Below are positions 1 through 64,000 of a stretch of DNA of 64,000 nt, one piece after another. The notes under the pieces were generated by a model that was given only the letters and a program-made list of their open reading frames with translations, ran no database searches and was not told where the DNA came from. Where the stretch lies: NCBI GenBank assembly GCA_963665145.1, contig OY762064.1, positions 1,410,403-1,474,402 on the forward strand, written 5' to 3'. The stretch comes from Gammaproteobacteria bacterium. GTDB taxonomy: Bacteria > Pseudomonadota > Gammaproteobacteria > Steroidobacterales > Foliamicaceae. Position 1 is the first letter of the stretch; every line of letters begins with the position of its first letter. The translations under genes were made by a program, and so were the position numbers.

Positions 1-683
1 GCGTCGATGGCTGCCATCAGGCCGTCTAGCGGGACCGAACCGTCACCCTTGGAGACAAACCATCCCACGGTGCCCTTGCCGAAGCTCCGGGCCTCGTCGA
101 AATAGTCGTAGTGAAACAGCAGGACCCCTGAGTTCATGCCGGCGTTGGTGTCTTTGAAGATACCGTCGATATCGAATTCCCAGACGTAGCTGCCGTTGCC
201 CCGGGTCCATATGCTGGACGTGAGCGGAACCCGGTCGCCGACCTTCCAGCCGTACTGGTTCGCCAGCGGTTCGCCGACGATCGCCCCACCCCGGTTGGCC
301 AGCCAGGCCTGCTTCTGTTCCTCCGGCAACTCGATCTCGGGATTCAGTGACAGGTATGGCTCAGCCACCACCGGGTACTGGGCAAACTCCGAGTTGTCCT
401 GGTAACTGGCGCCGAACCAGGTGCCGTGGGACACCGCCTCGATGCCCTCGATGCGCTCGATGCGCGACTGGTAAGCCACCGGCAACATCATGATCAGCGA
501 CACCTTGTGCGAAGACAACAGCCGCTCCTGGGCTTCGGGGCCTACGTCGGACAGGGACAGGGCGATGCGCAATCCTTCGAGCAGGGTGAAGAGAAAGAAC
601 ACCACGAGTATCGCCAGCATCGTGAAAACGGTGCGGATCGGTTTGCGCCACAAATTGCGCCAAACCAGGATGAAACGGTTCAT
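1..683 (-). CDS. ABC transporter permease, FtsX/MacB-type (5' part only; gene continues past the window start)
   Basis: Own translation of the minus strand from ATG at 683. The frame is open to the window edge, so it is absent from the ORF track: MNRFILVWRNLWRKPIRTVFTMLAILVVFFLFTLLEG... It has an N-terminal TM helix then a large extracytoplasmic loop, as in FtsX-family permeases. GGAGGA lies 9 nt upstream, and the gene starts 19 nt after the ATPase stop. Confidence 0.75.
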   Translation of the reverse strand, partial: MNRFILVWRNLWRKPIRTVFTMLAILVVFFLFTLLEGLRIALSLSDVGPEAQERLLSSHKVSLIMMLPVAYQSRIERIEGIEAVSHGTWFGASYQDNSEFAQYPVVAEPYLSLNPEIELPEEQKQAWLANRGGAIVGEPLANQYGWKVGDRVPLTSSIWTRGNGSYVWEFDIDGIFKDTNAGMNSGVLLFHYDYFDEARSFGKGTVGWFVSKGDGSVPLDGLMAAID

Positions 684-702
684 GGGTATGCTTCCTCCGG
701 AA

Positions 703-1398
703 TTAGTGGACTTCTTCCGGCGCCGCGCCGAGTTCGCCCTTGTCCAGGTGCAGCACGCGATGGGCGAAGGAGGCCGCGCGCGGATCGTGCGTGACCATAA
801 TGATGGTCTTACCGTAATCGCGGTTCAGCCGTTGAAGAAGACCCATGATTTCGTCGGCGGTGGCGCGGTCCAGGTCGCCGGTGGGCTCGTCGCACAGCAG
901 GACCGGCGGGTCGGACACGATGGCGCGGGCGATCGCTACCCGCTGCTCCTGGCCGCCGGACAGCTCGCGCGGGTAGTGCGATGCGCGGTTGGCCAGGCCC
1001 ACCAGTTGCAGTGCCGTATTGACGTGCTTCTTGCGCTGGGAGCCGGAAAGAGAGGTCAGCAGCAGGGGCAAGGCGACGTTGCGGGCGGCGGTAAGCACGG
1101 GCAGCAGGTTGTAGAACTGAAAGATGAACCCGATGTTGCGCGAGCGCCATTGCGTGAGCGCGCCGTGCGACAGCTTGCTGATGGCGATTTCGTTCACCCG
1201 CACCTCGCCCTTGGTCGGCTTGTCGAGACCGCCCAACAGGTTGAGCAGGGTGGTCTTGCCGGAGCCGGACGGGCCCATCAGGCCCACGAAGTCGCCCTTG
1301 CGGATACTCAGGCTGATCTTGTCCAGCACGCGAACGAGCTCACGTCCTTTGCGGTAATTCTTGCTGACGCCGGTCAGCTGAATGAATTCTGCGGCCAT
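703..1398 (-). CDS. ABC transporter ATP-binding protein (MacB/LolD-like ATPase)
   Basis: ORF 703..1476 trimmed to ATG 1398 ([15 protein letters not shown]). Walker [10 protein letters not shown], signature LSGGQEQR, Walker [12 protein letters not shown]. Confidence 0.9.
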
Positions 1399-1423
1399 GA
1401 CTTGCGCTTTTTGATTCGAACGC

Positions 1424-2659
1424 TTAAGGATATTGAATTTCCGCGCCGTCGGATAGCCCCGCGGGCGGATCGACAACGACTTTCTCGCCGCGCGACAGCC
1501 CCGAAAGAACCACGACCCGCGCTCCGTCCCGCTCGCCTGTCACCACCTCGCGGCGCAAGGCCCGGCCCTCCTCTGCCACGAACACCCAGTGATTGTCCAC
1601 CGGGCCCATCAGGGCCGAGGTGGCGATGCTCAGCCGGTCGGGTTCCGACGTGGCGGCCGGAGCGGGACCGCCCGCTTCGATGAACGACACTTTCGCTCCC
1701 ATGTCCGGCAGGATGCGCGTGTCGCGCTCAAGAATGCCGACCCGCACCCGCACCGTGGCCTTTTCGCGGTTGGCCGCCGGAACGATGGCGATCACTTCCG
1801 CCGGGATGCGCCACGCCGGATAAGCGTCCAGGCGCGCCGATACCGCTCCACCCTCCTGCACGCGCTGCAGGTAAGCCTCGTTCACGTCGACCTCGATTTC
1901 GAGCGAGTTCATGTCCACCAGGGTGCAGATACCGGTGCGCGTGAAGCCGCCGCCCGCAGACACCGGCGAGACCATTTCGCCCGGTTGCGCGTTCTTGTCG
2001 ATGACCCGGCCGGCAAACGGCGCGCGAATCACCGTCTCGCTGTGCGCCTGGCGCTGTACTTCCACGGCGCGCTCGGCCACCGTCACCGCCGCCTCGTGGG
2101 ATTTGAGGCGGGCGCTCAGGCGGTCGCGCACGGCCCTGGCGGCGTCCAGTTCGGCTTCGCTGGCCAGGCCCTGGGCATTCAGTTCCGACAGCCTCGAGAA
2201 GGAGAGTTCGGCTTCATGGAGCTCGGCGCCCGTTTCGCCCAGCGCGCTGTGTGCCGAAGCCAGCTGCGCCTCGGCAAGGCGCAACTGCGCCAGCTCCGCC
2301 GCGTCGTCCAGCTCCGCCACCACCTGCCCTTCTTCCACGCTCATGCCCTCTTCCACCAGCACCCTGCGGATTCGGCCGGTGCGTTTGGATGAGACCGTGG
2401 CGCTGCGCCTCGCAGTCACGTAGCCGCTGGCATCCAGAACGCTCGCGGCGCCGCCTGCGGACGACATCCGCACGCTCTCGACCCGCACTTCGGTGGTCGA
2501 GGCAGGCCAGAAAAGAGACGCCAGAAACGCAAGCACGCCGACCACGCACACGGTGCCGATCGTCGGCCAGAGGAAGCGCCTCAGCCGGCTTGCTTCGGGC
2601 TGCTCATCCCTTGGGATGCGCAGCCCCTCCAGGCTTGGGCTTGCGGAAGGCTCGTTCAC
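1424..2659 (-). CDS. Efflux periplasmic adaptor (HlyD/MacA-family membrane fusion protein)
   Basis: 411-aa ORF with an N-terminal TM segment (FLWPTIGTVCVVGVLAFLASLFW), a long coiled-coil-like Ala/Glu/Leu-rich segment, and a beta-rich C-terminus. The GTG start overlaps the upstream stop (GTGA at 2656-2659). Confidence 0.85.
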   Translation of the reverse strand: MNEPSASPSLEGLRIPRDEQPEASRLRRFLWPTIGTVCVVGVLAFLASLFWPASTTEVRVESVRMSSAGGAASVLDASGYVTARRSATVSSKRTGRIRRVLVEEGMSVEEGQVVAELDDAAELAQLRLAEAQLASAHSALGETGAELHEAELSFSRLSELNAQGLASEAELDAARAVRDRLSARLKSHEAAVTVAERAVEVQRQAHSETVIRAPFAGRVIDKNAQPGEMVSPVSAGGGFTRTGICTLVDMNSLEIEVDVNEAYLQRVQEGGAVSARLDAYPAWRIPAEVIAIVPAANREKATVRVRVGILERDTRILPDMGAKVSFIEAGGPAPAATSEPDRLSIATSALMGPVDNHWVFVAEEGRALRREVVTGERDGARVVVLSGLSRGEKVVVDPPAGLSDGAEIQYP

Positions 2660-4164
2660 TGAGCGGCGTGTTGGGACGGCGCTTCGCCCGCGGGGCTGCC
2701 GGTATGCTGCGACAGCACCGAATCAATGGCCTGGAAAAAAGCCTCCACGATGGGCCCGCGATAGCGGCCCACCGGCAGTCCGTTGTAGATGACCCGCGTC
2801 CCGTCCTGTACGTATTCCCGCACCAGCGGCTGGTTCCAGTCCGGATAGTCGATGGGCTGGTACAGGCTGTACTCGTCGAACCCATGGAAATTGACCATGG
2901 CGTGGCCGAAGGCCGTGTCGGTATTTTCGACGAAGAAGGAGATCGGCACGTTGACGACGTAGTCGAAACCATCGCGGATCCCGTCCCAGTACGCCTCATT
3001 GGTGGACAAATACCTGTCGTTGGGGTCGTTGATGGGATCGGCGAAATTCTCCTGGCTCGCCACGAGCTCGTGGCGGGCGAAGCCGTAGCTCTCCAGCAGT
3101 TCGCCGAGATCCTTCTCGGTGGCGTCCAGATACGCCGGAGCGAGCTGCAGCCAGGCCTCGTGCGGGACCCGGTCCCAGGGCATGCCGTGCGTGGATATCA
3201 CCACCTTTACGGAATCCTCGGGCGAGAACGTATCCAGCCGGTCCTTCAGCATCCGCACGTAGGCGCTGCGCGTAACCGGCTGGTCGCCGAGCTGTGGAGC
3301 GATGATCACCTTGATGTGCTTGTCGTTGCGCTCCTCCCACTCGTGGATGTAGTGCATGGCGTGCTTGATGCTGCCGTTGAATTCCTCATGGTGCGAGTAA
3401 ATCGGCCGCGGCATCGCCAACAGTACCGTATCGATCCCGGTGTCCAGGAGTTCATACATGGCCTTTCGGGCCATGCCGAAGTTATCGGCGGTGACCCAGG
3501 CCCAGGGAATGTCGCCGTACTCCTGATGGACCCGTTGCATGGCCTCTTCGGCGATGATGCGATTGCCGGACTCGTGGGGGATCCGGCCGTCCATGAAACC
3601 CTTGCCGGGGGCGTAATAGAACACCCGGCACTTGGTGATCAGCCGGGCCGCCGACGCGGGCATGCCCGCCATGCGGCCGGGAAGCAGGAAGTATCCCTGG
3701 GCCAGGTAGGTGCCGGGCGAGGGCGGCGACCACACCACTTCGCCGGTGAGGTACTTGTCGGCGTACGGCACGCCGTCGTAGTCGGTGTCGCGTCCCAGGT
3801 GGTCGATCAGCCGGGTGGGGGTGAATTCCTCGAACTCGTAATAGCGCTCCGCATCCATGAGCACCACGCCGCGGTCGACGTTGGCGATATTGCGGACCGG
3901 CCAGGGGATGTACTGCAGGCTCTTCTGCGCCAGGACGTAGTAGTCCTCAAAGCGCAGTTCTTCCGGCTGGATCAGGTGCGAGATGAACACGCCCACGCGG
4001 CCTTCAGGCCGTGTGTCCTGGGTCTTGTAGTAGGCGAAGTAGTTCGGCTCCACCAGTTGCGGCGGAGTGCGGTTCATGTACTTGAACACGACGAATCCCG
4101 CGACCCCGAGCGTGAACACGGCAATCAGGCACACCACGGCCACCTTGAGGAGCCTCTTCATCAT
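2656..4164 (-). CDS. Membrane-anchored ferrochelatase-fold (class II chelatase-like) protein, paralog A; function unknown
   Basis: 502-aa ORF with an N-terminal TM helix (LLKVAVVCLIAVFTLGVAGFVVF). By-eye alignment to ferrochelatase landmarks: GVFISHLIQP ~ GxLLxNLGTP, DTVLLAMPRPIYSHH ~ xIVVLPLYPQFS, KVVISTHGMPW ~ LLxSAHSLP/SYHGIP, YVVNVPISFFVENTDT ~ PxGFVxDHxETL. ATGA overlap with the upstream paralog. Confidence 0.7.
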   Translation of the reverse strand: MMKRLLKVAVVCLIAVFTLGVAGFVVFKYMNRTPPQLVEPNYFAYYKTQDTRPEGRVGVFISHLIQPEELRFEDYYVLAQKSLQYIPWPVRNIANVDRGVVLMDAERYYEFEEFTPTRLIDHLGRDTDYDGVPYADKYLTGEVVWSPPSPGTYLAQGYFLLPGRMAGMPASAARLITKCRVFYYAPGKGFMDGRIPHESGNRIIAEEAMQRVHQEYGDIPWAWVTADNFGMARKAMYELLDTGIDTVLLAMPRPIYSHHEEFNGSIKHAMHYIHEWEERNDKHIKVIIAPQLGDQPVTRSAYVRMLKDRLDTFSPEDSVKVVISTHGMPWDRVPHEAWLQLAPAYLDATEKDLGELLESYGFARHELVASQENFADPINDPNDRYLSTNEAYWDGIRDGFDYVVNVPISFFVENTDTAFGHAMVNFHGFDEYSLYQPIDYPDWNQPLVREYVQDGTRVIYNGLPVGRYRGPIVEAFFQAIDSVLSQHTGSPAGEAPSQHAAQ

Positions 4165-5690
4165 CCGGGCTGCCCTGCCTCATGCGTGACGCCGGCGATC
4201 CGTTCGGTCCGTCCGCCGGACGGATCGCCGGAATGCTGCGAAAGAACCGCATCCATCGCCTGGAAGAAGGCCTCGACGATGGGCTGGCGGTAACGGCCCA
4301 CCGGCGTGCCGTTGTAGATCACCCGCGTGCCGTCCTGGACGAACTCCCGGACCATGGGCTGGTCCCAGTCGGAGTAGTCGATCGGCTCGTAAATCGTGAA
4401 GTCGTCAAAGAACTCGAAATTGAACATGGCGTGGGAAAAGGCCGTGTCGGTGTTCTCCACGTAGAACTCGATCGGAACGTTGACGATATGGCTGAAGCCG
4501 TCATGGATGCCGTCCCAGAAGGCTTCATTGGTGGACAGGTACCTGCCCTGGGGATTATTGATCGGATCGGCGAAATGGTCCTGGCTGAGCACCACTTCGT
4601 GGCGCGCGAAACCGTAGCCTTCCACGATCTTGCGGGCGTCCTCCACCATGGCGTCGCGGTACGGCGGCGCCAGCTCGATCCAGGCCTCGTGCGGCACGAA
4701 ATCCCAGGGCATTCCGTGAGTGGATATCACTACCTTTACGGAATCCTCCGGCGAGAAGGTGTCCAGCCGGTCCTTCAGCATGTCCAGGTAGGCCCGGCGC
4801 AGGACCGGAAACTCGCCCAGCTGCGGCGTCATGATGACCTTCACGTGCCTGCCGTTCATTTCCTCCCACTCGTGGATGTAGTGCATGGCGTGCTTGAAGG
4901 CGCCGTTGAACTCCTCGTGGTGCGAGTAGATCGGCCGCGGGGCTGCCAGTATCACCGTGTCGATACCCGTATCCAGCAGTTCATACATGGCCTGACGCGC
5001 CATGCCGAAATTGTCGGCGGTGACCCAGGCCCAGGGAATGTCGCCGTACCTCTCATGCACCTTCTGCATGGCTTCCTCGGCAATCACCCGGTTGCCGGAC
5101 TCATGCGGCACCCGGCCGTCGGTGAATCCCTTGCCGGGTGCGTAGTAGTAGACCTGGCACTTGGTCACCAGCTTGGCGGAGAGGAGCGGCATTCCGGACT
5201 TGCGCCCGGGAAGCAGGAAATAGCCGTGATCGAGGTGGCGCGTCGGTGAAGGCGGCCTCCAGACCACCTCTCCGGTCAGGTACTTGTCCGCATAGGGCAC
5301 GCCGTCGTAGTCCGTATCGCGGCCCAGGTGGTCGATCAGCCGGGTGGGGGTGAATTCCTCGAACTCGTAGAAGCGCTCCGAATCCATCAGCAGCACGCCC
5401 TGGTCGCGGTTGGCGAGATTGCGAATCGGCCAGGGGATGTATTGCAGGCTTTTCTGCGCCAGGACGTAGTAGTCCTCAAAGCGCAGTTCTTCCGGCTGGA
5501 TCAGGTGCGAGATGAACACGCCCACGCGGCCTTCAGGCCGTGTGTCCTGGGTCTTGTAGTAGGCGAAGTAGTTCGGCTCCACCAGTTGCGGCGGAGTGCG
5601 GTTCTTGTACTTGAAAATGCCGTATCCGGCGGCGCCGAGCGCGAAAACGGCGGCCACCGCCACTACCACCCCCTTGAGCAGTTTCTTCAT
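4161..5690 (-). CDS. Membrane-anchored ferrochelatase-fold (class II chelatase-like) protein, paralog B; function unknown
   Basis: 509-aa ORF, colinear with paralog A over its whole length and carrying the same motifs (VVISTHGMPW, NVPIEFYVENTDT). N-terminal TM helix (VVVAVAAVFALGAAGYGIF). ATGA overlaps at both ends (5687-5690 and 4161-4164). Confidence 0.7.
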   Translation of the reverse strand: MKKLLKGVVVAVAAVFALGAAGYGIFKYKNRTPPQLVEPNYFAYYKTQDTRPEGRVGVFISHLIQPEELRFEDYYVLAQKSLQYIPWPIRNLANRDQGVLLMDSERFYEFEEFTPTRLIDHLGRDTDYDGVPYADKYLTGEVVWRPPSPTRHLDHGYFLLPGRKSGMPLLSAKLVTKCQVYYYAPGKGFTDGRVPHESGNRVIAEEAMQKVHERYGDIPWAWVTADNFGMARQAMYELLDTGIDTVILAAPRPIYSHHEEFNGAFKHAMHYIHEWEEMNGRHVKVIMTPQLGEFPVLRRAYLDMLKDRLDTFSPEDSVKVVISTHGMPWDFVPHEAWIELAPPYRDAMVEDARKIVEGYGFARHEVVLSQDHFADPINNPQGRYLSTNEAFWDGIHDGFSHIVNVPIEFYVENTDTAFSHAMFNFEFFDDFTIYEPIDYSDWDQPMVREFVQDGTRVIYNGTPVGRYRQPIVEAFFQAMDAVLSQHSGDPSGGRTERIAGVTHEAGQPG

Positions 5691-6694
5691 TGTCTTGGCT
5701 GACCCTCGATTTCCAGAGCGTCGGCAGGCTCGGCGAACGGCACCCTTCCCAACCAGGCGCCGGCGTCCGCGGCCGTCTCAAGCGGCGCTTCCTGGATCGC
5801 CATATGCCCGACGCCGGGGTAAATGATAGTCTCAACCGACGGCGAGTTCGCAAGCAGTCGAGCAAGTTCAGCAGCCAGTTCCACATGCACCTGCGGGTTC
5901 TCCTCGCCCCATTGAATCAGCACCGGCGCCCGCAGCTGTCCGATCAGTTCCTCGATGTCGCCGGAAATGTACTGCCGCAGGCGCGCCAACTGGGCCGGTC
6001 GCTGACCCTCAAGCCGCCACAGGTCATGCCAGCGGTCCACCAGTTCGTCGGACACCTTCGAGGGATCGCCGAAACCGGTCTTGAGCATGAATTCCGGCAG
6101 TGCGCGGGGGGTGATCCAGCGCACCAGCACGGTTGCCGGCGACATGCGCGGCGGCGCCTGCCGGCCGCGCACATTGGGCTCCAGAGAGCCCGGCGAGATC
6201 AGCACCAGGCCGGCCACCCGGTCCGGGTTGCGAGCCGTGTAGTGCATCGCCACGGTGCCGCCCAGGGACGTTCCCACGATCACGCAGCGATCCACACCTA
6301 TGCGGTCGAGCAAGTGCTCCATCAGGTCCACCGTGCGCGGCAGGCCGTAGTCGCCGGTAGCGTCGGCGCCGCTCAGGCCGTGGCTGGTCATGTCGAAGCG
6401 CACCACGCGAAAACGGTCCTTGAGCATCTCGGCCCACGGGTCCCAGCCGATCAGGCTGGCGAAGTTGGCGTGGATCAACACCACCGCCGGTCCCTGTCCC
6501 TCATCGCGATAGTGGATGCGGGCGCCGTCGATCTCGGCGAACTGCGAAGCCGGCGTAGCGTAGCGGGCCTCGAGCTTCTCCGCCGGGATGTCACGCCAGA
6601 TCCAGGCGGCCACGGCGAAGGCAATCAGCACCAGCGAAATCAGTCCCCCTAGTGCCCATGCCAGACCCAGCAGAATGCCCCGTACTATCCTCAC
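5687..6694 (-). CDS. Alpha/beta-fold hydrolase with N-terminal membrane anchor
   Basis: 335-aa ORF with an N-terminal TM helix (ILLGLAWALGGLISLVLIAFAVAAWIW). Nucleophile elbow GTSLGG, HG-type oxyanion region (VVLIHAN), and a C-terminal catalytic His context (GVGHMA). The GTG start overlaps the anti-sigma stop (GTGA). Confidence 0.8.
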   Translation of the reverse strand: MRIVRGILLGLAWALGGLISLVLIAFAVAAWIWRDIPAEKLEARYATPASQFAEIDGARIHYRDEGQGPAVVLIHANFASLIGWDPWAEMLKDRFRVVRFDMTSHGLSGADATGDYGLPRTVDLMEHLLDRIGVDRCVIVGTSLGGTVAMHYTARNPDRVAGLVLISPGSLEPNVRGRQAPPRMSPATVLVRWITPRALPEFMLKTGFGDPSKVSDELVDRWHDLWRLEGQRPAQLARLRQYISGDIEELIGQLRAPVLIQWGEENPQVHVELAAELARLLANSPSVETIIYPGVGHMAIQEAPLETAADAGAWLGRVPFAEPADALEIEGQPRQ

Positions 6695-7452
6695 AATGGA
6701 CGCTCGGGCCGGGAACCGGTGGCCGCGACCAGCAGCAGCGGACCGTCGGAAACCACCACCCCGCCCGCCTGTTCGAGCGTTACGGCGAACGCCACGGGAG
6801 CGTCCACCGGAAGCTTGGCGTCAACCCTGATCACCGCTTCGCCCGATGCGGATGCATTGAATACGCCGCCGTCAACCAGGTTCGCGTAGCGGTCCGGGTC
6901 GACGATCCACAGTTGATACTGCTGGTCATCCGGGTCGTTCAGCGGCAGGCCTGCAAACCGCATCTCGCCGGCCTGCAGCGAATCGCTCCAGATGATTTCT
7001 CCGCGCACCTGTTCATAAGCAGTAATTTCCGAGCGCCAGGGTAGCGCAAGAGCGTCGGGCGCCGATTGAACCATCGCGGGTTCCGGGAGTATCGGCGGAC
7101 GCTCAAGCAGCACCGAGGATACCAGCCACGCCAGCCCCATCGCCGTGGCTGCCGCCCATCCCCAGCGGGCCGACCGGTTCACCCGCCGCGGCGGAGTGTC
7201 CACGGCCCGCGCGCGGCCCATGCCCGACAAGCGTGCACGCAACTCCTCCGGCATGCGGCGGTGGCCGGCGCGGTCCTCGGCCAGGAATGCCGCCTGCGCC
7301 AGCGCGGCCGCCTCATGCATTGCGTCCCGCTCGCGCCTGCGCTGTTGCGACGGCAGTGCGCCCAACAGTGCCTTCAACTCCTGGTGGTCGGCCTCGTCGA
7401 GCGTGAGTTCGGTAGCCTCAGCGGCCAGCAATTCGTGGAGTCTGTCAGCCAT
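6691..7452 (-). CDS. Anti-sigma factor, RskA-like (single TM, extracytoplasmic C-terminal domain)
   Basis: ORF 6691..7494 trimmed to ATG 7452 (MADRLHELL), overlapping the sigma gene stop by 8 nt. Central TM helix (WGWAAATAMGLAWLVSSVLL). The C-terminal segment (YQLWIVD...VAFAVTLEQAGGV) resembles the anti-sigma-K RskA C-terminal domain. Confidence 0.7.
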   Translation of the reverse strand: MADRLHELLAAEATELTLDEADHQELKALLGALPSQQRRRERDAMHEAAALAQAAFLAEDRAGHRRMPEELRARLSGMGRARAVDTPPRRVNRSARWGWAAATAMGLAWLVSSVLLERPPILPEPAMVQSAPDALALPWRSEITAYEQVRGEIIWSDSLQAGEMRFAGLPLNDPDDQQYQLWIVDPDRYANLVDGGVFNASASGEAVIRVDAKLPVDAPVAFAVTLEQAGGVVVSDGPLLLVAATGSRPERPL

Positions 7453-8044
7453 GGCCACCACTTTGCCCTTCGCGCTCTGCATTGAGCGCTTCACGCATGC
7501 GTATCAGGCTGCGCCGGATTCGCGTCTTGACGGTACCGATAGGCATATTCAGGCGTTTAGCGATCTCGCTATGTGAATATCCTTCGTATAAGGACAGCGA
7601 AAGGATTTCCCTTTCATTGTCCGACAACATGCCCAGCAGCGGGCGGACCTGTATCGACGCCAGTTGTGCCTCCAGGCGGGCGTCTCCGTCCAGGGACGGG
7701 TCGACCTCATCGCCCATCAAGGGCACGCTGTCCCCGAACCGTGCTTCGTGGCGGATCTGATCGATTATCCGGCGGCGGGCCACGGTCAGCACGAAGGTCA
7801 ATTCACTACCCCTCTGGCGGCGAAAGCGGCCGGCGCTGGACCAAAGGGACAGGAAGGCCTCCTGGACCGACTCCTGGGCGACCGGCGAGGTCCCGAAATA
7901 GCGCCGCGCCAGCGACCAGATCAGATCGCCGTACTTGTCGACGAGATCTGCCATCGCCTGCGGATCGCCTTCCGCTACGCGTTCCAGGATCGCGGGTCCC
8001 GGCGCGGGACGGGAATCCTGCGGCGGCGCCTTCGAGGTGTTCAC
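7445..8044 (-). CDS. RNA polymerase ECF-type sigma-70 factor
   Basis: 199-aa ORF with sigma region 2 (DLIWSLARRYF...QEAFLSLW) and a region 4 HTH (LSLYEGYSHSEIAKRLNMPIGTVKTRIRRSL). GTG start at 8044; the exact start is uncertain. Confidence 0.88.
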   Translation of the reverse strand: MNTSKAPPQDSRPAPGPAILERVAEGDPQAMADLVDKYGDLIWSLARRYFGTSPVAQESVQEAFLSLWSSAGRFRRQRGSELTFVLTVARRRIIDQIRHEARFGDSVPLMGDEVDPSLDGDARLEAQLASIQVRPLLGMLSDNEREILSLSLYEGYSHSEIAKRLNMPIGTVKTRIRRSLIRMREALNAEREGQSGGHG

Positions 8045-8181
8045 GCGATCATCCAGGGAGTCGTTCGGCCTTGAGAAAGACCGGATTGTATTCTCCCGCC
8101 CGCGTGACGGAGCGGAGAAACTTCGATTTGCTGCGTCGCTCGCATAGACTGGAGCCGGCGGACTTCGAAATTGGGTAAGGA

Positions 8182-9963
<1,782 letters not shown>

Positions 9964-10006
9964 GGCCGTGGTATAAACGCGCACCTGACCCAAGGGAGGA
10001 ATACGA

Positions 10007-10513
10007 ATGAACTCAGCACCCCCAATCCGGAACATCGTGAAGCGCACCACGCTGATCGTGAGAGACATGGAAAAGAGCCGCCGCTGGTACGAGCACGTGC
10101 TGGGAATGAAGACCTGGATCGACATGCCCTACACCCTTTCCGGAAAGGGCATCGCCGCGGGCAAGAAGGGCGATGTCACGCACCTGGTCATCATGCAGTG
10201 CGAGGACCCGAGGATCGGCATGATCGGCCTGCTGCAGTGGGTGGACCCGCCGCTGCCGGCGCCGGAGATTCCGACTTCCGTGGGTTACGGCACGCCGGTC
10301 TTCGTAGTGGACACCGAAGATGCCGCGGAAGTAGCCCGGCGGGCCGGGGAGTTGGGCACCCTTGTGCATACGCCGGAACGGACTTTTCAGGTGCGAGGGT
10401 CCAAGGGTGAGCTGCGCCACCTGCTGGGTTGCGCCATCTTTGATCCGGACGGGTATTTCTACGAGTGCAACCAGCTGCTGAAGGTCGACGAACCGGAACA
10501 GAAAGCAGGCTAG
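10007..10513 (+). CDS. VOC (glyoxalase/bleomycin-resistance/dioxygenase) family protein
   Basis: 168-aa ORF with VOC-like beta-alpha-beta-beta-beta repeats (TTLIVRDMEKSRRWYEHVLGMK ... IFDPDGYFYE). Confidence 0.7.
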   Translation: MNSAPPIRNIVKRTTLIVRDMEKSRRWYEHVLGMKTWIDMPYTLSGKGIAAGKKGDVTHLVIMQCEDPRIGMIGLLQWVDPPLPAPEIPTSVGYGTPVFVVDTEDAAEVARRAGELGTLVHTPERTFQVRGSKGELRHLLGCAIFDPDGYFYECNQLLKVDEPEQKAG

Positions 10514-10544
10514 TGCCGTGTCACGACACTAGAGTTCACGGGAA

Positions 10545-11330
10545 ATGATCGAATATCCCGGATTCGATCCCGTGGCCCTGCGCATCGGGCCGCTGGCCAT
10601 ACGCTGGTACGGCCTGACGTACCTGCTGGGTTTCGTAGCCGCCTGGTGGCTGGCCAACCGGCGCAGCCGCAAACCCGGCAGCGCCTTCACGCCGGTCATG
10701 GTCCAGGACCTGCTTTTCTACTGTTTCCTCGGCGTCATTCTCGGCGGGCGGCTGGGCTACCTGCTGTTCTACGGCTGGGAGCAGATCATTCAGGATCCGC
10801 TGTACGTCTTCCGTATCTGGGAAGGCGGAATGTCGTTTCACGGCGGCCTGCTCGGCGTCTGCGCCGCAGTGCTGCTGTTCGCCCGCAAGCATTCCAGCAC
10901 CTTTGTCAATGTGGCCGATTTCGTGGTCCCGCTGGTCCCCATCGGGCTGGGCGCGGGGCGCATCGGCAATTTCATCAACGGCGAACTCTGGGGCAAGCCC
11001 AGCACTGCGCCCTGGGCCTTCGTGGTGGACGGCGTGGGCCGGCACCCCACCCAGTTGTACGAGGCTTTCCTGGAAGGCCTGGTGCTGTTCACCGCGCTTT
11101 GGTGGTACACGGCGGAGAGCGCCTCGGGGCAACGCGACAAGGGGCGAGCGACCGGACTGTTCCTGGCCGGGTATGGCGTTTCCCGGTTCCTGGTGGAATT
11201 CTGGCGCCTGCCGGATGAACACCTGGGCTACCTGGCCTTCGGCTGGCTGACCATGGGGCAGCTCCTTACGCTGCCGATGATCGGTTTCGGCGTTTGGCTC
11301 CTTTCACGGCGCTCGCCCGCGACGGCCTAG
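10545..11330 (+). CDS. lgt: Prolipoprotein diacylglyceryl transferase
   Basis: 261-aa ORF: PVALRIGPLAIRWYGLTYLLGF..., GGRLGY, GRIGNFINGELWG and HPTQLYEA are typical Lgt motifs. It lies upstream of thyA, as in many gammaproteobacteria. Confidence 0.93.
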   Translation: MIEYPGFDPVALRIGPLAIRWYGLTYLLGFVAAWWLANRRSRKPGSAFTPVMVQDLLFYCFLGVILGGRLGYLLFYGWEQIIQDPLYVFRIWEGGMSFHGGLLGVCAAVLLFARKHSSTFVNVADFVVPLVPIGLGAGRIGNFINGELWGKPSTAPWAFVVDGVGRHPTQLYEAFLEGLVLFTALWWYTAESASGQRDKGRATGLFLAGYGVSRFLVEFWRLPDEHLGYLAFGWLTMGQLLTLPMIGFGVWLLSRRSPATA

Positions 11331-11333
11331 TGC

Positions 11334-12128
11334 ATGCGCCAGTACCTCGAGCTTCTTCAGGACATCCTGGAAAACGGAACCGAGCGTCACGACCGTACGG
11401 GAACCGGGACCCGGGCGGTGTTCGGGCGGCAGCTGCGCTTCGACCTGGCGGACGGCTTTCCGATGCTGACCACCAAGAAGCTGCCGCTGCGGATCATCGC
11501 GGTGGAATTGCTGTGGTTTCTGCGCGGCGGGACCAACGTGAAATGGCTTCAGGAGCGGCGCGTGAATATCTGGAACGAGTGGGCCGATGAAAACGGCAAT
11601 CTCGGCCCGGTGTACGGCGCGCAATGGCGGCGCTGGCCCGACGGCAAGGGCGGCGCCATCGACCAGGTAGAGGCCGCGCTGAACACCATCCGCGAAGATC
11701 CCGATTCGCGGCGCATCATCATCAACGCCTGGAACGTCGCCGAGATCCCGCGGATGAAACTACCGCCCTGCCACATGATGCTGCAGTTGCACGTCAGCGG
11801 CGGCAGGCTGTCGGGGCAGTTGTATCAACGCAGTGCCGATTTTTTTCTCGGCGCTCCCTTCAACATCGCCTCGTATTCCCTGCTGATCAGCATGATGGCC
11901 GAGCAGACCGGCCTGCAACCCGGAGAGTTCGTCTGGACAGGCGGCGACTGCCACTTGTACGGCAATCACCACAAGCAGGCCCTCGAGCAGCTCAAACGCC
12001 GGCCGCGCCCGCTGCCGAAACTGGAAATCCGCGGCGGGCGGCCGTCCATCGACGACTACCGGGAAAACGATTTCATTCTGCACGGTTACGACCCCCATCC
12101 GCATATCGCAGCGCCGATTTCGGTCTGA
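11334..12128 (+). CDS. thyA: Thymidylate synthase
   Basis: 264-aa ORF: [31 protein letters not shown]..., PPCHMMLQ active-site Cys context, C-terminal HIAAPISV. Confidence 0.96.
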
Positions 12129-12154
12129 TGCCTCGCCAGACCAGGAGAACCCCC

Positions 12155-13099
12155 ATGAGCGACACAGCAAACACTTCCAACCATTCGGGTCTCGACCGGC
12201 GCGCCATGTTGAAAGGCCTGGGCGCGGGAGCGCTGGGAGCGACGGCGCTCGCGGGCTGCGCCGCCGAACAGCGCCGTGTCCCCCTGGACCTGAACGACCC
12301 CGTATCGCGCCTGCGGGCACGGGTAAAGACCTTCGGTTCGCTGGGCGAGGAAACGGTGCATCGAGTGTCGCGCGGCCATGTGTGGGCCTACTTCAACGAG
12401 GGCAACCTGGACCCGCTTTTCAGCATGATCAACTACAACGTCACCCGCTGGCGGCAGGTGGACGAACACAATTACGAGGCCACCATGAACGAAGTGGCCC
12501 TTTTCACCCGGTTCGACACCGATGAAGTAATAACCCACTGGGACAACCCCTATACCGGCGAGACGGTGGAGATTCAGCAGTACATCGTTGGGCCCATCTA
12601 TATCCAGAATGGCCTTGAAGGCACGGTGACCGACGAGAATGCGACCATGGTTCCAAAAAACATGGAATGGTGGACGGTCGGAGGAAAGCTCTTCATCCCG
12701 ACTCGATCCACATTCGCCTTTCCCAATCCCCTGCAGCCTGAAGTGTGGCCCAAGGCATCGGTGGGGCCGACCTTTCACTGGGACTCCTTCATGTTCTTCG
12801 CCGCCGATATCTCCGACCTGGAGAACCCGGACCTCACCATGGCGCCGGCGATCAGCCATTACCAGGAAACGCTGAACTGGAACCCGTGGATGCTGATGGG
12901 CCAGCGACCCGGCCGCCAGCTCTCGCGCGGCTACGGCTGCAAGCTGCGAAGTCTCGACGAAATGCCCGCCAACCTGCGCGCCCGCCTGGATGAATACTCG
13001 CCGGAGATTTTCGATTTGGAGAACTGGACACAAGTGAAGAACGACATGGTGGAGTTCATGAAGAACCGAACGCCTGCGACCCCGGAAACCGCAGAATGA
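12155..13099 (+). CDS. Tat-signal lipoprotein, DUF1838-like; function unknown
   Basis: ORF 11624..13099 trimmed to ATG 12155, with AGGAGA 6 nt upstream. The upstream part of the ORF overlaps thyA out of frame. Twin-arginine signal plus lipobox: DRRAMLKGLGAGALGATALAGC. The body (LDLNDPVSRLRARVKTFGSL...WDNPYTGETVEI) matches my recollection of DUF1838. ATGA overlap with apaG. Confidence 0.6.
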   Translation: MSDTANTSNHSGLDRRAMLKGLGAGALGATALAGCAAEQRRVPLDLNDPVSRLRARVKTFGSLGEETVHRVSRGHVWAYFNEGNLDPLFSMINYNVTRWRQVDEHNYEATMNEVALFTRFDTDEVITHWDNPYTGETVEIQQYIVGPIYIQNGLEGTVTDENATMVPKNMEWWTVGGKLFIPTRSTFAFPNPLQPEVWPKASVGPTFHWDSFMFFAADISDLENPDLTMAPAISHYQETLNWNPWMLMGQRPGRQLSRGYGCKLRSLDEMPANLRARLDEYSPEIFDLENWTQVKNDMVEFMKNRTPATPETAE

Positions 13100-13467
13100 T
13101 CTCAGCCGAGGACATTCGAATAGAAGTGGAACCGGCCTACCTCGGGCAGGATGCGCAACGGACGCGTTACGTCTTCAGTTACACGATCACGATCCTCAAT
13201 GGCGGCGAAGAGCCGGCGCGACTGCTGACGCGCCACTGGATCATTACCGACGGCAACGGTCGGGTCGAGGAAGTGTTCGGCGACGGCGTGGTGGGCGAGC
13301 AACCCCGTTTGCGCCCGGGCGAACAGCACCGCTATACCAGCGGGGCGATCATCGACACGCCCTTCGGCACCATGCAGGGCAGCTACGGAATGGTCACCGA
13401 CGGCGGCCAGGACTTCAAGGCGGCGATCCCGGTGTTCCGCCTCCAGGCACCCGGCGTCCTGCACTGA
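13096..13467 (+). CDS. apaG: ApaG (DUF525) protein
   Basis: 123-aa ORF: YVFSYTITILNGGEEPARLLTRHWIITDGNGRVEEVFGDGVVGEQPRLRPGE...GTMQGSY is the typical ApaG sequence. Confidence 0.92.
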   Translation: MISAEDIRIEVEPAYLGQDAQRTRYVFSYTITILNGGEEPARLLTRHWIITDGNGRVEEVFGDGVVGEQPRLRPGEQHRYTSGAIIDTPFGTMQGSYGMVTDGGQDFKAAIPVFRLQAPGVLH

Positions 13468-13474
13468 ATCGGTG

Positions 13475-13588
13475 CAGCCGAATCCTGCCACCCCCGTTGG
13501 CGGGAGACGCATAAATCCATCCATGGAGCTCGGCTTCGCCATCCCTGGCTCCGACGCTCCCGCCAACGGGGGTGGCAGGATTCGGCTG
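13475..13588. repeat. Perfect 32-bp inverted repeat (13475-13506 / 13557-13588) flanking a 50-nt spacer; REP/MITE-like element or large RNA stem
   Basis: The left arm cagccgaatcctgccacccccgttggcgggag is the exact reverse complement of the right arm ctcccgccaacgggggtggcaggattcggctg. The spacer holds two CCATCCNTGG copies. A T-rich run (tccttttgg) follows the right arm. Confidence 0.85.
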
Positions 13589-13629
13589 GTCTTGTCCTTT
13601 TGGCGTGTTGTAGTACGCGAGGTGTTGTG

Positions 13630-14436
13630 ATGGCGGTGTGGGCGGTGGGGGACGTGCAGGGGTGTCTTGAGCCACTGGATGCGCTGCTCGATCGAATCGG
13701 ATTTGACGCCGGACGGGACCGGCTCTGGTTCTGCGGCGACCTGGTCAACCGGGGTCCTGACTCCGAGGGCGTGCTGGCCCGCGTGCGGGAAATGGGGGAG
13801 GCGGCCGTCACGGTGCTGGGGAACCACGACCTGCACTGGCTGGCGCAGCAAGACTCCGGCAAAGAGAAGCAATTCAGCGACCTCGACGACTGGCTGCGCC
13901 GCCGGCCCCTGGCGCACCATGACGCCGCGCTCGGTTGCCTGCTGGTGCATGCCGGCGTCTATCCCGGCTGGGACCTTCAGCAGACGCTGGCATTTGCCGG
14001 CGAAATCGAGGATGTCCTTCGGGGCGAGCGTTGCGGGCCCTTCCTCGACGACATGTACGGCGACTCGCCCAACAGCTGGCGGGAGGACCTCTCGGGAATC
14101 AGGCGCCGGCGGATGATCGTCAACACGCTGACCCGGATGCGCATGGTCGATCAACAGGGACGCCTGGATTTCGCCTACAAGGGACCGCCCGGCGATCAGC
14201 CGCCCTATCTCGCGCCCTGGTTCGCCCGTCCCGGCAATCTCCCGCAGGAGTGCCGGGTTGTGTTCGGCCACTGGTCGGCGCTGGGACACTTCATCTCCGA
14301 CCGCCTCGTCGCCCTCGATTCAGGTTGCGTGTGGGGCGGTTCACTGTCCGCGGCACGCCTTGATGGACCGCCGCAGTCCGTGCACGTGCGCTGCCCTGAA
14401 GCCGACCGTGCGGCCGGTGGCAGGCGCCGTCGCTGA
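13630..14436 (+). CDS. apaH: Bis(5'-nucleosyl)-tetraphosphatase, symmetrical
   Basis: ORF 13600..14436 (TTG) trimmed to ATG 13630, with GAGGTG 6 nt upstream. MAVWAVGDVQGCLEPLDALLDRIGF...GDLVNRGPDS...GNHDLH are metallophosphatase motifs typical of ApaH. Confidence 0.92.
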   Translation: MAVWAVGDVQGCLEPLDALLDRIGFDAGRDRLWFCGDLVNRGPDSEGVLARVREMGEAAVTVLGNHDLHWLAQQDSGKEKQFSDLDDWLRRRPLAHHDAALGCLLVHAGVYPGWDLQQTLAFAGEIEDVLRGERCGPFLDDMYGDSPNSWREDLSGIRRRRMIVNTLTRMRMVDQQGRLDFAYKGPPGDQPPYLAPWFARPGNLPQECRVVFGHWSALGHFISDRLVALDSGCVWGGSLSAARLDGPPQSVHVRCPEADRAAGGRRRR

Positions 14437-15192
14437 TCAGGACAGGACTTCGGAGAGCCGCAGGTAATCCTCAACGGGAATCTGTTCGGCGCGCAGGCCC
14501 GGGTCGATACCCGCCGCGATAATCTCCTCCCGGTCCGCCAGCCCCCGCAGGGCGTTGGCAAGGGTCTTGCGACGCTGCGAGAACGCTTTTCGCACCAATT
14601 GCCCGAACACCTCGGGCTTGTCGATGCGATGGCTGGAATCCGGGGTCAATCGAACCATTGCCGACTCCACTTTGGGTGGCGGCCTGAACGCCTCCGGCGC
14701 GACCGTAAAGCAGAGCTCGGCACGGCAGCAGGCGGCGGCCATCACGGTCAGGCGGCCGTAGCGGCGGCTCCCGGGGGACGCGCACAGACGCTCGGCCACT
14801 TCACGCTGCAACATGACGGTGATGTCGCGAAAGCGCTCCGCGCTCTCAAGCAGCCGAAAGACCAGCGGTGTGCTGATGTAATAGGGAAGATTGCCGATCA
14901 GCCGGAGGCCCGAATACCCGACGGCGGAGTAATCGAAATCGAGCGCGTCCTGTTGATGCACCGTGAGCCCCTGTTCCGGCAAGCCCGCACGCAGCTGCTC
15001 GACCAGGGCCGGATCAATCTCGATCGCATCCACCACGGCACCTGTTTCAAGCAATGGCGCCGTGAGCGCGCCGCGGCCGGGTCCTATTTCCACGAAGCGC
15101 TCGCCGGCCCTCGGCCGTACCAACTCCATGATGTCCTGAACGACCTGGATGTCGGCAAGGAAATGCTGCCCGAGCCTGGCGCGCCTGCTCAT
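14437..15192 (-). CDS. rsmA: 16S rRNA (adenine1518/1519-N6)-dimethyltransferase
   Basis: 251-aa ORF: LGQHFLADIQVVQDIM...FVEIGPGRGALT...IGNLPYYISTP. ATGA overlap with the pdxA stop. Confidence 0.95.
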   Translation of the reverse strand: MSRRARLGQHFLADIQVVQDIMELVRPRAGERFVEIGPGRGALTAPLLETGAVVDAIEIDPALVEQLRAGLPEQGLTVHQQDALDFDYSAVGYSGLRLIGNLPYYISTPLVFRLLESAERFRDITVMLQREVAERLCASPGSRRYGRLTVMAAACCRAELCFTVAPEAFRPPPKVESAMVRLTPDSSHRIDKPEVFGQLVRKAFSQRRKTLANALRGLADREEIIAAGIDPGLRAEQIPVEDYLRLSEVLS

Positions 15193-16160
15193 CGCTCCGG
15201 ATAACCTGCCCTTCGCCCCGCCATGCCTGCAGCGGCGGTGACGGCCTGGATCAGGCTGCCTTCATCGGCACGGCCCGTTCCCGCCAGATCGAAGGCAGTG
15301 CCATGATCGACCGATGTACGCACGAAGGGCAATCCCAGAGTCAGGTTCACGGCGCGGCCGAAGCCGGCATGCTTGATCACCGGCAGGCCCTGATCGTGAT
15401 ACATCGCCAGGACAGCGTCGCAGCCGGCAAGAAAGGCCGGCGTAAAGGCGGTATCCGCGGGCCAGGGGCCGGTTACGCCCGGCTGGCCGAAATCGGCGAT
15501 CGCGCGCGCGATCACGTCCTGGTCTTCGAGACCCAACTCACCGTTCTCGCCGGCATGCGGATTAAGGCCAAGGACCGCAACCCGAGGGTTGGCAATACCG
15601 AGATCGTGTTCAAGGCCCGCGAACAGCACGGTGAGAACCGCGTCCAGCCGTTCCCGCGTGATGGCGGCGGGAACCTCGCTCAAGGGGATATGGGTCGTGG
15701 CGAGCGCTACTCGCAGGTGTGCGCTCTCCTCGCCCGATTCGCAGGCAAGCAGCATGACCGGCGTCGGCGCCCCGCCAAGCCGTGCGAGGTACTCGGTGTG
15801 TCCCATGAAATCCAGGCCCGCGCGGCGCATGACTGCCTTGTTGACCGGCCCGGTGACCAGCGCACCAAATTCGCCGCTCAGGCATCCGCGGGCGCCGCGT
15901 TCTATCGCCGCCAGCACCGCCGGTGCATTGCGGGGATCCGGCCGGCCGGCGGAGCACGGTTGATCAAGCGGCATGGCGGCAAGACTCAAGCCGGCAGCAC
16001 GGTTTTCCGGGTCGTAGGGCCCGGCGGAAAACTCCAGATTCAGGGCCGAGGCCCGCTCGCGCAGGACTTCGGGATCGGCAAGAAGGACAACGTTGAAGCT
16101 GTGTAGCGCGGGCGCAGCCTTGATGACAATGTCCGGCCCGATTCCCGCCGGCTCTCCCAC
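15189..16160 (-). CDS. pdxA: 4-hydroxythreonine-4-phosphate dehydrogenase (true start probably upstream of 16160)
   Basis: 323-aa ORF from GTG 16160: [11 protein letters not shown]..., [44 protein letters not shown]. The conserved N-terminal strand (KRLAIS) is encoded in frame upstream of the first canonical start; see findings. Confidence 0.9.
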   Translation of the reverse strand: [323 protein letters not shown]

Positions 16161-16177
16161 GCTTATCGCGAGGCGCT

Positions 16178-17524
16178 TTACTTCTTGTATTCCACGAACG
16201 CTTCGGCGCGCAGTCTTTGCAGCCAGAGCTGGGTTTCTTCCTGCACCTTGCGGTCACGCAAGGCGATATACGCACGATCACGGCGCACGTCTTCGCTTAC
16301 GTCCTGCATCCGCGTTCCGGAGCGTTGCGCAATATGCCAGCCAAAGGAACTGCGTATCGGCTCGCTGATCTCGTCCCCCTCAAGTTCGGCGACAGCCGCC
16401 GCGAAAGCAGGATCAAGGTCCTGGGGCGAGACCCAGCCAAGCAAGCCGCCCTCGCTGGCCGATCTCGCGTCCACGGAGTATGCGCGCGCCAGGGCCTCAA
16501 AACTCTCGCCGGCGAGTACCCGCTCGCGCAGTTCGGCCACCTCGCTGCGGGTCGAGTCATCGTCGCGTATTTCGTTGGCTTGCAGCAGGATGTGCCGCAA
16601 TTCCCACTGCTCCTGGATAATCGCGTCGCCGCCGCGCACGTCATCCAGGCGCACGATGTGCACGCCGCTCCCCGTCGTAATCAGTTCAGCCAGTCCCCCG
16701 GGCTCCAGCTGGACCACGTGCGCCACGAAAGCCGTGGGCAGGGCGTTGCGTTTGCGCCAACCCAGGCTGCCGCCCTGCAAGGCGTTTTGCGACTCGGAAT
16801 ACGCGATCGCCAGTTCCGCGAAGTTCTCCCCGTCCTCGACGCGCCGGCGCAGCTTTTCGGCCCGTTCCCGGGCAGCTTCGCGTTGCTGGGCGGTTGCGTT
16901 GAGCGGAGTGCCGATGAGGATATGTGAGACCTGGTATTCCTGGTTCGCCTCCTCGCCCCCTTCCGCACCCCGCAGAAAGTCATCCACTTCCCTGGCGTTG
17001 AGGAACACCCTGGTAACCACGTCCCGCTGCCTGAGCGTATCCAGGACGATCTGCGCTCGCAGTTCCTCGCGGTACGCCGCGTAATCCACACCCTGCTCCG
17101 CCAGCACGTCGGGCATGTCGCTCAGTTCCACTTCGTTCTGCCGGGCCACGAAGCTCAGTGCCCGGTTGACCTGCTCGTCGGAGATCTCGATGCCGGCTCG
17201 CTTTGCGCGCTGCAATTGAATTTCGCGCAGAATGAGCCGTTCCAATACCTGGTCCTCCAGCATGGAGCCGGGCGGCAAACGCAGTCCCTGGGCGCGGATA
17301 TTGTCTCGTACGGCGGACAGCTCCTGCGCCAGTTCGCTGGTCAGCACGACGCCGTCGTTGACCACCGCCACGATTCCGTCGAGGAACTCGCCGTCGTCAC
17401 TGAGCTGGGCGTCGGCGGGCGCACCGTTCAGCGCCAGGCACGCGCCCAGGAGCAAGGACAGGATGCAGCGCCGGCCGGAAGGAGAGCGCGGATGAAAATT
17501 GATTTTGAAGTGCGGAAAGCTCAC
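16178..17524 (-). CDS. surA: Periplasmic chaperone / peptidyl-prolyl isomerase SurA
   Basis: ORF 16178..17941 trimmed to GTG 17524, 20 nt after the lptD stop. This gives a signal peptide (SFPHFKINFHPRSPSGRRCILSLLLGACLALNGAPADA). SurA N-domain (GIVAVVNDGVVLTSEL) plus two parvulin-like segments (HILI..., HILL...FGWHI). Confidence 0.9.
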   Translation of the reverse strand: MSFPHFKINFHPRSPSGRRCILSLLLGACLALNGAPADAQLSDDGEFLDGIVAVVNDGVVLTSELAQELSAVRDNIRAQGLRLPPGSMLEDQVLERLILREIQLQRAKRAGIEISDEQVNRALSFVARQNEVELSDMPDVLAEQGVDYAAYREELRAQIVLDTLRQRDVVTRVFLNAREVDDFLRGAEGGEEANQEYQVSHILIGTPLNATAQQREAARERAEKLRRRVEDGENFAELAIAYSESQNALQGGSLGWRKRNALPTAFVAHVVQLEPGGLAELITTGSGVHIVRLDDVRGGDAIIQEQWELRHILLQANEIRDDDSTRSEVAELRERVLAGESFEALARAYSVDARSASEGGLLGWVSPQDLDPAFAAAVAELEGDEISEPIRSSFGWHIAQRSGTRMQDVSEDVRRDRAYIALRDRKVQEETQLWLQRLRAEAFVEYKK

Positions 17525-17544
17525 GCCGGGTCCGGGGGAATCAC

Positions 17545-19719
17545 TTAGCGGCTGGGGTAGCCGAGCATACCACGCTCGATCATTTCCCTGGCGTCTCCGC
17601 CAAGGCTGGTCAGTCCCTTGAGCGTCACCTGCAGATAGACCGAGGCCCCGCCCAGGGTGGCGTCCCGTTCCACATGCCGGCGCCACAGAAGCGCCACGTT
17701 TATGCAGCAGGACTCGTACTCGAAACCCAGGTAACGCTCCAGCTCCACGTCTTCCGCAAAGGAGTAGTTGTAGCGGCCCACGGCCGTCCAGCGGTTGTTG
17801 ATGGCCCAGCGAAACGCCAGATCGAGGTTCTCGGTCCGGGCCCAGCGGCTGCGGTAGGCCACCCGGACGGTCCGGCGCGGGTCCTTGCGATAGACCACCG
17901 CCAGTTCCGAACGGCTGGCGGCATCGATTTCCGCGTCCCAAAGGTAGCGCATGTCCAGCTGCCAGTCCTTGCCCAGGCCGTAGGCGAACTCCGCAATGTA
18001 GTCGGACGCGGAGTCCTCATGTGAACTCAAGCCTTCCAGGCTGACGCTGCGCCCCCTGAAGTTGTAGCGCTGACCCAGGGTGAAACGCAGCAATTCCTTG
18101 CCGTCGGTGCTGCGATGGATGGCCCCCTGGACGCCGGCGCTGAGATGTAAGGTGTCGCCCACGCGGTCGAAGCCCAGGTAGCGGTTGGGCCGGAACAACT
18201 GTACGTAGTTGAAGTCCGGAATGATGGTGTCGAAAACCGGCAGACGTTCCTGGTTGACGGTAGGGATAAAGCTCAGCATCACGCGCGGCTGCAGGGTCAC
18301 ATCCACCGGCCGGGTCACGAACCGCCGCCAGAGGCCGGCGCGCGCATCCACGCTCATCACGGGCAGCACGCGATAGTAGGTGTCGTCCTGCTCCTGAAAC
18401 GGCTCGGAGACGTGGTAGCCGGTAACCAGCAGCGACGCGGAAGGCCGGATGTCGACGGGGCCCGCACGGTAGCGGCCCTGCAAGTGCGGTTCCAGGTGGA
18501 CCCGCGCACCCGAGGTTCGCTGGGGATGCTCAAACCAGCCGGTCTCCACCCAAAGCCGGGCATCCATATTGGGAAACAGGTCCGGCCATCGGCCGTGCAA
18601 TCGAACCTCCGGCAGGCGCACATGCGGTCGAAACAGGCGTTCGACGTCCGGATGCACGACCTGGTGTCCGGTAACGCGGACAACTGCGTCAATAGTGTCG
18701 CCGCCGTAGGTGGCCGCCAGTTCACGGCGCAGGTGGGTCTGGGCCTGCTCCCAGAAACCCCGGCCGATGTCCTCGATGTACAGGTCGTCGGACACCCAGC
18801 GCCCATCCGAGCGGATCCGCCACCTGTCCGAGAGAACCGTATCCGTGTGGATATCCACATCGTAGCGGGAACGGTCACGCAGCTTGTCCTGAGGAAGGTA
18901 TCCGACCTTGATCCGGCCGGTTGAGTTGCGAGTCAGGAATCGGTAGTCCGCGCCGGCGAAAAAGCCCAGGCGCGAGAGATAGCGGGGACTGAAGGTGGCG
19001 TCCATATTCGGCGCGATATTCCAGTACCAGGGCGCCTCCAGCTCCAGCCCCCGCCGGCTGGAACTACCGATCTCCGGCACCAGGAAACCCGACTTGCGCT
19101 GGCCAAGCGCCGAGAACGATATGGACGGCAAATACAGAATCGGCACGTCCAGTATCCTCAGGCTGATTCGCTGAGCCTGGCCGAAACCCGATTCCTGCTC
19201 CATCTGAATGGACCCGGCGCGAAGTTCCCAGTGGTTGCGGCCGGGCAGGCAGCTGGTATAGATGACGTCTTCGAGGCTCACCTGATCCTGCTGTCCGTCC
19301 AGCAGAATGTCCGCGGCGCTGCCCCTGACCAGGCTGTCGCGCACAGCGTATTCCGCCGAGCCGAATCGCAGCAGGTCCCGATTCAAATCGAGCAGGGCAT
19401 CCTTGGCCCGCACCTGCACGGAGTCGCCGGAGTACGCCACGTTGCCCGAAAACTCAAACCGGTTCTCGCGCTGATCGAAGCGGGCGGTCTGCACGTTCAG
19501 GCGGTGGTTGCCCATGCACATAAACACTTCGCCCGGAAAATCAAAGCTCCCGCCGAGGGAGCCGACTACGCTCTCGTAGGTCGTAACGCCCAAAGTCATC
19601 TCCGAGCGCTCCATTGCAGCCTTACAAGCCAGTTCCGCACCGGGCTTCTCCTCCCAGAGATGGGATTGCGTGGGCGCCATGCAAGCTGCGGCCAGCGGTG
19701 CGAGCAGGGAAATCGGCAA
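17545..19719 (-). CDS. lptD: LPS-assembly outer membrane protein LptD
   Basis: 724-aa ORF with an OstA-like N-domain and a large beta-barrel (SGFLVPEIGSSSRRGLELEAPWYWNIAPNMDATFSPRY...). Conserved position upstream of surA. Confidence 0.93.
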   Translation of the reverse strand: MPISLLAPLAAACMAPTQSHLWEEKPGAELACKAAMERSEMTLGVTTYESVVGSLGGSFDFPGEVFMCMGNHRLNVQTARFDQRENRFEFSGNVAYSGDSVQVRAKDALLDLNRDLLRFGSAEYAVRDSLVRGSAADILLDGQQDQVSLEDVIYTSCLPGRNHWELRAGSIQMEQESGFGQAQRISLRILDVPILYLPSISFSALGQRKSGFLVPEIGSSSRRGLELEAPWYWNIAPNMDATFSPRYLSRLGFFAGADYRFLTRNSTGRIKVGYLPQDKLRDRSRYDVDIHTDTVLSDRWRIRSDGRWVSDDLYIEDIGRGFWEQAQTHLRRELAATYGGDTIDAVVRVTGHQVVHPDVERLFRPHVRLPEVRLHGRWPDLFPNMDARLWVETGWFEHPQRTSGARVHLEPHLQGRYRAGPVDIRPSASLLVTGYHVSEPFQEQDDTYYRVLPVMSVDARAGLWRRFVTRPVDVTLQPRVMLSFIPTVNQERLPVFDTIIPDFNYVQLFRPNRYLGFDRVGDTLHLSAGVQGAIHRSTDGKELLRFTLGQRYNFRGRSVSLEGLSSHEDSASDYIAEFAYGLGKDWQLDMRYLWDAEIDAASRSELAVVYRKDPRRTVRVAYRSRWARTENLDLAFRWAINNRWTAVGRYNYSFAEDVELERYLGFEYESCCINVALLWRRHVERDATLGGASVYLQVTLKGLTSLGGDAREMIERGMLGYPSR

Positions 19720-19887
19720 ACGCGTATCCCTCAGCCGACGAACCGGCCGACCGCTGCCACGGGGCCGTTATGCAAGGTCAAATTCATCAGGTCATTCATC
19801 CGGACAATATGCACTTTACCTGCTTCCCGGCGCAGTAGACCGCGCATAGCGTGATTTCAGCGTGCGACAATCGCGCCGGAAAAACAG

Positions 19888-20583
19888 ATGGCAAGAAACC
19901 ACAGGGACCTGCGGCCCGCAAGGGCGATGATATTGGCGGCGGGCCGCGGAGAGCGGCTGCGGCCCTTGAGCGATCGTCTGCCAAAGGCCTTGATGCCGGT
20001 AGACGGAAGACCTCTGATCGAGCATTTGCTCCTGGCGCTTGCAGCCGCGGGCGTGAAGGAAGCAGTCATCAATTTGTCGTGGCTGGGAGACATGATTCGG
20101 GGCGCGATCGGCGATGGCTCCGGCTACGGGCTTCGCGTTCGCTACAGCGACGAGGGAGACTCGGCGCTGGAAACCGGCGGCGGGGTGCGAAGGGCCTTGC
20201 CGCTGCTGGGTAGCGAGCCCTTCTGGGTGGTGAATGCGGATGTTTGCACCGACTTCCCATTCGGGGCTTCGGGCTTCCGACCCGGAGACCTGGCCTGGCT
20301 CATGCTGGTCGCCAACCCTCCGCACAATCCGCAAGGCGATTTCGGCCTCAGGAAAGGCCGGGTGACGGAAAGCGGTCCGCGGTTCACTTTCGGCGGGATC
20401 AGCGTGCTGTCTCCGGCCTTGTTTGAAGGCGTGACCGAAGAGCGATTCGGGCTTGCCCCACTGTTCCGGGCCGCCGCATCCGAACGGCGCGTGTCCGGGG
20501 CCCTGTACGGGGGCTACTGGGCGGATGCCGGCACCGCCGAACGGCTGGCGGAGGTCCGAATCAGCGGCCGTAAAGCCGGGTGA
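19888..20583 (+). CDS. murU: N-acetylmuramate alpha-1-phosphate uridylyltransferase-like nucleotidyltransferase
   Basis: MILAAGRGERLRPLSDRLPKALMPVDGRPLIEH...INLSWLGDMI...LETGGG closely resembles Pseudomonas MurU as I recall it. The gene is divergent from lptD, as in Pseudomonas. An alternative start at ATG 19927 (MILAAG) is at least as likely. Confidence 0.8.
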   Translation: MARNHRDLRPARAMILAAGRGERLRPLSDRLPKALMPVDGRPLIEHLLLALAAAGVKEAVINLSWLGDMIRGAIGDGSGYGLRVRYSDEGDSALETGGGVRRALPLLGSEPFWVVNADVCTDFPFGASGFRPGDLAWLMLVANPPHNPQGDFGLRKGRVTESGPRFTFGGISVLSPALFEGVTEERFGLAPLFRAAASERRVSGALYGGYWADAGTAERLAEVRISGRKAG

Positions 20584-21226
20584 ACAAATGCGGCCGCAGC
20601 GCCGCTGCGGCCTCCTCAAGGTTGGCGGGACCGCCGAGATCGCCGAAATTCACGGTCTTGAGTCCTTCAAAGCCGCAGGGATTGATGCGCAGGAATGGGG
20701 TGAGGTTGGCGCACACATTGAGCGCCATCCCATGATAGGTACATCCGTGCCGCACCCGCAGACCGATCGCCGCCAGCTTGGCGCCTTCGACGTACACGCC
20801 GGGGGCCTTCGGGCGTCGCCCTGCCTCGATACCGTATTCTGCGGCGCAATCGATGACCGCAGCTTCGAGTGCGCACACGAAGCTCTTCGGACCCAGACCG
20901 GCGCGGCGTAACGACACCAACGGATAGACCATCAACTGGCCCGGGCCGTGGTAGGTGACCTGGCCGCCCCGATCCGTCTGCTCCACCGGAATTCCTCCCG
21001 CATCGAGGATGTGCGCAAGGTCCGCCTTGACTCCCAGCGTAAACACCGGCGGATGCTCGCAGAACCAGATTTCGTCGCGGGTGGACTCCCCGCGCTCGTC
21101 CGTGAACTGCCGCATGCTGGCGGCCGAATGCCGCCAGGGCACGCGGCCCAGGCACTTGACGGATGCGCAATCCGCGTCGTCTACTCGAACCACAGCAGGA
21201 CGGAGTCCCGGGTGCGCTGCCACCAA
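20561..21226 (-). CDS. lipB: Octanoyltransferase (lipoyl(octanoyl) transferase)
   Basis: 221-aa ORF: DEIWFCEHPPVFTLG...TDRGGQVTYHGPGQLMVYPL...GVYVEGAKLAAIGLRV...HGMALNV. The 3' end overlaps the murU 3' end by 23 nt (convergent). Start uncertain. Confidence 0.92.
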   Translation of the reverse strand: MVAAHPGLRPAVVRVDDADCASVKCLGRVPWRHSAASMRQFTDERGESTRDEIWFCEHPPVFTLGVKADLAHILDAGGIPVEQTDRGGQVTYHGPGQLMVYPLVSLRRAGLGPKSFVCALEAAVIDCAAEYGIEAGRRPKAPGVYVEGAKLAAIGLRVRHGCTYHGMALNVCANLTPFLRINPCGFEGLKTVNFGDLGGPANLEEAAAALRPHLFTRLYGR

Positions 21227-22335
21227 CCTCCAGAGGGAACGGCGCGCATGGGCACCAGCGGCAGTTCCGCAAGCACCTCGCCGTCGTAATACAAGGAAAC
21301 CGTACCGACCCGGGCATCGGCTTCGAGCGGGGCGATCAGCGGTTCATTGATCTCCACGCGGGTCTCCATTTCGTCGGCCGTCCGTTTCGGAAGCGTCCTT
21401 AGCACGTCTTCAGTCACGGTGAGGTCAATGACCGTTTCTTCGCCTTTCCATACCCGCGCCGACCCGAAGGTCGTGCCGGCCTCAATCAGCTTGCGGGTTT
21501 CAAAATAGCGGAATCCGTAACTCAACAGCCGCAAGGCGTCCTGGGAACGCTGCGCCTCACTGCCCGCGCCCATGACCACGGCGATCAGTCGCATTCCGTC
21601 GCGGACCGCCGAAGCCACCAGGCAATAGCCCGCTGATTGCGTATGCCCGGTCTTTACGCCGTCCACAGTGGCGTCGCGCGCCAGCAGGCGGTTGCGGTTG
21701 GGTTGCGCAATCCCGTTCCAGGTGAATTCCCGCAGTGCGTGCATGCCGTACAAAGCGGGGTAGTCCGCGACCATGGCCCGGGTCAGCACCGCCGTATCGC
21801 CTGCCGTGGTGTAGTGGCTTTCCCCCGGCCAGCCGGTAGCGTTCTCGAAATGGGTGCCCTCCATTCCGAGCCGCTGGGCGGTCGCGTTCATCAAGGTTGC
21901 GAAGTCTTCCTCCGCGCCGGCAAGGTGCTCCGCGAGGGCGACGCTGGCGTCGTTGCCCGACTGCACGATCATTCCAAGCAGCAGGTTCTCGACGCTCACA
22001 CGGCTGTTCAAGTCCAGGAAGGTCCTGGAGCCTTCCATGCGCCAGGCCCTCTCGCTGATGACGGCCTCCTCTTCAAGCCTTACCTCGCCCGCCCCCAGCG
22101 CCTCGAACACGACATAAGCGCTCATGATCTTGGTGATGCTGGCAGGCTCCACCCTCAGGCCCGGCTCGTGGGCCGCCAGCAGGCTCCCGGTCTCCTGCTC
22201 CATCAGCACGAAGGACGATACGTCCAGGCCCGGCGGCGCCGGCAACTGGGCGATCGGCCTGGGCGCCTGGGCGCCGGCGCCGGGCGCCGACAAGACACAG
22301 GCCAGCAAGAGGACGGTCGCAAATCTATTCTTCAT
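21181..22335 (-). CDS. D-alanyl-D-alanine carboxypeptidase (PBP5/6 class)
   Basis: 384-aa ORF with a signal peptide, SxxK (SITK), SxN (SGND) and KTG (KTGHT) motifs, and a C-terminal PBP5 domain. Confidence 0.92.
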   Translation of the reverse strand: MKNRFATVLLLACVLSAPGAGAQAPRPIAQLPAPPGLDVSSFVLMEQETGSLLAAHEPGLRVEPASITKIMSAYVVFEALGAGEVRLEEEAVISERAWRMEGSRTFLDLNSRVSVENLLLGMIVQSGNDASVALAEHLAGAEEDFATLMNATAQRLGMEGTHFENATGWPGESHYTTAGDTAVLTRAMVADYPALYGMHALREFTWNGIAQPNRNRLLARDATVDGVKTGHTQSAGYCLVASAVRDGMRLIAVVMGAGSEAQRSQDALRLLSYGFRYFETRKLIEAGTTFGSARVWKGEETVIDLTVTEDVLRTLPKRTADEMETRVEINEPLIAPLEADARVGTVSLYYDGEVLAELPLVPMRAVPSGGWWQRTRDSVLLWFE

Positions 22336-22356
22336 TCGTAACCCCGAATCATGAAA

Positions 22357-23097
22357 TCAGCCGGGCGGCGGGTCGCCGAATACCCGGAGCGTCTTTGAAA
22401 TCCCGATATCCGCCAGCCTGCGCTTCAGCCTGCCGGTCTCCCGCTGGTTCTTCAGCGGACCTACCCAGACGGCAAAAATGCCATTGGCCTTGCGGCGGAT
22501 ATACACGCCGGACACGCCGGCCTCGCGAATCCTGTAGTACAGCTTCGACGCGTTGTCACGATATGCAAAGGCGCCGGCCTGCAGGTAGGTATAGGCGCCG
22601 GCAACGGGTTCCGGCACGCCCGAACCCCCGGCTTCCAGCGCCTCGACGCGCACCCGCGCCGTGCCCCTTTGGTACACGCCAAGCTCGCGGGCCGCACTGT
22701 ACGACAGGTCAATCACGCGGCCCCTTACGAATGGCCCGCGGTCGTTCACACGCAAGTCGGCGCTGCGGCCGTTTTCCAGGTTGGTGACGCGGACCCGGGT
22801 CGGCAGTGGCAGCGTCTTGTGCGCGGCAGTCATCGCATACATGTTGTAGGGCTCGCCCATCGCGGTCGGCTTGCCGTGAAAGTCCTGCCCGTACCAGGAC
22901 GCCAGGCCGGTTTCGACGAAGCCTTCCGCGGAAGTCATGGGGCAGTAAACCTCACCGAACTGGGTATAGCAGTCCTTGCCTGGCAGGCCGCCCGAAGAAC
23001 TGCCCCAGACGCCGCCGAATACGTTCCTGACTGCCGAACATCCGGGTGCAAGAACAATGCAGCCCACCAAGGCCAGCAGCCACGCTGCCCGTTTCAT
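22357..23097 (-). CDS. rlpA: Septal ring lytic transglycosylase RlpA (DPBB + SPOR domains)
   Basis: 246-aa lipoprotein (LAPGC). GLASWYGQDFHGKPTAMGEPYNMYAMTAAHKTLPLPTRVRVTNLENGRS, plus a C-terminal SPOR-like region. Confidence 0.9.
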   Translation of the reverse strand: MKRAAWLLALVGCIVLAPGCSAVRNVFGGVWGSSSGGLPGKDCYTQFGEVYCPMTSAEGFVETGLASWYGQDFHGKPTAMGEPYNMYAMTAAHKTLPLPTRVRVTNLENGRSADLRVNDRGPFVRGRVIDLSYSAARELGVYQRGTARVRVEALEAGGSGVPEPVAGAYTYLQAGAFAYRDNASKLYYRIREAGVSGVYIRRKANGIFAVWVGPLKNQRETGRLKRRLADIGISKTLRVFGDPPPG

Positions 23098-24074
23098 CCG
23101 GTGTCCGGCGCGGTGATGGCTTGTCCGAGTTGATGCACGACCAGGGCATACATATAGCTGCGGTTATAGCGCGTTATGACGTAGAAGTTGGGCAGCGCCA
23201 ACCAGTATTCCGGGCCGTCGGCCCCTTGCATCAGCAACAGGCCGGCCGGTGTGTCGTCAGGCAGTTCGCTGTCGAACAGCACACCGGCCGAACGCAGCGC
23301 GCCCAGCGTGCTGGGGGGAGACAAGCCACGTTCCTGGGGTTGGGCGGAACTGCTGTCCGCCAGTGTTGCAGGCATCGCTACGGCGCCGCCACGCCGCCAG
23401 CCATGATCGCTCAGATAGCCCGCAACGCTGCTGAGCACGTCAGACCAGTTGGAGAACAGGTCGCGCCTGCCGTCGCCGTCACCGTCCACGGCGTAGCGCC
23501 GGTAACTGGACGGGATGAACTGGGCGCGCCCCATGGCGCCGGCATAGGAACCCAGCACCTGCTCCGCCTTGAGCGCTTGCTCGCTGTCGAGAACAAAGAA
23601 ATCCTTCAGCTCACGGCGAAAGAAATCTCCCCGGCGCGGATGATGGAACGCCAGGGTGGCAAGCGAGTCCAGGACCCGATGCCTGCCCGTAATGCGGCCG
23701 AAACGGGTCTCGACACCGAGAATGCCCAGCACCACCGATGGCGGAACGCCGCTATCGCTCTCCACGTCCGCCAGGGACTTGGCGTGCAGCCTGGAAAAAG
23801 CCTTTCCTGAAGCCATGCGCCCGGAATCCATGAAGATGGACCGGTAAGCGGCCCACTCAATGGTGCGCTCCGGAGCGCGACTCATGTCCTCGATTATTTT
23901 CGGCTGATACCTGGCTTCGGTGAGCAATTGACTGACGTCGGCGCGGTCCAGGCCCTCGTCGCGCACCAGTTCGTCAATGAATTCACGAATCTTGGGATCA
24001 TCCACATCCATGGCGCCCGCAACGAGAGGCGCGCACAAGGCGGCGACCAGCAGACATCTACGAAACACGGACAA
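23094..24074 (-). CDS. mltB: Lytic murein transglycosylase B
   Basis: 326-aa ORF: GILGVETRFGRITG...GSYAGAMGRAQFIPSSYRRYAVDGDGDGRRDLF is the MltB signature. Confidence 0.9.
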   Translation of the reverse strand: MSVFRRCLLVAALCAPLVAGAMDVDDPKIREFIDELVRDEGLDRADVSQLLTEARYQPKIIEDMSRAPERTIEWAAYRSIFMDSGRMASGKAFSRLHAKSLADVESDSGVPPSVVLGILGVETRFGRITGRHRVLDSLATLAFHHPRRGDFFRRELKDFFVLDSEQALKAEQVLGSYAGAMGRAQFIPSSYRRYAVDGDGDGRRDLFSNWSDVLSSVAGYLSDHGWRRGGAVAMPATLADSSSAQPQERGLSPPSTLGALRSAGVLFDSELPDDTPAGLLLMQGADGPEYWLALPNFYVITRYNRSYMYALVVHQLGQAITAPDTG

Positions 24075-24078
24075 GGCC

Positions 24079-25188
24079 CTAGTGCGCGAGGTAGCGACGA
24101 TCTGATCGAATAGACATGAGGATACCGAAGCCGGCCAGGAATGTTACATTGGCGCTGCCCGCCAAGCTGACGAGCGGCAGCGGCAATCCTACCACCGGCA
24201 GCAACCCGGTCGTCATGGCCGCATTGAGCGCAAAGCTGAAGAAAAAGCCGATTGCCAGGGACGCAGCCAGAAGACGGGAGAAACGGTTCTGCGCCGCCAA
24301 TGCGATCTGCAGCATGCGAACCGTAATCGCAACGAAAAGCAGCATGGCCATGACAACTCCGACGAAGCCGAATTCTTCGCTGATCACGGAAAATACGAAG
24401 TCGGTGGTGGGCTCGGGCAGGAACCCGAACTGCGCCTGGCTGCTGTTCATCCAGCCCTTGCCGAAAGCACCGCCGGAACCGATGGCGATCTTGGACTGAA
24501 TGATGTGATAGCCGGCGCCAAGGGGGTCGGATTCGGGGTTCAGCACGCTGAGTATCCTCTGGCGCTGGTAGTCGCGCAGGCTCACCCAAAGCGCCGGAAT
24601 CGCCAGCATCCCGATCAACGCGCCGCCATATATGAATCGCCGGTGCAATCCCGCCAGGAGAAGCGTGATCACCCCAAAGCCGCACAGCACTACTGCCGTT
24701 CCCAGATCGGGCTGACGGATGACCAGTGCAACCGGCAGGCAGATCAGCAGCAGGGCCACTGCGGTCATCAGCACCCCGGGGCGTTCTTTCGACTTGCCCA
24801 GTATGGAAGCCAGTGCCAACGGCACCGCCAACTTGGCGAATTCCGACGGCTGAAAGCGAACTCCGAAGTCCAGCCAACGGCGCGCTCCACCGCCTTCCTC
24901 GCCGACCAGCAAGACCAGCACCAACAGGGTCAGGACGAGGCCGTAGACCCAGGGCGCGGCGCGCACCAGGAACTCCGGCCGCATCTGGGCCAGGACCAGC
25001 ATGGCTCCCAGTCCCATCACCAAGCGCGACACCTGATAGAGCAGAACGTCCTCGCGGCCGCCTGAAGCGCCGTACAGCACAATCAGGCCCAGCGACATAA
25101 GCAGGAGCAGCCATACCAGCAGCCAACCGTCCAGCTTCAAGCTGCGCAGCAGGCCCGCGTCATCGCCGGTACTGGTCACGGTATTCAT
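24079..25188 (-). CDS. rodA: Peptidoglycan glycosyltransferase RodA (SEDS family)
   Basis: 369-aa polytopic membrane ORF: RWLDFGVRFQPSEFAKL..., QPDLGTA, TDFVFSVISEEFGFVG. Overlaps the mrdA stop. Confidence 0.93.
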   Translation of the reverse strand: MNTVTSTGDDAGLLRSLKLDGWLLVWLLLLMSLGLIVLYGASGGREDVLLYQVSRLVMGLGAMLVLAQMRPEFLVRAAPWVYGLVLTLLVLVLLVGEEGGGARRWLDFGVRFQPSEFAKLAVPLALASILGKSKERPGVLMTAVALLLICLPVALVIRQPDLGTAVVLCGFGVITLLLAGLHRRFIYGGALIGMLAIPALWVSLRDYQRQRILSVLNPESDPLGAGYHIIQSKIAIGSGGAFGKGWMNSSQAQFGFLPEPTTDFVFSVISEEFGFVGVVMAMLLFVAITVRMLQIALAAQNRFSRLLAASLAIGFFFSFALNAAMTTGLLPVVGLPLPLVSLAGSANVTFLAGFGILMSIRSDRRYLAH

Positions 25189-27065
25189 CGCGACAGGGCC
25201 ACCTGGTCCGGCGGCGCATTCCCAGCCAGGTAGGTTTCCAGCATTCTGGCCGCCACTTGGGCTGCAGCGCCCGAACCGGAGCCGCCGTTCTCCACGATGA
25301 CCGCAAGCGCGATGACCGGATCATGCACGGGTGCAAACGCCACGAACAGCGAATGGTCCCTGTGGCGCTCCGCAACCTCCTCCGGCTCCTCCTCGCCGTC
25401 CGGCGCCATCGCCACCACCTGGGAGGTGCCGGTCTTGCCGGCCACCGTGAACCCCAGTTTGGCGCCGGTTTCTCTCGCCGTCCCCCGCGGACCGTGAACC
25501 ACGGCCACCATGGAATCCACCACCGCCCGCCAATGCTCGACGGCCTCGGGAGCGACGGTGCCGGCCAGTTCCGGCAGTACGCGTTCGACTCGTCCTCCGG
25601 CGGGGTCGCGTATCGCCTCCACCAATCGAGGCTTGTAGCGGCGGCCACGCATGGCGACCTGGGCTGTCGCCAGGGCAAGCTGCAGTGGCGTAACCACCAG
25701 GCTGCCCTGGCCGATTCCGGTAATCACGGTCTCGCCGGGGAACCAGGGCTGCATTGCCGGGTCACTGAAGGCGGCGCGCTTCCATGCCCTCGACGGCACG
25801 ATCCCGGCCTTTTCGCCTGACAGGTCCAGACCGGACAGGGCGCCGAACCCGAATTGCACCAGGCTCTCGTGAATCCCCTCAATTTCCATGTCCCGCGCCA
25901 GTTGGTAGAAATACACGTCGCAGGACTGAGAAATGGCATCGTGCATGTTCATCGGACCGTGGCCTTCCCGCTTCCAGTCCCGGTACGGCCGTCTGACGCC
26001 AGGCAATCGGAATCGTCCCCAGCAACTGATAGTCTGCTCAGCCTCGCGGTGGCCCTCCTCCAGGGCCGCAAGCGCCAGCATCGGCTTGATCGTGGAACCG
26101 GGTGAGTAGAGTCCGCGGATAGCCCGATTGAACATCGGCAGATCGGGGTTGCGATTCAATTCGGCAAAACTGGCGTTGTCCATCCCCGAAACGAAGTCAT
26201 TGGGATCGAATGCCGGACTGCTGACGAAGGCCAGGACACCGCCGGTGGCGGGATCCACCGCCACGGCGGCGCCGCGGCGCGAATCCAGGGCAGCAAAGGC
26301 TTCAAGTTGCAGATCGCTGTCTATCGTCAGTTGCAGGTCCGCTCCCGGCTGAGGATCCAGTTCGCGGGTACGGGAAAGCGGGCGTCCATAAGCATTCATA
26401 AGGACTCTTTCGCCGCCCGGCGTGCCACGCAGGAAATCTTCGTAGCTGCCTTCCACGCCGGTTTTGCCGATATGGTGAATTCCTGTGTATTGCGCCGGGT
26501 CCAGGCGCTCCTTGTCGGCGACGCTGATCGCCGTTACGTACCCCAGCCCATGCGCGCCGGCTGCTCCCAGCGGATACTCGCGCAGCAGCAGCCCCTCGAT
26601 ATCCACGCCGGCAAACCTGTGGCGAATGACCGCAAATTGTGCAACCTGTTCTTCGCCGAGCCGCGCGCGTATCGGAATCGCTTCGAACGGTTGGTAGCGG
26701 CTTGCGACCTCAATCAGCTCGCTCTGCCTCTCCAGGGCCACGAACCCCGAATCCGCAAGGCTGGCAAGAGTAGCGCTGAGATCGTCCACCTGTTCCGGCA
26801 CCAGCGTGAGGCGGAAACCCGCCCGGTTGGACACGATCAACTCGCCGTTGCGGTCCACGATGATTCCGCGCCTGGGAGCGACCTTGCGCGCCTTCATCTG
26901 GTTGCCGAGGGCCTGCCCGGCGTAATAGCTGTGTTGAACCAGTTGCAGGTAGCTGAGCCGCGCCAGCAGCACGAGCGCCAGCAGGCCCAGCAGCAACACC
27001 ATGTAGAACGTCCGGCGGACGAGCGTTCCCTGCTCCGTGGTGTCGTATTGCGGCCGGGTCGCCAT
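25185..27065 (-). CDS. mrdA: Penicillin-binding protein 2 (elongasome transpeptidase)
   Basis: ORF 25185..27230 trimmed to ATG 27065 (MATRPQYD...), overlapping the mreD stop by 1 nt (TAATG). Motifs STIKP, SQSCDVYFY, KTGTSQ. Confidence 0.92.
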   Translation of the reverse strand: MATRPQYDTTEQGTLVRRTFYMVLLLGLLALVLLARLSYLQLVQHSYYAGQALGNQMKARKVAPRRGIIVDRNGELIVSNRAGFRLTLVPEQVDDLSATLASLADSGFVALERQSELIEVASRYQPFEAIPIRARLGEEQVAQFAVIRHRFAGVDIEGLLLREYPLGAAGAHGLGYVTAISVADKERLDPAQYTGIHHIGKTGVEGSYEDFLRGTPGGERVLMNAYGRPLSRTRELDPQPGADLQLTIDSDLQLEAFAALDSRRGAAVAVDPATGGVLAFVSSPAFDPNDFVSGMDNASFAELNRNPDLPMFNRAIRGLYSPGSTIKPMLALAALEEGHREAEQTISCWGRFRLPGVRRPYRDWKREGHGPMNMHDAISQSCDVYFYQLARDMEIEGIHESLVQFGFGALSGLDLSGEKAGIVPSRAWKRAAFSDPAMQPWFPGETVITGIGQGSLVVTPLQLALATAQVAMRGRRYKPRLVEAIRDPAGGRVERVLPELAGTVAPEAVEHWRAVVDSMVAVVHGPRGTARETGAKLGFTVAGKTGTSQVVAMAPDGEEEPEEVAERHRDHSLFVAFAPVHDPVIALAVIVENGGSGSGAAAQVAARMLETYLAGNAPPDQVALSR

Positions 27066-27520
27066 TACACCCTGAGAAAAAGAAATGAAATCAGGATCAG
27101 GATCCCTCCGCTCATCAGGCTGCTGGCAGTGCCGCCCCAGGACCCCGGGTGATTGAACCAGCCGCCGATCAGGGCCACCACGGTCAGGTACATGGTCATC
27201 ATGGCCATCGCGAGCAGAAAGCGCAGCCATGGGGGGGAAGAAACGATCCAGTGACGCACATTAATGGCCAGGAAAACCAGCAAGGTGGCCCCTAGCGCAT
27301 GCAGGCCCAGCGGGGTTCCCAGCAAGAGATCCTGAATGAGTCCGGCTATCGCGGCGACAATCAGTCGCGCATCCTCCGGAGCGGTAATCGAGAGCCAGAT
27401 CAGGGTCACAGCCAACCACGGCGGCTGCCAGAATCCCGCTGCCAGCGGAAGCGGCAGAACACTGATCAGCAGCGCCCCGCCCAGCAGCAAATAGCTGCGC
27501 GTAACCGCGCCGGCGGTCAT
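27065..27520 (-). CDS. mreD: Rod shape-determining protein MreD
   Basis: 151-aa hydrophobic ORF in the mreBCD position. 4-nt overlap with mreC. Confidence 0.85.
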   Translation of the reverse strand: MTAGAVTRSYLLLGGALLISVLPLPLAAGFWQPPWLAVTLIWLSITAPEDARLIVAAIAGLIQDLLLGTPLGLHALGATLLVFLAINVRHWIVSSPPWLRFLLAMAMMTMYLTVVALIGGWFNHPGSWGGTASSLMSGGILILISFLFLRV

Positions 27521-28422
27521 GATTCGGCCGGCGCGTCGCCCGGCGCCTCTTCGTCGGGCTGAAGCGATGCATTTCGCAGCAGCAAGACCAGGTTGACGCC
27601 ATCGAGGTTTGCGGCAGGCCGGACGAAAGCCTCAAGAAAGGCCTGGCCGGTTGCATTGCGCACATCTTCCACGACGCCGACCCGCAGCCCGGCCGGGAAC
27701 ACGCCGGCTACGCCGGAACTCACCACGATGTCTCCCGGAGTCACGTCGGAGTGCGCCGGCATGTACTGCAACAGAAGGCGATGATCGGAACGGCCGGTGC
27801 CGTATGCAATAGCCCGCTGGCCGGTGCGCTCGAACATGACCGGCATGGCGTGATTGGCGTCGCTGATCAAAAGCGCATCCGAAGTGATCAGGTAGTCGCG
27901 CTCGACCTGACCGACCACACCTTCGGAATCGACCACCGGCTGCCCGACAAAGGCGCCCTTGCTGCTTCCGATGCTAAGCGTCACCCGATGACGGGTAGGG
28001 TCCGGATTGCCCGGAAGGGTCTGCGCGGTCAGGTTCTCGGATCCGAGCTGGGCGTTAAGCGAGTGCAGATGGCGCAGTTCCTCGTTCTCCGCCCTGAGCA
28101 TGGCCATGCGCTGAAGGTCCACGTCCTGTTCAAGAATGGTGGCATGCAGTTCTTCGTTCTCGCGCTTGAGCGACGCCTGGGAGCGCAAAAAATCCCTGGA
28201 GCCGCGAAAGCCGGCGGAGACGAGCCGGACCGCCGCGTGAATCGGCATCTTGACCAGCTCCCCCACGCTGCGCGCCTCCTGGACGGCCGGGGACTGCGCC
28301 TCAATCACGAGCAGGGCAAAACTGCACAGGCAGATCAACAGGCATTCACCGGCGCCGCTTGGTCCCTTTCGCTTGCGAAAGCGATCAGGCATCAGTCTTG
28401 TGGTCCCGCTACGCATTTCCAC
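27517..28422 (-). CDS. mreC: Rod shape-determining protein MreC
   Basis: 301-aa ORF with an N-terminal TM, a coiled coil (LKRENEELHATILEQ...LRAENEELRHL) and beta-barrel domains (GVVGQV, GVFPAGLRVGVV). The start is uncertain: GTG 28422, ATG 28416 or ATG 28392. Confidence 0.88.
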   Translation of the reverse strand: MEMRSGTTRLMPDRFRKRKGPSGAGECLLICLCSFALLVIEAQSPAVQEARSVGELVKMPIHAAVRLVSAGFRGSRDFLRSQASLKRENEELHATILEQDVDLQRMAMLRAENEELRHLHSLNAQLGSENLTAQTLPGNPDPTRHRVTLSIGSSKGAFVGQPVVDSEGVVGQVERDYLITSDALLISDANHAMPVMFERTGQRAIAYGTGRSDHRLLLQYMPAHSDVTPGDIVVSSGVAGVFPAGLRVGVVEDVRNATGQAFLEAFVRPAANLDGVNLVLLLRNASLQPDEEAPGDAPAES

Positions 28423-28472
28423 CGTCTTGATCCGCCGATACCTTTTGCATCAGCGCTACCCCATCGGAGGCC

Positions 28473-29540
28473 TCAAGCCCATTGCGGGCCGGTGATCTCG
28501 CTGGCGGAACGAACCGAGCCCTGGGTTTCGACGAGATGCCCGCAACCGCGCACCACGCAGGTCAGGGGATCCTCGGCCACAAAAGCCGGTACCGCCGCCC
28601 GCTCCCGAATCAAGGAATCCAGCTTGGGAAGAAGCGCACCGCCGCCTGCCAGCACCAGGCCGCGCTGACTGATGTCGGCGCCCAGTTCCGGCGGCGTATG
28701 GGCAAGCACATCGAGTACGGCCTGCACGATTTCCTCCAGCGTATCGTTCAGCGCGTCGCGCACTTCGTTGCTGTTAAGAGTGAACTGCGAGTGCAGTCCG
28801 CGCGACAGGCTGCGCCCGTGCAGCTTGATTTCCTTGATTTCCTCGCCCGGGTAGGCGCTGGCCACTTCGTGCTTGATGACCTCGGCCTGGCTGGGGCCGA
28901 TCGACATGCCATGATTGCGCCGCACGTATTGCACGATGGCGTCATCCATGCGGGTCCCTCCGGCTTTCACGGAGCGCGCATAGACCACGCTGGACATGGA
29001 CAGCACCGCCACTTCCGAGGTGCCGCCGCCGATATCAACCACCATGTTCCCGCAAGGCCGATGGACGGGCAGTCCGGCGCCGATCGCCGCGACGATAGGT
29101 TCGTCCACCACGAAGACCTCGCGCGCGCCCGCGTCGCGGGCGGATTCCTCGATGGCCCGCCGATCAACCGGGGTGGCGCCATGCGGGACGCAGATCACAA
29201 GGCGCCGAACGGCCGGGCGAAAAAACCCCAGACCCAATGCCTTGATAATGAAGTGCTTGAGCATCTGCTCGGCGACTTCATAGTTGGCAATTACGCCGTC
29301 TTTCAACGGTTTGACGATCTGCAGGTCGCGCGGAGTGCGTCCCAGCATGCCGAAAGCCTCGGCTCCGATCGCCAGCACGCCATCGGAACTGCCGCCCGCA
29401 CCCCTTCGAAGCGCAACGACCGACGGTTCGTTCAGGACGATGCCCCGTCCACACACGTACACCAGCGTATTTGCGGTGCCGAGATCAATGGCGAGATCAA
29501 CGGCCAGCCGTTCAACAAAACCACGGACAAAATTGTTCAT
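28473..29540 (-). CDS. mreB: Rod shape-determining actin homolog MreB
   Basis: ORF 28473..29900 trimmed to ATG 29540 (MNNFVRGFVERLAVDLAIDLGTANTLVY...), 355 aa. VVDIGGGTSEVAVLS, LAGGGALL. Confidence 0.95.
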   Translation of the reverse strand: MNNFVRGFVERLAVDLAIDLGTANTLVYVCGRGIVLNEPSVVALRRGAGGSSDGVLAIGAEAFGMLGRTPRDLQIVKPLKDGVIANYEVAEQMLKHFIIKALGLGFFRPAVRRLVICVPHGATPVDRRAIEESARDAGAREVFVVDEPIVAAIGAGLPVHRPCGNMVVDIGGGTSEVAVLSMSSVVYARSVKAGGTRMDDAIVQYVRRNHGMSIGPSQAEVIKHEVASAYPGEEIKEIKLHGRSLSRGLHSQFTLNSNEVRDALNDTLEEIVQAVLDVLAHTPPELGADISQRGLVLAGGGALLPKLDSLIRERAAVPAFVAEDPLTCVVRGCGHLVETQGSVRSASEITGPQWA

Positions 29541-29699
29541 CAAGCCAGCATTTTCCTGGGAGTGAAAACTCCTTCTACAACCTGCAAATAATAGCAGAAG
29601 GGGCGGTACACATATATATCGAGCCTCCTTCCCGGCTGGCGATTGCAAGCTGTTGGCAGGGATGCGATGATGGGCGGCTGCACCGATTCGAAATCGCCA

Positions 29700-30026
29700 A
29701 TGAACCTTCTCAAGACCCCGGAAAATACCGAGCCGGCCGAAGAATTCTCCGATGAGGAACTGCTGCGCGTGGCCCGACTCACCCGCCTCGCGCTGGAACA
29801 AGGCGAGAAGCAGGAACTGATCAGCACGCTTCGCCGAATCATCGGCTTCGTGCAGGTACTGCAGGAACTTGATACCGAGGGCGTGGAGCCAATGGTCCAT
29901 CCGCTGGATCTTGAGCTTCCCCTGCGCGCGGACGAGGTGACGGAACCCGACCTGCGTCAGGCCGCGCAGGCCTGTGCGCCGGATGTCGTTGACGGACTGT
30001 ACCGGGTGCCCAGAGTCATCGAGTAG
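29700..30026 (+). CDS. gatC: Asp/Glu-tRNA amidotransferase subunit C
   Basis: ORF 29643..30026. The core LLRVARLTRLALEQGEKQELISTLRRIIGFVQVLQELDTEGVEPMVHP is typical GatC. Start uncertain: ATG 29700, or ATG 29667/29670. Confidence 0.85.
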   Translation: MNLLKTPENTEPAEEFSDEELLRVARLTRLALEQGEKQELISTLRRIIGFVQVLQELDTEGVEPMVHPLDLELPLRADEVTEPDLRQAAQACAPDVVDGLYRVPRVIE

Positions 30027-30029
30027 CTG

Positions 30030-31508
30030 ATGGTTGATTTTTCCCTGGCCGGGCTGCGCCGCTCGCTGGATGCCGGCAAGATTTCAAGCCTTGAGTTGAC
30101 CCAGGCCTGCCTGGGCCGAATCGAGGAGTTCAACCCCGCTCTGAACGCGTTCCTGACGCTGTGCGGCGACTCGGCGCTTGATCAGGCGCGCCGGTTCGAT
30201 GCCGAGGACGGCAAGAGCGGGCCTTTGGCGGGCATCCCAATCGCACACAAGGACATCTTCTGCACCCGCGGGGTGCGCACCACGGCCGGATCGCGCATCC
30301 TGGATGAATTCGTGCCCCCCTACGACGCCACCGTGGTCGAAAGGCTGGCGGAAGCAGGCGCCGCGCTGATCGGCAAGACCAACATGGACGAGTTCGCAAT
30401 GGGCTCCTCCAACGAGACCAGCTTCGCGGGGCCGGTACGCAACCCCTGGGACCGTTCACGCTCTCCCGGAGGGTCGTCCGGCGGTTCCGCCGCCGCGGTG
30501 GCCGCCGGCCTGGTTCCGGCCGCCACCGGGACGGACACCGGCGGCTCCGTTCGCCAACCGGCCGCGCTGTGCGGGATCACCGGATTCAGGCCCAGCTACG
30601 GGCGCGTTTCGCGCTATGGAATGATCGCCTTCGCCTCCAGCCTGGATCAGGCCGGATCGCTGACCCGCACCGCGGAAGACGCGGCGCTGCTGCTGGACAG
30701 CATGGCCGGCCACGACCCCCGGGACTCCACCTGTGCACGCCGTGAGAGCGAGGATTACTCGGGAGCCCTGCAGGGATTGAAGGGACAAACGCTGAAAGGA
30801 GTGCGGGTGGGCATCGTAAAGGAGTTCATCGGCGAGGGCCTGGATGCCCGCTGCGAGCAGGTCTTTATGGACAGCATGGCAACACTGCGCCGCCTGGGTG
30901 CTGTCGTTACCGAGGTTTCGCTGCCGCGCGTGCCGCTATCGGTCCCGGTGTATTACGTGGTCGCGCCCGCAGAGTGCTCCTCCAACCTTTCCAGATTCGA
31001 CGGTGTGCGTTTCGGCCTGCGCGAGGGCGGCGCCGGGTCCCTTGAGGAGCTGTACACCCATACGCGCAGGGCGGGCTTCGGCGAAGAAGTGCGCCGCCGC
31101 ATACTGGTGGGAGGATGGGTCCTGTCCAAGGGCTATTTCGATGCCTACTACCTCAAGGCCCAGCGCGTGCGCCGGCTGCTCGCGGCGGACTTCGACCGCG
31201 CATTCGAGAGTGTCGACTTGCTGGCGGGGCCGACCACGCCTGCCCCGGCCTTCGGCCTGGGCGAGAAAATCGACGACCCCATACAGATGTACCTCAATGA
31301 CATCTACACCATCGCGCCAAGCCTGGCGGGATTGCCGGCCCTTTCGGTTCCCGGCGGATTGGTCGACGGGCTGCCGGTCGGGCTGCAACTCGTGGGCCGG
31401 CCCTTCGCCGACGCGCAAGTACTGCGCGCCGGGCACGCCTACCAGCTGGAGACGGACTGGCACCGGCTGTGGCCGCCGGGCGCATCCGCTCCCATCGCCC
31501 ACGCTTGA
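30030..31508 (+). CDS. gatA: Asp/Glu-tRNA amidotransferase subunit A
   Basis: 492-aa ORF with the amidase signature GGSSGGSAAAVAAG, KDIFCTRGVRTTAGS. Confidence 0.95.
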   Translation: MVDFSLAGLRRSLDAGKISSLELTQACLGRIEEFNPALNAFLTLCGDSALDQARRFDAEDGKSGPLAGIPIAHKDIFCTRGVRTTAGSRILDEFVPPYDATVVERLAEAGAALIGKTNMDEFAMGSSNETSFAGPVRNPWDRSRSPGGSSGGSAAAVAAGLVPAATGTDTGGSVRQPAALCGITGFRPSYGRVSRYGMIAFASSLDQAGSLTRTAEDAALLLDSMAGHDPRDSTCARRESEDYSGALQGLKGQTLKGVRVGIVKEFIGEGLDARCEQVFMDSMATLRRLGAVVTEVSLPRVPLSVPVYYVVAPAECSSNLSRFDGVRFGLREGGAGSLEELYTHTRRAGFGEEVRRRILVGGWVLSKGYFDAYYLKAQRVRRLLAADFDRAFESVDLLAGPTTPAPAFGLGEKIDDPIQMYLNDIYTIAPSLAGLPALSVPGGLVDGLPVGLQLVGRPFADAQVLRAGHAYQLETDWHRLWPPGASAPIAHA

Positions 31509-31522
31509 AGGAGAAGCGGAGC

Positions 31523-32950
31523 GTGGACTTCCAGGTTGTCATCGGGCTTGAGATTCACGTCCAGCTCGCCACGCGCAGCAAGATGTTCTCGGGCGCCTCA
31601 ACCGAGTTCGGGGCCGCCGCCAATACTCAGGCCTGCCTGGTCGATCTGGGGTTTCCCGGGACGCTGCCGGTTGCCAACCGCGAGGCCATTGCGATGGCGG
31701 CAAAGTTCGGCCTGGCGACGGGCGGCGAGGTAGCGCGCCATTCGGTGTTCGCCCGCAAGAACTATTTCTACCCGGACCTTCCCAAGGGCTACCAGATTTC
31801 CCAGTTCGAACTGCCGATCGTGCGCGGGGGGCTGGTGGAAGTCGCCGTCCCGGGCGAGCCTGCACGGCAGATCGAACTCACCCGGGCACACCTGGAAGAA
31901 GACGCGGGCAAGTCGCTGCATGACGCCTTGCCCAACGCCACCGGCGTGGACCTCAACCGGGCAGGCGCGCCGCTTCTGGAAATTGTGACCGAACCCCAGT
32001 TGCGCTCACCCGAAGAGGCCGGGGCCTGCATGCGAAGCATTCACCAGCTGGTGACCTGGATCGGCATTTCCGACGGCGCGATGCAGGAAGGGTCGATGCG
32101 CTGTGATGCCAATATTTCTCTGAAGAAGCCGGAAGACCGGGAGCTGGGCACCCGCACGGAAATCAAGAACCTCAACTCCTTCCGCTTCGTCGAGCGCGCC
32201 CTTCACAGCGAGATCCGGCGCCAGACCGAAGTGCTTCGCGGCGGCGGCTCAGTCGCGCAGCAGACCCGCTTGTACGACTCCAGGCTGGACACCACACGCC
32301 CGATGCGCGACAAGGAGGAGACCAACGACTACCGTTACTTTCCCGATCCCGACCTGCCGCCGCTCACGCTGGAGCCGGGATTCCTGGAGGAATTGCGAAG
32401 CACCCTGCCGGAGCTGCCGCGCGAACGGCGCAATCGCTTCGAGGCCGAATACGGCCTGGCCGCCGACGATGCCCGCCGGGTCAGCGAAAGCCACGCAATG
32501 GCCGACTATTTCGAAGCCGCCGGCAAGACCTGCGGCGACATGCTGCTGGCAGCCCGCTGGGTGACCGGCGACCTGGCCGCGGCGCTGAACCGGGACGGCC
32601 TGGACATCGCCGCCAGCCGGGTCAACGCCGCCGAACTGGGGGTTCTGCTCAAGCGTCTGCGCGAGGGCGTGCTGTCCGGAAAACTGGGCAAGGAGGTATT
32701 CCAGGCGATGTGGGCCGGCGACGGTGGTGCTGACGAAATCATCGCCGGTCGTGGGCTCAGGCAGATTTCCGATACGGGGGCCCTCAAGAGCATCGTCGAG
32801 GACGTAATCGAGCGTCATCCGGAACAAAGACAGCAGTACCGGGACGGCAACGCCAGGGTGCTGGGGTTCTTCGTGGGCCAGGTAATGCGCGCCAGCAAGG
32901 GCCAGGCCAACCCGCAAGTCGTCAACCAGTTGCTGCGCAAACTGCTGTAG
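31523..32950 (+). CDS. gatB: Asp/Glu-tRNA amidotransferase subunit B
   Basis: ORF 31469..32950 trimmed to GTG 31523 ([15 protein letters not shown]), with AAGGAGA upstream. 475 aa. Confidence 0.93.
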
Positions 32951-32963
32951 AGAACCACCGACC

Positions 32964-33671
32964 ATGGCGCCGTCCGCGATTCGCACCCGGGACCTGACTC
33001 GGACCTACCGGATGGGCGCCGACACCGTGGTGGCGCTGTCGCACGCCAGCCTTGCGGTCCGGGCGAACGAGTATGTCGCCGTTACCGGTCCGTCCGGCTC
33101 CGGCAAGTCCACGCTGATGAACCTGCTGGGCTGCCTGGAGACGCCCACTTCGGGCGACTACTGGTTGAACGGGGTGCACGTCTCGCGAATGAACGGCCGT
33201 GAGCTGGCGCAGGTGCGCAACCGTCAAGTCGGGTTCGTGTTCCAGACCTTCAACCTGCTGGAACGCTGCACGGCCCTGCAGAACGTCGAGGCGCCGCTGA
33301 TCTATGCGCGGATGCGGCGGCGGGAACGGCTGAAGCGGGCCGCCGAAGCGCTGGAACGAGTGGCGCTCTCCAATCGCGTTGCGCATCGGCCCAGTCAACT
33401 CTCCGGTGGGCAGCGGCAACGGGTCGCCATCGCGCGCGCCCTGGTGACAAGGCCCAGCATCCTGCTGGCGGATGAGCCCACGGGCAATCTGGATTCCGCC
33501 ACCGGAGAGGAAGTCCTGAACCTGTTTGACTCGCTGCACGGCGACGGGCACACCCTGATCGTGGTGACCCATGACGCCGGCATCGCGGACCGGGCGCAGC
33601 GCCGGATCGAGATGCTGGATGGGCGGGTAACATTCGACACGGGAAACCGCGCAGGAAACGGCAGCCAGTGA
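32964..33671 (+). CDS. ABC transporter ATP-binding protein (MacB/LolD-like ATPase)
   Basis: 235-aa ORF: [33 protein letters not shown]. Confidence 0.9.
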
Positions 33672-35128
33672 CATCATGCATTCCGAAACCGCTCGCCGGG
33701 GCCATGTCAGGCCTTGCGCTGTTCGTGTGCGGCTGCGCCGAAGAGCCGGCGCCCGAGCCGCAGGCCTATGACCAGGCGCCCGTGGAATTGCGCGACATCC
33801 GCGTATTCGTGGAGGCTGCAGGGGCCGTGGAGCCGTTGCGCACCGTGGAGCTCAAGTCCAAGGCCTCCGGCGAAATCCTCACCATCAACGCCGAGAACGG
33901 CGACTGGGTCGAGCGCTCCACCCTGCTGGTGCAGATCGACAAGCGGATCCCCACCAACAACCTGTCGCAGGCCGAAGCCGCCCTGAAAGCCGCCGAGTCG
34001 CGCCGCTCCATCGCCCTGTTGCAGATGGAGCGCGCCGAGAAACTGGTCAGCGACAACACCATCACCGACAGCGAATTCGAGGAAACGGCGCTGGCGCTGT
34101 CGGAAGCCGAGGCGCAGTTGGTACGGGCGCGCGTGGACGTGGAGAACGCCCGCATCGCGCTGGACGACACCGACGTGCTGGCGCCGATCGACGGCACCAT
34201 CATTGAGCGCAACGTGGAACCGGGGCAGGTGATCTCCTCGCCGACCCAGGACGTCGGGGGCGGCACCCTGCTGCTGCGCATGGCCGATCTGCGCCGGGTG
34301 CTGGTGCGCACGCGGGTCGACGAGACCGACATCGGCAAGATCAGCGCCGGCATGCAGGCCCAGGTCGGCGTGACGGCGTATCCCAATCGGGAGTTTTCCG
34401 GCCTGGTGGAGAAGATCGAGCCGCTGGCCGTGGTGGAGCAGAACGTCACCATGTTTTCGGTGCTGATACTGCTGGACAACCCCGAGTCACTGCTGCTTCC
34501 CGGCATGAACGCCGAAGTGGAAATCAAGATTGCCGAGGAACTGCAGGCCCCGGCCGTGCCGATGGCCGCCTTGCGCACGCTGGACGATATTGCGGCCACG
34601 GCCGACATGTTGAACTGGCCGTACAGCAACCTTCATGACGCGGTGATGAAGGAAAAGGGCGAGTCCGGAAGCGAGGAACAGGCCGAATCGCCCACCGCGC
34701 AGCGCCCCGATTTCGGCGCCATGGCCCGGCAGCAGAATCGCGGCGGCGAACGGCCGCAACTGACCGCCGAGCAGCGCGAGACGATGCGGCGCGCCATGCG
34801 GGAAGCGATGCGCAACCAGCCGCGGGGCGTGGGACGCCCCTGGTCCGGCGGCGCCAGGCCCGGCGGTCCACAGCGCGGGCGGCCCTCAGACGGCCGGCAG
34901 GACTACGACTTCAGCGCAGAGTACTGGGTCCTGGTGATGCGCGATTACGGGCCGGAGCCTGTTTGGGTGCACACGGGCTTAAGCGATTTTGAATTCTCCG
35001 TCGTGCGGACGGGGTTGAAGGAGCGTGAAAAGGTCCTGTTGCTGCCGAGCACCGGGCTTTACGAATCGCAATCGAACCTGCGCAACTGGATGCGCCGCCG
35101 CTCCGGAGGGCTTCCGGGCATCGGCTAG
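33668..35128 (+). CDS. Efflux periplasmic adaptor lipoprotein (HlyD/MacA family) with Arg/Gly-rich insertion
   Basis: 486-aa ORF with a lipobox (LALFVCGC), biotinyl-lipoyl and coiled-coil segments, and an [16 protein letters not shown] hairpin. A ~90-aa low-complexity segment ([56 protein letters not shown]) precedes the last beta-domain. 4-nt overlap with the ATPase gene. Confidence 0.85.
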
Positions 35129-35147
35129 GGGCGTACTCGCAGTCCGG

Positions 35148-36653
35148 CTACAGGTAGTCGAGCATCTCGATCGCGGCCCGTTCGCCGGATTCCATGGCGC
35201 CCTCCATGCCGCGATTCAACTGCGCGGTGTGCTCGCCCGCAAAATGTATGCGGCCGTGCGGCTGGGCGACGTTCTCGGCAAAGCGGGTGATCTGCCCGGG
35301 CTTCCAATAGGCGTAGGCGCCGCCGGCAAAGGGATTGTTGGACCATTTCCACAAGTGCACCGGCCTTATGGCGCCATTAAGCGACGGGCGCAGGCGCAAT
35401 AATTCCGCCGTGACCCGGGCGATGGCGGCTTCGTCTTCCATGTGGGCGAGTCTTAGTGCGGAATGGCCGTTGATGTAGGCCAGGCAACTGGTCACCGCCT
35501 CGGGATTGCCGGGATCGTTCTTCAGCGCCATGAACCGGCCGGGCAAGGCATCGGTCCACATGCTCGGCGCCATCCCGTCGTCCTCGTGGTAGGGCCGCTC
35601 TACCGCATAGTGAACCTGCAGACAGGGTGTATAGCCCAGGTTGTCGATCGCGTCCTGCTGCGCCGGCGGAGGCGCCGGGTCCAATGCCATTCTCCGAAGC
35701 GCCGCGAACGGCATTGCAATGACCGCACGGCGGGCCCTGAGCCTGCGGCCGCCCTCAAGCCGGACCTGCACCAGGTCATTCTCGCTTGCAATCGCCGCAA
35801 CCGGACTGCTCAACAACAGATCTCCCGCCAGACCGTTGGCCATTGCCTCGGGAATGCGCTGATTACCGCCTTTCGCGGCCCCGCCGCCGTCCGGCCAGTT
35901 CATCTGATAGAACACGTTGCTGATGACATGAAACATCATCAGTGCGGAGAGGTCGTGATGATCGGTGCCGTAGCCCGAATTGAGGCCGGCGCCGAGTTCA
36001 ACCGCCGCTTTCGCCAGGCCCGCCTCGGTGAGCACCTCGCCGATCGGCCGGTCCCACGAGGCAAACTCGGGCCGCCGCCAGGCGCCCAGGTCCGATTTCG
36101 GGAACGGGTTGAGTTCCGTGTAGACCTGGTAGGGAGGCCGCGACGGCGGCATCTGCCGGGCCCACTCCTGCCGGTACGGATTCAGCGCATGACCCGGCCA
36201 ATCCTCCTCGCTGATCAACTGGTCCCGGATGCAGAACAGCATCTCACCCTCGCGGGGCTCGGTGCGCGGGCGCATCGGCCCGATCTCGACTCCGTACTGT
36301 CTGGCAGCGCTCAGCAGTCGCGCATAACCTCCTCCGATACCGTTTGCGCCCAGTTCCGGATACCCGGGAACGACTTCGTCCGCAACCGTATGGACACGGC
36401 CGCCTACCCTGGAGGTCGCCTCCACCACCATCACGCGTACGCCCAGCTCTTCCAGCACAAGCGCCGCGTTCAGCCCGGCAAGGCCGGCGCCGATAATAAT
36501 CACCTCCGCATCCAGGCCGCCCCCGGCCTGAGCACCCTGCAACGCGCGCGGCAGCAACCAGGCGCCGGCCAGTGCGGTGCCACCAGCGAGAAACCGCCGG
36601 CGCGCAGTGCGCCCGACGATCTCCCGCGCTGCTTTATTCGGCTTCCTGATCAT
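35148..36653 (-). CDS. Flavin-containing amine oxidase family protein with twin-arginine signal
   Basis: ORF 35148..36692 (GTG); ATG 36653 gives 501 aa. Tat motif RRRFLAGGTALAGAWLL, FAD Rossmann VIIIGAGLAGLNAALVLEELG...GGRV, C-terminal HFAGEHT...MEGAMESGERAA. Confidence 0.85.
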   Translation of the reverse strand: MIRKPNKAAREIVGRTARRRFLAGGTALAGAWLLPRALQGAQAGGGLDAEVIIIGAGLAGLNAALVLEELGVRVMVVEATSRVGGRVHTVADEVVPGYPELGANGIGGGYARLLSAARQYGVEIGPMRPRTEPREGEMLFCIRDQLISEEDWPGHALNPYRQEWARQMPPSRPPYQVYTELNPFPKSDLGAWRRPEFASWDRPIGEVLTEAGLAKAAVELGAGLNSGYGTDHHDLSALMMFHVISNVFYQMNWPDGGGAAKGGNQRIPEAMANGLAGDLLLSSPVAAIASENDLVQVRLEGGRRLRARRAVIAMPFAALRRMALDPAPPPAQQDAIDNLGYTPCLQVHYAVERPYHEDDGMAPSMWTDALPGRFMALKNDPGNPEAVTSCLAYINGHSALRLAHMEDEAAIARVTAELLRLRPSLNGAIRPVHLWKWSNNPFAGGAYAYWKPGQITRFAENVAQPHGRIHFAGEHTAQLNRGMEGAMESGERAAIEMLDYL

Positions 36654-36761
36654 CGAATGACAGTTCCTCCACAAGGAAATCGACTCTATCACGGGGGCCG
36701 ATGCGCCAGGTCGCGGCTTTCAGGTATATTCCTTCAACCACTGCCGCAGGAAGGGAAGCAA

Positions 36762-38267
36762 GTGTTCAATCGCACAAATCCGGCGCAACACCGGGGGCCA
36801 TCCATCAAGACCGGGCGCTACTCGCGCAGGCGCTTCATCGGTTCCGGCGCATGCGCACTGGCGGTGGCCGGGCTGCCGGGCGTGTCCCGCGCCGTCACGA
36901 ACTACAAGGGACTCGACACCATTGTTGTGGGCGCCGGTCTGTCCGGCCTGAACGCCGCCTGCATCCTCCAGGAGCAGGGGCTCAACGTCCTGACACTGGA
37001 AGGCCGCAACCGGATCGGCGGGCGCGTCTACACGCTGATGGATGTGCCCGGCAGACCGGAAGCCGGTGGCGAATGGATGGGCGCCAACTACGCCCGCATG
37101 ATCGACACGGCCAACAGACTGGGCCTGGAAATGCTGGGGCCCGACGACGTCAATGACATCAGGGAATGGTGCTACCGCATCCGGGGCGAGTACATCCTCG
37201 CCTCGGACTGGGAAAGCCATCCGCTCAACCCCACGGTGGGCGACGACCGGAGGATCTTGCCCCACCGCATGCTGTTCGAGCTGTCGCACAAGAACAACCC
37301 GCTTTCCGGCCAGCCCCTGGATGCCTGGATCACCCCGGAATTCGCGCGCTTCGACATTCCCCAGACGCACTATCTGAAGGAATACCTCGGATTCAACGAG
37401 GAAACCATTCGCCTAATGAACGTTGTGATCCACACGGACCACATGGACAACACCTCCGCGCTGCATGAAATACGCCGCTATGCGGTAGGTGAGTTCAATG
37501 CCTCGCGAGCCCTGGCCAACGCCGGCCAGCCCGCCTGGGTGCAGATCAAGGGCGGCAACTCACGCCTGCCCGAAGCCATGGCCGCTTCCCTGGCGAACCC
37601 GGTGGAACTGAACAAGACCGTCTATGCCTTCGAGGACAAGGGCAAGGAAGTCACCGTGCATTGCATGGACGGCACGAGCTATACGGCCCGCCAGGTCATC
37701 TGCTCGACTCCCTATCCGGTCCTGCGCAAGGTGAAATTCTCGCCACGCCTGCCGGAACGGATGGAGAGGGCGATCGATGAAATCGACTACGGCACCTCCA
37801 TCCAGGTGCATTTCCTGCTCAGGAAGCACTTCTGGGAGCAGGACGAAATGCCGGCCAGCATGTGGACCGACGAACCGTTCGAGCGCTTCGCCGTCCATCG
37901 CCGGGGACCGAACGGCGAGCCTACCTCCGCAGTAGCCTTCATCAATGGCAACGAAGCCTACAAGTACGATTTCATGACCGACGAGCAGGTTACGCAATTC
38001 ACCATGCAGGCACTGGAACGCGCAAGGCCGTCTCTGAAAGGCGCACTTCAGCCGATCGGAATTCAGTCCTGCCATCGTGAGGTCCACGGCGGCGGCGACT
38101 GGGTGTTCTGGCGTCCCGGACAGGTCTCGGCGTTTGCCGCGCATATGCGCGAAGCCCACGGCAATGTTCATTTCGCCGGAGAGCACACTGCGCTGATGGA
38201 GCGCGGCATGGAAGGGGCGTTCGAGTCGGGCGAACGCGCCGCGGTGGATGTTCTGCTTCGCTCTTAA
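36762..38267 (+). CDS. Flavin-containing amine oxidase family protein with twin-arginine signal (paralog, divergent)
   Basis: 3' part of ORF 35463..38267. Start at GTG 36762 with AAGGGA 5 nt upstream, giving 501 aa. Tat motif SRRRFIGSGACALAVAGL, TIVVGAGLSGLNAACILQEQG...GGRV, HFAGEHT...MEGAFESGERAA. Confidence 0.85.
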   Translation: MFNRTNPAQHRGPSIKTGRYSRRRFIGSGACALAVAGLPGVSRAVTNYKGLDTIVVGAGLSGLNAACILQEQGLNVLTLEGRNRIGGRVYTLMDVPGRPEAGGEWMGANYARMIDTANRLGLEMLGPDDVNDIREWCYRIRGEYILASDWESHPLNPTVGDDRRILPHRMLFELSHKNNPLSGQPLDAWITPEFARFDIPQTHYLKEYLGFNEETIRLMNVVIHTDHMDNTSALHEIRRYAVGEFNASRALANAGQPAWVQIKGGNSRLPEAMAASLANPVELNKTVYAFEDKGKEVTVHCMDGTSYTARQVICSTPYPVLRKVKFSPRLPERMERAIDEIDYGTSIQVHFLLRKHFWEQDEMPASMWTDEPFERFAVHRRGPNGEPTSAVAFINGNEAYKYDFMTDEQVTQFTMQALERARPSLKGALQPIGIQSCHREVHGGGDWVFWRPGQVSAFAAHMREAHGNVHFAGEHTALMERGMEGAFESGERAAVDVLLRS

Positions 38268-38296
38268 GCCCCGGCGCCTCCATCCGGAGTCAATGC

Positions 38297-39313
38297 ATGC
38301 TGAAGAACTGTCTTGCCGTCCTGCTCCTGATCCCGGCCGCAGCGCAGGCCGCTCCGGAAGCCGACCCGTTCGCACGCGACCTGCTTGTATTGACCGGCTG
38401 GTTCGAAGGTGAGTTCGACAACGAGGAACAGCGCTGGTTCCAGGCGAACCCGCGTTCCAATACGCCCGAGGATGAGCGGCATGTGCGCGTGCACACCACC
38501 CACAAACGGATACAAGCGCCGGAATTCGGCGAGCATGTCTTTTACGTTGAGGAGTACACGGAGGACAACCCCGACCAGGTCTACCGGCAGCGCCTGGTCA
38601 TCTTCTCGTCCGAACCGGAAGATGGCGGGATACGCATGCAGCAGGGCTTCTTCCATAGCCCGGAACGTTTTCTCGGCGCCCGGCACAAGCCGGGATTGTT
38701 CGATGCGCTCGGTCCTTCGGACGTGTTCTTCCTGGACCAGTGCGACGTCTACTGGACGCGGGTTGCGGGCCAGTTCCAGGGCGGCATGCGACCGAAGGCC
38801 TGCGTATTCGGCGAAGGCGCCTTGCGGCGCTACGCGGTGCACGATCTTTATCTCTCGGCCGACAAGTACTGGCGCGTGGACTCCACCTTCCTGGTGGCTG
38901 ACGACACGCTACACATCGGGATGCCCGAGGACCGACCCTTTGAGATGCGGCGCGTGAAGGCGTTCACCTGCAATGTCACATTCGATCCGCGGGGGCCGTC
39001 TCCGCAGGAGAATACGGGGCTGCGTCTGCACAGCCAGGGTGGCTCATTCGATGTAACAAGGGAGCGCGACGGACAGGTATTCACCGTGCTGATGCGCGAC
39101 AAGGAATATCCCTATTACTCCACGCGCCCGGACTTTATCTACTTTTCGATACGCAGAAAGGGAGAACAGGCGTCGGTCGTGTTCACCGTCAACGATCCGG
39201 ACTCGAGATCGCTGGGAGTAAACAACGGGGAACTGCTGGCGTCGTGCTACCGGGACGGTTACGAATTTCGGGAATCCCTGGAGCGGGTGACACGATCCGC
39301 CGGAGGGCCCTGA
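38297..39313 (+). CDS. Secreted CpcT/CpeT (DUF1001, bilin-lyase family) domain protein with extra C-terminal domain
   Basis: 338-aa ORF with a signal peptide (MLKNCLAVLLLIPAAAQA). By-eye alignment to cyanobacterial CpcT: LTGWFEGEFDNEEQ ~ LARWMAADFSNQAQ, HVFYVEEY...VYRQRLVIF ~ FFVEQAY...PYRLRVLKL, LDQCDVYW...FQGG...ACVF ~ LPGCNMIVEW...FKGT...GCIV. GGAG lies 7 nt upstream of the ATG. Confidence 0.75.
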   Translation: MLKNCLAVLLLIPAAAQAAPEADPFARDLLVLTGWFEGEFDNEEQRWFQANPRSNTPEDERHVRVHTTHKRIQAPEFGEHVFYVEEYTEDNPDQVYRQRLVIFSSEPEDGGIRMQQGFFHSPERFLGARHKPGLFDALGPSDVFFLDQCDVYWTRVAGQFQGGMRPKACVFGEGALRRYAVHDLYLSADKYWRVDSTFLVADDTLHIGMPEDRPFEMRRVKAFTCNVTFDPRGPSPQENTGLRLHSQGGSFDVTRERDGQVFTVLMRDKEYPYYSTRPDFIYFSIRRKGEQASVVFTVNDPDSRSLGVNNGELLASCYRDGYEFRESLERVTRSAGGP

Positions 39314-39357
39314 GCAGGACCCGCGGCGTGTGGGCCCGTGCGGCCCAGCAGGACGGA

Positions 39358-41562
39358 TCAGCCGATCTCGGCCGGATCCACGTCAAGCGACCAGGACACG
39401 CGGCGGGTGCGTGGAAAATCACGCACCACGGGGATCCATTGGCCCAGGAATTCCTGAAGGCGGGCGCGGCTTGACGAACGCACCAGCAAATGGGCATGGC
39501 TTCGGTCGCGGCGACGCTCCATGAGCGCCGGGGCGGGTCCGAGCACTTCCACGGAGCGCCGCGCGTCCATCAGTGGGGGTACGGAGGCCTTCGCGCGTCC
39601 AAGGAACTCGTCGGCCGCGGCCGCTTCAGGGGCATTGGCGCGCAGCACCGCCAGGTGCGCGAACGGCGGCCAGCCGCTTTGCCGCCGAATTTCCAGCGCG
39701 GTGTCGGCAAAGCCCGGGTAGCCTTCCTTGAGCAGCTGGCGAAGCAGGGGATGGTCCGGCATACGGGTCTGCAAGAGCAGCAATCCGGGCGCCTGCCGCC
39801 GGCCGGCCCTGCCTGCGACCTGCACCAGCGTTTGCGCCAGCCGTTCCGGCCCGCGGAACTCCTGGGCGAACAGGCCCTGGTCGGAGTCGATCACGCCCAC
39901 CAGTCCGAGGCTGGGGAAATCATGCCCCTTGGTGAGCATCTGGGTGCCGAGCAGAATGCGGTAGCGACGTTCTCGTATGCCGCCCAGGATGTCCTCCAAC
40001 CTGCGACGGCCGCGCACATTGTCGCGGTCCATGCGTGCTACCGGATAGTCGGGGAAACGCTCCCGAAGCTCGTCTTCAAGCCGCTCCGTGCCGCGCCCGA
40101 TCGCGCTGAGCATCGATCCGCATCCCGCGCAGCGCAGCGGCGGGAGGCGACCGGCACCGCAATGATGGCAAAGCAGCAGGTTGCGCTTGCGATAGAAAAC
40201 CAGGCGCGCATCGCAGTGCCCGCACTCCTCGGCCTTGCGGCAGTCGGGACACATCAGAACCGGGGCAAATCCCCTGCGGTTGAGGTACAGAAGCACCTGC
40301 GCGCCGGCGTCGAGTCGCTCGGCCATGGCCCGCACCAGGGGCTGGCTCAGACCGTTCTTCGGCGGGTGCCGGTTCAGGTCCACCAGCCGGGCCACGGGAG
40401 GCCGCGTGCCGGTCACCTTTTTCGCCAGCCGATGCCGTTGGTAGCGCGCCTTGCGGACGTTCAGCAATGACTCCAGCGAGGGCGTCGCCGAGCCCAGAAC
40501 GACCGGAATGTCCGCTTTCAGTGCGCGCATGACCGCCAGGTCGCGCGCCTGGTAACGAAAACCGTCCTGTTGCTTGTAGGAGGGATCGTGCTCCTCGTCC
40601 ACCACGATCAGTCCGAGCCGCGGGGAAGGCGTGAACACCGCCGAACGCGTGCCGATGAGCAATCCGGCCCGGCCCGACCGGGCGTCTGCCCAGGCGCGTA
40701 GGCGCTCGCCTTCATTCAGTCCCGAATGCAGCACGGCCGCAGGTGCGTTGAAGCGCGCCTTGAGGCGTTCCGCAAGCTGTGGCGTAAGGCCGATCTCCGG
40801 CGCCAGGAGCAGGCATTGACGGCCCGACGCCAGCACCTTGTGCACCAGGTGCAGATAAACCTCGGTCTTGCCGCTGGCGGTGACGCCGTCCAGCAGGTGG
40901 CAGGCATAACCCTTGCCGGTGGGCATGGCTTCCACGGCAGCGGCCTGCTCCCCAGACAGCTTCAGCGGGTCATCGCGCAGCAATTCTCCGGGTGCGGGTG
41001 ACGGCGGTTCAAACGACTCGATCAGCTCCTTGTCCCGCAAGCCTCGCAATACCCTGCGCCAATCGGCCGAATGCGAAGCCAACTCCGCTTCGGCCACACC
41101 GCCGTCCCCGGCCGACCGCAACTTCTCGAAGAATTGCCGTTGCCGGGGGGCGCGCGCCAGGGCCGCGGACACCTGCCTGGCCTCGTTCCCCCTCGCCCGC
41201 CAGGAGCGCGGCGCATCGGGCAGGCTTCCGCCGCGACGCAGTTGCTGCGGAAGGGCATAGGCGAGGACCTGTCCGAGCGGGTGACAGTAGTACTCGGAGG
41301 CCCAGTTCAGTAACGCAAACGTCACCGGGTCCCACAGCGGCTGGTCGTCAAACACCGCCAGCACCCGCCGCAGCCGTTCGGCAGGCATGTCCGATTCCGC
41401 CAGGTGCTCAAGCACGATGCCGGTCCGCCGTGCGGGGCCCAGGGGAACCGAAACGCGGGTCCCTGCCTTGGGAACAGGCCCTTCTTCCGGCGGGAGATAG
41501 TCGAGCAACGGGGCTGCGAATCGCGGCCCCACTGCCACTTTCAATACCGGACCGGGCTTCAT
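39358..41562 (-). CDS. priA: Primosomal protein N' (replication restart helicase)
   Basis: 734-aa ORF: GVTASGKTEVY Walker A, VVDEEHD, a Cys-rich zinc region (CPDCRKAEECGHCDARL...CHHCG...CAGCGS), GTQMLTKGHDFP. Confidence 0.95.
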   Translation of the reverse strand: MKPGPVLKVAVGPRFAAPLLDYLPPEEGPVPKAGTRVSVPLGPARRTGIVLEHLAESDMPAERLRRVLAVFDDQPLWDPVTFALLNWASEYYCHPLGQVLAYALPQQLRRGGSLPDAPRSWRARGNEARQVSAALARAPRQRQFFEKLRSAGDGGVAEAELASHSADWRRVLRGLRDKELIESFEPPSPAPGELLRDDPLKLSGEQAAAVEAMPTGKGYACHLLDGVTASGKTEVYLHLVHKVLASGRQCLLLAPEIGLTPQLAERLKARFNAPAAVLHSGLNEGERLRAWADARSGRAGLLIGTRSAVFTPSPRLGLIVVDEEHDPSYKQQDGFRYQARDLAVMRALKADIPVVLGSATPSLESLLNVRKARYQRHRLAKKVTGTRPPVARLVDLNRHPPKNGLSQPLVRAMAERLDAGAQVLLYLNRRGFAPVLMCPDCRKAEECGHCDARLVFYRKRNLLLCHHCGAGRLPPLRCAGCGSMLSAIGRGTERLEDELRERFPDYPVARMDRDNVRGRRRLEDILGGIRERRYRILLGTQMLTKGHDFPSLGLVGVIDSDQGLFAQEFRGPERLAQTLVQVAGRAGRRQAPGLLLLQTRMPDHPLLRQLLKEGYPGFADTALEIRRQSGWPPFAHLAVLRANAPEAAAADEFLGRAKASVPPLMDARRSVEVLGPAPALMERRRDRSHAHLLVRSSSRARLQEFLGQWIPVVRDFPRTRRVSWSLDVDPAEIG

Positions 41563-41604
41563 GTCGGGGCGCTACCCTCCCGGGGCGAGGCAGCCGGATC
41601 CGCC

Positions 41605-42099
41605 CTACTGGACGACGTCCGTGTTCCAGTTCTCGGTCGGCCGCTCTATGACGTTGATCATCATGCCGTCGGGATCACGGCAGGTCATTTCCAATTGCCG
41701 CAGGTCGTGCACCGCCAGCAATTGCGGCTCGCATACGACTTCGCCGCCAAATTTAACGATCCGGTCGCGCACCTGGCGAATGTCGGTGGCGAAAAAAACC
41801 ATGCAGCCTTCGCCCAGGTTGGCGCCCCGGTTCTCCTTGCGGGATGGTGACGGCGCCGGCTTGATCTCGAACAGGCCGACCATGCCGAAGTTGAGCTCGT
41901 CGGCCTTGACGATTTCATAGCGGATCAGGTGGTCGTCCGGTACGCCGACCAGGGCATGACCCACCTTGTGCTCCAGGACGCCGTTGGCGTAGACCTCGCT
42001 GTAGCCGAGGGCCTCCCTGTAGAAACGAACGGAATTTTCCAGGTCGGAAACGAAAATGGCGGTGCGCACAATGCGACTGACCTGTGGACTGTCGTTCAC
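41605..42099 (-). CDS. VOC (glyoxalase-fold) family protein, tandem copy 1
   Basis: ORF 41605..42336 trimmed to GTG 42099 (VNDSPQVSRIVRTAIFVSDLENSVRFYREALGY), with GGGAGG 6 nt upstream. 164 aa. Confidence 0.75.
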   Translation of the reverse strand: MNDSPQVSRIVRTAIFVSDLENSVRFYREALGYSEVYANGVLEHKVGHALVGVPDDHLIRYEIVKADELNFGMVGLFEIKPAPSPSRKENRGANLGEGCMVFFATDIRQVRDRIVKFGGEVVCEPQLLAVHDLRQLEMTCRDPDGMMINVIERPTENWNTDVVQ

Positions 42100-42176
42100 G
42101 TTGAACCTCCCAATTGAAACGACGCGGCAAACCCGCTTGGAAAGGAGGCAGGTTACCGCGAATTTCCCCGGGGGTG

Positions 42177-42701
42177 TTACGAAGCGATCGCGCGCATGAA
42201 GCTCTCGACCGGGCGCTCGATGAGGTTGATCAGCATCCCGTCGGGATCGCGGCAGGTCATTTCCAGGTTTCCGGGACCGGTCATCTGCACGTTCCCGGGG
42301 AGGGTGCCCCGAACGACGAGTCGCTGAGGCTCGCATACGATTTCCCCGCCCAGGTCCACCAGACGGTCCCGCACCGCGCGAATGTCGGTAGTGAGCATGA
42401 CCAGGCAGCCCTCGCCGACGTTTGCGCTCGCCTTCCGGCGGCTTACCGGCGGCGGCGACGGCTTGACCTCGAACATGCCGATCATCCCGAAATTCGGTCC
42501 CTCGGCCTTCACGATTTCATAGCGAATAGCGGAGTCCACCGGCACGCCGAGCAGAGCATGCGCTACCTCATGAGTCAGGTCCCCCGCGCTGTAAACCTCA
42601 TGGTAGCCGAGGCCCTGCTTGTAGAAACGCGAGGACCGGTCGAGGTCGGAAACAAAAAGTGCGGTGCGCACCAGGCGGCTGACTTGCGGTGTGTCGTTCA
42701 C
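42177..42701 (-). CDS. VOC (glyoxalase-fold) family protein, tandem copy 2
   Basis: 174-aa ORF from GTG 42701 (VNDTPQVSRLVRTALFVSDLDRSSRFYKQGLGY), with GGGAGGG upstream. Colinear with copy 1 except for an extra RGTLPGNVQMTGPGN segment. Confidence 0.75.
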   Translation of the reverse strand: MNDTPQVSRLVRTALFVSDLDRSSRFYKQGLGYHEVYSAGDLTHEVAHALLGVPVDSAIRYEIVKAEGPNFGMIGMFEVKPSPPPVSRRKASANVGEGCLVMLTTDIRAVRDRLVDLGGEIVCEPQRLVVRGTLPGNVQMTGPGNLEMTCRDPDGMLINLIERPVESFMRAIAS

Positions 42702-42785
42702 GTAAACCCTCCCGGGTGAATTGAGGATGCAAGGTTAACGCGAATCTACAAGCAAGGGGACGCGGAGGCCGCCCTCGCTCCGAGG

Positions 42786-44168
42786 CTAGATTTCGTGAAC
42801 CGCGCGGATCAGCTCGGCGCACTTGGCCTGGCCGTCGCCATAGAGCATGCGGGTGCGGTCCTCGTAGAACAGGGCGTTCTCGATTCCGGAGAACCCGGTC
42901 CCCTGGCCGCGCTTGATGACGATCGCGTTGTTGGCCTTGTCGGCATCCAGTATCGGCATGCCGTAGATCGGGCTGGCGGTGTCGGTCCGGGCGGCCGTGT
43001 TGACCACGTCGTTGGCGCCGATCACCAGCGCCACGTCGGTCTTGGAAAATTCCGCGTTGATCTCCGCTTCGTCGAAAATCAGGTCGTAGGGCACACCGGC
43101 TTCCGCCAGCAGCACGTTCATGTGGCCCGGCATGCGGCCGGCCACCGGGTGAATCGCGAACTTCACCCGCACGCCCCGCTTCATCAGGACTTCGGCGAGC
43201 TCCCAGACCTTGTGCTGGGCCTGCGCCACCGCCATTCCATAACCCGGGATGATGATGACCTGGCGGGCGAAACCCAGCATGACCGCCGCGTCGATCGCTT
43301 CAACCGGCTTCATCGTGCCTTCGATCTCATCGCCGCCGGCGGCAGTCTCGCCGAAGCCGCTGAACAGCACGTTGGCCAGCGAGCGGTTCATTGCCTTGGC
43401 CATCAATTGCGTGAGCAGCGTTCCGGCCGCGCCGACCACCGTGCCGGCGATGATCATGGCCGCGTTGTCCAGCACCAGCCCTTCCAGGCCCACTGCCAGG
43501 CCGGTCAGCGCGTTGTACAGGGAAATCACGACCGGCATGTCGGCGCCGCCGATCGGCATCGTAAGCGTCAGTCCCAGCAACAGGGCCAGGACAATGAACA
43601 CCGTGAGCCACGGCCCGCTCACTCCCAGGATGAGCAGCACACCGGCGCCGACCGTGGCCAGCAGAATCAGCAGATTGAGCACATTCTGGCCGGCAAAGCG
43701 CAGCGAGCGCTTCAACCAGCCCTCCAGCTTGGCGAACGCGAGCAGACTTCCGGAAAACGACACCGCACCGATCAGCGCGCCGGTGACCGCCAGGGCGATT
43801 ACCGTCCAGGGGAATTCCTCACCGCCGTGGCCGCCACGCAGCAGCTCCACCCAGGCAATTGCCGCCGCTGCGCCGCCGCCCATGCCGTTGAACAGGGCGA
43901 TCATCTGCGGCATGCCGGTCATGGCCACCTTGCGCCCGCGAATCCAGGCCGGTACTCCGCCGACAATAATGGCGGCCCCGATCAGGAGAAGGTTCTCGAT
44001 GTGCATGCCCGGCCAGAAGAAGGTCACGAGCGTGGCCAGCACCATTCCCAGGCCGGCCCAGACGATGCCGCGCCGGGCCCCGGCCGGCGAACTCATCGCC
44101 TTGAGCCCGAGGATGAACAGGACCGCGGCCAGGAAATAGCTGCCGGCAATGAGCGTATTCAGGCTCAC
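42786..44168 (-). CDS. pntB: NAD(P) transhydrogenase subunit beta
   Basis: 460-aa ORF with an N-terminal polytopic membrane domain and a C-terminal NADP(H) domain (IIPGYGMAVAQAQH...GRMPGHMNVLLAEA...GANDVVN). Confidence 0.95.
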   Translation of the reverse strand: MSLNTLIAGSYFLAAVLFILGLKAMSSPAGARRGIVWAGLGMVLATLVTFFWPGMHIENLLLIGAAIIVGGVPAWIRGRKVAMTGMPQMIALFNGMGGGAAAAIAWVELLRGGHGGEEFPWTVIALAVTGALIGAVSFSGSLLAFAKLEGWLKRSLRFAGQNVLNLLILLATVGAGVLLILGVSGPWLTVFIVLALLLGLTLTMPIGGADMPVVISLYNALTGLAVGLEGLVLDNAAMIIAGTVVGAAGTLLTQLMAKAMNRSLANVLFSGFGETAAGGDEIEGTMKPVEAIDAAVMLGFARQVIIIPGYGMAVAQAQHKVWELAEVLMKRGVRVKFAIHPVAGRMPGHMNVLLAEAGVPYDLIFDEAEINAEFSKTDVALVIGANDVVNTAARTDTASPIYGMPILDADKANNAIVIKRGQGTGFSGIENALFYEDRTRMLYGDGQAKCAELIRAVHEI

Positions 44169-44470
44169 TCTTTGTCGTCCTTGTCGCCGTCCTTGCTGCG
44201 CTTGAACATTTCGAGCATGCGCTCGGTGACCACGTAGCCGCCGACCGCGTTAGCCGACGCCAGGGCCACGCCGGCAAAGCCGATCAACTTTTCAAGCGTC
44301 GTTTCCGCAAACCCGAGCGCGACCATGGCGCCCACCAGGACGATGCCGTGGATGAAGTTCGAGCCTGACATCAGCGGCGTATGCAAAATGACCGGCACCC
44401 GAGAGATGACCTCGTAGCCGACGAAGGCCGCCAGCATGAAAATGTAAAGCGCTACGAAACCGTCGATCAT
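44165..44470 (-). CDS. pntAB: NAD(P) transhydrogenase subunit alpha part 2 (membrane)
   Basis: 101-aa hydrophobic ORF (FVGYEVISRVPVILHTPLMSGSNFIHGIVLVGA). 4-nt overlaps on both sides. Confidence 0.9.
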   Translation of the reverse strand: MIDGFVALYIFMLAAFVGYEVISRVPVILHTPLMSGSNFIHGIVLVGAMVALGFAETTLEKLIGFAGVALASANAVGGYVVTERMLEMFKRSKDGDKDDKE

Positions 44471-45594
44471 TGCGTCGATCCTTCCCTTTGCGCTCCCGCA
44501 TAACGGATTTGACCTTCGTGCGTCAGCAGCGTTGCCGCGAACACCGGGTCCTCGAGATCGAGCGAGAACTCATCGCCGTCGATCGCGGGCTTGATGAAAT
44601 TGAACAGGTTGCGCGAGTACATGGCGCTCGCGTGGCGGGCCATCATCGCCGGCAGTTTCAACGGCGCGATGATACGCACGCCATTGTGCTCCACGGTCTC
44701 GCCCGGGCGGCTGAGCTCGCAGTTGCCGCCCCCTTCCGCCGCCAGGTCCACGATCACCGATCCGGGCCGCATGTTCTCCACCGCGGCGGCGCTGACGATG
44801 CGCGGCGACGGCCTGCCGGGCACCGCTGCCGTCGTGATCAGCATGTCGCTCGCGGCAATGTGGCGGTCCAGGGCCTCCTGCTGCATCGCCTTTTCTTCCG
44901 CGGTGAGCTCTCGGGCATACCCCCCTTCGCCGGTTGCGCTTACTCCCGAGTCCACGAAACGAGCGCCGAGCGATTCGACCTGCTCTCGGGTTTCCTCGCG
45001 GACGTCGTAGGCTTCCACTACCGCGCCCAGGCGCCGCGCGGTCGCTATGGCCTGCAGGCCGGCCACGCCGGCGCCCAGCACCAGTGTCTTCGCCGGGCTG
45101 ATAGTGCCGGCCGCAGTCGTCAGCATGGGCAGGAACTTCTGCATCTCGTCCGCCGCCATGACCACGGCCTTGTAGCCGGCCACCGAAGCCTGCGAGGACA
45201 GGACGTCCATCGACTGGGCGCGTGAAATCCGCGGCACCAGTTCCACCGAGAACGCAGTAACGTCCGCATCGCGCAGTGCGTCGGTCGTGTCCGAGGGTGC
45301 GTAGGCGTTCAGCAGGCCAACCACCATGGCGCCCTTCTTCAATTGGGCAATTCGCGAGATTTCCGGTGGGCCCACGCAGAACAGGGCATCGCAGCCGCCG
45401 GCTACCTTGCCGGGAGTGGACTCGATTTCAATGTCCTTGTAGTCGCTGTCGGAGAAGCTGGCCGCAAGTCCCGCGCCCTGCTCCATTACGACGCGCAATC
45501 CGGCCGCATGCATGCGCGCAAGGACCTTGGGCACTATCGCAACGCGCTTTTCTCCAGGCGCAGTCTCGCGCAAGACGCCGATCGTTATGGGCAT
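44467..45594 (-). CDS. pntAA: NAD(P) transhydrogenase subunit alpha part 1
   Basis: ORF 44467..45636 trimmed to ATG 45594 (MPITIGVLRETAPGEKRVAIVPK), 375 aa. Alanine-dehydrogenase-like fold with GAGVAGLQAIATARRLGA. Confidence 0.93.
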   Translation of the reverse strand: MPITIGVLRETAPGEKRVAIVPKVLARMHAAGLRVVMEQGAGLAASFSDSDYKDIEIESTPGKVAGGCDALFCVGPPEISRIAQLKKGAMVVGLLNAYAPSDTTDALRDADVTAFSVELVPRISRAQSMDVLSSQASVAGYKAVVMAADEMQKFLPMLTTAAGTISPAKTLVLGAGVAGLQAIATARRLGAVVEAYDVREETREQVESLGARFVDSGVSATGEGGYARELTAEEKAMQQEALDRHIAASDMLITTAAVPGRPSPRIVSAAAVENMRPGSVIVDLAAEGGGNCELSRPGETVEHNGVRIIAPLKLPAMMARHASAMYSRNLFNFIKPAIDGDEFSLDLEDPVFAATLLTHEGQIRYAGAQREGSTQ

Positions 45595-45693
45595 TGAGAT
45601 TCTTGGCTGGAAAGGCAGCGCGCAGTGACCGCGCAATGGCGCGCATTGTAGCCGAGACTCACCGTGTCTTCAGGCGATTTTCGTCTCCCGACA

Positions 45694-45721
45694 TTGAAAT
45701 TTCGCAATTTCAAGGTATAAG
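45694..45721 (+). promoter_or_regulatory. Candidate sigma70-type promoter (TTGAAA-16 nt-TATAAG) overlapped by a 20-bp palindrome
   Basis: TTGAAATT-tcgc-AATTTCAA (45694-45713) is a perfect 8+8 inverted repeat. Its first hexamer, TTGAAA (45694-45699), sits 16 nt upstream of TATAAG (45716-45721). This is an AT-rich island in GC-rich DNA, 21 nt upstream of the HNH gene ATG. Confidence 0.45.
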
Positions 45722-45741
45722 GCGGGCTCAGGTATCGTGTC

Positions 45742-46359
45742 ATGCTGCTGTTGAGAGACGCCTTGGATCTGCGCCAATGGGTGCTTCGCACCGATGTGGC
45801 GGGCCGGCCGCTGGGCTGGATCGACTATCGCGATGCGGTGCGCCTCTATCACGCGGGCCAGGTAGCCTATCACTGCGGCCGTCCCATGTTCCGCATTCGC
45901 GGCGGCATCTGTGCGCACACCGGACGCCGCAGCCAGGTGGAGGTCAACACCATCGTAGCCACCCAGGGCGTATCGGCGGGGCTGAACAAGCGGCTGGGCA
46001 ATTACACGCCGCCGCTCAATAACCACACGCTGTTCCGCCGCGACGCTCAGATGTGCATGTATTGCGGCGGCCGGTTCCTCAAGCGGGACCTGACCCGCGA
46101 CCACGTCCGGCCGATCAGCCGCGGAGGGCGCGACAACTGGGCGAATGTCGTTGCCGCCTGCAAGCGCTGCAACAATTTCAAGGGTGGGCGCAGGCCGGAG
46201 GACGCCGGCATGGAGCTGCTCGCGGTCCCCTTCGTTCCCACCTACGCGGAATACATCTACCTCAAGGGCCGGCGCGTGCTGGCCGACCAGATGGAGTTCC
46301 TGATCGCCCACTTCCCGCGCGACAGCCGCCTGCAACGCCACATCAACCAGGCTGCCTGA
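45742..46359 (+). CDS. HNH endonuclease family protein
   Basis: 205-aa ORF: [44 protein letters not shown] is an HNH motif with CxxC...CxxC zinc ligands. Confidence 0.85.
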
Positions 46360-46381
46360 AGCGCCCGGCCGGCGGGACGTC

Positions 46382-48331
<1,950 letters not shown>

Positions 48332-48432
48332 CCCTGCGGCTCCCTCAAGCGGGCGCACACCGTGTACTCATGACCATTGCCGCGACTGTCGCGTTACACT
48401 TCCCGGCCCTGGAGGCTTGAGGATGGGACATC

Positions 48433-49167
48433 ATGATGAAGAAACTGCTCGCTGTGGCCGCTCTGGCCCTGCTTTCCGCTACGGCTTCGGCGGACCTTGC
48501 TGAAGAGCTTGCGATGAGCGGCCGTTCGGACGAGGACAAGGCCCGCGACGCGGCAAGGAGGCCTGCGGAAGTGCTCGCGTTTCTTGGTGTGGAGCCGGGG
48601 ATGACCGTAATGGACCTGCTCGCATCCGGTGGTTGGTACACCGAGGTGCTGTCAGTTGCCGTGGGGCCCGATGGAACCGTTTACGCGCAAAATCCCCCGA
48701 TGCTGCTGGGCTTTAATGACGGCGCCTATGACAAGGCGATTACGGCCCGCCTGGCGGACAAGCGGCTGCCGAACGTGGTGCGGCTGGACCGCGAGGAGGG
48801 AGACACCGGCCTCGAGCCCGGCTCGCTGGACGCAGCGTTGACCGCGCTGAACCTGCACGACCGGCACAACTTCGGTAGCGGCGAGGATGTTGCCGTCCTG
48901 CTGGCCGCGGTGAAGGTTTTGCTGAAACCCGGCGGCGTGCTGGGCGTGATCGACCATTACGGCGACTCGGACAAGAACAACACCCAGTTGCATCGCCTTG
49001 ACGTGGCCACGGCATTGCCGATTGTCGAGGCTGCCGGCTTTGAGATCGAGAGTTCGGACCTGCTGCGCAACCCCGACGACGATCACTCGATCATGGTGTT
49101 CGATCCGGCGATCCGGGGGAAGACCGACCGCTTGCTCCTCAAGCTCAGGAAACCCGCCGCCGAATAA
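48433..49167 (+). CDS. Secreted class I methyltransferase-fold protein
   Basis: 244-aa ORF with a Sec-type signal peptide (MMKKLLAVAALALLSATASA), then a methyltransferase-like core (GMTVMDLLASGGWYTEVL ... LKPGGVLGVIDH). Confidence 0.65.
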   Translation: MMKKLLAVAALALLSATASADLAEELAMSGRSDEDKARDAARRPAEVLAFLGVEPGMTVMDLLASGGWYTEVLSVAVGPDGTVYAQNPPMLLGFNDGAYDKAITARLADKRLPNVVRLDREEGDTGLEPGSLDAALTALNLHDRHNFGSGEDVAVLLAAVKVLLKPGGVLGVIDHYGDSDKNNTQLHRLDVATALPIVEAAGFEIESSDLLRNPDDDHSIMVFDPAIRGKTDRLLLKLRKPAAE

Positions 49168-49175
49168 CCCCAACC

Positions 49176-49209
49176 GCGGTCTTCCGCACCACAGGGGGCG
49201 GAAGACCGC
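49176..49209. terminator. GC-rich hairpin between convergent genes (candidate bidirectional terminator)
   Basis: GCGGTCTTCCGC (49176-49187) and GCGGAAGACCGC (49198-49209) form a perfect 12-bp stem with a 10-nt loop. It lies between the methyltransferase stop (49167) and the TRAP permease stop (49234). There is no strong U-tract. Confidence 0.5.
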
Positions 49210-49233
49210 TCGCGCCGGCCATTTTGATCGGGG

Positions 49234-50520
49234 TCAGCGCAGCGTGATTGCGGGAAACAGGATCAACACGCCCAGCAGGAGGGCGTCGCAGGCCAGGTAG
49301 GGCAGCGCGGCGCGGATGACCATCCCCAGGGTCACGCCCTTTGGCGCGACGCTCTGCATCAGGAACAGGAGAAGTCCGAACGGCGGCGTGGTCAGGCTCA
49401 TCTCCAGCGCAAGCAACACCACGACGCCGAACCACACGGCGTCGAATCCCATCATCGCGGCCAGCGGGAAAAATACCGGGATGGTAAGCAGCAGGATCGA
49501 GATCTGGTCCATGAACATGCCCAGCACCAGCATCAGCGCGAACATCAGCAGCAGCTTGGCATACGGCCCGGCCTCCAGCCCGATCGACCAGTCCACGACC
49601 GCGGTGCTGGCGCCGGAAAACGCCATCAACTGGCTGAATACCGAGGAACTCAGGATCAGCAGGAACACCATCCCGGAAATGCGCACCGTGCTGGCCAGGG
49701 AAGCCTTGAGCGCCTTGACAGTGAGCTTGCGCGCCAGGGCCGCCAGCACGGCCACGCTGAGGGCGCCGAAGGCAGCCGCCTCCGATGGTGTCGCCAGGCC
49801 CAGCACAATGAAACCCACCACGCAGAACACCACCAGGCCCAGCGGCAGGATGTTGAAAGCCAGCAATTGGAGGCGGCGTTTGGCCGGCACCCGCTGAACG
49901 CCATAGCTGGGTGCGCTGGCCGGGTTGAGACGGGCCTGCAGGTAGATTACGAGGCTGTAACCCACCGCCAGCACCAGGCCCGGAAGAATGCCCGCAATCA
50001 ACAGCGCGCCGATATTCAGGCCCGCCAGGCTACCGAGCAGCACACCCAGGGACGACGGCGGGATCATCATGGCCAGGCCGCCGGTGCCGATGATCGGGCC
50101 GATGGACATATGCGGTGCGTAGCCGCGGCGATTCATCTCGGGAATCATCAATGACCCGAGCATGGCGGTGTTGGCCATGGTCGATCCGGTCAGCGTGGAA
50201 AAAGTCGCCCCGCCGGCCACGGTGATGTAGCTCAGGCGCGCGGGAAGCCGCCCGAACAGCGTCTCCAGCGCGTCGAACACCCGTAGCGCCAATCCGGAGT
50301 GAAATAACAGGGCGCCCATGAACACGAACATGGGCACGGCGACCAGCGTGAAGCTGGTAATCAGGCTGGTGGAGTTGTCCACCAGTTGAAGCGGGCCCAC
50401 CCAGTCGCCCATGATCATCCAGGCGCCGATCAGATTGGCCGCCAGGAACGCAAATGCCACCGGCACGCCGAGCGCCATGAAGGCGATTACCAGCAGGAAG
50501 ACTGCGATCCCAGCGGTCAT
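49234..50520 (-). CDS. TRAP transporter large permease subunit (DctM family)
   Basis: 428-aa polytopic membrane ORF with typical DctM composition and size, downstream of the Q and P subunits. Confidence 0.88.
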   Translation of the reverse strand: MTAGIAVFLLVIAFMALGVPVAFAFLAANLIGAWMIMGDWVGPLQLVDNSTSLITSFTLVAVPMFVFMGALLFHSGLALRVFDALETLFGRLPARLSYITVAGGATFSTLTGSTMANTAMLGSLMIPEMNRRGYAPHMSIGPIIGTGGLAMMIPPSSLGVLLGSLAGLNIGALLIAGILPGLVLAVGYSLVIYLQARLNPASAPSYGVQRVPAKRRLQLLAFNILPLGLVVFCVVGFIVLGLATPSEAAAFGALSVAVLAALARKLTVKALKASLASTVRISGMVFLLILSSSVFSQLMAFSGASTAVVDWSIGLEAGPYAKLLLMFALMLVLGMFMDQISILLLTIPVFFPLAAMMGFDAVWFGVVVLLALEMSLTTPPFGLLLFLMQSVAPKGVTLGMVIRAALPYLACDALLLGVLILFPAITLR

Positions 50521-50539
50521 GACGTGACCTCGTTCAACA

Positions 50540-51052
50540 TCAGAAAGCCTGCTCGGCGTCGGCCTGTGACATGCTGTCGCCGCGCAGCAGGCAGCGCAGG
50601 AATTCCACCGCCATCATGGCGAAACCGATGGTGACCGGCGCGAACAATACCGAGCGCGGCATGTCCAGAGATCGGATCTCCACCTCGCCGCGCAGGGCGC
50701 CTTCCACCGCCAGGATTCCGGCCAGGACCGCAACGATGATGCTGACCAGCGCGCAGAGACCGAAGATCACCTTGTCCAGCCTCGACCGGACCCCGTCGGC
50801 GGTGCGGCGATAGAGCACTTCCACCACGATCCAGGCCCGCTCGCGCACCAGCCATGGAGCGGCGGCCATCGTCATGTACAGCAGGGAGTATTCGGTAAGG
50901 GCAACGGTATAGGCGGGCGGCTGCTGGCCGAGATTGCGCATCGTGACGTCAATCACGATGATCAGGCAATCGGCGGCAATCAGTCCGCAAGCGAACAGCA
51001 CCAGGCCGTTCACCAGGCCGTCCCATGCCCTGGAAATCATGCGCCTGGACAT
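50540..51052 (-). CDS. TRAP transporter small permease subunit (DctQ family)
   Basis: 170-aa ORF with four hydrophobic segments, located between the P and M subunits. Confidence 0.8.
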   Translation of the reverse strand: MSRRMISRAWDGLVNGLVLFACGLIAADCLIIVIDVTMRNLGQQPPAYTVALTEYSLLYMTMAAAPWLVRERAWIVVEVLYRRTADGVRSRLDKVIFGLCALVSIIVAVLAGILAVEGALRGEVEIRSLDMPRSVLFAPVTIGFAMMAVEFLRCLLRGDSMSQADAEQAF

Positions 51053-51056
51053 GTCC

Positions 51057-52076
51057 TCAGCGCTCCGGGCCCTGCTCTTCGGGGTAGAACAGGGGCTTTA
51101 GCACATCCACCGATTCTGGGGCGCGCTTGCGCATCCGTTCCCAGACGACCTGGTGGGCAACATCACGGAAAGCCTCCGGGTCCGGCGCGCGCACGCCCTC
51201 GAACCCGCCGGCTGCCAGCTCGGCGTGCTCGCGGATGCGCAGGTCCCGGAACCATTCGTTGGCCACCACGGCGTATTTCGTCGCCTCGTCGGTCAGGATG
51301 TGGCGGGCTTCCTCGCTCAATTCATTCCAGCGGTCCAGGTTGATCTGCAAGCAGATAGAGAGGTTGAGCACCTCCGGATCGATCCGGTACTGGACGAACT
51401 CCTCCACGCCCAGATCGCCCAGGCCGACGCTGGTAAAGGCCAGGCCATCGACCGTGCCGCGCTGCAGCGCGGTATAGGTTTCGCGCAGGGCAATCTGCAC
51501 CGGACGGGCCCCGAACACGTCCAGCAACTCGCGGTTGGAGGGCGAAGTCCGGATCTTCAGACCGGTAAGGTCGGGCATGCCCTGGGGCGTGAACTTCGGC
51601 CGGCGCGCCAGGTAGATGTTGATGCCGATGCCGGACTGCATCCAACCGATCAGGTGCGCGTTCGCGCGCTTTCTCCAATACGGCTGCAAGGCCTCGAGTG
51701 CGCCGCTGGCGCGCGCTTCCATCGGGTCGATGTTGGCGGCGAAAATCGCATCGCCCTCGGGCAGCAGACCCAGATAGTAGGTAATCCCGCCCAGCGCCAT
51801 GTCGATCACGCCACGGCGCAGCGCATAGAACAACTGCCGCTGCGGAATCACCTCCGGACCGCCGATGAAGTCGATCTGCACCACGCCGCGGCCGCGTTCG
51901 TTAACCGTGTCGATGTAGTGCTGGGCGTGCTGCGAAAAATTGATCTGCCGGTTCCAGGAACTGACAAGCGTCAGCGTTTGCTCGTCGGCAAGCGCCGGCC
52001 CGCACACCGCGAGCGCAAGCAAAATCAGAAAAGCGCTATGCCTGCGCCCTGGCACGTTTCTTGTCCGGCAGCGCAC
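51057..52076 (-). CDS. TRAP transporter substrate-binding protein (DctP family)
   Basis: 339-aa ORF with a signal peptide (SAFLILLALAVCGPALA). Periplasmic-binding-protein-like body, first gene of the P-Q-M arrangement. Confidence 0.8.
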   Translation of the reverse strand: MRCRTRNVPGRRHSAFLILLALAVCGPALADEQTLTLVSSWNRQINFSQHAQHYIDTVNERGRGVVQIDFIGGPEVIPQRQLFYALRRGVIDMALGGITYYLGLLPEGDAIFAANIDPMEARASGALEALQPYWRKRANAHLIGWMQSGIGINIYLARRPKFTPQGMPDLTGLKIRTSPSNRELLDVFGARPVQIALRETYTALQRGTVDGLAFTSVGLGDLGVEEFVQYRIDPEVLNLSICLQINLDRWNELSEEARHILTDEATKYAVVANEWFRDLRIREHAELAAGGFEGVRAPDPEAFRDVAHQVVWERMRKRAPESVDVLKPLFYPEEQGPER

Positions 52077-53406
52077 CGCTCAGCTCCACCTGGCGCAACC
52101 CCCGTTGCAGCAACACAAATCCCACTGCGGCAGAGACCAGGTTTCCCAGGGCTCCACCGTAAAACACGCCGATAAGGCCGAACCACTGGCCCAGAAGCCA
52201 CGACAGCGGCACGTACACCAGCAGCGTGCGGCAGAGCGAAACGAACATGGCCGCCAGGGGTTTGCCCAGAGCATTAAGTGAGGTGTTGGCCAGCATGGTC
52301 ACGCCCAGCAGGCAATAGGTCCAGGGAAGGATGCGCAACTGCGTTACCGCGGCGGTCATGGCGCCCGGATCGTCCGTAAACAGGCCCACGATGGGTTTCG
52401 CGAAGATGGTCAGCATGGTGGCCACGGCGAGTCCGTAAACGGTCAAAAAGCGCAGGCACCAGTTGCGTGCTTCGCGCACCCGGTCCAGCCGCTCCGCTCC
52501 CGCGTTCTGGCCCACGAACGGGCCTAAGGCGGCGCCCAGGGCCATCAACGGCAACAGCGCCAGCGCCTCGGTCCGGAGCCCCACCCCGAAGCCGGCCACC
52601 GCAGTCTGGCCGAAGCGCGCCACCATCGCCACGACGAAGGCCGAAGTCAGCGGCGCCATCAGTCCGGACGCCGTAGCCGAAAGCCCCACATGAAGAATGC
52701 GGCGCCATGAATCGAGAATGAGCTTCATGCCGCGCAGGGTCAGGAACTTGTCGCGGCGAATTCCGATCACCAGCATCGCGGTCAGCGATACCAGGCTGGA
52801 GATTACCGTCGCCAGCGCCGCGCCCTTTACCTCCAGCCGGGGAAACCCGAACAGGCCGAAGATCAGGATGGGATCCAGGATCGCGTTCACCACGGCGGTC
52901 ATGGCCATCAGGAGTCCCGGCGACTTGGCGTCGCCCAGTGCCCGCAAGACCGCTCCGCCGATCGTGGGCCCGACGATGAATACCAGGCCGAACAGGTAAA
53001 TCTGCATGTAGTCGCGGACGAACGGCATGGTGGTCTCGTCGGCCCCCATCAGGCCGAAGATTTCCTCCATGAACAGCCAGCCGATCGCCAGCAGCACCAG
53101 TCCAAGCAGCCCGCACAGCATGAATGCATGGGTTGCGATGCGGCGGACGCGGCGCCTGGCCCCCTGGCCCAGCAGGCGCGCGATCACCGAACTGGCGCCA
53201 ACGCCGATGCCCATCGACATGGCGGCCACCAGGAAGCCGACCGGCTGGGTAAAGCTGACCGCGGCCAGCGGCAACGGCCCCAGGCGGCTGACGAACCATG
53301 CATCGACCAGCCCGAAAGAGATCATGGCCAACAGCCCGATCATCATCGGCACCATCAGTTCCCAGAGATGGCGGCCGACGGGCCCTTCGGTCAGGCGCGC
53401 TTTCAT
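52036..53406 (-). CDS. MATE family efflux transporter
   Basis: 456-aa, 12-TM-like ORF: LWELMVPMMIGLLAMISFGLVDAWFVSRLG is the typical MATE N-terminus. The 3' end overlaps the annotated TRAP-P start by 41 nt. Confidence 0.85.
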   Translation of the reverse strand: MKARLTEGPVGRHLWELMVPMMIGLLAMISFGLVDAWFVSRLGPLPLAAVSFTQPVGFLVAAMSMGIGVGASSVIARLLGQGARRRVRRIATHAFMLCGLLGLVLLAIGWLFMEEIFGLMGADETTMPFVRDYMQIYLFGLVFIVGPTIGGAVLRALGDAKSPGLLMAMTAVVNAILDPILIFGLFGFPRLEVKGAALATVISSLVSLTAMLVIGIRRDKFLTLRGMKLILDSWRRILHVGLSATASGLMAPLTSAFVVAMVARFGQTAVAGFGVGLRTEALALLPLMALGAALGPFVGQNAGAERLDRVREARNWCLRFLTVYGLAVATMLTIFAKPIVGLFTDDPGAMTAAVTQLRILPWTYCLLGVTMLANTSLNALGKPLAAMFVSLCRTLLVYVPLSWLLGQWFGLIGVFYGGALGNLVSAAVGFVLLQRGLRQVELSGALPDKKRARAQA

Positions 53407-53436
53407 GGCCGGCGCGTGGTACGGGACGTCGGGCCC

Positions 53437-54138
53437 TTACAGCCCACGAGTCGCCTCGACAAGTTCCGTCAGGCTGGAAACGGAAAATTCGGGCGCTGCA
53501 TTACCTTGCGGAATTCGGGTCGCGCCGGAAGCTACGCCCGAATAGCGGTCCACCCATGCGGTGCGGATGCCCATGGCCCGGGCGGGCTGGATATCATGGA
53601 ACAGGCTCTGTGCCGCGTGCAGCAGTTCGTTCCCGGCTACGCCCTGGTCGGCGAGCCGGGCAAGGAGGAATTCGAAATTGCGTGGATCCGGCTTGTAGGA
53701 CCCGATTTCCTCGGCCGTGCAAACCAGGTCGAACTCGACGCCGAGCATTTCTTCAGTGGCGGCAAAGGACACCCTGTCCACATTGGACAGAATCGCCAGC
53801 CGGAACCGTTGTTTCAGTGCGCCCAGTGCTTCGACCGTATCGGTAAACGGCGGCCAGAGGCGAACCGAGGCGGCAAATGTGCGGGCTTCAGCGTCGCTGA
53901 CGGGCAATTTGAGTTTCCGGCCGATCCCATGGGCCACCAGTTGCAGGACCCGGGGGTACGGCATGTTCGGGTTGGCCGATTGCACGAGGGGTTCCACCTC
54001 GGCGAAGGCAGCGAGCAGGTCGGCGCGGGCCGGACTCGCGCCCTGCCCGCGCGCCCAGGCGGAAAGCGCCGCGGCGATGCCGCTTTCCCAGTCGATCAAA
54101 GTCCCATAGCAATCGAAGCTGATTGCACGTATTCCCAT
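53437..54138 (-). CDS. HAD-superfamily hydrolase (haloacid dehalogenase type II-like)
   Basis: ORF 53437..54348 trimmed to ATG 54138 (MGIRAISFDCYGTLIDWE), with GGAGGGAAC immediately upstream. HAD motif I DxYGT, motif II ILSN, motif III KPD. Confidence 0.85.
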   Translation of the reverse strand: MGIRAISFDCYGTLIDWESGIAAALSAWARGQGASPARADLLAAFAEVEPLVQSANPNMPYPRVLQLVAHGIGRKLKLPVSDAEARTFAASVRLWPPFTDTVEALGALKQRFRLAILSNVDRVSFAATEEMLGVEFDLVCTAEEIGSYKPDPRNFEFLLARLADQGVAGNELLHAAQSLFHDIQPARAMGIRTAWVDRYSGVASGATRIPQGNAAPEFSVSSLTELVEATRGL

Positions 54139-54211
54139 GTTCCCTCCGCGTCTCTGGATCGCATTGTAGAGGGAGCAAGCGGCACAGTCCGTCAGTGCGC
54201 AGGTTCGTACG

Positions 54212-54217
54212 TAGAAT
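54212..54217 (+). promoter_or_regulatory. Candidate -10 element (TAGAAT) for FAD oxidoreductase copy 1
   Basis: TAGAAT ends 28 nt before ATG 54245. The same hexamer sits at the same spacing before copy 2, followed in both by a CTGGGAGG ribosome-binding site. No convincing -35. Confidence 0.35.
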
Positions 54218-54244
54218 GGCAGGTCGGACTGGGAGGACTCCAAC

Positions 54245-55786
54245 ATGCGAGAGAAAGACCTAGGTTTTCCGCGCGGTGACGGGCAGGTGCAGATCAACAA
54301 GCGGGAACTGCTCACCGGCGCCGGCGCTGCCGCGGCTTTGGCCCTCATGCCGCGGATAAGCCGCGCGGCAAGCGAGACCTGGGACCTGATCGTGGTGGGT
54401 GGAGGATCCGCGGGACTTCCGTGCGCAATCTTCGCGGCCCAGCAGGGCGCCCGGGTCCTGGTGGTGGATCGGGCGCACCGCCTGGGAGGAACGCTGGACC
54501 GCTCATCGGGGCAGATTGCCGCTGCCGGTACGCGCCTTCAGGCGGAACAGGACATTGAGGATTCGCCCCAAGCGCACTTTGATGACATCATGCGCATCAG
54601 CCGCGGCAAGGTGGATCCCGAGTTGACCCGCGTATTCGTGGCGGAGGCGGCCAGGACGATCAACTGGCTCTGCGACCGGGGCTTTGCGCCCCTGCCCGAC
54701 CACCCGGTGACCACCGGCGGTCACGAACCCTACAGGCTGCGACGCTACCAGTGGGCGGCGGAGGGCGGCGTGGCAATCTTGAGAGTGCTATTGCCCCCGT
54801 TTCTGGACCTGGCACGCAAGGGTTCGATCGAATTCCTGATGCGCACCGACGCGCTGGAACTGATACAGGACGGCGCGGGCGCGGTGCGGGGCGTGATGGT
54901 CCGGGACGCGGCGGGCAACAAGACAGACCTGATGGGACGCAAGGTGGCGATCACTACCGGAGGATGCGGCGGCAACCCCGAGATGTTCGAACAGCTGCAC
55001 GGCGTTCCCATGTATGCGCGGCTTGCTTATCCGTTCAATCTCGGTGGCGGCCTGGAAATGGGCGTGGCGGCGGGCGGCGTCTTGCGCGGTGCGGAACTGT
55101 TCACGACCTTTTTCGGCATGGTGCTGAACGATTTCGACGTGCCGAGCACTCCCGCCGGAGTCCCGGTCAACAGCTATCCGCAACGGCGCATGCCCTGGGA
55201 GGTATACGTGAATTCCTCCGGGGAGCGTTTCGTGCGCGAAGACCATCCCAGCGTGGACGAGCGCGAGCACGCGCTGCTGACGCAGAAGGATCATCGCTAC
55301 TGGATGATCTTCGACCAGGAGACCATGGATACCGCGCCGCCGGTGGCGTTGGGATGGGACCGTGCGCGTCTGGACTTCGCCTTCAGCAAGTATCACTTTT
55401 TCTCGCGCGGCGAGACGCTTGCGGAACTGGCCTTCTGGGCCGGCATCGACGCGGACGGCCTTGCGGCGGCCGTTGAGCGCTACAACGCCGGTCAGGCCGC
55501 AGGCCGGGACCCGGATTTCGGCCGCGAGCACATGCCCCTGCCGGTTCGCAAGCCGCCGTACTATGCAATCCGCATGCAGGGCACGCAATTGCTGACGTTT
55601 GCGGGGCTTGACGTCAATCCGCAGCTTCAAGTGCTGAACCAGGAAGGCGAGCCCATTCCCAACCTCTACGCCGCCGGCGAAGTTCTGGGGGCCGGCGCGA
55701 CCACCGGTTTCGGCATCGTCAACGGCATGATGCTGACCCCCGCGCTGGTATTCGGACGCATGATCGGGGAGCGCGTGTTTACCTGA
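54245..55786 (+). CDS. FAD-dependent oxidoreductase (fumarate reductase/KstD-like flavoprotein) with N-terminal export-like signal, tandem copy 1
   Basis: 513-aa ORF: NKRELLTGAGAAAALALMPRISRAAS, then the FAD Rossmann WDLIVVGGGSAGLPCAIFAAQQGARVLVVDR...GGT. C-terminal NLYAAGEVLGAG. Confidence 0.8.
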   Translation: MREKDLGFPRGDGQVQINKRELLTGAGAAAALALMPRISRAASETWDLIVVGGGSAGLPCAIFAAQQGARVLVVDRAHRLGGTLDRSSGQIAAAGTRLQAEQDIEDSPQAHFDDIMRISRGKVDPELTRVFVAEAARTINWLCDRGFAPLPDHPVTTGGHEPYRLRRYQWAAEGGVAILRVLLPPFLDLARKGSIEFLMRTDALELIQDGAGAVRGVMVRDAAGNKTDLMGRKVAITTGGCGGNPEMFEQLHGVPMYARLAYPFNLGGGLEMGVAAGGVLRGAELFTTFFGMVLNDFDVPSTPAGVPVNSYPQRRMPWEVYVNSSGERFVREDHPSVDEREHALLTQKDHRYWMIFDQETMDTAPPVALGWDRARLDFAFSKYHFFSRGETLAELAFWAGIDADGLAAAVERYNAGQAAGRDPDFGREHMPLPVRKPPYYAIRMQGTQLLTFAGLDVNPQLQVLNQEGEPIPNLYAAGEVLGAGATTGFGIVNGMMLTPALVFGRMIGERVFT

Positions 55787-55841
55787 GACCCGCGCCCGCC
55801 CCTTGCAGCGATTGGGCCCGGAGAAACAGGACATTAGTGCA

Positions 55842-55847
55842 TAGAAT
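55842..55847 (+). promoter_or_regulatory. Candidate -10 element (TAGAAT) for FAD oxidoreductase copy 2
   Basis: TAGAAT ends 28 nt before ATG 55875, mirroring copy 1. CTGGGAGG ribosome-binding site downstream. Confidence 0.35.
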
Positions 55848-55874
55848 GTAATCAACACCTGGGAGGGTTCTTGA

Positions 55875-57416
55875 ATGGGCGAGTTTCACTTTGATATCCC
55901 GGAGGAAACTGCGGGACTGCGGTTCAACAAGCGGGAGTTGCTTGCCGGCGCCGGTGCTGCTGCGGCCCTGGCCATGATGCCGCGAATCAGCCGCGCAGCG
56001 AGCGAGACCTGGGACCTGATCGTGGTGGGCGGGGGTTCGGCAGGCCTGCCCTGCGCCATCTTCGCCGCCCAGCAGGGCGCGCGGGTGCTGGTGGTGGACC
56101 GGGCGCACCGCCTGGGCGGAACGCTGGACCGCTCCATTGGACAGATTGCCGCCGCGGGAACGCGCCTGCAGGCCGAGCAGGGGATCGAGGATTCACCCCA
56201 AGCGCACTTTGACGACATCATGCGCATCAGCCACGGCAAGGTTGATACCGAACTGGTGGGCGTTTTCGTCAAGGAGGCAGCCAAGACCATCGACTGGTTC
56301 TGCGATCACGGCTTTACGCCTTTGCAGGACCATCCTGTCACCTCCGGCGGGCACGAACCCTACCTGACGCGCCGCTACCAGTGGGAGGAAAAGGGCGGAG
56401 TGGCACTCCTGAAGATCCTGCTGCCTCCATTCTTCGAACAGGTGCGCAAAGGCTCGATCGAGTTCCTGATCCGTACCGACGCACTGGAGCTCATCCAGGA
56501 TGACTCGGGCGCCGTGCGCGGTGTGATGGTGCGTGACGCCATGGGACGCAAGATGGACCTGATGGGCCGCAAGGTGGCGCTCACCACCGGGGGTTGCGGA
56601 GCTAATCCCGAGATGTTCGAGAAGCTCCACGGCGTGCCCCTGTACGCCAAGATTGCGTATCCCTACAATCTCGGCGGCGGCCTGGAGATGGGAGTGGCGG
56701 CCGGAGGCGAGCTTCGGGGCGCAGAGCTGTTCCAGACATTCTTCGGCATGGTGCTGAACGACTTCAGCGTGCCCAGCACACCGTCACCGGTGCCGGTGCG
56801 AACCGCCCCCGAGTCGCGCATGCCCTGGGAGGTGTACGTGAATTCCTCCGGGCAGCGCTTCGTGCGCGAGGACCATCCCAGCGTGGATGCACGCGAACAT
56901 GCGCTACTTGCGCAGAAGAACCACCGCTATTGGATCGTCTTCGACCAGAACATTCTGGACACGGCGCCGTCCATGGTCGCGGGGTGGGATCGCGCGCAAT
57001 TCGATCTGGCTTTCGACAAGCACCACTTCTTCTCGCGCGCGGATTCGCTCGGCGAGCTGTCGTATTGGGCCGGTATCGACGGCGACGGGCTGACTGCTTC
57101 CCTTGACCGCTACAACGCAAATCAGGCCGGCGGCCAGGACCCGGACTTCGGTCGCGAGCACATGCCTGTGCCGGTCTCAAGGCCGCCGTACTACGCAATC
57201 CGCATGCAGGGCTACCAGTTGCTGTCCTTTGCGGGCCTGAACGTCAGTCCCGATCTGGAGGTGCTGAACGGGAACGGCGAGGCGATTCCCAACCTCTACG
57301 CCGCCGGCGAAGTGCTGGGCGCCGGCGCCACGTCCGGCTTCGGCATCGTCAACGGGATGCTGCTTACACCAGCGCTGGTGTTCGGGCGCATGATCGGGGA
57401 GCGGGTGCTCGCCTGA
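55875..57416 (+). CDS. FAD-dependent oxidoreductase (fumarate reductase/KstD-like flavoprotein), tandem copy 2
   Basis: 513-aa ORF, colinear with copy 1 and the same length. The first ~110 residues are near-identical (NKRELLAGAGAAAALAMMPRISRAASETWDLIVVGGGSAGLPCAIFAAQQGARVLVVDR). Confidence 0.8.
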   Translation: MGEFHFDIPEETAGLRFNKRELLAGAGAAAALAMMPRISRAASETWDLIVVGGGSAGLPCAIFAAQQGARVLVVDRAHRLGGTLDRSIGQIAAAGTRLQAEQGIEDSPQAHFDDIMRISHGKVDTELVGVFVKEAAKTIDWFCDHGFTPLQDHPVTSGGHEPYLTRRYQWEEKGGVALLKILLPPFFEQVRKGSIEFLIRTDALELIQDDSGAVRGVMVRDAMGRKMDLMGRKVALTTGGCGANPEMFEKLHGVPLYAKIAYPYNLGGGLEMGVAAGGELRGAELFQTFFGMVLNDFSVPSTPSPVPVRTAPESRMPWEVYVNSSGQRFVREDHPSVDAREHALLAQKNHRYWIVFDQNILDTAPSMVAGWDRAQFDLAFDKHHFFSRADSLGELSYWAGIDGDGLTASLDRYNANQAGGQDPDFGREHMPVPVSRPPYYAIRMQGYQLLSFAGLNVSPDLEVLNGNGEAIPNLYAAGEVLGAGATSGFGIVNGMLLTPALVFGRMIGERVLA

Positions 57417-57474
57417 CGTCCCTCGGACGGGGGGCTCGCGTGCAGATACTCGCAGTGGGGGCGCCCTCGCGGCA

Positions 57475-59094
57475 ATGAAGTACGACTTCCGAACATTTCA
57501 GGGAGACGTGTTCGGAGGGATCACCTCGGCGGTGGTGGCGCTTCCCGTGGCGCTGGCCTTCGGGATCGCCTCCGGGCTGGGTGCGGAGGCCGGCATTTAC
57601 GGCGCCATTGCGGTCGGTTTCTTTGCCTCGGTATTCGGCGGCACCCGATCGCAGATTTCAGGCCCGACTCCGTCCATGACCGTGGCCATGGCGGTAATCA
57701 TCTCCGCCCACGCAGACTCTTCGTTCACCAAAGCACTGATCATCGTGGTCCTGGCGGGCCTGATACAGGTGCTGCTCGGCGTGCTGCGCATCGGGCGCTT
57801 CGTGGTGTATACCCCACACGTGGTGGTCTCCGGGTTCATGTCCGGCATCGGCATCATCATCATGCTGATACAGGTACTGCCCTTCCTGGGCGCGCCTACC
57901 TCACCGCAGGGGCCGATGGGCGCGCTGGGGGACCTGCCGGAGGCGCTTGCAAACGTCAACATGAGCGCGCTGGCGATTGCCACCGTAGCTCTTGTGATTG
58001 CAGTGTTCTGGCCGAAGCGCCTGTCGCGGATGGCCCCGGCTCCGCTGGTCGCACTGGTGGTCGGAGCCGTGCTCGGAATTTTCTGGCTGACCGGGGCGCC
58101 CGAGATCGGGACGATTCCCGAGGGATTGCCTGCCTTGAGTTTTGAGATGCCGTCCGGCGCTTTCCTGCTGGGCGCCCTGCAACCGGCGATCATTCTGGCC
58201 CTGCTCGGTTCCGTGGATAGCCTGCTGACTTCACTGGTAGCCGACGCGATGACCGGCACGCGCCACAAACCGGACAAGGAACTGGTGGGTCAGGGAATCG
58301 GCAACATCGTCTCAGGGCTGTTCAGCGGCATGCCGGGCGCCGGCGCCACGATCGGGACCGTAACCAATATCCGGGCGGGAGGCAGCACGCCGGTTTCCGG
58401 CGTAATTCGCGCACTGTTCCTGCTGGCGCTGTTACTGGGCGGCGGCAAATACCTGGAGCCGATTCCACACGCCGTACTGGCCGGGATCCTGATGAAGATC
58501 GGCTGGGACATCGTCGACTGGAGGCTGCTGCTGCGAATTCACCGCCTGCGGCGGGACCACCTGGTAATCATGCTCATGACCCTGCTGCTGACGGTGGCCG
58601 TGGACCTGGTCACCGCCGTGGCGATCGGCCTGATTGTTGCGGGCATGAACCACGCCCGGCAACTCAAGGGGCTGGAACTCGACAGCGTGGTCTCGGTACC
58701 GGTCCTGGACCGGGTCTTCTTTGAAGGCGAAAAGGACATGGAGATCAGCGATCCCTTGCAGGCGCGGGTGGGAATGGTGGCCCTGCGCGGGACGCTCACC
58801 GTGGCCTCGTCGCGCAACCTGGTCAGCGTTATCGGCGCGGACATCAGGGAGCACGAGGTGGTTGTCTTCGACTTCTCGGAGGCGCTGTACCTGGACGACA
58901 GCGCCGCCATGGTCATCGAGCAACTCCTGGATGTCGCCAGGGAGTCCAGCACCCGTGTGATCGTCATGGGATTGTCGGGAAGCGTTCAGGAAATGATCGA
59001 TACCCTGGAGGTCCTGAGGAAGCTGCCGGCAAACCGCGTCGTGAACAGGCTGGAAGAAGCGCGCGGGATCGCGCGGGAATTGCTGGGCGGCTAA
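57475..59094 (+). CDS. SulP family inorganic anion transporter with C-terminal STAS domain
   Basis: 539-aa ORF: GDVFGGITSAVVALPVALAFGIASG is the typical SulP N-terminus. Polytopic core, with a STAS-like tail (VVVFDFSEALYLDDSAAMVIEQL). Confidence 0.88.
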   Translation: MKYDFRTFQGDVFGGITSAVVALPVALAFGIASGLGAEAGIYGAIAVGFFASVFGGTRSQISGPTPSMTVAMAVIISAHADSSFTKALIIVVLAGLIQVLLGVLRIGRFVVYTPHVVVSGFMSGIGIIIMLIQVLPFLGAPTSPQGPMGALGDLPEALANVNMSALAIATVALVIAVFWPKRLSRMAPAPLVALVVGAVLGIFWLTGAPEIGTIPEGLPALSFEMPSGAFLLGALQPAIILALLGSVDSLLTSLVADAMTGTRHKPDKELVGQGIGNIVSGLFSGMPGAGATIGTVTNIRAGGSTPVSGVIRALFLLALLLGGGKYLEPIPHAVLAGILMKIGWDIVDWRLLLRIHRLRRDHLVIMLMTLLLTVAVDLVTAVAIGLIVAGMNHARQLKGLELDSVVSVPVLDRVFFEGEKDMEISDPLQARVGMVALRGTLTVASSRNLVSVIGADIREHEVVVFDFSEALYLDDSAAMVIEQLLDVARESSTRVIVMGLSGSVQEMIDTLEVLRKLPANRVVNRLEEARGIARELLGG

Positions 59095-59104
59095 CGGACC
59101 CGGT

Positions 59105-61102
59105 TCAGTCAGGCAGGGCGAAAGCCACCAGCGCGTCCGATTGCGCCGTTCCGGCGCGGGCATTGCCGCCGGCCGTAATCACCACATATTGCCGTCCGCC
59201 GGCCTGATAGGTAATCGGCACCGTCATCCCGGGGGCCGGCAGTTCGCCGGCCCACAGCTCCTCGCCGGTCTCCACGTCCAGGGCGCGGATATTTTGGTCC
59301 ATGGTGGAAGCCACGAAAACCAGCCCGCCCGCCGTCACGATCGGCCCGCCCACACTGGGCGAACCCCAGCCGAAAGCCGCCGGCAGGGTAATGCCCATGG
59401 CCCGCAATCGACCGAGAGGAATCTTCCAGCGCAGCTCGCCGCTGTCCATATCGATCGCACTCAGCGTGCCCCAGGGCGGCGGCGTGCAGGGAAACCCCGA
59501 GGGTGACATCCAAACCTCGCCTTGCACGCGGTACGGCGTTCCGCGCAACGGCCGGTTCAGGTAGTCCCTGGGACCCTCGTGCTCCTCCTCTTCCGCCGGA
59601 ACGAAGCGGAGCCAGGTAGCCAGGTTCTCCGCCTTGATGATCAGCAGGTTGGTGCCCGGATCGAAGGCCGCGCCACCCCAATTGCCGCCACCCAGAGCCG
59701 ACGGAAACAGGATGCTGCCGCGCTCGCTGGGCGGTGTGTAGAGGCCGTCGTAACGCGACTCGTCGAAGCGCTTGCGGCACCAGTTCCGGTCCAGGAATGT
59801 CAGGCCGAACAGGCTCTCCCGGTCCAGTTCCTGACGCGCGAAGGACGCGATGCCGGACGGAATCGGCTGCGTGGGCCAGGCGGTCTCGCCAGGCACGTCG
59901 GACGGCGGCATTTCCGTTTCTTCGATGGGAAACACGGGTTCGCCGCTGGCCCGGTCCAGGACGAACAGGTGGCCGCTCTTGGTCTGCTGAATGGCCACGT
60001 CGCGGCTCTTGCCGTCCTTGCGGATCGTGACCAGCAGCGGATGGCCGGGCAGGTCGTAGTCGTAGAGGTCGTGATGGGTGGTCTGGAACGACCAGCGCGG
60101 CCTGCCTGTTGCGCCGTCAACGGCCACCACCGCGTTGGCCAGCGGCAGATTCACGCGCCGGCCGACGCCGTAATAGTCGGCCGACGGGCTGGTGGTCGGC
60201 AGGAACACCAGGTTCAGACCGGGATCGGCGCTCATCGTCGTCCATACGTTGGCCGCCCCGGTAACCGCACTCTGTTCGGGGGGGATGGGATTGAACTCCC
60301 AGACCATTTCACCGCTGCGCACGTCAAAGGCCCGCACCACCCCGTCGATGGCATCGGCCACTCCGTCGTCGGAGCCGCTGCCCGCAATGACCCGATCACC
60401 GAGCACGACCGGCGGCGATGACATGCCGCGGACCGCGCCTTCACCGTAACCTTGGTAGTCCCAGTGCGATACGTAGCCCGGATGCCCCCTGGCGGCGCCG
60501 AAGTCCCGGCAGCTTTCGCCGGTCAGCGCGTCGATGGCGTGGACCGCGCCGGTGAAGTCACCCTTGAAGATACGTTTGGCGCAGGGCCCGGACGATCCGT
60601 CCGCCTGCGCCCAATAGGCCAGTCCCCGGCAAATGCTCGGCCGTCTCTCGCCGGCCCGTTCCGCTTCGCCCCCGACAAGCGCGGCATGCGCATCATAGAC
60701 CCAGACCTGCTCTCCGCTTGCGGCATCGACGGCAAACACGCGGTTGAACGGGGTGCAGAAATACAGCAGTCCGTTGGCCATCAGCGGCACGGCTTCCTGC
60801 GAAGAGCCGGTCCTCAGCCCGCCTTCGGCATAGTCGCCGCTGTGGTGTACCCAGACCCGCTCCAGGCGGGCGACGTTGTCCCGGGTGATTTGCGCCAGCG
60901 GCGAGTATTGGCTGCCGCCTGCGTCGCGCCCGAAATTAGGCCAGTCCCCCGCCGCGCCGTTGGTGGTATCCGCGGGCTCCTGGGCGTGCAAGCCGAATCC
61001 TGCCAGCAGCAAGCATGCGGCGGCGAGCAGGACGTGATTTGTCCGCCGCGAACCGAACACAGCTTTCCAGCGCATCGGCGCCCCCGGTTCCGGGAACACC
61101 AT
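59105..61102 (-). CDS. PQQ-dependent dehydrogenase, soluble periplasmic (glucose/quinate-like quinoprotein)
   Basis: 665-aa ORF with a signal peptide (alternative start ATG 61075: MRWKAVFGSRRTNHVLLAAACLLLAGFGLHA). DWPNFGRDAGGSQYSPLAQITRDNVARLERVW and repeated W-containing beta-propeller blades. Confidence 0.8.
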   Translation of the reverse strand: MVFPEPGAPMRWKAVFGSRRTNHVLLAAACLLLAGFGLHAQEPADTTNGAAGDWPNFGRDAGGSQYSPLAQITRDNVARLERVWVHHSGDYAEGGLRTGSSQEAVPLMANGLLYFCTPFNRVFAVDAASGEQVWVYDAHAALVGGEAERAGERRPSICRGLAYWAQADGSSGPCAKRIFKGDFTGAVHAIDALTGESCRDFGAARGHPGYVSHWDYQGYGEGAVRGMSSPPVVLGDRVIAGSGSDDGVADAIDGVVRAFDVRSGEMVWEFNPIPPEQSAVTGAANVWTTMSADPGLNLVFLPTTSPSADYYGVGRRVNLPLANAVVAVDGATGRPRWSFQTTHHDLYDYDLPGHPLLVTIRKDGKSRDVAIQQTKSGHLFVLDRASGEPVFPIEETEMPPSDVPGETAWPTQPIPSGIASFARQELDRESLFGLTFLDRNWCRKRFDESRYDGLYTPPSERGSILFPSALGGGNWGGAAFDPGTNLLIIKAENLATWLRFVPAEEEEHEGPRDYLNRPLRGTPYRVQGEVWMSPSGFPCTPPPWGTLSAIDMDSGELRWKIPLGRLRAMGITLPAAFGWGSPSVGGPIVTAGGLVFVASTMDQNIRALDVETGEELWAGELPAPGMTVPITYQAGGRQYVVITAGGNARAGTAQSDALVAFALPD

Positions 61103-61119
61103 CTTTCCCGGCCCGGTGC

Positions 61120-62295
61120 TTATGCGTCGCGCGTGGCGTGGACCCGGCCGAAGAACAGCACGCCCTTTTCAGCTTCGCGCACCGTAAATCCGGTCTTTGC
61201 GATCTCGGTGGGGAAATGAATGCTCGCAAACTCGTTGCGCCACACCTCGTTGTTCCAACGATGGTCCCACCAGCGCCGAAAACGGCGATAACCCGTCGGC
61301 GGACGCTCGTCGCTCGGAAAATCAAACGGCTGAAACACGCCGCCGGGACGCGTGATCCGATGGACTTCCCTGACGATCGCACGGGTAATTTCCGCCGGGG
61401 TCTCGTGAAACACGATGTACGAAGCCACCAGGTCGAAATAGTTGTCCGGAAAGTCCGTGGCCTCGGCCAGCTCCTGAACAAAGTGCAATTCCTTGCCGAG
61501 GTCCGCGGCGCGCATGTGCGCATAGCGGACCATCGGGGCGGATACGTCCAGGCCCCAAACCTCGGCATCGGGGAAACGGTCTTTCAGCGCCAGGGTCAAT
61601 TGGCCGGGACCGCAGGCCAGATCGAGAATCCGCAAGACCTTGCCGTCCTCGGGTGGTTCGACCGCGGCCGCCAGTTGCGCGTGCACTTCGTCCTGGTCGT
61701 TATGGCCCATGTAGAAATGGTTGGTGCCGTAGTGATAGATATGTCCGGCAAAGGGATCGCCGACATAGCCGCCGGGCTGGATGTGGATCTCGTGGGCCGC
61801 ATACTCGGGAACCTTGAGGTCCGGGTTCAGCTTCACGGTGCCGGGCCCGGCCTTGTCGGCCGCGTCCATCTCCGCCAGATAATCGTCTGCGTGGCTGTGG
61901 AACTCGTCCTGCAACAGCTTCCAGCTGATCTGCTGACCGCTGACCCAGTAGCGCATGCTGGCGCCGATCACCGGATCGCCTTCCAGCATTTCGCGTATGG
62001 CTTCCAGCGACAGGCTGGCAGGATTCACCTCATTGGCCTTGAAGATTTCCCCGGCGCGAACTTGCGCAGCCCGGCCCAGCGGTCCGTTAGACCACACCCG
62101 GAATCCGGTCAGGAAATCCTGGTGGCTTTCCAGGTCCAGGCTGGGCAAACGCTCCAGCTTGCCGATGCTGCCGCGGGGCTCGAAGTCATACGGCGGTGAA
62201 GGCGCACGGGCCGCGGAAGCACGCGCCTTGCGAGTGCCGGCCGTTGCCGAAAAAGCCGCCGCCAAAGCGCCCAATATTGTGCGTCGATTCATCAT
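61120..62295 (-). CDS. Class I SAM-methyltransferase-fold protein with twin-arginine-like signal
   Basis: 391-aa ORF: MMNRRTILGALAAAFSATAGTRKARA. Methyltransferase motif I ILDLACGPGQLT and later motifs (DLVASYIVFHE, RPGGVF). ATGA overlap with the upstream small gene. Confidence 0.7.
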   Translation of the reverse strand: MMNRRTILGALAAAFSATAGTRKARASAARAPSPPYDFEPRGSIGKLERLPSLDLESHQDFLTGFRVWSNGPLGRAAQVRAGEIFKANEVNPASLSLEAIREMLEGDPVIGASMRYWVSGQQISWKLLQDEFHSHADDYLAEMDAADKAGPGTVKLNPDLKVPEYAAHEIHIQPGGYVGDPFAGHIYHYGTNHFYMGHNDQDEVHAQLAAAVEPPEDGKVLRILDLACGPGQLTLALKDRFPDAEVWGLDVSAPMVRYAHMRAADLGKELHFVQELAEATDFPDNYFDLVASYIVFHETPAEITRAIVREVHRITRPGGVFQPFDFPSDERPPTGYRRFRRWWDHRWNNEVWRNEFASIHFPTEIAKTGFTVREAEKGVLFFGRVHATRDA

Positions 62296-62651
62296 GACTG
62301 GCGCCTCCGCATGTCAAAAAGGCTGCGGTCCAGGGGCGGTGTTTGATCGGTGCGCGAAGCGCCCACGGTGATCGAACCGAAGGTGCGCTCGATGAAACGG
62401 TCGCGCTCCTCCCGCCAGGCGGCTTCCTCTTCCGCACTCGGCTGATACGACTCGATCATCTCTCGCGTAACCTTGCCGTGGTCCTCCAGCAAGCGCTCGG
62501 TGATCTTCATCCGCCGGGCCTGCACCCAGAGCTCGGTGCTGATCGATACCAGCGCCGTCATCATGTGGTCCAGCGCCGGGTCCGCCATGAAGGTGGCCTG
62601 GTCCGTATCGGACTTGATGAAATCGGCTGTATAGCCAGGATTGTCGCTCAT
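62292..62651 (-). CDS. Small acidic hypothetical protein (119 aa from ATG 62651)
   Basis: ORF 62292..62666 (TTG). ATG 62651 is preferred because GGGAGA lies 7 nt upstream. Helical, acidic sequence with no recognisable motif. The stop overlaps the methyltransferase start. Confidence 0.55.
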   Translation of the reverse strand: MSDNPGYTADFIKSDTDQATFMADPALDHMMTALVSISTELWVQARRMKITERLLEDHGKVTREMIESYQPSAEEEAAWREERDRFIERTFGSITVGASRTDQTPPLDRSLFDMRRRQS

Positions 62652-62677
62652 AAGCAAATCTCCCAATCTGTTTCGAA

Positions 62678-62683
62678 ATTATA
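62678..62683 (-). promoter_or_regulatory. Candidate -10 element (perfect TATAAT on minus strand)
   Basis: The plus-strand attata at 62678-62683 reads TATAAT on the minus strand. It lies 27 nt upstream of ATG 62651 and just downstream of the helicase stop (62711). The -35 is weak. Confidence 0.4.
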
Positions 62684-62710
62684 GGCGCTGTCCGCAGACG
62701 CCCTTGCCGA

Positions 62711-64000
62711 CTACCCGGCGCGCAGACTCAGGATCCGGTCGATGCGGAACATGCGTTCGTCTTCCCGCAAGCGGCAATAGGCGCGCATCCCGAGAAACTC
62801 TTTGCCGGAGTACGAACTCGGGCCGACTTCCACGGGCCGCACGCGACGGCGGGTGCGAACGTCGTTGCGTTTCAGGTATTCCATGTCGATATCGCTGTCG
62901 CCGGCTATCGCTTCCTCGATGATCTTCAGTTTGGCCTCGGTGCTGAGCGAGCGCTCCGCACGACGGTATTGCTCGCCGGTGAGGAAGTGCTGCACCCGCC
63001 AGTCGCAACGTATGGACCCCGCCGTTAGCGGCCGGGTCAGGACCAGTCCATCCAGCGACGTACAGCGGCTCAAGGCGACGTAGGTCTGGCCGGCCGCGAA
63101 CACGCGATCCAGATCGATGATCATGCGGTCGAAGGTCTTGCCCTGGCTCTTGTGAACGGTAACCGCCCAGGCCAGGCGGAAGGGAAACTGGGTGAAGGTG
63201 CCGGCCGGGCTGGACACGATGGCCCCGTCCAGGGCCTCGAACGAGATCAACTCCCATTCGTACGGCTCGACCCGCGCCCGGCGACCGGAATCCGCAAGCC
63301 GAACGACGATATATTCCTCGCCGGCCCCGATCCGGACCTCTTCGATCCTGCCGATGCTGCCATTGACCCAGCGTTGCGCCGAGTCGTTGTTCAGCATCAT
63401 GACCTGGGCGCCGGCCTTGAAACGCAGCCTGGATTCCGTCGGGTAATACTCGCGGCCGAAGTCACCGCGGATCAGCGCATCAAAGAGATGCTCCGGGGCC
63501 GAAAGGGCATCCAGGCGCTCCCGGTTGATCCCCCCGGCCGCACGGTTGGTGCCGGTCAGCGTGATATGGCCCTCGCCCTGGGGCGGTTCGAAATACGGAT
63601 CCACGCGTTGATTCAGAAGTTCCAGGTCGCCGTTGTCCAGCGTGTTCTTGCGGATGCGGTTCAACAGGCGCACGAACTCCCGGTCACGCTGGCGAAAAAC
63701 GCGCGTGAGTTCGATCATTTCAAGCTCCAGGCCCTCAAGCGCGCGGGCGCAGAAAAAGTGCGGGGAGGCGTATAACTGCCGGAGCGCGTCGCGCTCCAGC
63801 CCCGTGACCACCGGGGGAAGCTGGTACAGGTCGCCGATGAAAACCATGTGCACGCCGCCGAAGGGCTCTCCCGGACGCGGACCGTGCATTTTCAGGAAGG
63901 TGTCCACGCAGTCGAGCAGGTCGGCGCGCAGCATCGATACCTCGTCGATGATCAGCGTGCGCAGGCTCTTGTACAGCCCCGGGTTGCGTGGTTTGCCACG
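62711..64000 (-). CDS. Pif1/RecD-like superfamily 1 DNA helicase with WYL-like C-terminal domain (5' end outside window)
   Basis: ORF 62711..63934 continues in frame to the window edge. My translation of 63935-64000 reads RGKPRNPGLYKSLRTLIIDEVSM, which is the Walker B/DExx motif. Also GDLYQLPPV, VHKSQGKTF, YVALSRC. The C-terminus MRAYCRLREDERMFRIDRILSLR resembles a WYL domain. Confidence 0.8.
   Translation of the reverse strand, partial: RGKPRNPGLYKSLRTLIIDEVSMLRADLLDCVDTFLKMHGPRPGEPFGGVHMVFIGDLYQLPPVVTGLERDALRQLYASPHFFCARALEGLELEMIELTRVFRQRDREFVRLLNRIRKNTLDNGDLELLNQRVDPYFEPPQGEGHITLTGTNRAAGGINRERLDALSAPEHLFDALIRGDFGREYYPTESRLRFKAGAQVMMLNNDSAQRWVNGSIGRIEEVRIGAGEEYIVVRLADSGRRARVEPYEWELISFEALDGAIVSSPAGTFTQFPFRLAWAVTVHKSQGKTFDRMIIDLDRVFAAGQTYVALSRCTSLDGLVLTRPLTAGSIRCDWRVQHFLTGEQYRRAERSLSTEAKLKIIEEAIAGDSDIDMEYLKRNDVRTRRRVRPVEVGPSSYSGKEFLGMRAYCRLREDERMFRIDRILSLRAG

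Follow-up and report, generated by a model that had tools for sequence, protein, structure and literature searches.

Ferrochelatases (HemH/CpfC; PF00762, class II chelatases) are two-lobed enzymes of 310-360 aa, and exported class II paralogues have been described: Desulfovibrio vulgaris CbiK(P), which is periplasmic, and Porphyromonas gingivalis IhtB/FetB are ~260-aa proteins of the CbiK type, soluble or lipoproteins, and IhtB was proposed to strip iron from haem (PMC6460266). In deferrochelation, the metal is taken from haem and the ring is kept, the iron going to FTR1-type or Feo systems and the porphyrin to a MacB-type pump (PMC4263509, PMC6460266, PMC12583661). EfeUOB/YfeX with MacAB-TolC in E. 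coli and HmuS/BtuS with FeoAB in Bacteroidota follow this logic of coupling to uptake or efflux. In Bacteroides, iron is removed from haem in the periplasm, the porphyrin is released and FeoAB imports the iron (PMC6460266). MacAB-TolC expels protoporphyrin made by deferrochelation and its mutants are photosensitive (PMC4263509), and the efflux mentioned in a first-pass annotation of the present locus is therefore documented. The known deferrochelation enzymes do not have the ferrochelatase fold; they belong to the DyP peroxidases or to the class I (CobN-like) chelatases.

The window (the whole 64,000-nt stretch that was analysed) comes from an uncultured sponge-associated bacterium and carries a tightly packed envelope operon of eight minus-strand genes encoding, in order, an ECF sigma factor, an RskA-type anti-sigma, an anchored alpha/beta hydrolase, two ~500-aa ferrochelatase-family proteins, a membrane-fusion adaptor, an ABC ATPase and an FtsX permease (all features below lie on the minus strand). 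All open reading frames were found where the first-pass annotation had placed them, the domain calls agree with its gene content, and the near-zero spacing was reproduced: from the ORF table and the sequence, the stop codon of the sigma gene (TGA 7447-7445) and the start codon of the anti-sigma gene (ATG 7452-7450) give an 8-nt overlap, ATGGCTGA; four junctions are 4-nt overlaps (6691-6694, 5687-5690, 4161-4164 and 2656-2659); and gaps of 25 nt (adaptor stop 1424, ATPase ATG 1398) and 19 nt (ATPase stop 703, permease ATG 683) complete the series. The eight genes likely form a single transcription unit, as read from the sequence, because start and stop codons overlap, no sigma-70-like promoter was found inside the operon and no excess of terminator-like sites was found within it; the single conserved ECF-type motif 5' of the sigma gene agrees with this one-operon claim. 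Gene order is shared by 19 genome loci and 2 metagenome loci, so the arrangement is not due to chance, and both gene structure and conserved synteny are directly supported. The window start cuts the operon, to which the 19 syntenic genomes add a second permease (FtsX/MacB_PCD), then a cytochrome c' and, in many cases, a DUF885 lipoprotein.

The first two genes resemble SigK-RskA pairs (ECF18/ECF19), in which an ECF sigma factor is followed by a single-pass anti-sigma with an RskA_C domain. The SigK-like sigma factor (7445..8044; 199 aa; Sigma70_r2 1.8e-16, Sigma70_r4_2 1.1e-13, Sigma70_ECF 5e-9) has the SigK subfamily as its best NCBIfam match but falls below the cut-off (120.6 bits vs 226), and the single-pass anti-sigma (6691..7452, start set at ATG 7452) carries a periplasmic RskA_C domain (1.1e-9, 39 bits vs a cut-off of 29.4). 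While ECF18/19 members carry a conserved redox cysteine pair (PMC7509140, PMC7826278), this sigma factor has no cysteine at all, and the genes downstream of the pair are different ones. An ECF-type promoter-like motif, GAATACAAT-N16-CCGAA (8064..8093), lies ~20 nt before the start codon of the sigma gene. It occurs once in the window (0 expected) and once per locus, always 5' of sigma, in 11 related loci, its GAATACAAT element being kept in 15 of 17 aligned sequences; we infer that it acts as a promoter. The sigma/anti-sigma pair is confined to one clade (17/19 syntenic loci, 0 of ~57 other loci), and TetR regulators replace it at loci outside this clade. The original interpretation was thus only partly borne out: the operon, the chelatase fold and the linkage to exporters and hydrolases stood, but the proposed ECF linkage of the chelatase-like genes does not extend beyond one clade.

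The two chelatase-like products are the A-type (4161..5690; 509 aa; Pfam Ferrochelatase 8.2e-8, 32.0 bits) and B-type (2656..4164; 502 aa; 1.1e-6, 28.3 bits) ferrochelatase-family proteins, each with an N-terminal transmembrane anchor and each passing the Pfam cut-off of 27 bits. They are 79% identical; a recent duplication was considered and rejected, as they represent two old sub-lineages, of which the B-type is the one occurring alone in most related genomes. Profile searches and structure comparison upheld the suggested chelatase fold. Using an AF2 model of the A-type protein (pLDDT 78), the top 33 Foldseek matches were all ferrochelatases (best E 2e-10, TM-score 0.51-0.68 on the target), and the exported chelatases CbiK(P) and IhtB/FetB were also matched (2xvz, E 1.7e-5; 9b86, E 2.8e-5). 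Alignment of the family with the E. coli and human ferrochelatases by hhalign (probability 97%, E 4e-11) places H325 of the A-type protein on the catalytic His (H194 in E. coli, H263 in human) and D415 on the catalytic Glu (E275 and E343, respectively), an Asp for Glu replacement, and the position of human H341 is an Asn in the family. Both H325 and D415 are among the 11 invariant columns of a 23-sequence alignment reaching down to 17% identity. Signature segments shared with ferrochelatases are the beta1 loop (Leu...Pro), the P-x-Y-S loop and two that bear the catalytic residues, the His in S-x-H-G-x-P and the acid in F-x-x-[DE]-x-x-[ED]-T; fold and catalytic positions are thus directly supported.

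Could these proteins be ordinary or alternative ferrochelatases making cellular haem? Pfam family membership and a JGI auto-annotation as "protoheme ferro-lyase" would say so, but we consider this very improbable: one copy scores 22 against the NCBIfam hemH equivalog cut-off of 124.6 and the other has no match, ~190 extra residues and the membrane anchor bring the proteins to ~500 aa, they are probably periplasmic, they come under ECF or TetR control next to a hydrolase and an exporter, and no haem-biosynthesis genes are found in their neighbourhood. The family is also patchy, with 97 matching stretches in 185,579 species genomes, and the 80 genome matches kept come only from environmental assemblies. 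Out of 1.84 billion proteins, its profile retrieved no more than 152 representatives (47 at E<=1e-30), most of them fragments, the full-length ones being 450-500 aa rather than HemH-sized. CbiK(P) and IhtB/FetB, class II paralogues whose chelatase fold lies outside the cytoplasm, as is probable for this family, lack its extensions, hydrolase and pump partners and ECF control. No published characterisation of the family was found in the literature.

The predicted co-occurrence with ABC and hydrolase genes was recovered: in several gene orders that are unrelated to one another, the family has exporters (MacB-type, ABC-2, RND) and alpha/beta hydrolases as neighbours, a directly supported association. 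Exporter genes lie within 7 kb in differing forms (an ABC ATPase cluster in 38/76 genome loci): a MacB-type pump within the operon in the sponge clade, an ABC-2/DrrA-type ATPase directly upstream in Rhodospirillaceae, and a divergent RND and FtsX pump in other Gammaproteobacteria. The neighbourhoods of the proteobacterial members contain neither an iron importer nor a TonB receptor, and neither a Fur-type signal nor a canonical haem gene. Other contexts include a luciferase-like monooxygenase with an MFS gene, a DUF5916 outer-membrane protein and DUF1838, none of which points to haem; a ZrgA-ABC-FtsX-DUF3299 cluster is convergent to the family gene in Steroidobacteraceae, NicO and DUF1007 genes are near it in Rhodospirillaceae, and in a single locus, L084, a gene of the chlorophyllase family (PF07224) is found 6 kb upstream.

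Where do the chelatase-like domains reside? The N-terminal hydrophobic anchor carries more positive charge on its N side (mean +2.95 vs +1.7), distant relatives bear a signal peptide, in some cases with a C-terminal anchor as well, or a lipobox, and a fusion to the FTR1 permease has an additional transmembrane helix after the permease. The operon partners RskA_C, the MacB periplasmic domain, cytochrome c' and the DUF885 lipoprotein are all periplasmic. The domains would then face the periplasm, the anchor topology itself being predicted from a weak charge bias only. Full-length archaeal homologues align with the family over 403 columns (hhalign probability 99.7%, E 2.7e-25). Some of these relatives sit in a DtxR-FeoA-FeoA-FeoB operon, and others adjoin a FeoC-like gene and a PKD-CbiX protein or are fused to the FTR1 iron permease, which recalls the FTR1-type and Feo transporters of the deferrochelation systems. 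This context points to iron and metal handling outside the cytoplasm, an iron link that comes only from relatives at 17-30% identity; in contrast to those known systems, the window holds no linked iron importer.

The Feo and FTR1 associations could also mean that metal is handled in the periplasm without any tetrapyrrole, the chelatase-fold proteins binding or handing over Fe, Zn, Co, Ni or a small metallophore and the ABC machine moving the metal or the emptied ligand. The SCOP "chelatase-like" fold is common to metal-binding periplasmic receptors, the ZrgA-containing cluster and the NicO and DUF1007 neighbours would fit, and there are known examples of siderophore esterases in the periplasm and of recycling pumps of the MacB type; PvdT is mentioned in PMC4263509. 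We nevertheless hold this reading to be unlikely: by sequence and by profile the proteins match ferrochelatase itself, all signature segments included, and not binding proteins, the adaptor implies export across the outer membrane, neither a TonB receptor nor a FecR-type anti-sigma factor is present, and the synteny with Zrg and NicO genes may be fortuitous.

The anchored hydrolase (5687..6694; 335 aa; Abhydrolase_1 6.7e-25) begins with a hydrophobic helix with positive charges on its N side and keeps its Ser (GTSLGG) and His (GVGHMA) across orthologues; the hydrolases adjacent to the family in Rhodospirillaceae have no export signal of any kind. Its nearest solved homologue is PlaF (PA2949) of Pseudomonas aeruginosa (6i8w, E 2e-18, residues 20-322 vs 7-311), which likewise has a single N-terminal helix anchor followed by the hydrolase domain and whose catalytic domain faces the periplasm (PMC9132575). 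The alignment covers the full length, juxtamembrane part included, but the similarity is modest (70 bits, near the scores of C-C hydrolases), and the position of the PlaF catalytic Asp258 is taken by an invariant Asn, which a likewise invariant Glu precedes by two residues. Seen from the hydrolase, the claimed linkage is weaker: among 40 informative metagenome loci, the next gene is a cytochrome c' in 13 and a chelatase-like gene in 6, which makes the chelatase-like protein an optional accessory rather than part of the core, and anchored hydrolase, cytochrome c' and exporters are widespread without it.

A serine hydrolase next to a demetalating enzyme recalls plant chlorophyll breakdown, in which pheophytinase is an alpha/beta hydrolase, and a detoxification of chlorophyll-type pigments, where the anchored esterase would cut the phytol tail (or a different ester) off a chlorophyll or pheophytin that had entered the membrane, Mg would be taken out by the chelatase-like enzyme and the pump would expel a phototoxic, pheophorbide-like product, would give every enzyme a job. 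The hosts, which live in sponges or in water, meet algal pigments, ECF or TetR control suits a response to an exogenous compound, and both the weak BchO-family matches of the hydrolases and the chlorophyllase-family neighbour could be read this way. This scenario is decidedly unlikely, however: the BchO scores are far under the cut-off (49 vs 172), the chlorophyllase neighbour occurs in one locus only, distant relatives indicate iron and not magnesium, and the nearest solved homologue of the hydrolase is a phospholipase.

The exporter genes encode a periplasmic adaptor (1424..2659; 411 aa; HlyD_D23 5.2e-22), an ABC ATPase of the LolD/FtsE/MacB group (703..1398, start set at ATG 1398; ABC_tran 5.9e-35) and an FtsX-type permease, of which the N-terminal 227 aa remain (1..683, ATG at 683). 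This fragment alone has no Pfam match; its orthologue in locus L003 has an FtsX domain (1.9e-11). The adaptor passes TIGR01730 RND_mfp (167.8 bits vs 94.9) but reaches only 75 vs 342 for the MacA equivalog, and the ATPase, whose best matches are LolD, FtsE and MacB, scores 232.7 vs 307.75 for LolD and 216.7 vs 966 for MacB. The set resembles the MacB superfamily (MacAB-TolC, LolCDE, HrtAB) in its ATPase group, its FtsX-type permeases with a periplasmic domain and its adaptor, with ATPase and permease as separate genes, two different permeases as in LolCDE and an adaptor as in MacA, but all equivalog cut-offs are missed. The proposed MacAB-like exporter is thus present as adaptor, ATPase and permease, but "tripartite" was an extrapolation, no outer-membrane factor or channel gene being found near the operon.

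This LolCDE-like composition and the PlaF-like hydrolase, whose nearest solved homologue is an inner-membrane-anchored, periplasm-facing phospholipase A1, raise the possibility of an envelope lipid or xenobiotic module, in which lipase and extractor would form the core, remodelling or removing damaged lipid or a hydrophobic toxin in the inner membrane's outer leaflet, and the chelatase-fold proteins, as accessories, would bind or convert a ligand that is not a tetrapyrrole. Envelope stress is a common trigger of ECF sigma factors, and the wide occurrence of hydrolase, exporters and cytochrome c' without a chelatase-like gene is as expected. Still, we find it unlikely: the catalytic His and acid are invariant superfamily-wide, which argues for retained metal chemistry, the resemblance to PlaF has the limits given above, and the Feo and FTR1 links of the relatives are left unexplained.

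We tentatively favour, as a possible reading, a periplasm-facing metalation or demetalation of a membrane-bound metalloporphyrin coupled to efflux of the product. Several observations go against it: regulators of the ECF and TetR types suit a detoxification better than the acquisition of iron, an esterase is not required to take the metal out of haem, and the catalytic Glu and human H341 are replaced by Asp and Asn. Further points against it are the neighbourhoods of the proteobacterial members without iron or haem genes, an iron link confined to distant relatives, the weak charge bias behind the predicted topology, the Rhodospirillaceae hydrolases without an export signal, the common occurrence of anchored hydrolase, cytochrome c' and exporters without a chelatase-like gene, the contexts that do not point to haem and the absence of a nearby outer-membrane channel gene. 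The periplasmic topology, the tetrapyrrole nature of the substrate, the direction of the reaction, the cargo of the pump and the inducing signal are what we infer here. In this metalloporphyrin model, the membrane anti-sigma would keep the sigma factor bound and would let it go once a signal reaches the periplasmic RskA-type domain, and the promoter-like motif upstream of sigma would probably drive all operon genes. The products would come together on the outer face of the inner membrane: the PlaF-like serine hydrolase, anchored by its single N-terminal helix, the one or two ferrochelatase-family enzymes with the same type of anchor, and a MacB/LolCDE-type ABC machine made of one ATPase, two different FtsX permeases and the adaptor, to which the full operon adds a periplasmic cytochrome c'. 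The role of the hydrolase falls outside the model; it may free the substrate of a group attached by an ester bond, or its target may be membrane lipid. The ferrochelatase-family enzymes would act on a metalloporphyrin partitioned into the membrane outside the cytoplasm, haem being the best guess, and would insert its metal or, with higher probability, take it out, and the ABC pump would expel the hydrophobic, phototoxic porphyrin product, as MacAB-TolC does with protoporphyrin in E. coli.

The operon that runs on the minus strand from position 8044 to the window start encodes two chelatase-like proteins, an A copy of 509 aa (4161-5690) and a B copy of 502 aa (2656-4164), which are divergent members of the ferrochelatase family with a class II chelatase fold. 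The first-pass annotation had proposed this fold and both profile and structure searches bear it out: (i), the A and B copies score 32.0 and 28.3 bits against Pfam Ferrochelatase (PF00762), above the gathering score of 27. (ii), an AlphaFold (AF2) model of the chelatase-like protein (pLDDT 78, pTM 0.75) retrieved the B. subtilis, Listeria, human and yeast ferrochelatases as top Foldseek matches (E 2e-10 to 1e-5, TM-score on target 0.51-0.68), with periplasmic CbiK(P) (2xvz) and P. gingivalis FetB (9b86) further down the list, (iii) the broader family alignment (A2, 23 sequences) matched E. coli plus human ferrochelatase in hhalign (probability 97%, E 4e-11) and, (iv) the catalytic positions can be traced. 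H325, invariant in A2 and in the narrow family alignment (A1), aligns with the catalytic His at the end of the S-x-H-x-x-P strand (E. coli H194, human H263; H183 in B. subtilis), while the invariant D415 aligns with the catalytic Glu (E. coli E275, human E343; E264 in B. subtilis), a conservative Glu-to-Asp change. Both belong to the only 11 invariant columns of A2, and an invariant Asn, N413, aligns with human H341. The relation becomes significant only with the broader alignment set against a two-sequence ferrochelatase profile, and by structure: PDB sequence searches with the single protein and with the family profile found no ferrochelatase, and hhalign of A1 with E. coli HemH by itself covered no more than the P-x-Y-S loop (probability 1.4%). 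The NCBIfam hemH equivalog (TIGR00109, cut-off 124.6 bits) was not reached by the A copy (22.1 bits) and did not match the B copy. Since the equivalog cut-offs of hemH, MacA, MacB, LolD and SigK were all missed in this operon, no narrower family can be claimed.

Ferrochelatase (HemH) is a haem-biosynthesis enzyme of the cytoplasmic side with ~310-360 aa; in contrast, the chelatase-like proteins carry ~190 extra residues and an N-terminal hydrophobic helix that anchors them, and no haem-synthesis genes lie beside their genes in the neighbourhoods examined. Homologues with 55-94% identity occur across Gamma- and Alphaproteobacteria, where they are labelled hypothetical or automatically annotated as "protoheme ferro-lyase". 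A profile search of 1.84 billion proteins returned 152 representatives at 50% identity, mostly fragments, the full-length ones having 450-500 aa rather than the size of HemH. Scanning genomes with the family alignment gave 97 matching stretches, from which 80 loci were kept; all 80 come from environmental genome assemblies (79 labelled MAG), many from sponges and including abundant sponge symbionts. This restriction of the kept hits to environmental assemblies explains why experimental work on the family is absent. Two chelatase-like genes are found only in the window and in its closest genome (L003). A recent tandem duplication was considered for the two paralogues and rejected: they are 79% identical and fall into two old sub-lineages of the tree, an A-type formed by the A copies of the window and L003 and the Foliamicus proteins, and a B-type containing the window and L003 B copies together with all other members of the clade.

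A search started from a distant match uncovered an archaeal group (Thermoplasmata and Promethearchaeota) with exported and cytoplasmic forms, which is homologous to the proteobacterial family over its full length (hhalign of A1 against an alignment with the archaeal relatives, A4: probability 99.7%, E 2.7e-25, 403 columns). In Thermoplasmata, an exported relative lies within a DtxR-FeoA-FeoA-FeoB-MJ0565-[gene]-...-FeoA operon (L094:3619-9537) and at a further locus (L095:445-5277) another relative has a FeoC-like gene on one side and genes for a PKD-CbiX surface protein and DUF4198 on the other. In two other proteins (P0296 and P0297, L091:5274-7544), an FTR1 iron permease (Pfam 3.6e-36) is followed by an extra transmembrane helix and then by a chelatase-like domain with full-length homology to the window proteins (hhalign probability 99.6%). 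The Feo operons and the FTR1 fusions thus tie the superfamily to iron handling outside the cytoplasm, and they constitute the strongest clue to function. FTR1, FeoB and canonical HemH were not found in the window or in the proteobacterial loci, save for one FeoB-like fragment 9 kb off in L044.

On which side of the membrane do the window proteins act? The charge bias of the anchor is mildly N-in (+2.95 vs +1.7). In distant members of the family, signal peptides (with or without an additional C-terminal anchor) or a lipobox are present. Export signals are clear in these relatives only; set beside CbiK(P) and IhtB/FetB, the known exported chelatase-fold proteins, the window proteins have a signal-anchor-like helix with a weak charge bias. 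Taken with the extra helix of the FTR1 fusions and the periplasmic partners in the operon, the N-in bias and the export signals of the relatives suggest that the chelatase-like domain likely faces the periplasm.

The architecture of the operon proved largely as the first-pass annotation had described it. Its eight minus-strand open reading frames were all found: the sigma stop codon (7447-7445) overlaps the anti-sigma ATG (7452-7450) in ATGGCTGA, all four 4-nt start/stop overlaps could be read (6691-6694, 5687-5690, 4161-4164 and 2656-2659), and gaps of 25 and 19 nt separate the adaptor from the ATPase gene and the ATPase from the permease gene. Pfam and NCBIfam agree with the products assigned (sigma factor, anti-sigma factor, hydrolase with GTSLGG, two Ferrochelatase-family proteins, adaptor, ATPase). 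Of the permease, called FtsX-type, the 227-aa window fragment gave no domain match, and its L003 orthologue has an FtsX domain. The genes and junctions of the supposed eight-gene operon stand but not its extent, as the window start truncates it (window 1-683 and beyond) and it runs past this point in 19 syntenic genomes. Gene order in these loci (L001-L019), which belong to Candidatus Foliamicus and to Gammaproteobacteria associated with sponges, is that of the window; genes for a second permease (FtsX/MacB_PCD), a cytochrome c' (PF01322) and, in most cases, a DUF885 lipoprotein follow, with additional intergenic gaps of 25, 12 and 115 nt in L003 (16209-19857). The operon is also present on complete chromosomes, among them OY762933.1 and OZ253475.1. 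In two Candidatus Foliamicus loci (L002:3600-8066 and L016:4260-8186), restriction-modification-like genes replace the sigma/anti-sigma pair and the hydrolase-to-permease block is intact, showing that the block can exist without the ECF regulator. Within 1-8400 there is no match to a sigma-70-type promoter and no excess of terminator-like sites (4 vs 4.9 in shuffles); scanning the window for Rfam families and tRNAs gave no matches. Housekeeping functions make up the flanks (DUF255 thioredoxin, glyoxalase, lgt, thyA, DUF1838, rsmA, pdxA, surA and lptD), which places the operon on the chromosome and gives no obvious sign of an island.

The ECF sigma gene adjoins an RskA_C anti-sigma gene, as in the SigK-RskA pairs (ECF18/ECF19). 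The two differ in other respects: the best NCBIfam match of the window sigma factor is the SigK subfamily at 120.6 bits, below the cut-off of 226, and its sequence (7445-8044) contains no cysteine. It therefore lacks the conserved redox-sensing Cys pair that most ECF18 and many ECF19 sigma factors share (PMC7509140, PMC7826278). Alignment of the sigma upstream regions revealed a conserved motif, GAATACAAT-N16-CCGAAC, ~20 nt 5' of the start codon (8064-8093, minus strand). The 64-kb window holds a single copy versus 0 expected, and each of 11 related loci likewise has one, every time upstream of sigma. We infer that this motif may be an autoregulated ECF promoter driving the whole block.

Among solved homologues, the anchored hydrolase (5687-6694, minus strand) comes closest to PlaF of P. 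aeruginosa (6i8w, E 2e-18), with an alignment that starts at the juxtamembrane region and reaches the C-terminus. PlaF is an inner-membrane-anchored phospholipase A1 with its catalytic domain on the periplasmic side (PMC9132575). The N-terminal anchor, the Ser and the His are conserved, but where PlaF has Asp258 of its Ser-Asp-His triad, the hydrolase and every orthologue carry an invariant Asn, preceded at a distance of two residues by an invariant Glu (WGEEN, residues 262-266). This Glu may take part in the triad, or the triad may be unusual.

The exporter resembles known systems without matching any of them exactly. The adaptor passes the TIGR01730 RND_mfp cut-off (167.8 bits vs 94.9), matches HlyD_D23 (5e-22) and does not reach the MacA equivalog (75 vs 342); by Pfam and NCBIfam, the ATPase belongs to the LolD/FtsE/MacB group. 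The second permease, which lies outside the window in the relatives, carries MacB_PCD and FtsX domains. The ATPase is encoded by a gene of its own alongside those of two different permeases, an arrangement like that of LolCDE, whereas MacB fuses ATPase to permease and such a fusion is absent here. A single-sequence query found no OEP-like open reading frame in the window or related loci, and an outer-membrane factor may be encoded elsewhere.

Across the chelatase-like family, exporters and hydrolases recur, a co-occurrence that the first-pass annotation had proposed to check, but the ECF pair does not: it is confined to the sponge clade and never adjoins a chelatase-like gene outside it. Of 76 loci, 38 contain an ABC ATPase cluster, 21 the anchored hydrolase and 17 a double hydrolase, making exporters and hydrolases the common theme of these neighbourhoods. 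One arrangement, seen in Rhodospirillaceae and a number of Gammaproteobacteria, has a gene for a DrrA-type ABC ATPase immediately 5' of the chelatase-like gene, in some cases together with two ABC-2/DUF3526 permeases and a divergent TetR gene; 3' of it come one or two double alpha/beta hydrolases of 560 aa that lack export signals. These 560-aa proteins (e.g. L081:11633-15018, Rhodospirillaceae), often present in two copies, consist of two tandem alpha/beta hydrolase domains and have no specific family match. In other Gammaproteobacteria, the chelatase-like gene directly follows the orthologous anchored hydrolase, an RND or FtsX/ABC pump is encoded divergently, and genes for cytochrome c' and a cytochrome c come downstream. 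Steroidobacteraceae have upstream esterases and a DUF5916 outer-membrane protein, and a convergent ZrgA-ABC-FtsX-DUF3299 cluster. Remaining patterns include a luciferase-like monooxygenase with an MFS transporter, DUF1838 and cytochrome P460. The latter, with an HxlR regulator, sits 3' of the chelatase-like gene in the usual cytochrome c' slot in one gammaproteobacterial lineage (L040:11778-12395 and L090:3698-4177). The ZrgA cluster (L089:5767-8929) is a putative zinc-regulated transporter, and Rhodospirillaceae have NicO and DUF1007 genes at a distance of 8 kb; both hint at a connection with metals, unless they are coincidental. The window has a DUF1838 gene 4 kb away from the operon (about 12300-13099, plus strand), and in other lineages (L066-L071 and L086) such a gene is directly divergent from the chelatase-like gene or a few kb off, a recurrence that may go beyond synteny. 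In Rhodospirillaceae, the prolyl aminopeptidase, HSP20, DUF1150 and MscS-like neighbours were set aside as apparently unrelated flanking genes.

The hydrolase itself is not an obligate partner of the chelatase-like gene. Scanning metagenomes with the hydrolase family yielded 80 loci (L097-L176), of which 40 have at least 2 kb downstream. The gene 3' of the hydrolase encodes cytochrome c' in 13 of the 40, a DrrA-type ATPase in 8, a chelatase-like protein in 6 and something else in 13, while a divergent MacB-type ATPase lies 5' in 15 of 26. Obligate pairing was thus rejected, the hydrolase occurring mostly without a chelatase-like gene, and these counts make hydrolase, cytochrome c' and exporter the commoner core to which the chelatase-like gene is optional; where added, it usually sits just before cytochrome c'. 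Most often, cytochrome c' comes directly after the hydrolase, a divergent MacB-type ABC system comes before it and a chelatase-like gene is absent; this pairing of hydrolase and cytochrome c' has no obvious explanation.

We propose that the anchored ferrochelatase-type enzymes would act at the periplasmic face on a membrane-partitioned metalloporphyrin, most likely removing iron from haem, and that the MacB/LolCDE-like pump would remove the hydrophobic porphyrin product. More speculatively, cytochrome c' could supply the reducing electron for ferric haem. There are precedents: ferrochelatase is known to run in reverse (Taketani 2007, as cited in PMC6460266), and in Bacteroides haem is demetalated in the periplasm, the iron entering via FeoAB and the porphyrin being released (PMC6460266). 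The first-pass statement that E. coli MacAB-TolC effluxes protoporphyrin is also documented: the pump exports protoporphyrin from deferrochelation and its mutants are photosensitive (PMC4263509). That the proteobacterial loci lack iron importers and use ECF or TetR regulators is easier to reconcile with the clearance of an unwanted compound than with foraging for iron. A chlorophyll-type substrate would account better for the esterase, which the metalloporphyrin model leaves unexplained. Overall, we hold metalloporphyrin (de)metalation coupled to efflux as a tentative reading, somewhat short of an even chance, our confidence in the operon structure and the family assignment being much higher. 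A broader scenario is less probable still, and we regard it as rather unlikely: an unrecognised superfamily of extracytoplasmic ferrochelatase-type enzymes would work in reverse to take iron or another metal out of tetrapyrroles, feeding FeoB or a fused FTR1 in archaea and being coupled in Proteobacteria to dedicated exporters of the phototoxic porphyrin, with sponge symbionts having placed the process under an ECF switch together with a membrane esterase and cytochrome c'.

As the first-pass annotation had supposed, literature searches gave no described system with this gene content, and nothing useful on DUF3526 or "Foliamicus" either. Exported chelatase-fold proteins (CbiK(P), IhtB/FetB) and the logic of dechelation plus transport are already known; the novelty lies in the extended chelatase-like family, in its association with a hydrolase, a pump and cytochrome c', and in the ECF control seen in one clade. 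How iron is removed from haem with the ring intact is an active question: the DyP-type "deferrochelatases" are disputed and the class I dechelatase HmuS was demonstrated only recently. If our proposal is true, a class II, ferrochelatase-type extracytoplasmic enzyme would be a third, testable candidate, found in Feo operons, in FTR1 fusions and, in Proteobacteria, beside porphyrin-capable efflux pumps. Should the tetrapyrrole reading be wrong, the operon would still be a compact, conserved ECF regulon with known target genes and a convenient model for RskA-type signalling. If it is right, it would give a function to a conserved family and show how sponge symbionts cope with the haem or pigment load in their hosts.

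Follow-up and report, generated by a model that had tools for sequence, protein, structure and literature searches.

A tandem pair of ferrochelatase-like proteins, probably exported, encoded among genes for envelope proteins

Ferrochelatases (HemH/PpfC, CpfC) are known from many sources, e.g., as human FECH, as CpfC of B. subtilis and L. monocytogenes and as HemH of E. coli. They share a two-domain fold. A pair of a histidine and a carboxylate lies under the porphyrin and serves in proton abstraction and metal binding. In human numbering, R115 and S130 belong to a set of three residues that bind propionate and are reported not to vary among ferrochelatases; the exchange E343D impairs a step after chelation in the human enzyme. 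The sequence-only reading of the locus described here had assumed that chelatases act cytoplasmically. This is not fully true: extracytoplasmic class II chelatases are known, the periplasmic CbiK(P) of Desulfovibrio vulgaris (2XVX/2XVY) and the outer-membrane FetB of Porphyromonas gingivalis (9B86), the latter being linked to the making of the unusual metalloporphyrin Mn-PPIX. Both keep the class II chelatase fold outside the cytoplasm and bind metallated porphyrins, and are a precedent for an exported ferrochelatase-like protein.

Two further systems are of interest here. In E. coli, YfeX and EfeB are described to take the iron from haem and to leave protoporphyrin IX intact (deferrochelation), and MacAB-TolC expels the protoporphyrin IX that builds up once haem is deferrochelated or iron is scarce. 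PlaF of Pseudomonas aeruginosa (6I8W) consists of a single N-terminal transmembrane helix and a GxSxG alpha/beta-hydrolase domain. The passages of PMC9132575 reached by targeted text searches describe it as anchored in the inner membrane, with the catalytic domain shown to face the periplasm, and mention no chelatase-like gene linked to it.

The window, i.e., the whole stretch of 64,000 nucleotides analysed here, contains the greater part of an operon that has, in full, the order ECF sigma factor, anti-sigma factor, PlaF-like esterase, two ferrochelatase-like proteins (FCL1 and FCL2), MacA-type adaptor, ABC ATPase, two FtsX permeases and cytochrome c':

7445..8044, minus strand: ECF sigma factor, first gene of the operon (Pfam Sigma70_r2, r4_2 and Sigma70_ECF)
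6691..7494, minus strand: anti-sigma factor with a C-terminal RskA domain (Pfam RskA_C, 1.1e-9)
5687..6694, minus strand: PlaF-like alpha/beta-hydrolase of 335 aa with an N-terminal transmembrane helix (Pfam Abhydrolase_1, 6.7e-25)
4161-5690, minus strand: FCL1, ferrochelatase-like, upstream paralogue (ORF of 509 aa, starting MKKLLK)
2656-4164, minus strand: FCL2, ferrochelatase-like, downstream paralogue (ORF of 502 aa, starting MMKRLLK)
1424..2659, minus strand: MacA/HlyD-type periplasmic adaptor of 411 aa (TIGR01730 RND_mfp, 167.8 bits, cut-off 94.9; Pfam HlyD_D23)
703..1398, minus strand: MacB/LolD-type ABC ATPase (Pfam ABC_tran, 5.9e-35; best NCBIfam matches LolD, FtsE, MacB and DevA)
1..683, minus strand: N-terminal part of the first FtsX-type permease, which continues beyond the window (orthologues in loci L002 and L097)

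From the anti-sigma factor to the adaptor the genes are joined by stop/start overlaps of 4 nt: the stop of the hydrolase overlaps the start of FCL1, an ATGA joins FCL1 and FCL2, and the stop of FCL2 overlaps the start of the adaptor. The ORFs of the sigma and anti-sigma factors overlap too. The ATPase likely starts with the ATG at 1398 (231 aa); the mechanical ORF reaches 1476, and the near-identical locus L097 has a gene of 231 aa. The permease fragment 1..683 had no match of its own in a Pfam scan, and its orthologues in L002 and L097 comprise 386 aa (Pfam FtsX) and come before another permease, which has 396 aa (MacB_PCD and FtsX). The cytochrome c' that closes the full operon is read from the loci of relatives, L097 included. 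The hydrolase has the nucleophile elbow G-T-S143-L-G. Its top PDB match is PlaF (E = 2.1e-18, residues 20-322); the alignment takes in the transmembrane helix, yet the sequence similarity is low (69.7 bits).

The coordinates, the strand and the N-termini of the two ferrochelatase-like ORFs are as the sequence-only reading had given them. FCL1 and FCL2 are 77% identical, with a dN/dS of 0.22 at a dS of 0.65, and 420 homologues are found at E<=1e-3. They are thus genes and not chance ORFs of a region with 64% GC. Long plus-strand ORFs overlapping them, e.g., 2251-4293, are spurious.

By sequence, FCL1 and FCL2 are divergent HemH-type members of the class II chelatase superfamily, as had been proposed; Pfam, a family profile, hhalign and the comparison of a predicted structure all bear this out. 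The Pfam family Ferrochelatase (PF00762) matches FCL1 with 32.0 bits (profile positions 70-279 of 317) and FCL2 with 28.3 bits, just over the curated cut-off of 27, and is also found in 22 of 26 members of the extended family (best E = 6.4e-17). When the family profile is run against the PDB with hmmsearch, CpfC (9vi5) scores E = 4.1e-8 and human FECH E = 1.7e-5; hhalign against E. coli HemH yields a probability of 96.6% over 218 columns. The AF2 model of FCL1 (pLDDT 87.4, pTM 0.85) predicts that the two-domain chelatase fold is kept in the pair. With this model, Foldseek ranks 1-43 in the PDB are all ferrochelatases (best E = 1.5e-10; target-normalised TM 0.62-0.71), and the likeness is significant. 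FetB (9B86) is the first other match (rank 44, E = 1.5e-5). The CbiK/CbiX branch, with ~260-290 aa and no large insertions, differs from the pair: its TM is 0.53, and the CbiX Pfam family matches only one of the 26 family members, and that weakly.

The two proteins represent, as judged from their sequences, an uncharacterised branch of the ferrochelatase family of about 500 residues. FCL1 exceeds E. coli HemH (320 aa) by 189 residues. About 50 of them form an N-terminal signal or anchor plus linker, ~70 are inserted in domain 1 between block 1 and a conserved proline (P66-P195 versus P16-P75 in E. coli HemH), ~20 are scattered among the later blocks and ~49 extend the C-terminus. Earlier estimates of a ~100-aa insertion, a ~60-aa C-terminal extension and ~150 aa in total were roughly right.

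Four conserved blocks had been aligned by eye with those of ferrochelatases, and the HMM and HH alignments give the same, correct correspondence, in identical order. GVFISHLIQP and VVISTHGMPW occur in both proteins; the others read LLAMPRPIYSHH in FCL2 with ILAAPRPIYSHH as the FCL1 counterpart, and NVPISFFVENTDT in FCL2 with NVPIEFYVENTDT in FCL1. The relevant positions are:

5490..5525, minus strand: FCL1 block 1, VGVFISHLIQPE, residues 56-67, first beta-strand and loop (HMM alignment to human ferrochelatase)
4908..4925, minus strand: FCL1 S256-H-H-E-E-F, equivalent of the P-Q-Y/F-S active-site loop (HMM and HH alignments)
4716..4718, minus strand: codon of FCL1 His325, corresponding to the catalytic His263 (human) and His194 (E. 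coli) (hmmsearch, hhalign)
4446..4457, minus strand: FCL1 E412-N-T-D415, equivalent of D340-H-I-E343 (human) and D272-C-L-E275 (E. coli)
3187..3189, minus strand: codon of FCL2 His326, matching FCL1 His325
2917..2928, minus strand: FCL2 E413-N-T-D416

In these alignments GVFISHLIQPE faces human GILMLNMGGPE. PIYS256 of FCL1 corresponds to PQYS195 (human) and PQFS132 (E. coli), STH325GMP to SAH263SLP and SYH194GIP, and F409-x-x-E412-N-T-D415 to F337-x-x-D340-H-I-E343 and F269-x-x-D272-C-L-E275. The serine and the histidine are 69 residues apart, versus 62-68 in ferrochelatases, the histidine and the acidic residue 90 versus 80-81. By alignment, the pair His325/Asp415 is kept in FCL1 together with Glu412 and Phe409, the latter being the phenylalanine at the back of the pocket (human F337); the acidic pair lies in the pi-helix motif. 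Tyr182 (human Y123) and Lys177 (K118) are also retained. No positions of the family are better conserved than the histidine and the acidic residue: among 26 sequences of the extended family, down to 17% identity, the only invariant columns are His325, Gly326 and Asp415. S256 and E259 are nearly so. The His-His pair is kept in the core family only; relative to ferrochelatases, this family has His-His-Glu-Glu, His196 and His420 as extra conserved residues.

Other residues have changed. Relative to the human enzyme, Glu343 is Asp, Asp340 is Glu, His341 is Asn, Arg115 is Leu (Leu174) and Ser130 is Val (Val194). The motif DHxE had been noted to be altered to ENTD. The acidic motif is indeed altered, but its histidine is not invariant even in ferrochelatases, E. 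coli HemH having DCLE. What matters is that Glu has become Asp and that two propionate ligands are missing. As only one of the three residues that universally bind propionate is left, the FCL proteins are not standard HemH; their ligand may not be a dicarboxylic porphyrin, or it may bind differently.

Both proteins start with a basic N-terminus (charge +3), followed by a hydrophobic helix of 19-20 residues, as had been seen before:

5613..5669, minus strand: FCL1 hydrophobic segment VVVAVAAVFALGAAGYGIF, residues 8-26, after MKKLLKG (Sec signal-anchor or cleavable signal peptide)
4084..4143, minus strand: FCL2 hydrophobic segment VAVVCLIAVFTLGVAGFVVF, residues 8-27

The AF2 model of FCL1 has a helix at residues 2-29, and 119 of 128 full-length family members show the same basic region and hydrophobic segment. 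The positive-inside rule, which had been invoked to place the catalytic domain in the periplasm, is uninformative: in these 119 members the mean number of K+R is 1.98 on the N-terminal and 2.10 on the C-terminal flank. Export must be argued differently. The Sec-type N-terminus, homologues with lipobox-type N-termini (P0124, P0141), another with an N-terminal signal and a C-terminal anchor (P0234), and the envelope partners (PlaF-like hydrolase, periplasmic adaptor, cytochrome c') together make a periplasmic location of the FCL proteins probable. Their N-terminus may be cut off as a signal peptide instead of serving as an anchor.

The neighbourhood recurs in relatives. The sigma-first gene order of the window is found in loci L002-L016 and L097, and the upstream anti-sigma gene is conserved in 14 related loci. 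Of 53 loci, 34 have an alpha/beta-hydrolase gene, often duplicated or doubled, directly beside the ferrochelatase-like one; an ABC ATPase is encoded within 5 kb in 37 of the 53, and three exporter types (MacB-type, ABC-2/DUF3526, RND) recur. A downstream cytochrome c' gene with the same orientation is present in 19 of 80 loci, which represent two differing architectures. The gene partners are efflux, esterase and cytochrome genes, not those of haem biosynthesis as for ferrochelatases, nor haem uptake loci as for CbiK(P) and FetB. In the distant subfamily the gene is part of operons with a TonB receptor and an MFS transporter, or with TetR and cytochrome b561, or stands beside ccmAB. Contexts are heterogeneous; luciferase-like monooxygenase, TPR-2OG oxygenase, nitroreductase or SDR genes are neighbours in some loci. 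A search of the FCL loci for iron-regulation signals detected no Fur box or other such signal, the regulators being ECF, TetR, AraC and GntR, which argues against simple iron acquisition.

If exported, the FCL pair would suggest that metals are handled in tetrapyrroles beyond the cytoplasm. We tentatively favour a periplasmic transfer of metal to or from a tetrapyrrole that is coupled to efflux. The FCL proteins would be exported via the Sec-type N-terminus and then either stay tethered to the inner membrane on its periplasmic side or be released there. A tetrapyrrole (haem, porphyrin or another metalloporphyrin), coming from the outer leaflet or from the periplasm, would be bound by them and lose or receive a divalent metal, by dechelatase activity or metal exchange; in effect, the reaction of a ferrochelatase would take place outside the cell. 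A cytochrome encoded with them (c' here, b561 in distant relatives) might supply electrons and hold the metal labile and reduced. For the anchored PlaF-like esterase, the substrate would be the same molecule in the membrane or else the lipids around it. The tripartite pump of the MacA/MacB type would rid the cell of what is formed, either free porphyrin, which is phototoxic, or a metalloporphyrin that is unwanted, and the ECF sigma/anti-sigma pair would turn the operon on upon an envelope signal. By analogy, the proposal shares the logic of deferrochelation and porphyrin efflux with YfeX/EfeB and MacAB-TolC of E. coli. The parts differ: YfeX and EfeB are DyP-type alpha+beta barrels of unrelated fold, and in E. 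coli the genes do not form a single operon, whereas here the pump genes directly follow the FCL pair. Also, the pump consists of a separate ATPase, two separate FtsX permeases (a composition like LolCDE) and an adaptor, unlike E. coli MacAB. Several observations count against the favoured reading: the exchange of the catalytic Glu for Asp, the loss of propionate ligands, the lack of iron-regulation signals in the search described above, the heterogeneous contexts with 11 of 53 loci that have neither hydrolase nor exporter within 5 kb, and two distant members (P0133, P0137) that lack the N-terminal hydrophobic segment. Also, a haem substrate leaves the role of the esterase unexplained, and MacB-type pumps take many substrates.

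Instead of moving metal, the proteins might just bind haem or porphyrin via His325 and neighbouring His and Glu residues and hand it to the MacB-type pump for detoxification, to the TonB receptor/MFS system for uptake, or to cytochrome c'. Periplasmic CbiK and FetB do bind or co-purify with metallated porphyrins, the active-site exchanges are consistent with a relaxed catalytic constraint, and the gene occurs with importers and exporters alike, as expected for a shuttle. However, the only invariant residues are the catalytic/metal-site pair and Gly326, Glu412 and Phe409 are kept too, the whole pi-helix motif, needless for pure binding, is conserved at 17-30% identity, and the cytochrome partners hint at redox chemistry. 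We consider pure binding rather unlikely. The fold could also have been reused for something other than a tetrapyrrole. With a metallophore or ferric siderophore, the esterase would hydrolyse, the cytochrome reduce and the pump recycle fragments; a membrane lipid-derived molecule would be processed jointly with the PlaF-like lipase. The esterase, reductase-like cytochromes, exporter and MFS transporter indeed look like periplasmic siderophore processing, linearised enterobactin products are, according to the title of PMC7403778, exported by MacAB, and the TonB receptors near distant members fit best to the siderophore-receptor subfamily, though with 146.6-199.7 bits under its cut-off of 223.5. 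The nearest solved relative of the hydrolase is a phospholipase, and the missing propionate ligands fit as well. Yet neither siderophore biosynthesis genes nor FecIR-type regulators nor Fur boxes were found, and the hydrolase is of the Abhydrolase_1/PlaF type, not an IroE/Fes (PF00756, E = 2.8e-4, below the cut-off). Tyr182, Lys177 and Phe409, whose equivalents line the porphyrin pocket of ferrochelatases, are kept, and to our knowledge all characterised class II chelatases act on a tetrapyrrole, which makes this reuse doubtful.

The esterase would have a place in the detoxification of a chlorophyll or bacteriochlorophyll derivative: it would take off the phytyl or methyl ester, FCL the magnesium, and the pump would expel the phototoxic product. 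Chlorophyll-type tetrapyrroles, with chlorophyllase, pheophytinase and pheophorbidase, are the only ones known to need an alpha/beta-hydrolase. No neighbour of the FCL genes is more constant than the hydrolase, and the loss of the R115 and S130 ligands would suit esterified or cyclised propionates. An RCC-reductase-family gene lies near a distant member, but at a single locus. The family stems from sponge-associated and aquatic bacteria, which meet algal debris, yet also from deep-lake, groundwater and soil MAGs. The cytochromes are left unexplained, and the known Mg-dechelatase, SGR, is unrelated; altogether, this substrate appears quite improbable. Still more so, indeed hardly credible, is a membrane-tethered alternative ferrochelatase that faces the cytoplasm (N-out/C-in) and makes haem. 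JGI pipelines name some family members 'protoheme ferro-lyase', the catalytic histidine is present, canonical ferrochelatases are membrane-associated, and the equal K/R counts on the helix flanks keep such a topology compatible with the positive-inside rule. But the NCBIfam hemH equivalog (cut-off 124.6) gives 22.1 bits for FCL1 and no match for FCL2, the universal R115 and S130 equivalents are gone, and an N-terminal tail with three lysines would have to be translocated. The lipoprotein-type and signal-plus-C-anchor homologues and the envelope partners, with no haem-biosynthesis genes nearby, also disagree, and we do not expect the FCL proteins to serve as the ferrochelatase of haem biosynthesis in the cell.

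The nearest relatives of FCL1 (P0001-P0005) are 80-94% identical to it. P0007 is 99.6% identical to FCL2, and most of the sponge-symbiont relatives carry an orthologue of the FCL2 type.

FCL1 and FCL2, the tandem ferrochelatase-like proteins of the window, are encoded in an operon on the reverse strand.

Genes of the operon in the window, in gene order
7445-8044, (-): ECF sigma factor, first in gene order
6691-7494, (-): RskA-type anti-sigma factor, second in gene order
5687-6694, (-): PlaF-like hydrolase with a GTS143LG motif
4161-5690, (-): FCL1, an ORF of 509 aa starting MKKLLK
2656-4164, (-): FCL2, an ORF of 502 aa starting MMKRLLK
1424-2659, (-): MacA-type adaptor (TIGR01730, 167.8 bits against a cut-off of 94.9)
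703-1398, (-): ABC ATPase (ABC_tran, 5.9e-35)
from 683, running off the window, (-): first FtsX permease, its first 227 codons in the window

About 50 nt are shared by the sigma and anti-sigma ORFs, and 4-nt stop/start overlaps run from the anti-sigma gene through the adaptor, the one joining FCL1 to FCL2 being ATGA. In both proteins the start is followed by 19-20 hydrophobic residues, and all strings quoted in the sequence-only reading of this DNA are present in the two ORFs. FCL1 and FCL2 are real genes, since a word-indexed protein search finds 420 homologues at E<=1e-3, the two copies (77% identity, dS 0.65) diverge with a dN/dS of 0.22, and each has its own orthologue lineage (the homologous proteins P0001-P0005 for FCL1, P0006-P0023 for FCL2). 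P0007 and FCL2 share 99.6% identity.

When 1.84 billion cluster representatives (50% identity clusters) were searched exhaustively with HMMER, only 154 proteins emerged at E<=1e-3, with full-length members down to about 17-30% identity; so far these 154 representatives come only from uncultured Gamma- and Alphaproteobacteria. Scanning one genome per species in GTDB gave 91 relatives, all from metagenome-assembled genomes. Their hosts are sponge-associated Gammaproteobacteria (the closest being 'Candidatus Foliamicus'), Rhodospirillaceae, other Alphaproteobacteria, and bins labelled Chromatiaceae and Steroidobacteraceae; marine, lake, groundwater and soil samples are among the habitats. Public annotations read 'hypothetical protein' or, automatically, 'protoheme ferro-lyase'.

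FCL1 and FCL2 are relatives of the ferrochelatases. The Pfam family PF00762 (Ferrochelatase; gathering cut-off 27) matches FCL1 with 32.0 bits and FCL2 with 28.3 bits over profile positions about 70-279 of 317, and 22 of the 26 sequences in the extended-family alignment match it individually (best E 6.4e-17). By hhalign, this alignment matches E. coli HemH with a probability of 96.6% (E 5.8e-10, 218 columns); among PDB sequences its profile finds the coproporphyrin ferrochelatase 9vi5 (E 4.1e-8) and human ferrochelatase (E 1.7e-5). Significance was reached only once the distant members from the 1.84-billion-representative search had joined the alignment. The close-family alignment failed against E. 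coli HemH (1.8% probability), and a single sequence or a close-relative profile retrieved nothing relevant from the PDB sequences. A search with E. coli HemH, meant to yield a diverse ferrochelatase profile, gave only relatives of 86-98% identity among the matches listed.

The AlphaFold2 model of FCL1 (pLDDT 87.4, pTM 0.85) tells the same story: two Rossmann-like alpha/beta domains form the chelatase fold. Foldseek ranks 1-43 are all ferrochelatases, among them the human, yeast, B. subtilis, B. anthracis and L. monocytogenes enzymes (E from 1.5e-10, probability 1.00, target-normalised TM 0.62-0.71). The superfamily membership proposed from the sequence alone is thus borne out by Pfam, profile and predicted structure alike. 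Membership in the CbiK/CbiX branch was rejected: the CbiK-type FetB of P. gingivalis (9b86) appears only at rank 44 (TMt 0.53), and a weak CbiX match occurs in only one of the 26 extended-family members (E 0.001). A weak Pfam 'Salyut' match to the transmembrane segment of FCL2 (E 0.0094, under the cut-off) was ignored.

The catalytic centre can be read from the alignment with the human and E. coli enzymes (residue numbers are those of FCL1 unless stated).

Active-site correspondences of FCL1
Block 1: GVFISHLIQPE in FCL1; GILMLNMGGPE in human FECH; not aligned in E. coli HemH
P195 in FCL1; P131 in human FECH; P75 in E. coli HemH
S256 in FCL1; S195 in human FECH; S132 in E. coli HemH
H325 in FCL1; H263 in human FECH; H194 in E. 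coli HemH
F409 in FCL1; F337 in human FECH; F269 in E. coli HemH
E412-N413-T414-D415 in FCL1; D340-H341-I342-E343 in human FECH; D272-C273-L274-E275 in E. coli HemH

His325 and its FCL2 counterpart His326 align with the invariant catalytic histidine of ferrochelatases. The sequence-only reading had singled out this histidine and acidic residues in place of the DHxE motif; a lack of conservation was looked for, yet H325 and D415, together with G326, are the sole invariant columns among the 26 sequences, and S256, E259, P195, P406 and F409 are conserved at >=90%. The core family adds conserved residues of its own (His196, His257-His258-Glu259-Glu260, His420). The DHxE motif is D-C-L-E in E. coli HemH (K-12 hemH, L084:2056-3018). 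Since E. coli has Cys there, the histidine of the motif does not define active ferrochelatases, and N413 is unremarkable.

Other positions have changed. The pi-helix Glu (human E343, E. coli E275) is replaced by Asp415, and by Asp throughout the family; in the human enzyme, the change E343D hampers a step that follows chelation (PMC9133952). The propionate ligands R115, Y123 and S130 are described as 'identical in all known ferrochelatases' (PMC9133952). By HMM and HH alignment FCL1 keeps one of these three: Y123 corresponds to Tyr182, S130 to Val194 and R115 to Leu174, with Lys173 and Lys177 nearby, the alignment of the R115 helix being of moderate confidence. Compared with E. coli HemH, FCL1 has 189 extra residues: ~50 at the N-terminus, ~70 in an insert of domain 1, ~20 scattered and ~49 at the C-terminus.

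HemH-type ferrochelatases are regarded as cytoplasmic (or organellar) enzymes of terminal haem synthesis. Are FCL1 and FCL2 of this kind? The NCBIfam equivalog TIGR00109 (hemH) has a cut-off of 124.6 bits; FCL1 reaches 22.1, and FCL2 has no match. The identity as bona fide HemH/PpfC/CpfC was rejected on this score and on the failing counterparts of Glu343, R115 and S130, and location probably speaks against it as well; the label 'protoheme ferro-lyase' is misleading. The 1.69 Mb of homologous-locus DNA contained no canonical hemH. Ferrochelatases are nonetheless the homologous enzymes nearest in working to the family. The robust conclusion is that FCL proteins form a distinct, uncharacterised and mostly exported HemH-type chelatase branch that keeps the catalytic His/carboxylate site. 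Among the features that distinguish this conserved HemH-type family are export signals, a preserved His/carboxylate site and altered substrate-binding residues.

As to cellular location, the positive-inside rule had been invoked for a periplasmic catalytic domain. It is not decisive: in 119 members the mean number of K+R is 1.98 before and 2.10 after the hydrophobic segment, and net charge favours N-in in 64 and C-in in 38. The N-termini of FCL1 and FCL2 read as a classical Sec n-region plus h-region, which may even be part of a signal peptide that is cleaved off (h-region V8-L18, then G-A-A|G) and not of an anchor. The homologues P0124 and P0141 have lipobox-like N-termini (VAAC, IFSC), and low-GC homologues such as P0234 combine an N-terminal signal with a C-terminal anchor and a KKNKRY tail. 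FCL1 and FCL2 are probably exported, judging by their Sec-type N-terminus, by these homologues with lipoprotein-type or signal-plus-anchor architecture and by the envelope partners described below. The distant members P0133 and P0137 are without any hydrophobic N-terminus; the wider family is therefore not uniformly exported. To our knowledge, the few known extracytoplasmic chelatases are all of the CbiK branch. The closest functional precedents sit in this other branch of the superfamily: CbiK of D. vulgaris, which is periplasmic, and FetB of P. gingivalis (PMC13065792). The sequence-only interpretation thus stands in substance; its topology argument and its claim that such chelatases act on the cytoplasmic side had to be corrected.

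The operon itself points to the cell envelope. Adaptor, ATPase and permeases make up a tripartite pump of the MacB type (type VII ABC). The first-permease fragment within the window has no Pfam match of its own; the orthologous loci L002 and L097 have FtsX and MacB_PCD + FtsX permeases, and in L097, a near-identical 3.06-Mb contig, the operon continues with the second permease (MacB_PCD + FtsX), a cytochrome c' and a DUF885 gene. An outer-membrane factor is not among the genes seen in the locus. The hydrolase has its best PDB match in PlaF (6I8W, E 2.1e-18), the alignment taking in the N-terminal helix. It has the N-terminal transmembrane helix and the GxSxG motif expected of a PlaF-type phospholipase A1 and may be one, yet many other hydrolase classes score nearly as high. 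Experiments place the catalytic domain of PlaF on the periplasmic side (PMC9132575). Scans of the DNA detected no Rfam families, tRNAs or sigma-70-like promoters, and terminator-like sites were no commoner than in shuffles. The window has no Fur box at up to 3 mismatches, and the best matches in nine promoter regions (9-12 of 19) are within background; a reading as 'iron-acquisition operon' was downgraded on these negative searches.

The window-type operon occurs with a single FCL copy in 15 sponge-type loci. Tandem pairs are found in the window, L097 and L098, more divergent ones in L056, L061, L062 and L078. Where at least 5 kb flank the gene on both sides (53 loci), an alpha/beta-hydrolase adjoins FCL within 300 nt in 34, and an ABC ATPase lies <=5 kb away in 37; 11 have neither hydrolase nor exporter component within 5 kb. 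A second architecture has TetR and an ABC ATPase with two permeases of the ABC-2/DUF3526 type, then FCL, 'double' hydrolases of ~565 aa (one or two of them) and HSP20. A third one has TetR, ABC, MacB, RND and adaptor genes divergent from hydrolase, FCL, a 169-aa protein, cytochrome c' and cytochrome c; a fourth reads ABC-2/DUF3526 pump, FCL, cytochrome c', cytochrome c, hydrolase. Minor ones pair FCL with a TPR-2OG oxygenase, with a luciferase-like monooxygenase and MFS, or with nitroreductase, NmrA and SDR.

Loci with ABC-2/DUF3526 permeases and FCL
L081:6275-13291
L088:6254-15011
L019:1121-4826

In such Rhodospirillaceae-type loci the permease pair (~490 aa, DUF3526 each) and its ATPase, under TetR, directly precede FCL. 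The ~565-aa alpha/beta-hydrolases that follow are unusual in having two hydrolase-fold matches each. A literature search found no paper mentioning DUF3526. The TPR + 2OG-Fe(II) oxygenase fusion (PF13759, ~500 aa) overlaps the FCL start in L023:85-1605 and L083:8511-10004, which suggests translational coupling at these two loci.

In 19 of 80 loci a cytochrome c' gene (PF01322) lies downstream of FCL and on its strand, with two differing gene orders. In L097 (11880-12341) it falls just past window position 1 and is the last gene of the operon, behind the two permeases; it is also found in L001-L016, L018, L019, L021 and L027. In 10 sponge-symbiont loci a DUF885 gene follows it (L002:16338-18080, L097:12413-13509); by eye, the L002 product has a lipobox-like N-terminus, MSGC. 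A distant subfamily of about 30% identity keeps the ENTD motif. In L095 (3395-8088) and L096 it sits in operons of TonB-dependent receptor, FCL and MFS; in L093 (4479-10140) and L094 it forms an operon with TetR and cytochrome b561, beside a divergent TonB receptor and adjoining the haem exporter genes ccmAB. The context of this subfamily is import-type, opposite in direction to the efflux context of the window. The recurrent cytochrome c', with b561 instead in distant relatives, suggests a periplasmic redox partner. In L087, the lipoprotein-type member of the subfamily is found beside AraC and a TonB receptor. The contigs of P0234, P0133 and P0141 are too short for informative gene context. 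Across the family the gene is repeatedly linked to esterases, efflux pumps, TonB receptors and periplasmic cytochromes.

What might these proteins do? Tentatively, and with somewhat less than even confidence, we propose that FCL removes metal from a tetrapyrrole or inserts it there, on the periplasmic side of the inner membrane, and that this transfer is coupled to transport through the envelope. The His/Asp/Glu/Phe set with the retained pocket Tyr and Lys would point to a porphyrin-like ligand and metal chemistry, and cytochromes c' and b561 would be plausible electron donors to keep the iron ferrous. The MacB-type pump might be the outlet, since in E. coli the protoporphyrin IX that builds up through deferrochelation or a lack of iron is expelled by MacAB-TolC (PMC4263509). 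The TonB-receptor and MFS partners of distant members would fit periplasmic processing of an imported chelate. The proposal is weakened by the loss of two universal propionate ligands, the missing sign of iron regulation, the esterase, which is the most constant partner and is unaccounted for, and the heterogeneity of the neighbourhoods. The lost ligands would speak for, and the invariant His and Asp against, a non-catalytic haem or porphyrin shuttle, which we consider unlikely. It is equally unlikely that the fold now serves a non-tetrapyrrole chelate or a substrate derived from lipid, a reading favoured by the esterase and opposed by the retained pocket residues.

Detoxification of chlorophyll derivatives by esterase, Mg-dechelatase and pump would give the esterase a role. 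A single locus hints at the catabolism of linear or cyclic tetrapyrroles: L091:1359-2162 (-) is a red-chlorophyll-catabolite-reductase family gene (PF06405, 61.6 bits against a cut-off of 24.9), adjoined by a GntR regulator, flavin reductase, a distant FCL (P0130) and cytochrome b561. We rate this reading as very unlikely. An alternative haem synthase facing the cytoplasm could appeal to the catalytic His and the even charge counts; with the equivalog score and the missing counterparts of R115 and S130, it is the most improbable of these rivals. Returning to metal transfer in the periplasm, a bolder form of it, in our opinion quite unlikely, is an unrecognised tetrapyrrole demetallation pathway in heterotrophic aquatic and sponge-associated proteobacteria. 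Haem or chlorophyll derivatives, either imported or intercalated in the membrane, would lose their ester tails and central metal to an esterase anchored in the inner membrane and an exported HemH-type 'reverse ferrochelatase'; cytochromes c'/b561 would provide the reducing power, and dedicated MacB-type, ABC-2 or RND pumps would expel the phototoxic macrocycle. If true, extracytoplasmic dechelatases of the HemH type would form a new class of enzymes, and tetrapyrrole turnover would gain a new route. If FCL moves tetrapyrrole metals outside the cytoplasm at all, this bears on bacterial detoxification and scavenging of haem, porphyrins and chlorophyll debris, on the cargo of MacB-type and ABC-2/DUF3526 pumps, and on the annotation of hundreds of 'hypothetical' or 'protoheme ferro-lyase' proteins. 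A literature search found no paper naming both 'ferrochelatase-like' and periplasm.

Two minor observations concern the window itself. The region has a GC content of 62-66%, and the opposite strand is rich in long spurious ORFs. Very long ones (355-694 aa) oppose real genes at 2251-4293 (+), 4182-5249 (+) and 8041-10125 (-); ORFs of this sort are typical artefacts of high GC and may lead ORF-based gene calling astray in this window. Beside the operon lie four divergent ORFs, which appear to be ordinary housekeeping genes.

Divergent ORFs beside the operon
8182-9963, (+): counterpart in L097 a 593-aa thioredoxin-domain (DsbH-like) protein
10007-10513, (+): counterpart in L097 a glyoxalase-family protein
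10545-11330, (+): looks like lgt, judged from sequence
11334-12128, (+): looks like thyA, on the same basis

Follow-up and report, generated by a model that had tools for sequence, protein, structure and literature searches.

What can two exported flavoenzymes of the flavin amine oxidoreductase (FAO) family be doing next to a secreted relative of the phycobiliprotein lyases? The question is raised by a locus in the window (the whole 64-kb stretch of DNA that was analysed), whose open reading frames and coordinates are as the earlier note had described them: two 501-aa FAO paralogs, AO1 and AO2, are divergently arranged across a 108-nt gap, and the gene of the CpcT-like protein, CpcTL, starts (38297) 29 nt after the AO2 stop.

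35148..36653, minus strand: AO1, Tat-exported FAO-family flavoenzyme, 501 aa, ATG start (ORF, PF01593)
36654..36761, no strand: AO1-AO2 divergent intergenic region, 108 nt
36762..38267, plus strand: AO2, Tat-exported FAO-family flavoenzyme, 501 aa, GTG start (ORF, PF01593)
38297..39313, plus strand: CpcTL, Sec-exported two-domain protein, 338 aa (ORF, PF06206)
Residues 1-18 of CpcTL, plus strand: Sec-type signal peptide
38375-38908 (about residues 27-204), plus strand: CpcT-fold calyx domain of CpcTL (PF06206, profile, Foldseek)
38909-39310 (about residues 205-338), plus strand: C-terminal beta domain of CpcTL, without Pfam match
39314..39357, no strand: gap of 44 nt from the stop codon of CpcTL to that of priA, site of the operon's class I cytochrome c in sister genomes

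The GTG start of AO2 is preceded by a Shine-Dalgarno-like stretch (GGAAGGGAAG), and a public protein (P0121, 501 aa) is 100% identical to AO2 and has the same start. Neither a sigma-70-like promoter, an inverted repeat nor an Rfam match was found in the 108-nt region between AO1 and AO2.

Two Tat-exported flavoenzymes

AO1 and AO2 are paralogs (37% identical over 495 residues, E 4e-96) that both cover the entire Pfam Amino_oxidase model PF01593 (model positions 1-443 of 443), with 195.9 bits (E 2e-57) for AO1 and 195.7 bits (E 2.3e-57) for AO2, the curated cut-off being 19.8 bits. The RRRF twin-arginine motifs that had been noticed ahead of the FAD Rossmann fold are indeed there (TARRRFLAGG in AO1 and YSRRRFIGSG in AO2), each followed by a hydrophobic stretch, an AxA-type site and then the GxGxxG motif (IIGAGLAG and VVGAGLSG respectively), and RR motifs are present in almost all AO orthologs. 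The AlphaFold model of AO2 (pLDDT 85) is of low confidence over residues 1-46, as expected of a signal peptide, and displays a MAO-type two-domain fold (Foldseek against MAO-B, AO2 only: TM 0.72, E 2e-31, 25% identity).

Overall the closest PDB relatives are the human enzymes MAO-B/A (about 25% identity), with rat MAO-A (1o5w, E 6.7e-31) and human MAO-B (about 1e-30) heading the AO1 matches and MAO-B (E 8e-35) those of AO2. AO2 shares its fold and FAD-binding architecture with MAO A/B, the Thermoanaerobacterales MAO (8p84), putrescine oxidase, cyclohexylamine oxidase and the snake-venom L-amino-acid oxidases (Foldseek E about 1e-31 to 1e-27, TM about 0.72; phmmer), whereas identity to these enzymes is only 20-25% and AO1 and AO2 are Tat-exported. 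MAO, L-amino-acid oxidases (LAAO) and putrescine oxidase are matched over their full length; the matches to protoporphyrinogen and phytoene enzymes, by contrast, are confined to the FAD-binding N-terminus.

The flavin-N5 lysine (K296 in MAO-B, K340 in NicA2) aligns to Gln348 in AO2 and likewise to Gln in AO1; every one of the 39 AO2-type sequences has Gln at this position, and each of the 22 of the AO1 type has either Gln or His. This lysine is a conserved, not a defining, feature of the FAO superfamily, and exceptions to its near-universal presence have been reported (PMC12224317). Unlike MAO-B, AO1 and AO2 also lack the cysteinyl-FAD cysteine (Cys397 aligns to Gly445 in AO2 and to Ala in AO1) and a counterpart of the second aromatic-cage tyrosine (Y435 aligns to a gap, directly followed by an invariant RGMEG). 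Membership of the MAO A/B clade was rejected on these two absences and the identity of about 25%. AO1 and AO2 belong to no characterised FAO clade.

A calyx protein with a second domain

CpcTL carries a Sec-type signal, conserved in its homologs, with predicted cleavage between MLKNCLAVLLLIPAAAQA and AP. Its earlier assignment as a secreted protein of the CpcT/CpeT family holds: residues 32-201 match PF06206 CpeT (E 4.6e-21), a profile comparison finds CpcT 4o4o (E 3.4e-7), and the N-terminal domain of the predicted structure (pLDDT 90.9) matches 4o4o by Foldseek (E 4e-11, TMt 0.80) as well as plant CRL 6lix. The N-terminal half is predicted with high confidence to adopt the CpcT lyase fold, a calyx beta-barrel. 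CpcTL has in common with the T-type lyases CpcT/CpeT (4o4o/4o4s) and with CRL the PF06206 domain, the calyx and an aligned pair of barrel cysteines; it differs from them in its 15-18% identity, its periplasmic location in non-photosynthetic bacteria and its additional C-terminal beta domain, and from the lyases in having a flavoenzyme instead of a phycobiliprotein as genomic partner. The Sec signal, the heterotrophic carriers and the FAO partner led us to reject CpcTL as a cytoplasmic phycobiliprotein lyase of a phycobilisome-bearing host.

The C-terminal domain, which the earlier note did not mention, has no Pfam match and no homology to the N-terminal domain, and only 33 representative clusters were found in 1.84 billion proteins. 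This beta domain is lineage-specific and of no known fold or relative. Mean column identity of CpcTL across classes is 55%, with many invariant polar residues and with invariant His, Tyr and Cys residues among the homologs; no cofactor-binding motif was detected in CpcTL. The modelled calyx makes a lipocalin-like ligand-binding partner plausible.

Conservation of the pairing and of an operon cytochrome c

In 45 of 53 species-level loci the gene just upstream of the CpcTL ortholog is an AO2 ortholog, on the same strand and with a gap of 1 to about 110 nt; these loci span Gammaproteobacteria, Alphaproteobacteria and Bacteroidota (Flavobacteriia). Because this adjacency recurs in so many independent genomes, the coupling of AO2 and CpcTL is not chance. 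As regards the co-conservation of the trio, the AO/CpcT-like pair stands across the three classes and so withstands the refuting condition set in the earlier note, and the trio itself does not, the two AO genes being neighbours in the window's own clade alone. In 11 of 14 non-sister loci an AO1-type FAO is accompanied by a short CpcT-like lipoprotein of its own; in L059 and L060, again, a CpcT-like gene stands on either side of the FAO, with a TonB receptor ahead of them. That two FAO/calycin pairs have co-diverged argues for cognate partners. Second and third CpcT-like subfamilies pair independently with FAOs.

The carriers of CpcTL are heterotrophic Proteobacteria and Bacteroidota. Dozens of marine bacteria share the pairing, in most cases together with a cytochrome c. 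The neighbourhood of the orthologous loci is catabolic, with TonB receptors, IclR, alpha/beta hydrolases, VOC proteins, an MFS transporter, DUF1838 and a PvdO-like FGE protein as recurrent neighbours.

Across orthologs, in the canonical operon FAO comes first, CpcTL second and a class I cytochrome c third. Of 54 loci, 32 encode this cytochrome (CxxCH, PF00034, Sec or lipoprotein signal) at a distance of no more than 3 kb, in most cases directly after CpcTL, and it is kept in 7 of 12 sister loci, whose orthologs are 84-91% identical; no homolog of it was found anywhere in the 64-kb window. Alignment at 39314..39357, where the gene is present in L003 and L007 and independently deleted in L009, indicates that it was deleted from the window's operon, between CpcTL and priA. 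The deletion leaves CpcTL in place.

Electron acceptor and role of CpcTL

The earlier reading of the locus as a periplasmic module is sound, the Tat signals being conserved on both flavoenzymes and CpcTL having its Sec signal. The term 'oxidase' has become doubtful: because orthologous operons carry cytochrome c directly after CpcTL, and because Gln replaces the flavin-N5 lysine, members of the AO family are more likely dehydrogenases than H2O2-forming oxidases. To the full proposal, a periplasmic amine-oxidising module in which FAO dehydrogenases pass electrons to cytochrome c with CpcTL as a dedicated partner, we would give an even chance. AO1 and AO2 would acquire both their fold and their FAD in the cytoplasm, before Tat export, and CpcTL would leave unfolded via Sec. 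An amine would cross the outer membrane, often through a co-encoded TonB-dependent receptor, the flavoenzyme would most likely oxidise its C-N bond, and the two electrons would pass to cytochrome c and on to the respiratory chain, not to O2, as in NicA2/Pnao-CycN. In its preferred role the CpcTL calyx would bind the substrate, or the reactive imine or aldehyde product, and exchange this ligand with the FAO, CpcTL acting as a carrier or catalyst. AO1 and AO2 of the window would need another acceptor because the operon cytochrome c has been lost; electrons may go to a cytochrome encoded elsewhere or another periplasmic acceptor, or there may be slow turnover with O2.

NicA2/Pnao-CycN of Pseudomonas putida S16 and the CytC-dependent FAOs of Akram et al. 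2025 (PMC12224317) are likewise Tat-signal flavoenzymes of the FAO superfamily with a Sec-exported class I cytochrome c in the operon, as in the orthologous loci, and their periplasmic amine oxidation feeds the respiratory chain, as proposed here. A Tat signal and an operon CytC together mark those FAOs that were kinetically shown to be CytC-dependent dehydrogenases, such as NicA2 (PMC12224317). AO1 and AO2 carry the first of these features (RRRF and hydrophobic region), whereas the window has no cytochrome gene for the second; the 32 orthologous loci have it, with CpcTL intervening, and a CpcT-fold gene at that place is absent from the published account (PMC12224317). The slowest O2 reactor in that study also deviates at the N5 lysine, which its discussion ties to O2 reactivity (PMC12224317). 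The Lys-to-Gln argument consists of an alignment and one paper's discussion, not of kinetics, a point against the dehydrogenase reading. The match to NicA2 is confined to the N-terminus (about 53 bits, against 123 bits for MAO-B), and because AO1 and AO2 are this remote from it, their dehydrogenase behaviour is extrapolated across lineages, which counts against that reading. Periplasmic dehydrogenases with a dedicated small electron carrier, and sometimes an accessory subunit, also include p-cresol methylhydroxylase PchF/PchC, flavocytochrome c sulfide dehydrogenase, methylamine dehydrogenase-amicyanin and quinohemoprotein amine dehydrogenase, whose families and cofactors are unrelated to AO/CpcTL. 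We know of no CpcT-fold component in these flavocytochromes and multi-subunit amine dehydrogenases.

A less probable reading, which still deserves serious weight, is that AO1 and AO2 are true periplasmic oxidases, turning O2 into H2O2, with CpcTL as a lipocalin-like binder of an amine or amino-acid substrate. The lack of a cytochrome c gene at the locus and in the 64 kb, its loss from about half of the sister genomes, the fact that the nearest solved relatives are all termed oxidases, and the fast reaction with O2 of most Tat-FAOs without adjacent CytC (PMC12224317) speak for it, the first and last of these being points against the dehydrogenase reading. However, sister orthologs of 84-91% identity retain the cytochrome, no AO family member has the lysine that is linked to O2 activation, and the Tat-only FAO of Erythrobacter sp. 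1414 is slow with O2 (PMC12224317). The role of CpcTL finds no explanation in precedent, since NicA2-type systems need no calycin, which counts against the full proposal. It is improbable that CpcTL itself stands in the electron path, where it could substitute for a lost cytochrome, be it as a cofactor-carrying acceptor (with heme, bilin or quinone, for example, bound in its calyx) or as an adaptor docking FAO to cytochrome c: its gene does lie between those of FAO and cytochrome c and is kept after the deletion, it has the invariant His, Tyr and Cys, and the ligands of CpcT and CRL derive from tetrapyrroles (PDB 4o4s title), but no cofactor-binding motif is known or detected, L025 has adjacent FAO and cytochrome c genes with CpcTL convergent, and NicA2/Pnao give electrons directly to CycN (PMC12224317).

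Very little weight goes to a bilin-directed CpcTL, in a cluster catabolising TonB-imported phycobilin chromopeptides or other bilins, with the FAO acting on the pigment like a protoporphyrinogen oxidase. The CpcT fold and family signature positions of the N-terminal domain would fit such a role, as would the inclusion of protoporphyrinogen oxidases in PF01593 (weak N-terminal matches), the association of the marine carriers with algae, sponges or cyanobacteria, and the co-encoded TonB receptors and periplasmic hydrolases; against it, the full-length matches are to amine and amino-acid oxidases, and no data point specifically to bilins. Least credible is a functionally meaningless adjacency, with CpcTL an unrelated periplasmic protein. 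In 6 of 53 loci a CpcTL gene does stand without an FAO within 10 kb, which also counts against the full proposal, and a distance of 6 kb separates the two genes in Algimonas, but this explanation is already contradicted by the closely spaced same-strand neighbours in three classes and the independent pairing of the second and third subfamilies.

The earlier note knew of no amine oxidase/CpcT-homolog pairing, and we too found no paper describing it. Returning to the amine-oxidising module, its FAO component belongs to a known superfamily, and the CpcT-fold partner between FAO and cytochrome c is the new element relative to NicA2-type operons; FAO and CpcTL together probably constitute a new amine-oxidising unit that feeds the respiratory chain.

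The divergent flavoenzyme pair and its CpcT-fold neighbour

An earlier note had described two Tat-exported amine oxidases coupled to a secreted CpcT-like protein, and the three genes are as it described them, the coordinates, the 501 aa length of both enzymes, the 108 nt divergent spacer between AO1 and AO2 and the 29 nt gap before CpcTL all being confirmed (window positions):

35148–36653, minus strand: AO1, ATG start, 501 aa, Pfam Amino_oxidase PF01593
36762–38267, plus strand: AO2, GTG start preceded by a GGAAGGGAAG stretch, 501 aa, Pfam Amino_oxidase PF01593
38297–39313, plus strand: CpcTL, 338 aa, starting 29 nt past AO2

The two flavin amine oxidoreductases (FAOs) share 37% identity and each match the PF01593 model over its entire length (E ~2e-57). 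The export signals reported for all three proteins are likewise present: AO1 and AO2 begin with a twin-arginine motif (TARRRFLAGG and YSRRRFIGSG respectively) followed by a hydrophobic stretch, an AxA-type site and the GxGxxG FAD motif, and CpcTL has a Sec-type signal (…PAAAQA/AP) ahead of a CpeT/CpcT domain. The true start of AO2 is the GTG at 36762. A 934 aa ORF at 35463–38267 (plus strand) is spurious, the AO2 frame staying open 1.3 kb further upstream, antisense to AO1, and it entered the mechanical ORF list because of the high GC content (~64% in the window). Scanning the 108 nt spacer for promoters, terminators and inverted repeats gave nothing above chance, and Rfam scans of the window and seven related loci for a riboswitch that could name a ligand were empty.

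Housekeeping genes flank the locus, with mreB, gatA, gatB and genes for an ABC ATPase and a membrane-fusion protein on one side, and priA and VOC/glyoxalase genes on the other. Neither priA nor the ABC ATPase/membrane-fusion gene pair that precedes AO1 was retained in the module, all three genes being syntenic in the sister clade only and absent at other loci. The latter pair (32964–35128, plus strand, between gatB and AO1) encodes a MacB/LolD-like ATPase of 235 aa and a membrane-fusion protein of 486 aa, without an adjoining permease gene.

The best PDB relatives were rat MAO-A for AO1 (1o5w, E 6.7e-31) and human MAO-B for AO2 (2xfo, E 8.4e-35). Next came a Thermoanaerobacterales MAO (8p84), L-amino-acid oxidases, cyclohexylamine oxidase and putrescine oxidase, whereas the matches to NicA2 and Pnao were weak. 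An AlphaFold model of AO2 (pLDDT 85, with residues 1–46 at low confidence, as expected of a signal peptide) aligned to MAO-B/A with a TM score of 0.72 at 25% identity, and to other oxidases at 20–24% identity. No NCBIfam equivalog attained its cut-off for either enzyme and public homologs carry generic names only. Placement against the characterised families (MAO, LAAO and putrescine oxidase), which the earlier note had left to later work, indicates by PDB, structure and NCBIfam comparison that AO1 and AO2 are superfamily members lying outside every characterised clade.

Residues 32–201 of CpcTL correspond to the CpeT/CpcT domain PF06206 (E 4.6e-21), and a profile of 15 CpcTL homologs recovered Nostoc CpcT (4o4o, E 3.4e-7). 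A confident AlphaFold model built with 62 sequences as input (pLDDT 90.9) superposes its N-domain on CpcT (Foldseek E 4e-11, TM 0.80 on target) and also on Arabidopsis CRL. The remainder (residues ~205–338) folds into another all-beta domain, which has a terminal helix and for which we found no Pfam match even at E 10 and no PDB match by Foldseek; its being a duplicate of the N-domain was ruled out (hhalign probability 0.25%). Among 1.84 billion representative proteins, searched exhaustively with phmmer, this C-domain was confined to 33 clusters, where it occupies the C-terminal end of the full-length representatives (~300–430 aa), the remaining matches being shorter sequences (88–270 aa) that are apparently fragments. 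The CpcTL family is strongly constrained, with a mean column identity of 55% across classes, ~43 invariant residues, many of them polar, and four conserved cysteines.

Co-conservation of the pair and an operon cytochrome c

Scanning one genome per species yielded 54 loci with CpcTL relatives, distributed over Gammaproteobacteria (many sponge-derived MAGs, Candidatus Foliamicus, Woeseiaceae, Steroidobacteraceae and Arenicella), Alphaproteobacteria (Parasphingorhabdus, Erythrobacter, Kordiimonas, Hirschia maritima and Rhodospirillaceae) and Flavobacteriia (Aquimarina and Spongiivirga). An AO2-type gene (50–91% identical) lies on the same strand and ends 1–110 nt upstream of CpcTL in 45 of 53 loci, and within 5 kb in two further ones; the six without such a gene nearby include one at a contig edge. 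Tat motifs are preserved in almost all orthologs. The neighbourhood conservation of AO2 and CpcTL is thus borne out across all three classes. The full trio did not fare as well, AO1 lying beside AO2 in the window's own clade only (12 sister loci).

AO1-type enzymes elsewhere (39–56% identical to AO1) have a CpcT-like companion of their own, a different and shorter protein (~200 aa mature, often with a lipoprotein signal) that adjoins the FAO in 11 of 14 non-sister loci. Two further genomes (L059 and L060) display the operon order IclR / TonB receptor – divergent two-domain CpcT-like – FAO – short CpcT-like – two TPR-like proteins, the FAO therefore having CpcT-like genes on both flanks. Their divergent two-domain members, which lie between the TonB receptor and the AO1-type FAO and have no Pfam hit on record, were confirmed by HMMs of both the N- and C-domains of CpcTL:

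L059, 5572–6483: divergent two-domain CpcT-like protein, 303 aa
L060, 5477–6439: divergent two-domain CpcT-like protein, 320 aa

At least three CpcT-like subfamilies hence pair with Tat-FAOs, each with an enzyme type of its own, which speaks for cognate partnership and against a generic neighbour. The FAO/CpcT-like pairing forms a module conserved across several phyla.

When all ORFs of the related loci were clustered, a third component emerged, a cytochrome c of ~150 aa (CxxCH, PF00034, Met ligand region, Sec or lipoprotein signal) encoded in 32 of the 54 loci, usually right after CpcTL and sometimes right before the FAO. The canonical operon is FAO – CpcTL – cytochrome c. The window contains no homolog of this cytochrome within its 64 kb, only 44 nt (39314–39357) lying between the stop codons of CpcTL and priA, and alignment to the sister genomes shows that the gene has been cleanly deleted. 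It is retained in seven of the 12 sister loci, for example:

L003, 10917–11426: cytochrome c gene, retained
L007, 10947–11477: cytochrome c gene, retained

An independent deletion in L009 (about 10930–10970) left the last ~27 nt of the gene in place, and the CpcTL–priA interval seems to be a rearrangement hot spot in this clade.

Electron acceptor and role of the CpcT-fold partner

The pairing proposed in the earlier note is real, though wider than stated there, while its interpretation as an oxidase system gives way to a dehydrogenase system as the more probable one. FAOs that combine a Tat signal with an operon cytochrome c, like NicA2 and Pnao, are cytochrome-c-dependent dehydrogenases, the adjacent cytochrome gene being the better predictor of the two features (Akram et al., 2025; PMC12224317). 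Orthologous loci that keep the cytochrome share this signature; the window's family differs from NicA2-type systems in being closer to MAO and in its extra, obligate-looking CpcT-fold partner. The survey mentions CpcT, lyases and lipocalins nowhere, and our full-text literature searches on DUF1001, on DUF1838, and on CpcT or chromophore lyases together with amine or monoamine oxidases returned nothing relevant. The kind of system is therefore already known, and what is new is the lineage and the CpcT-fold component.

The main rival is that AO1 and AO2 are H2O2-forming oxidases, as first read. The absence of a cytochrome c gene from the window would fit this, as would the published survey, in which most Tat-only FAOs were oxidases (PMC12224317); however, the cytochrome is retained with orthologs of 84–91% identity, and the lysine adjoining flavin N5 has been lost universally across the family. 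This residue is linked to O2 reactivity and was lost in the slowest O2 reactor of that study (PMC12224317). In a phmmer alignment of AO2 with MAO-B three active-site positions differ: the FAD-linking Cys397 corresponds to Gly445, the aromatic-cage Tyr435 has no counterpart, an invariant R-G-M-E-G motif standing in its place, and Lys296, adjoining N5, corresponds to Gln348. Across 61 family members aligned with MAFFT, Lys296 is replaced throughout: every one of the 39 AO2-type sequences carries Gln there, and each of the 22 of the AO1 type has either Gln or His. A Tat-FAO from Erythrobacter sp. 1414 likewise has no nearby cytochrome c, reacts slowly with O2 and has a periplasmic oxidant that is not known (PMC12224317). 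Erythrobacter genomes of our own set (L021 and L025) encode AO2- and AO1-type FAOs with CpcT-like partners.

In the dehydrogenase system that we consider probable, the Tat pathway would export FAD-loaded AO1 and AO2, which would oxidise an amine in the periplasm, and a c-type cytochrome rather than O2 would reoxidise the reduced flavin, an acceptor that we infer for the window's organism also. Sec-exported CpcTL would cooperate with its cognate enzyme; in the simplest case its calyx would hold the substrate or a reactive product. That CpcTL is instead an electron carrier or adaptor is possible with little in its favour, and the same applies to a bilin-directed pathway. A broader proposal, which we offer tentatively and rate as rather less than an even chance, is that a widespread lineage of periplasmic FAO dehydrogenases (FAO – calycin – cytochrome c), so far undescribed, has a CpcT-fold protein as its obligate third component, the calycin complexing specifically with its cognate FAO and either presenting a TonB-imported amine, processing the imine product, or, at loci without a cytochrome gene, serving as the missing periplasmic electron acceptor or adaptor.

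The wider neighbourhood and its meaning

Recurrent neighbours in other genomes comprise TonB-dependent receptors, IclR regulators, alpha/beta hydrolases, DUF1330 and VOC/glyoxalase proteins, MFS transporters, Tat-signal DUF1838 proteins, a PvdO-like FGE-sulfatase protein, amidohydrolases, a CN-hydrolase and a CurA-like reductase. The set resembles a catabolic island in which the periplasmic share is unusually large, for a compound requiring active outer-membrane uptake. Candidate counterparts in the window are:

10007–10513, plus strand: VOC/glyoxalase protein, 168 aa, between a DUF255 thioredoxin-domain gene and lgt
12155–13099, plus strand: DUF1838 protein, Tat motif DRRAML and lipobox LAGC (Tat-lipoprotein), directly after thyA
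41605–42099 and 42177–42701, both minus strand: tandem VOC/glyoxalase paralogs just beyond priA, 60% mutual identity, without signal peptides

Tat-signal DUF1838 proteins frequently adjoin FAO/CpcT-like clusters elsewhere (c8 cluster; L032, L055, L057 and L058), and the VOC protein at 10007–10513 shares 50% identity with the VOC protein next to the Algimonas porphyrae AO2 ortholog and 59% with another in L018. Both genes sit apart, among housekeeping genes, which suggests by similarity that pieces of the wider island lie dispersed across the window's reduced genome. The tandem VOC genes, of which the first was over-extended to 243 aa in the ORF list, were rejected as module members, with only ~27% identity to VOC genes of FAO clusters elsewhere. 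A signal-peptide FGE-sulfatase-domain protein (c5 cluster; L018, L021, L029, L035, L043–L047, L057 and L058) is often found with FAO/CpcT-like genes and is similar to PvdO, an enzyme of pyoverdine maturation (NCBIfam E 3.6e-57, below cut-off), hinting at more periplasmic oxidative chemistry in the island.

The FAO family was long regarded as oxidases, cytochrome-c-dependent dehydrogenases having been recognised recently and near NicA2 only; the locus points to a separate, MAO-like lineage that shares the Tat and cytochrome c signature and adds a tightly co-evolving CpcT-fold partner. Were CpcT-fold proteins indeed obligate third components, this would provide the first function for non-photosynthetic CpcT homologs and account for Tat-FAOs whose reaction with O2 is poor although no cytochrome c is encoded beside them. 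The module is small, at three genes, and cultivable bacteria carry it (Hirschia maritima, Algimonas porphyrae and Spongiivirga), making the role of a periplasmic CpcT homolog directly testable, and sister genomes that have naturally lost the cytochrome gene allow a comparison of how oxidant choice evolves in the FAO family. The conserved island, with its TonB receptor, IclR regulator, hydrolases, VOC, DUF1838 and PvdO-like proteins, suggests an unrecognised route to the use of a nitrogenous compound by marine and sponge-associated bacteria.
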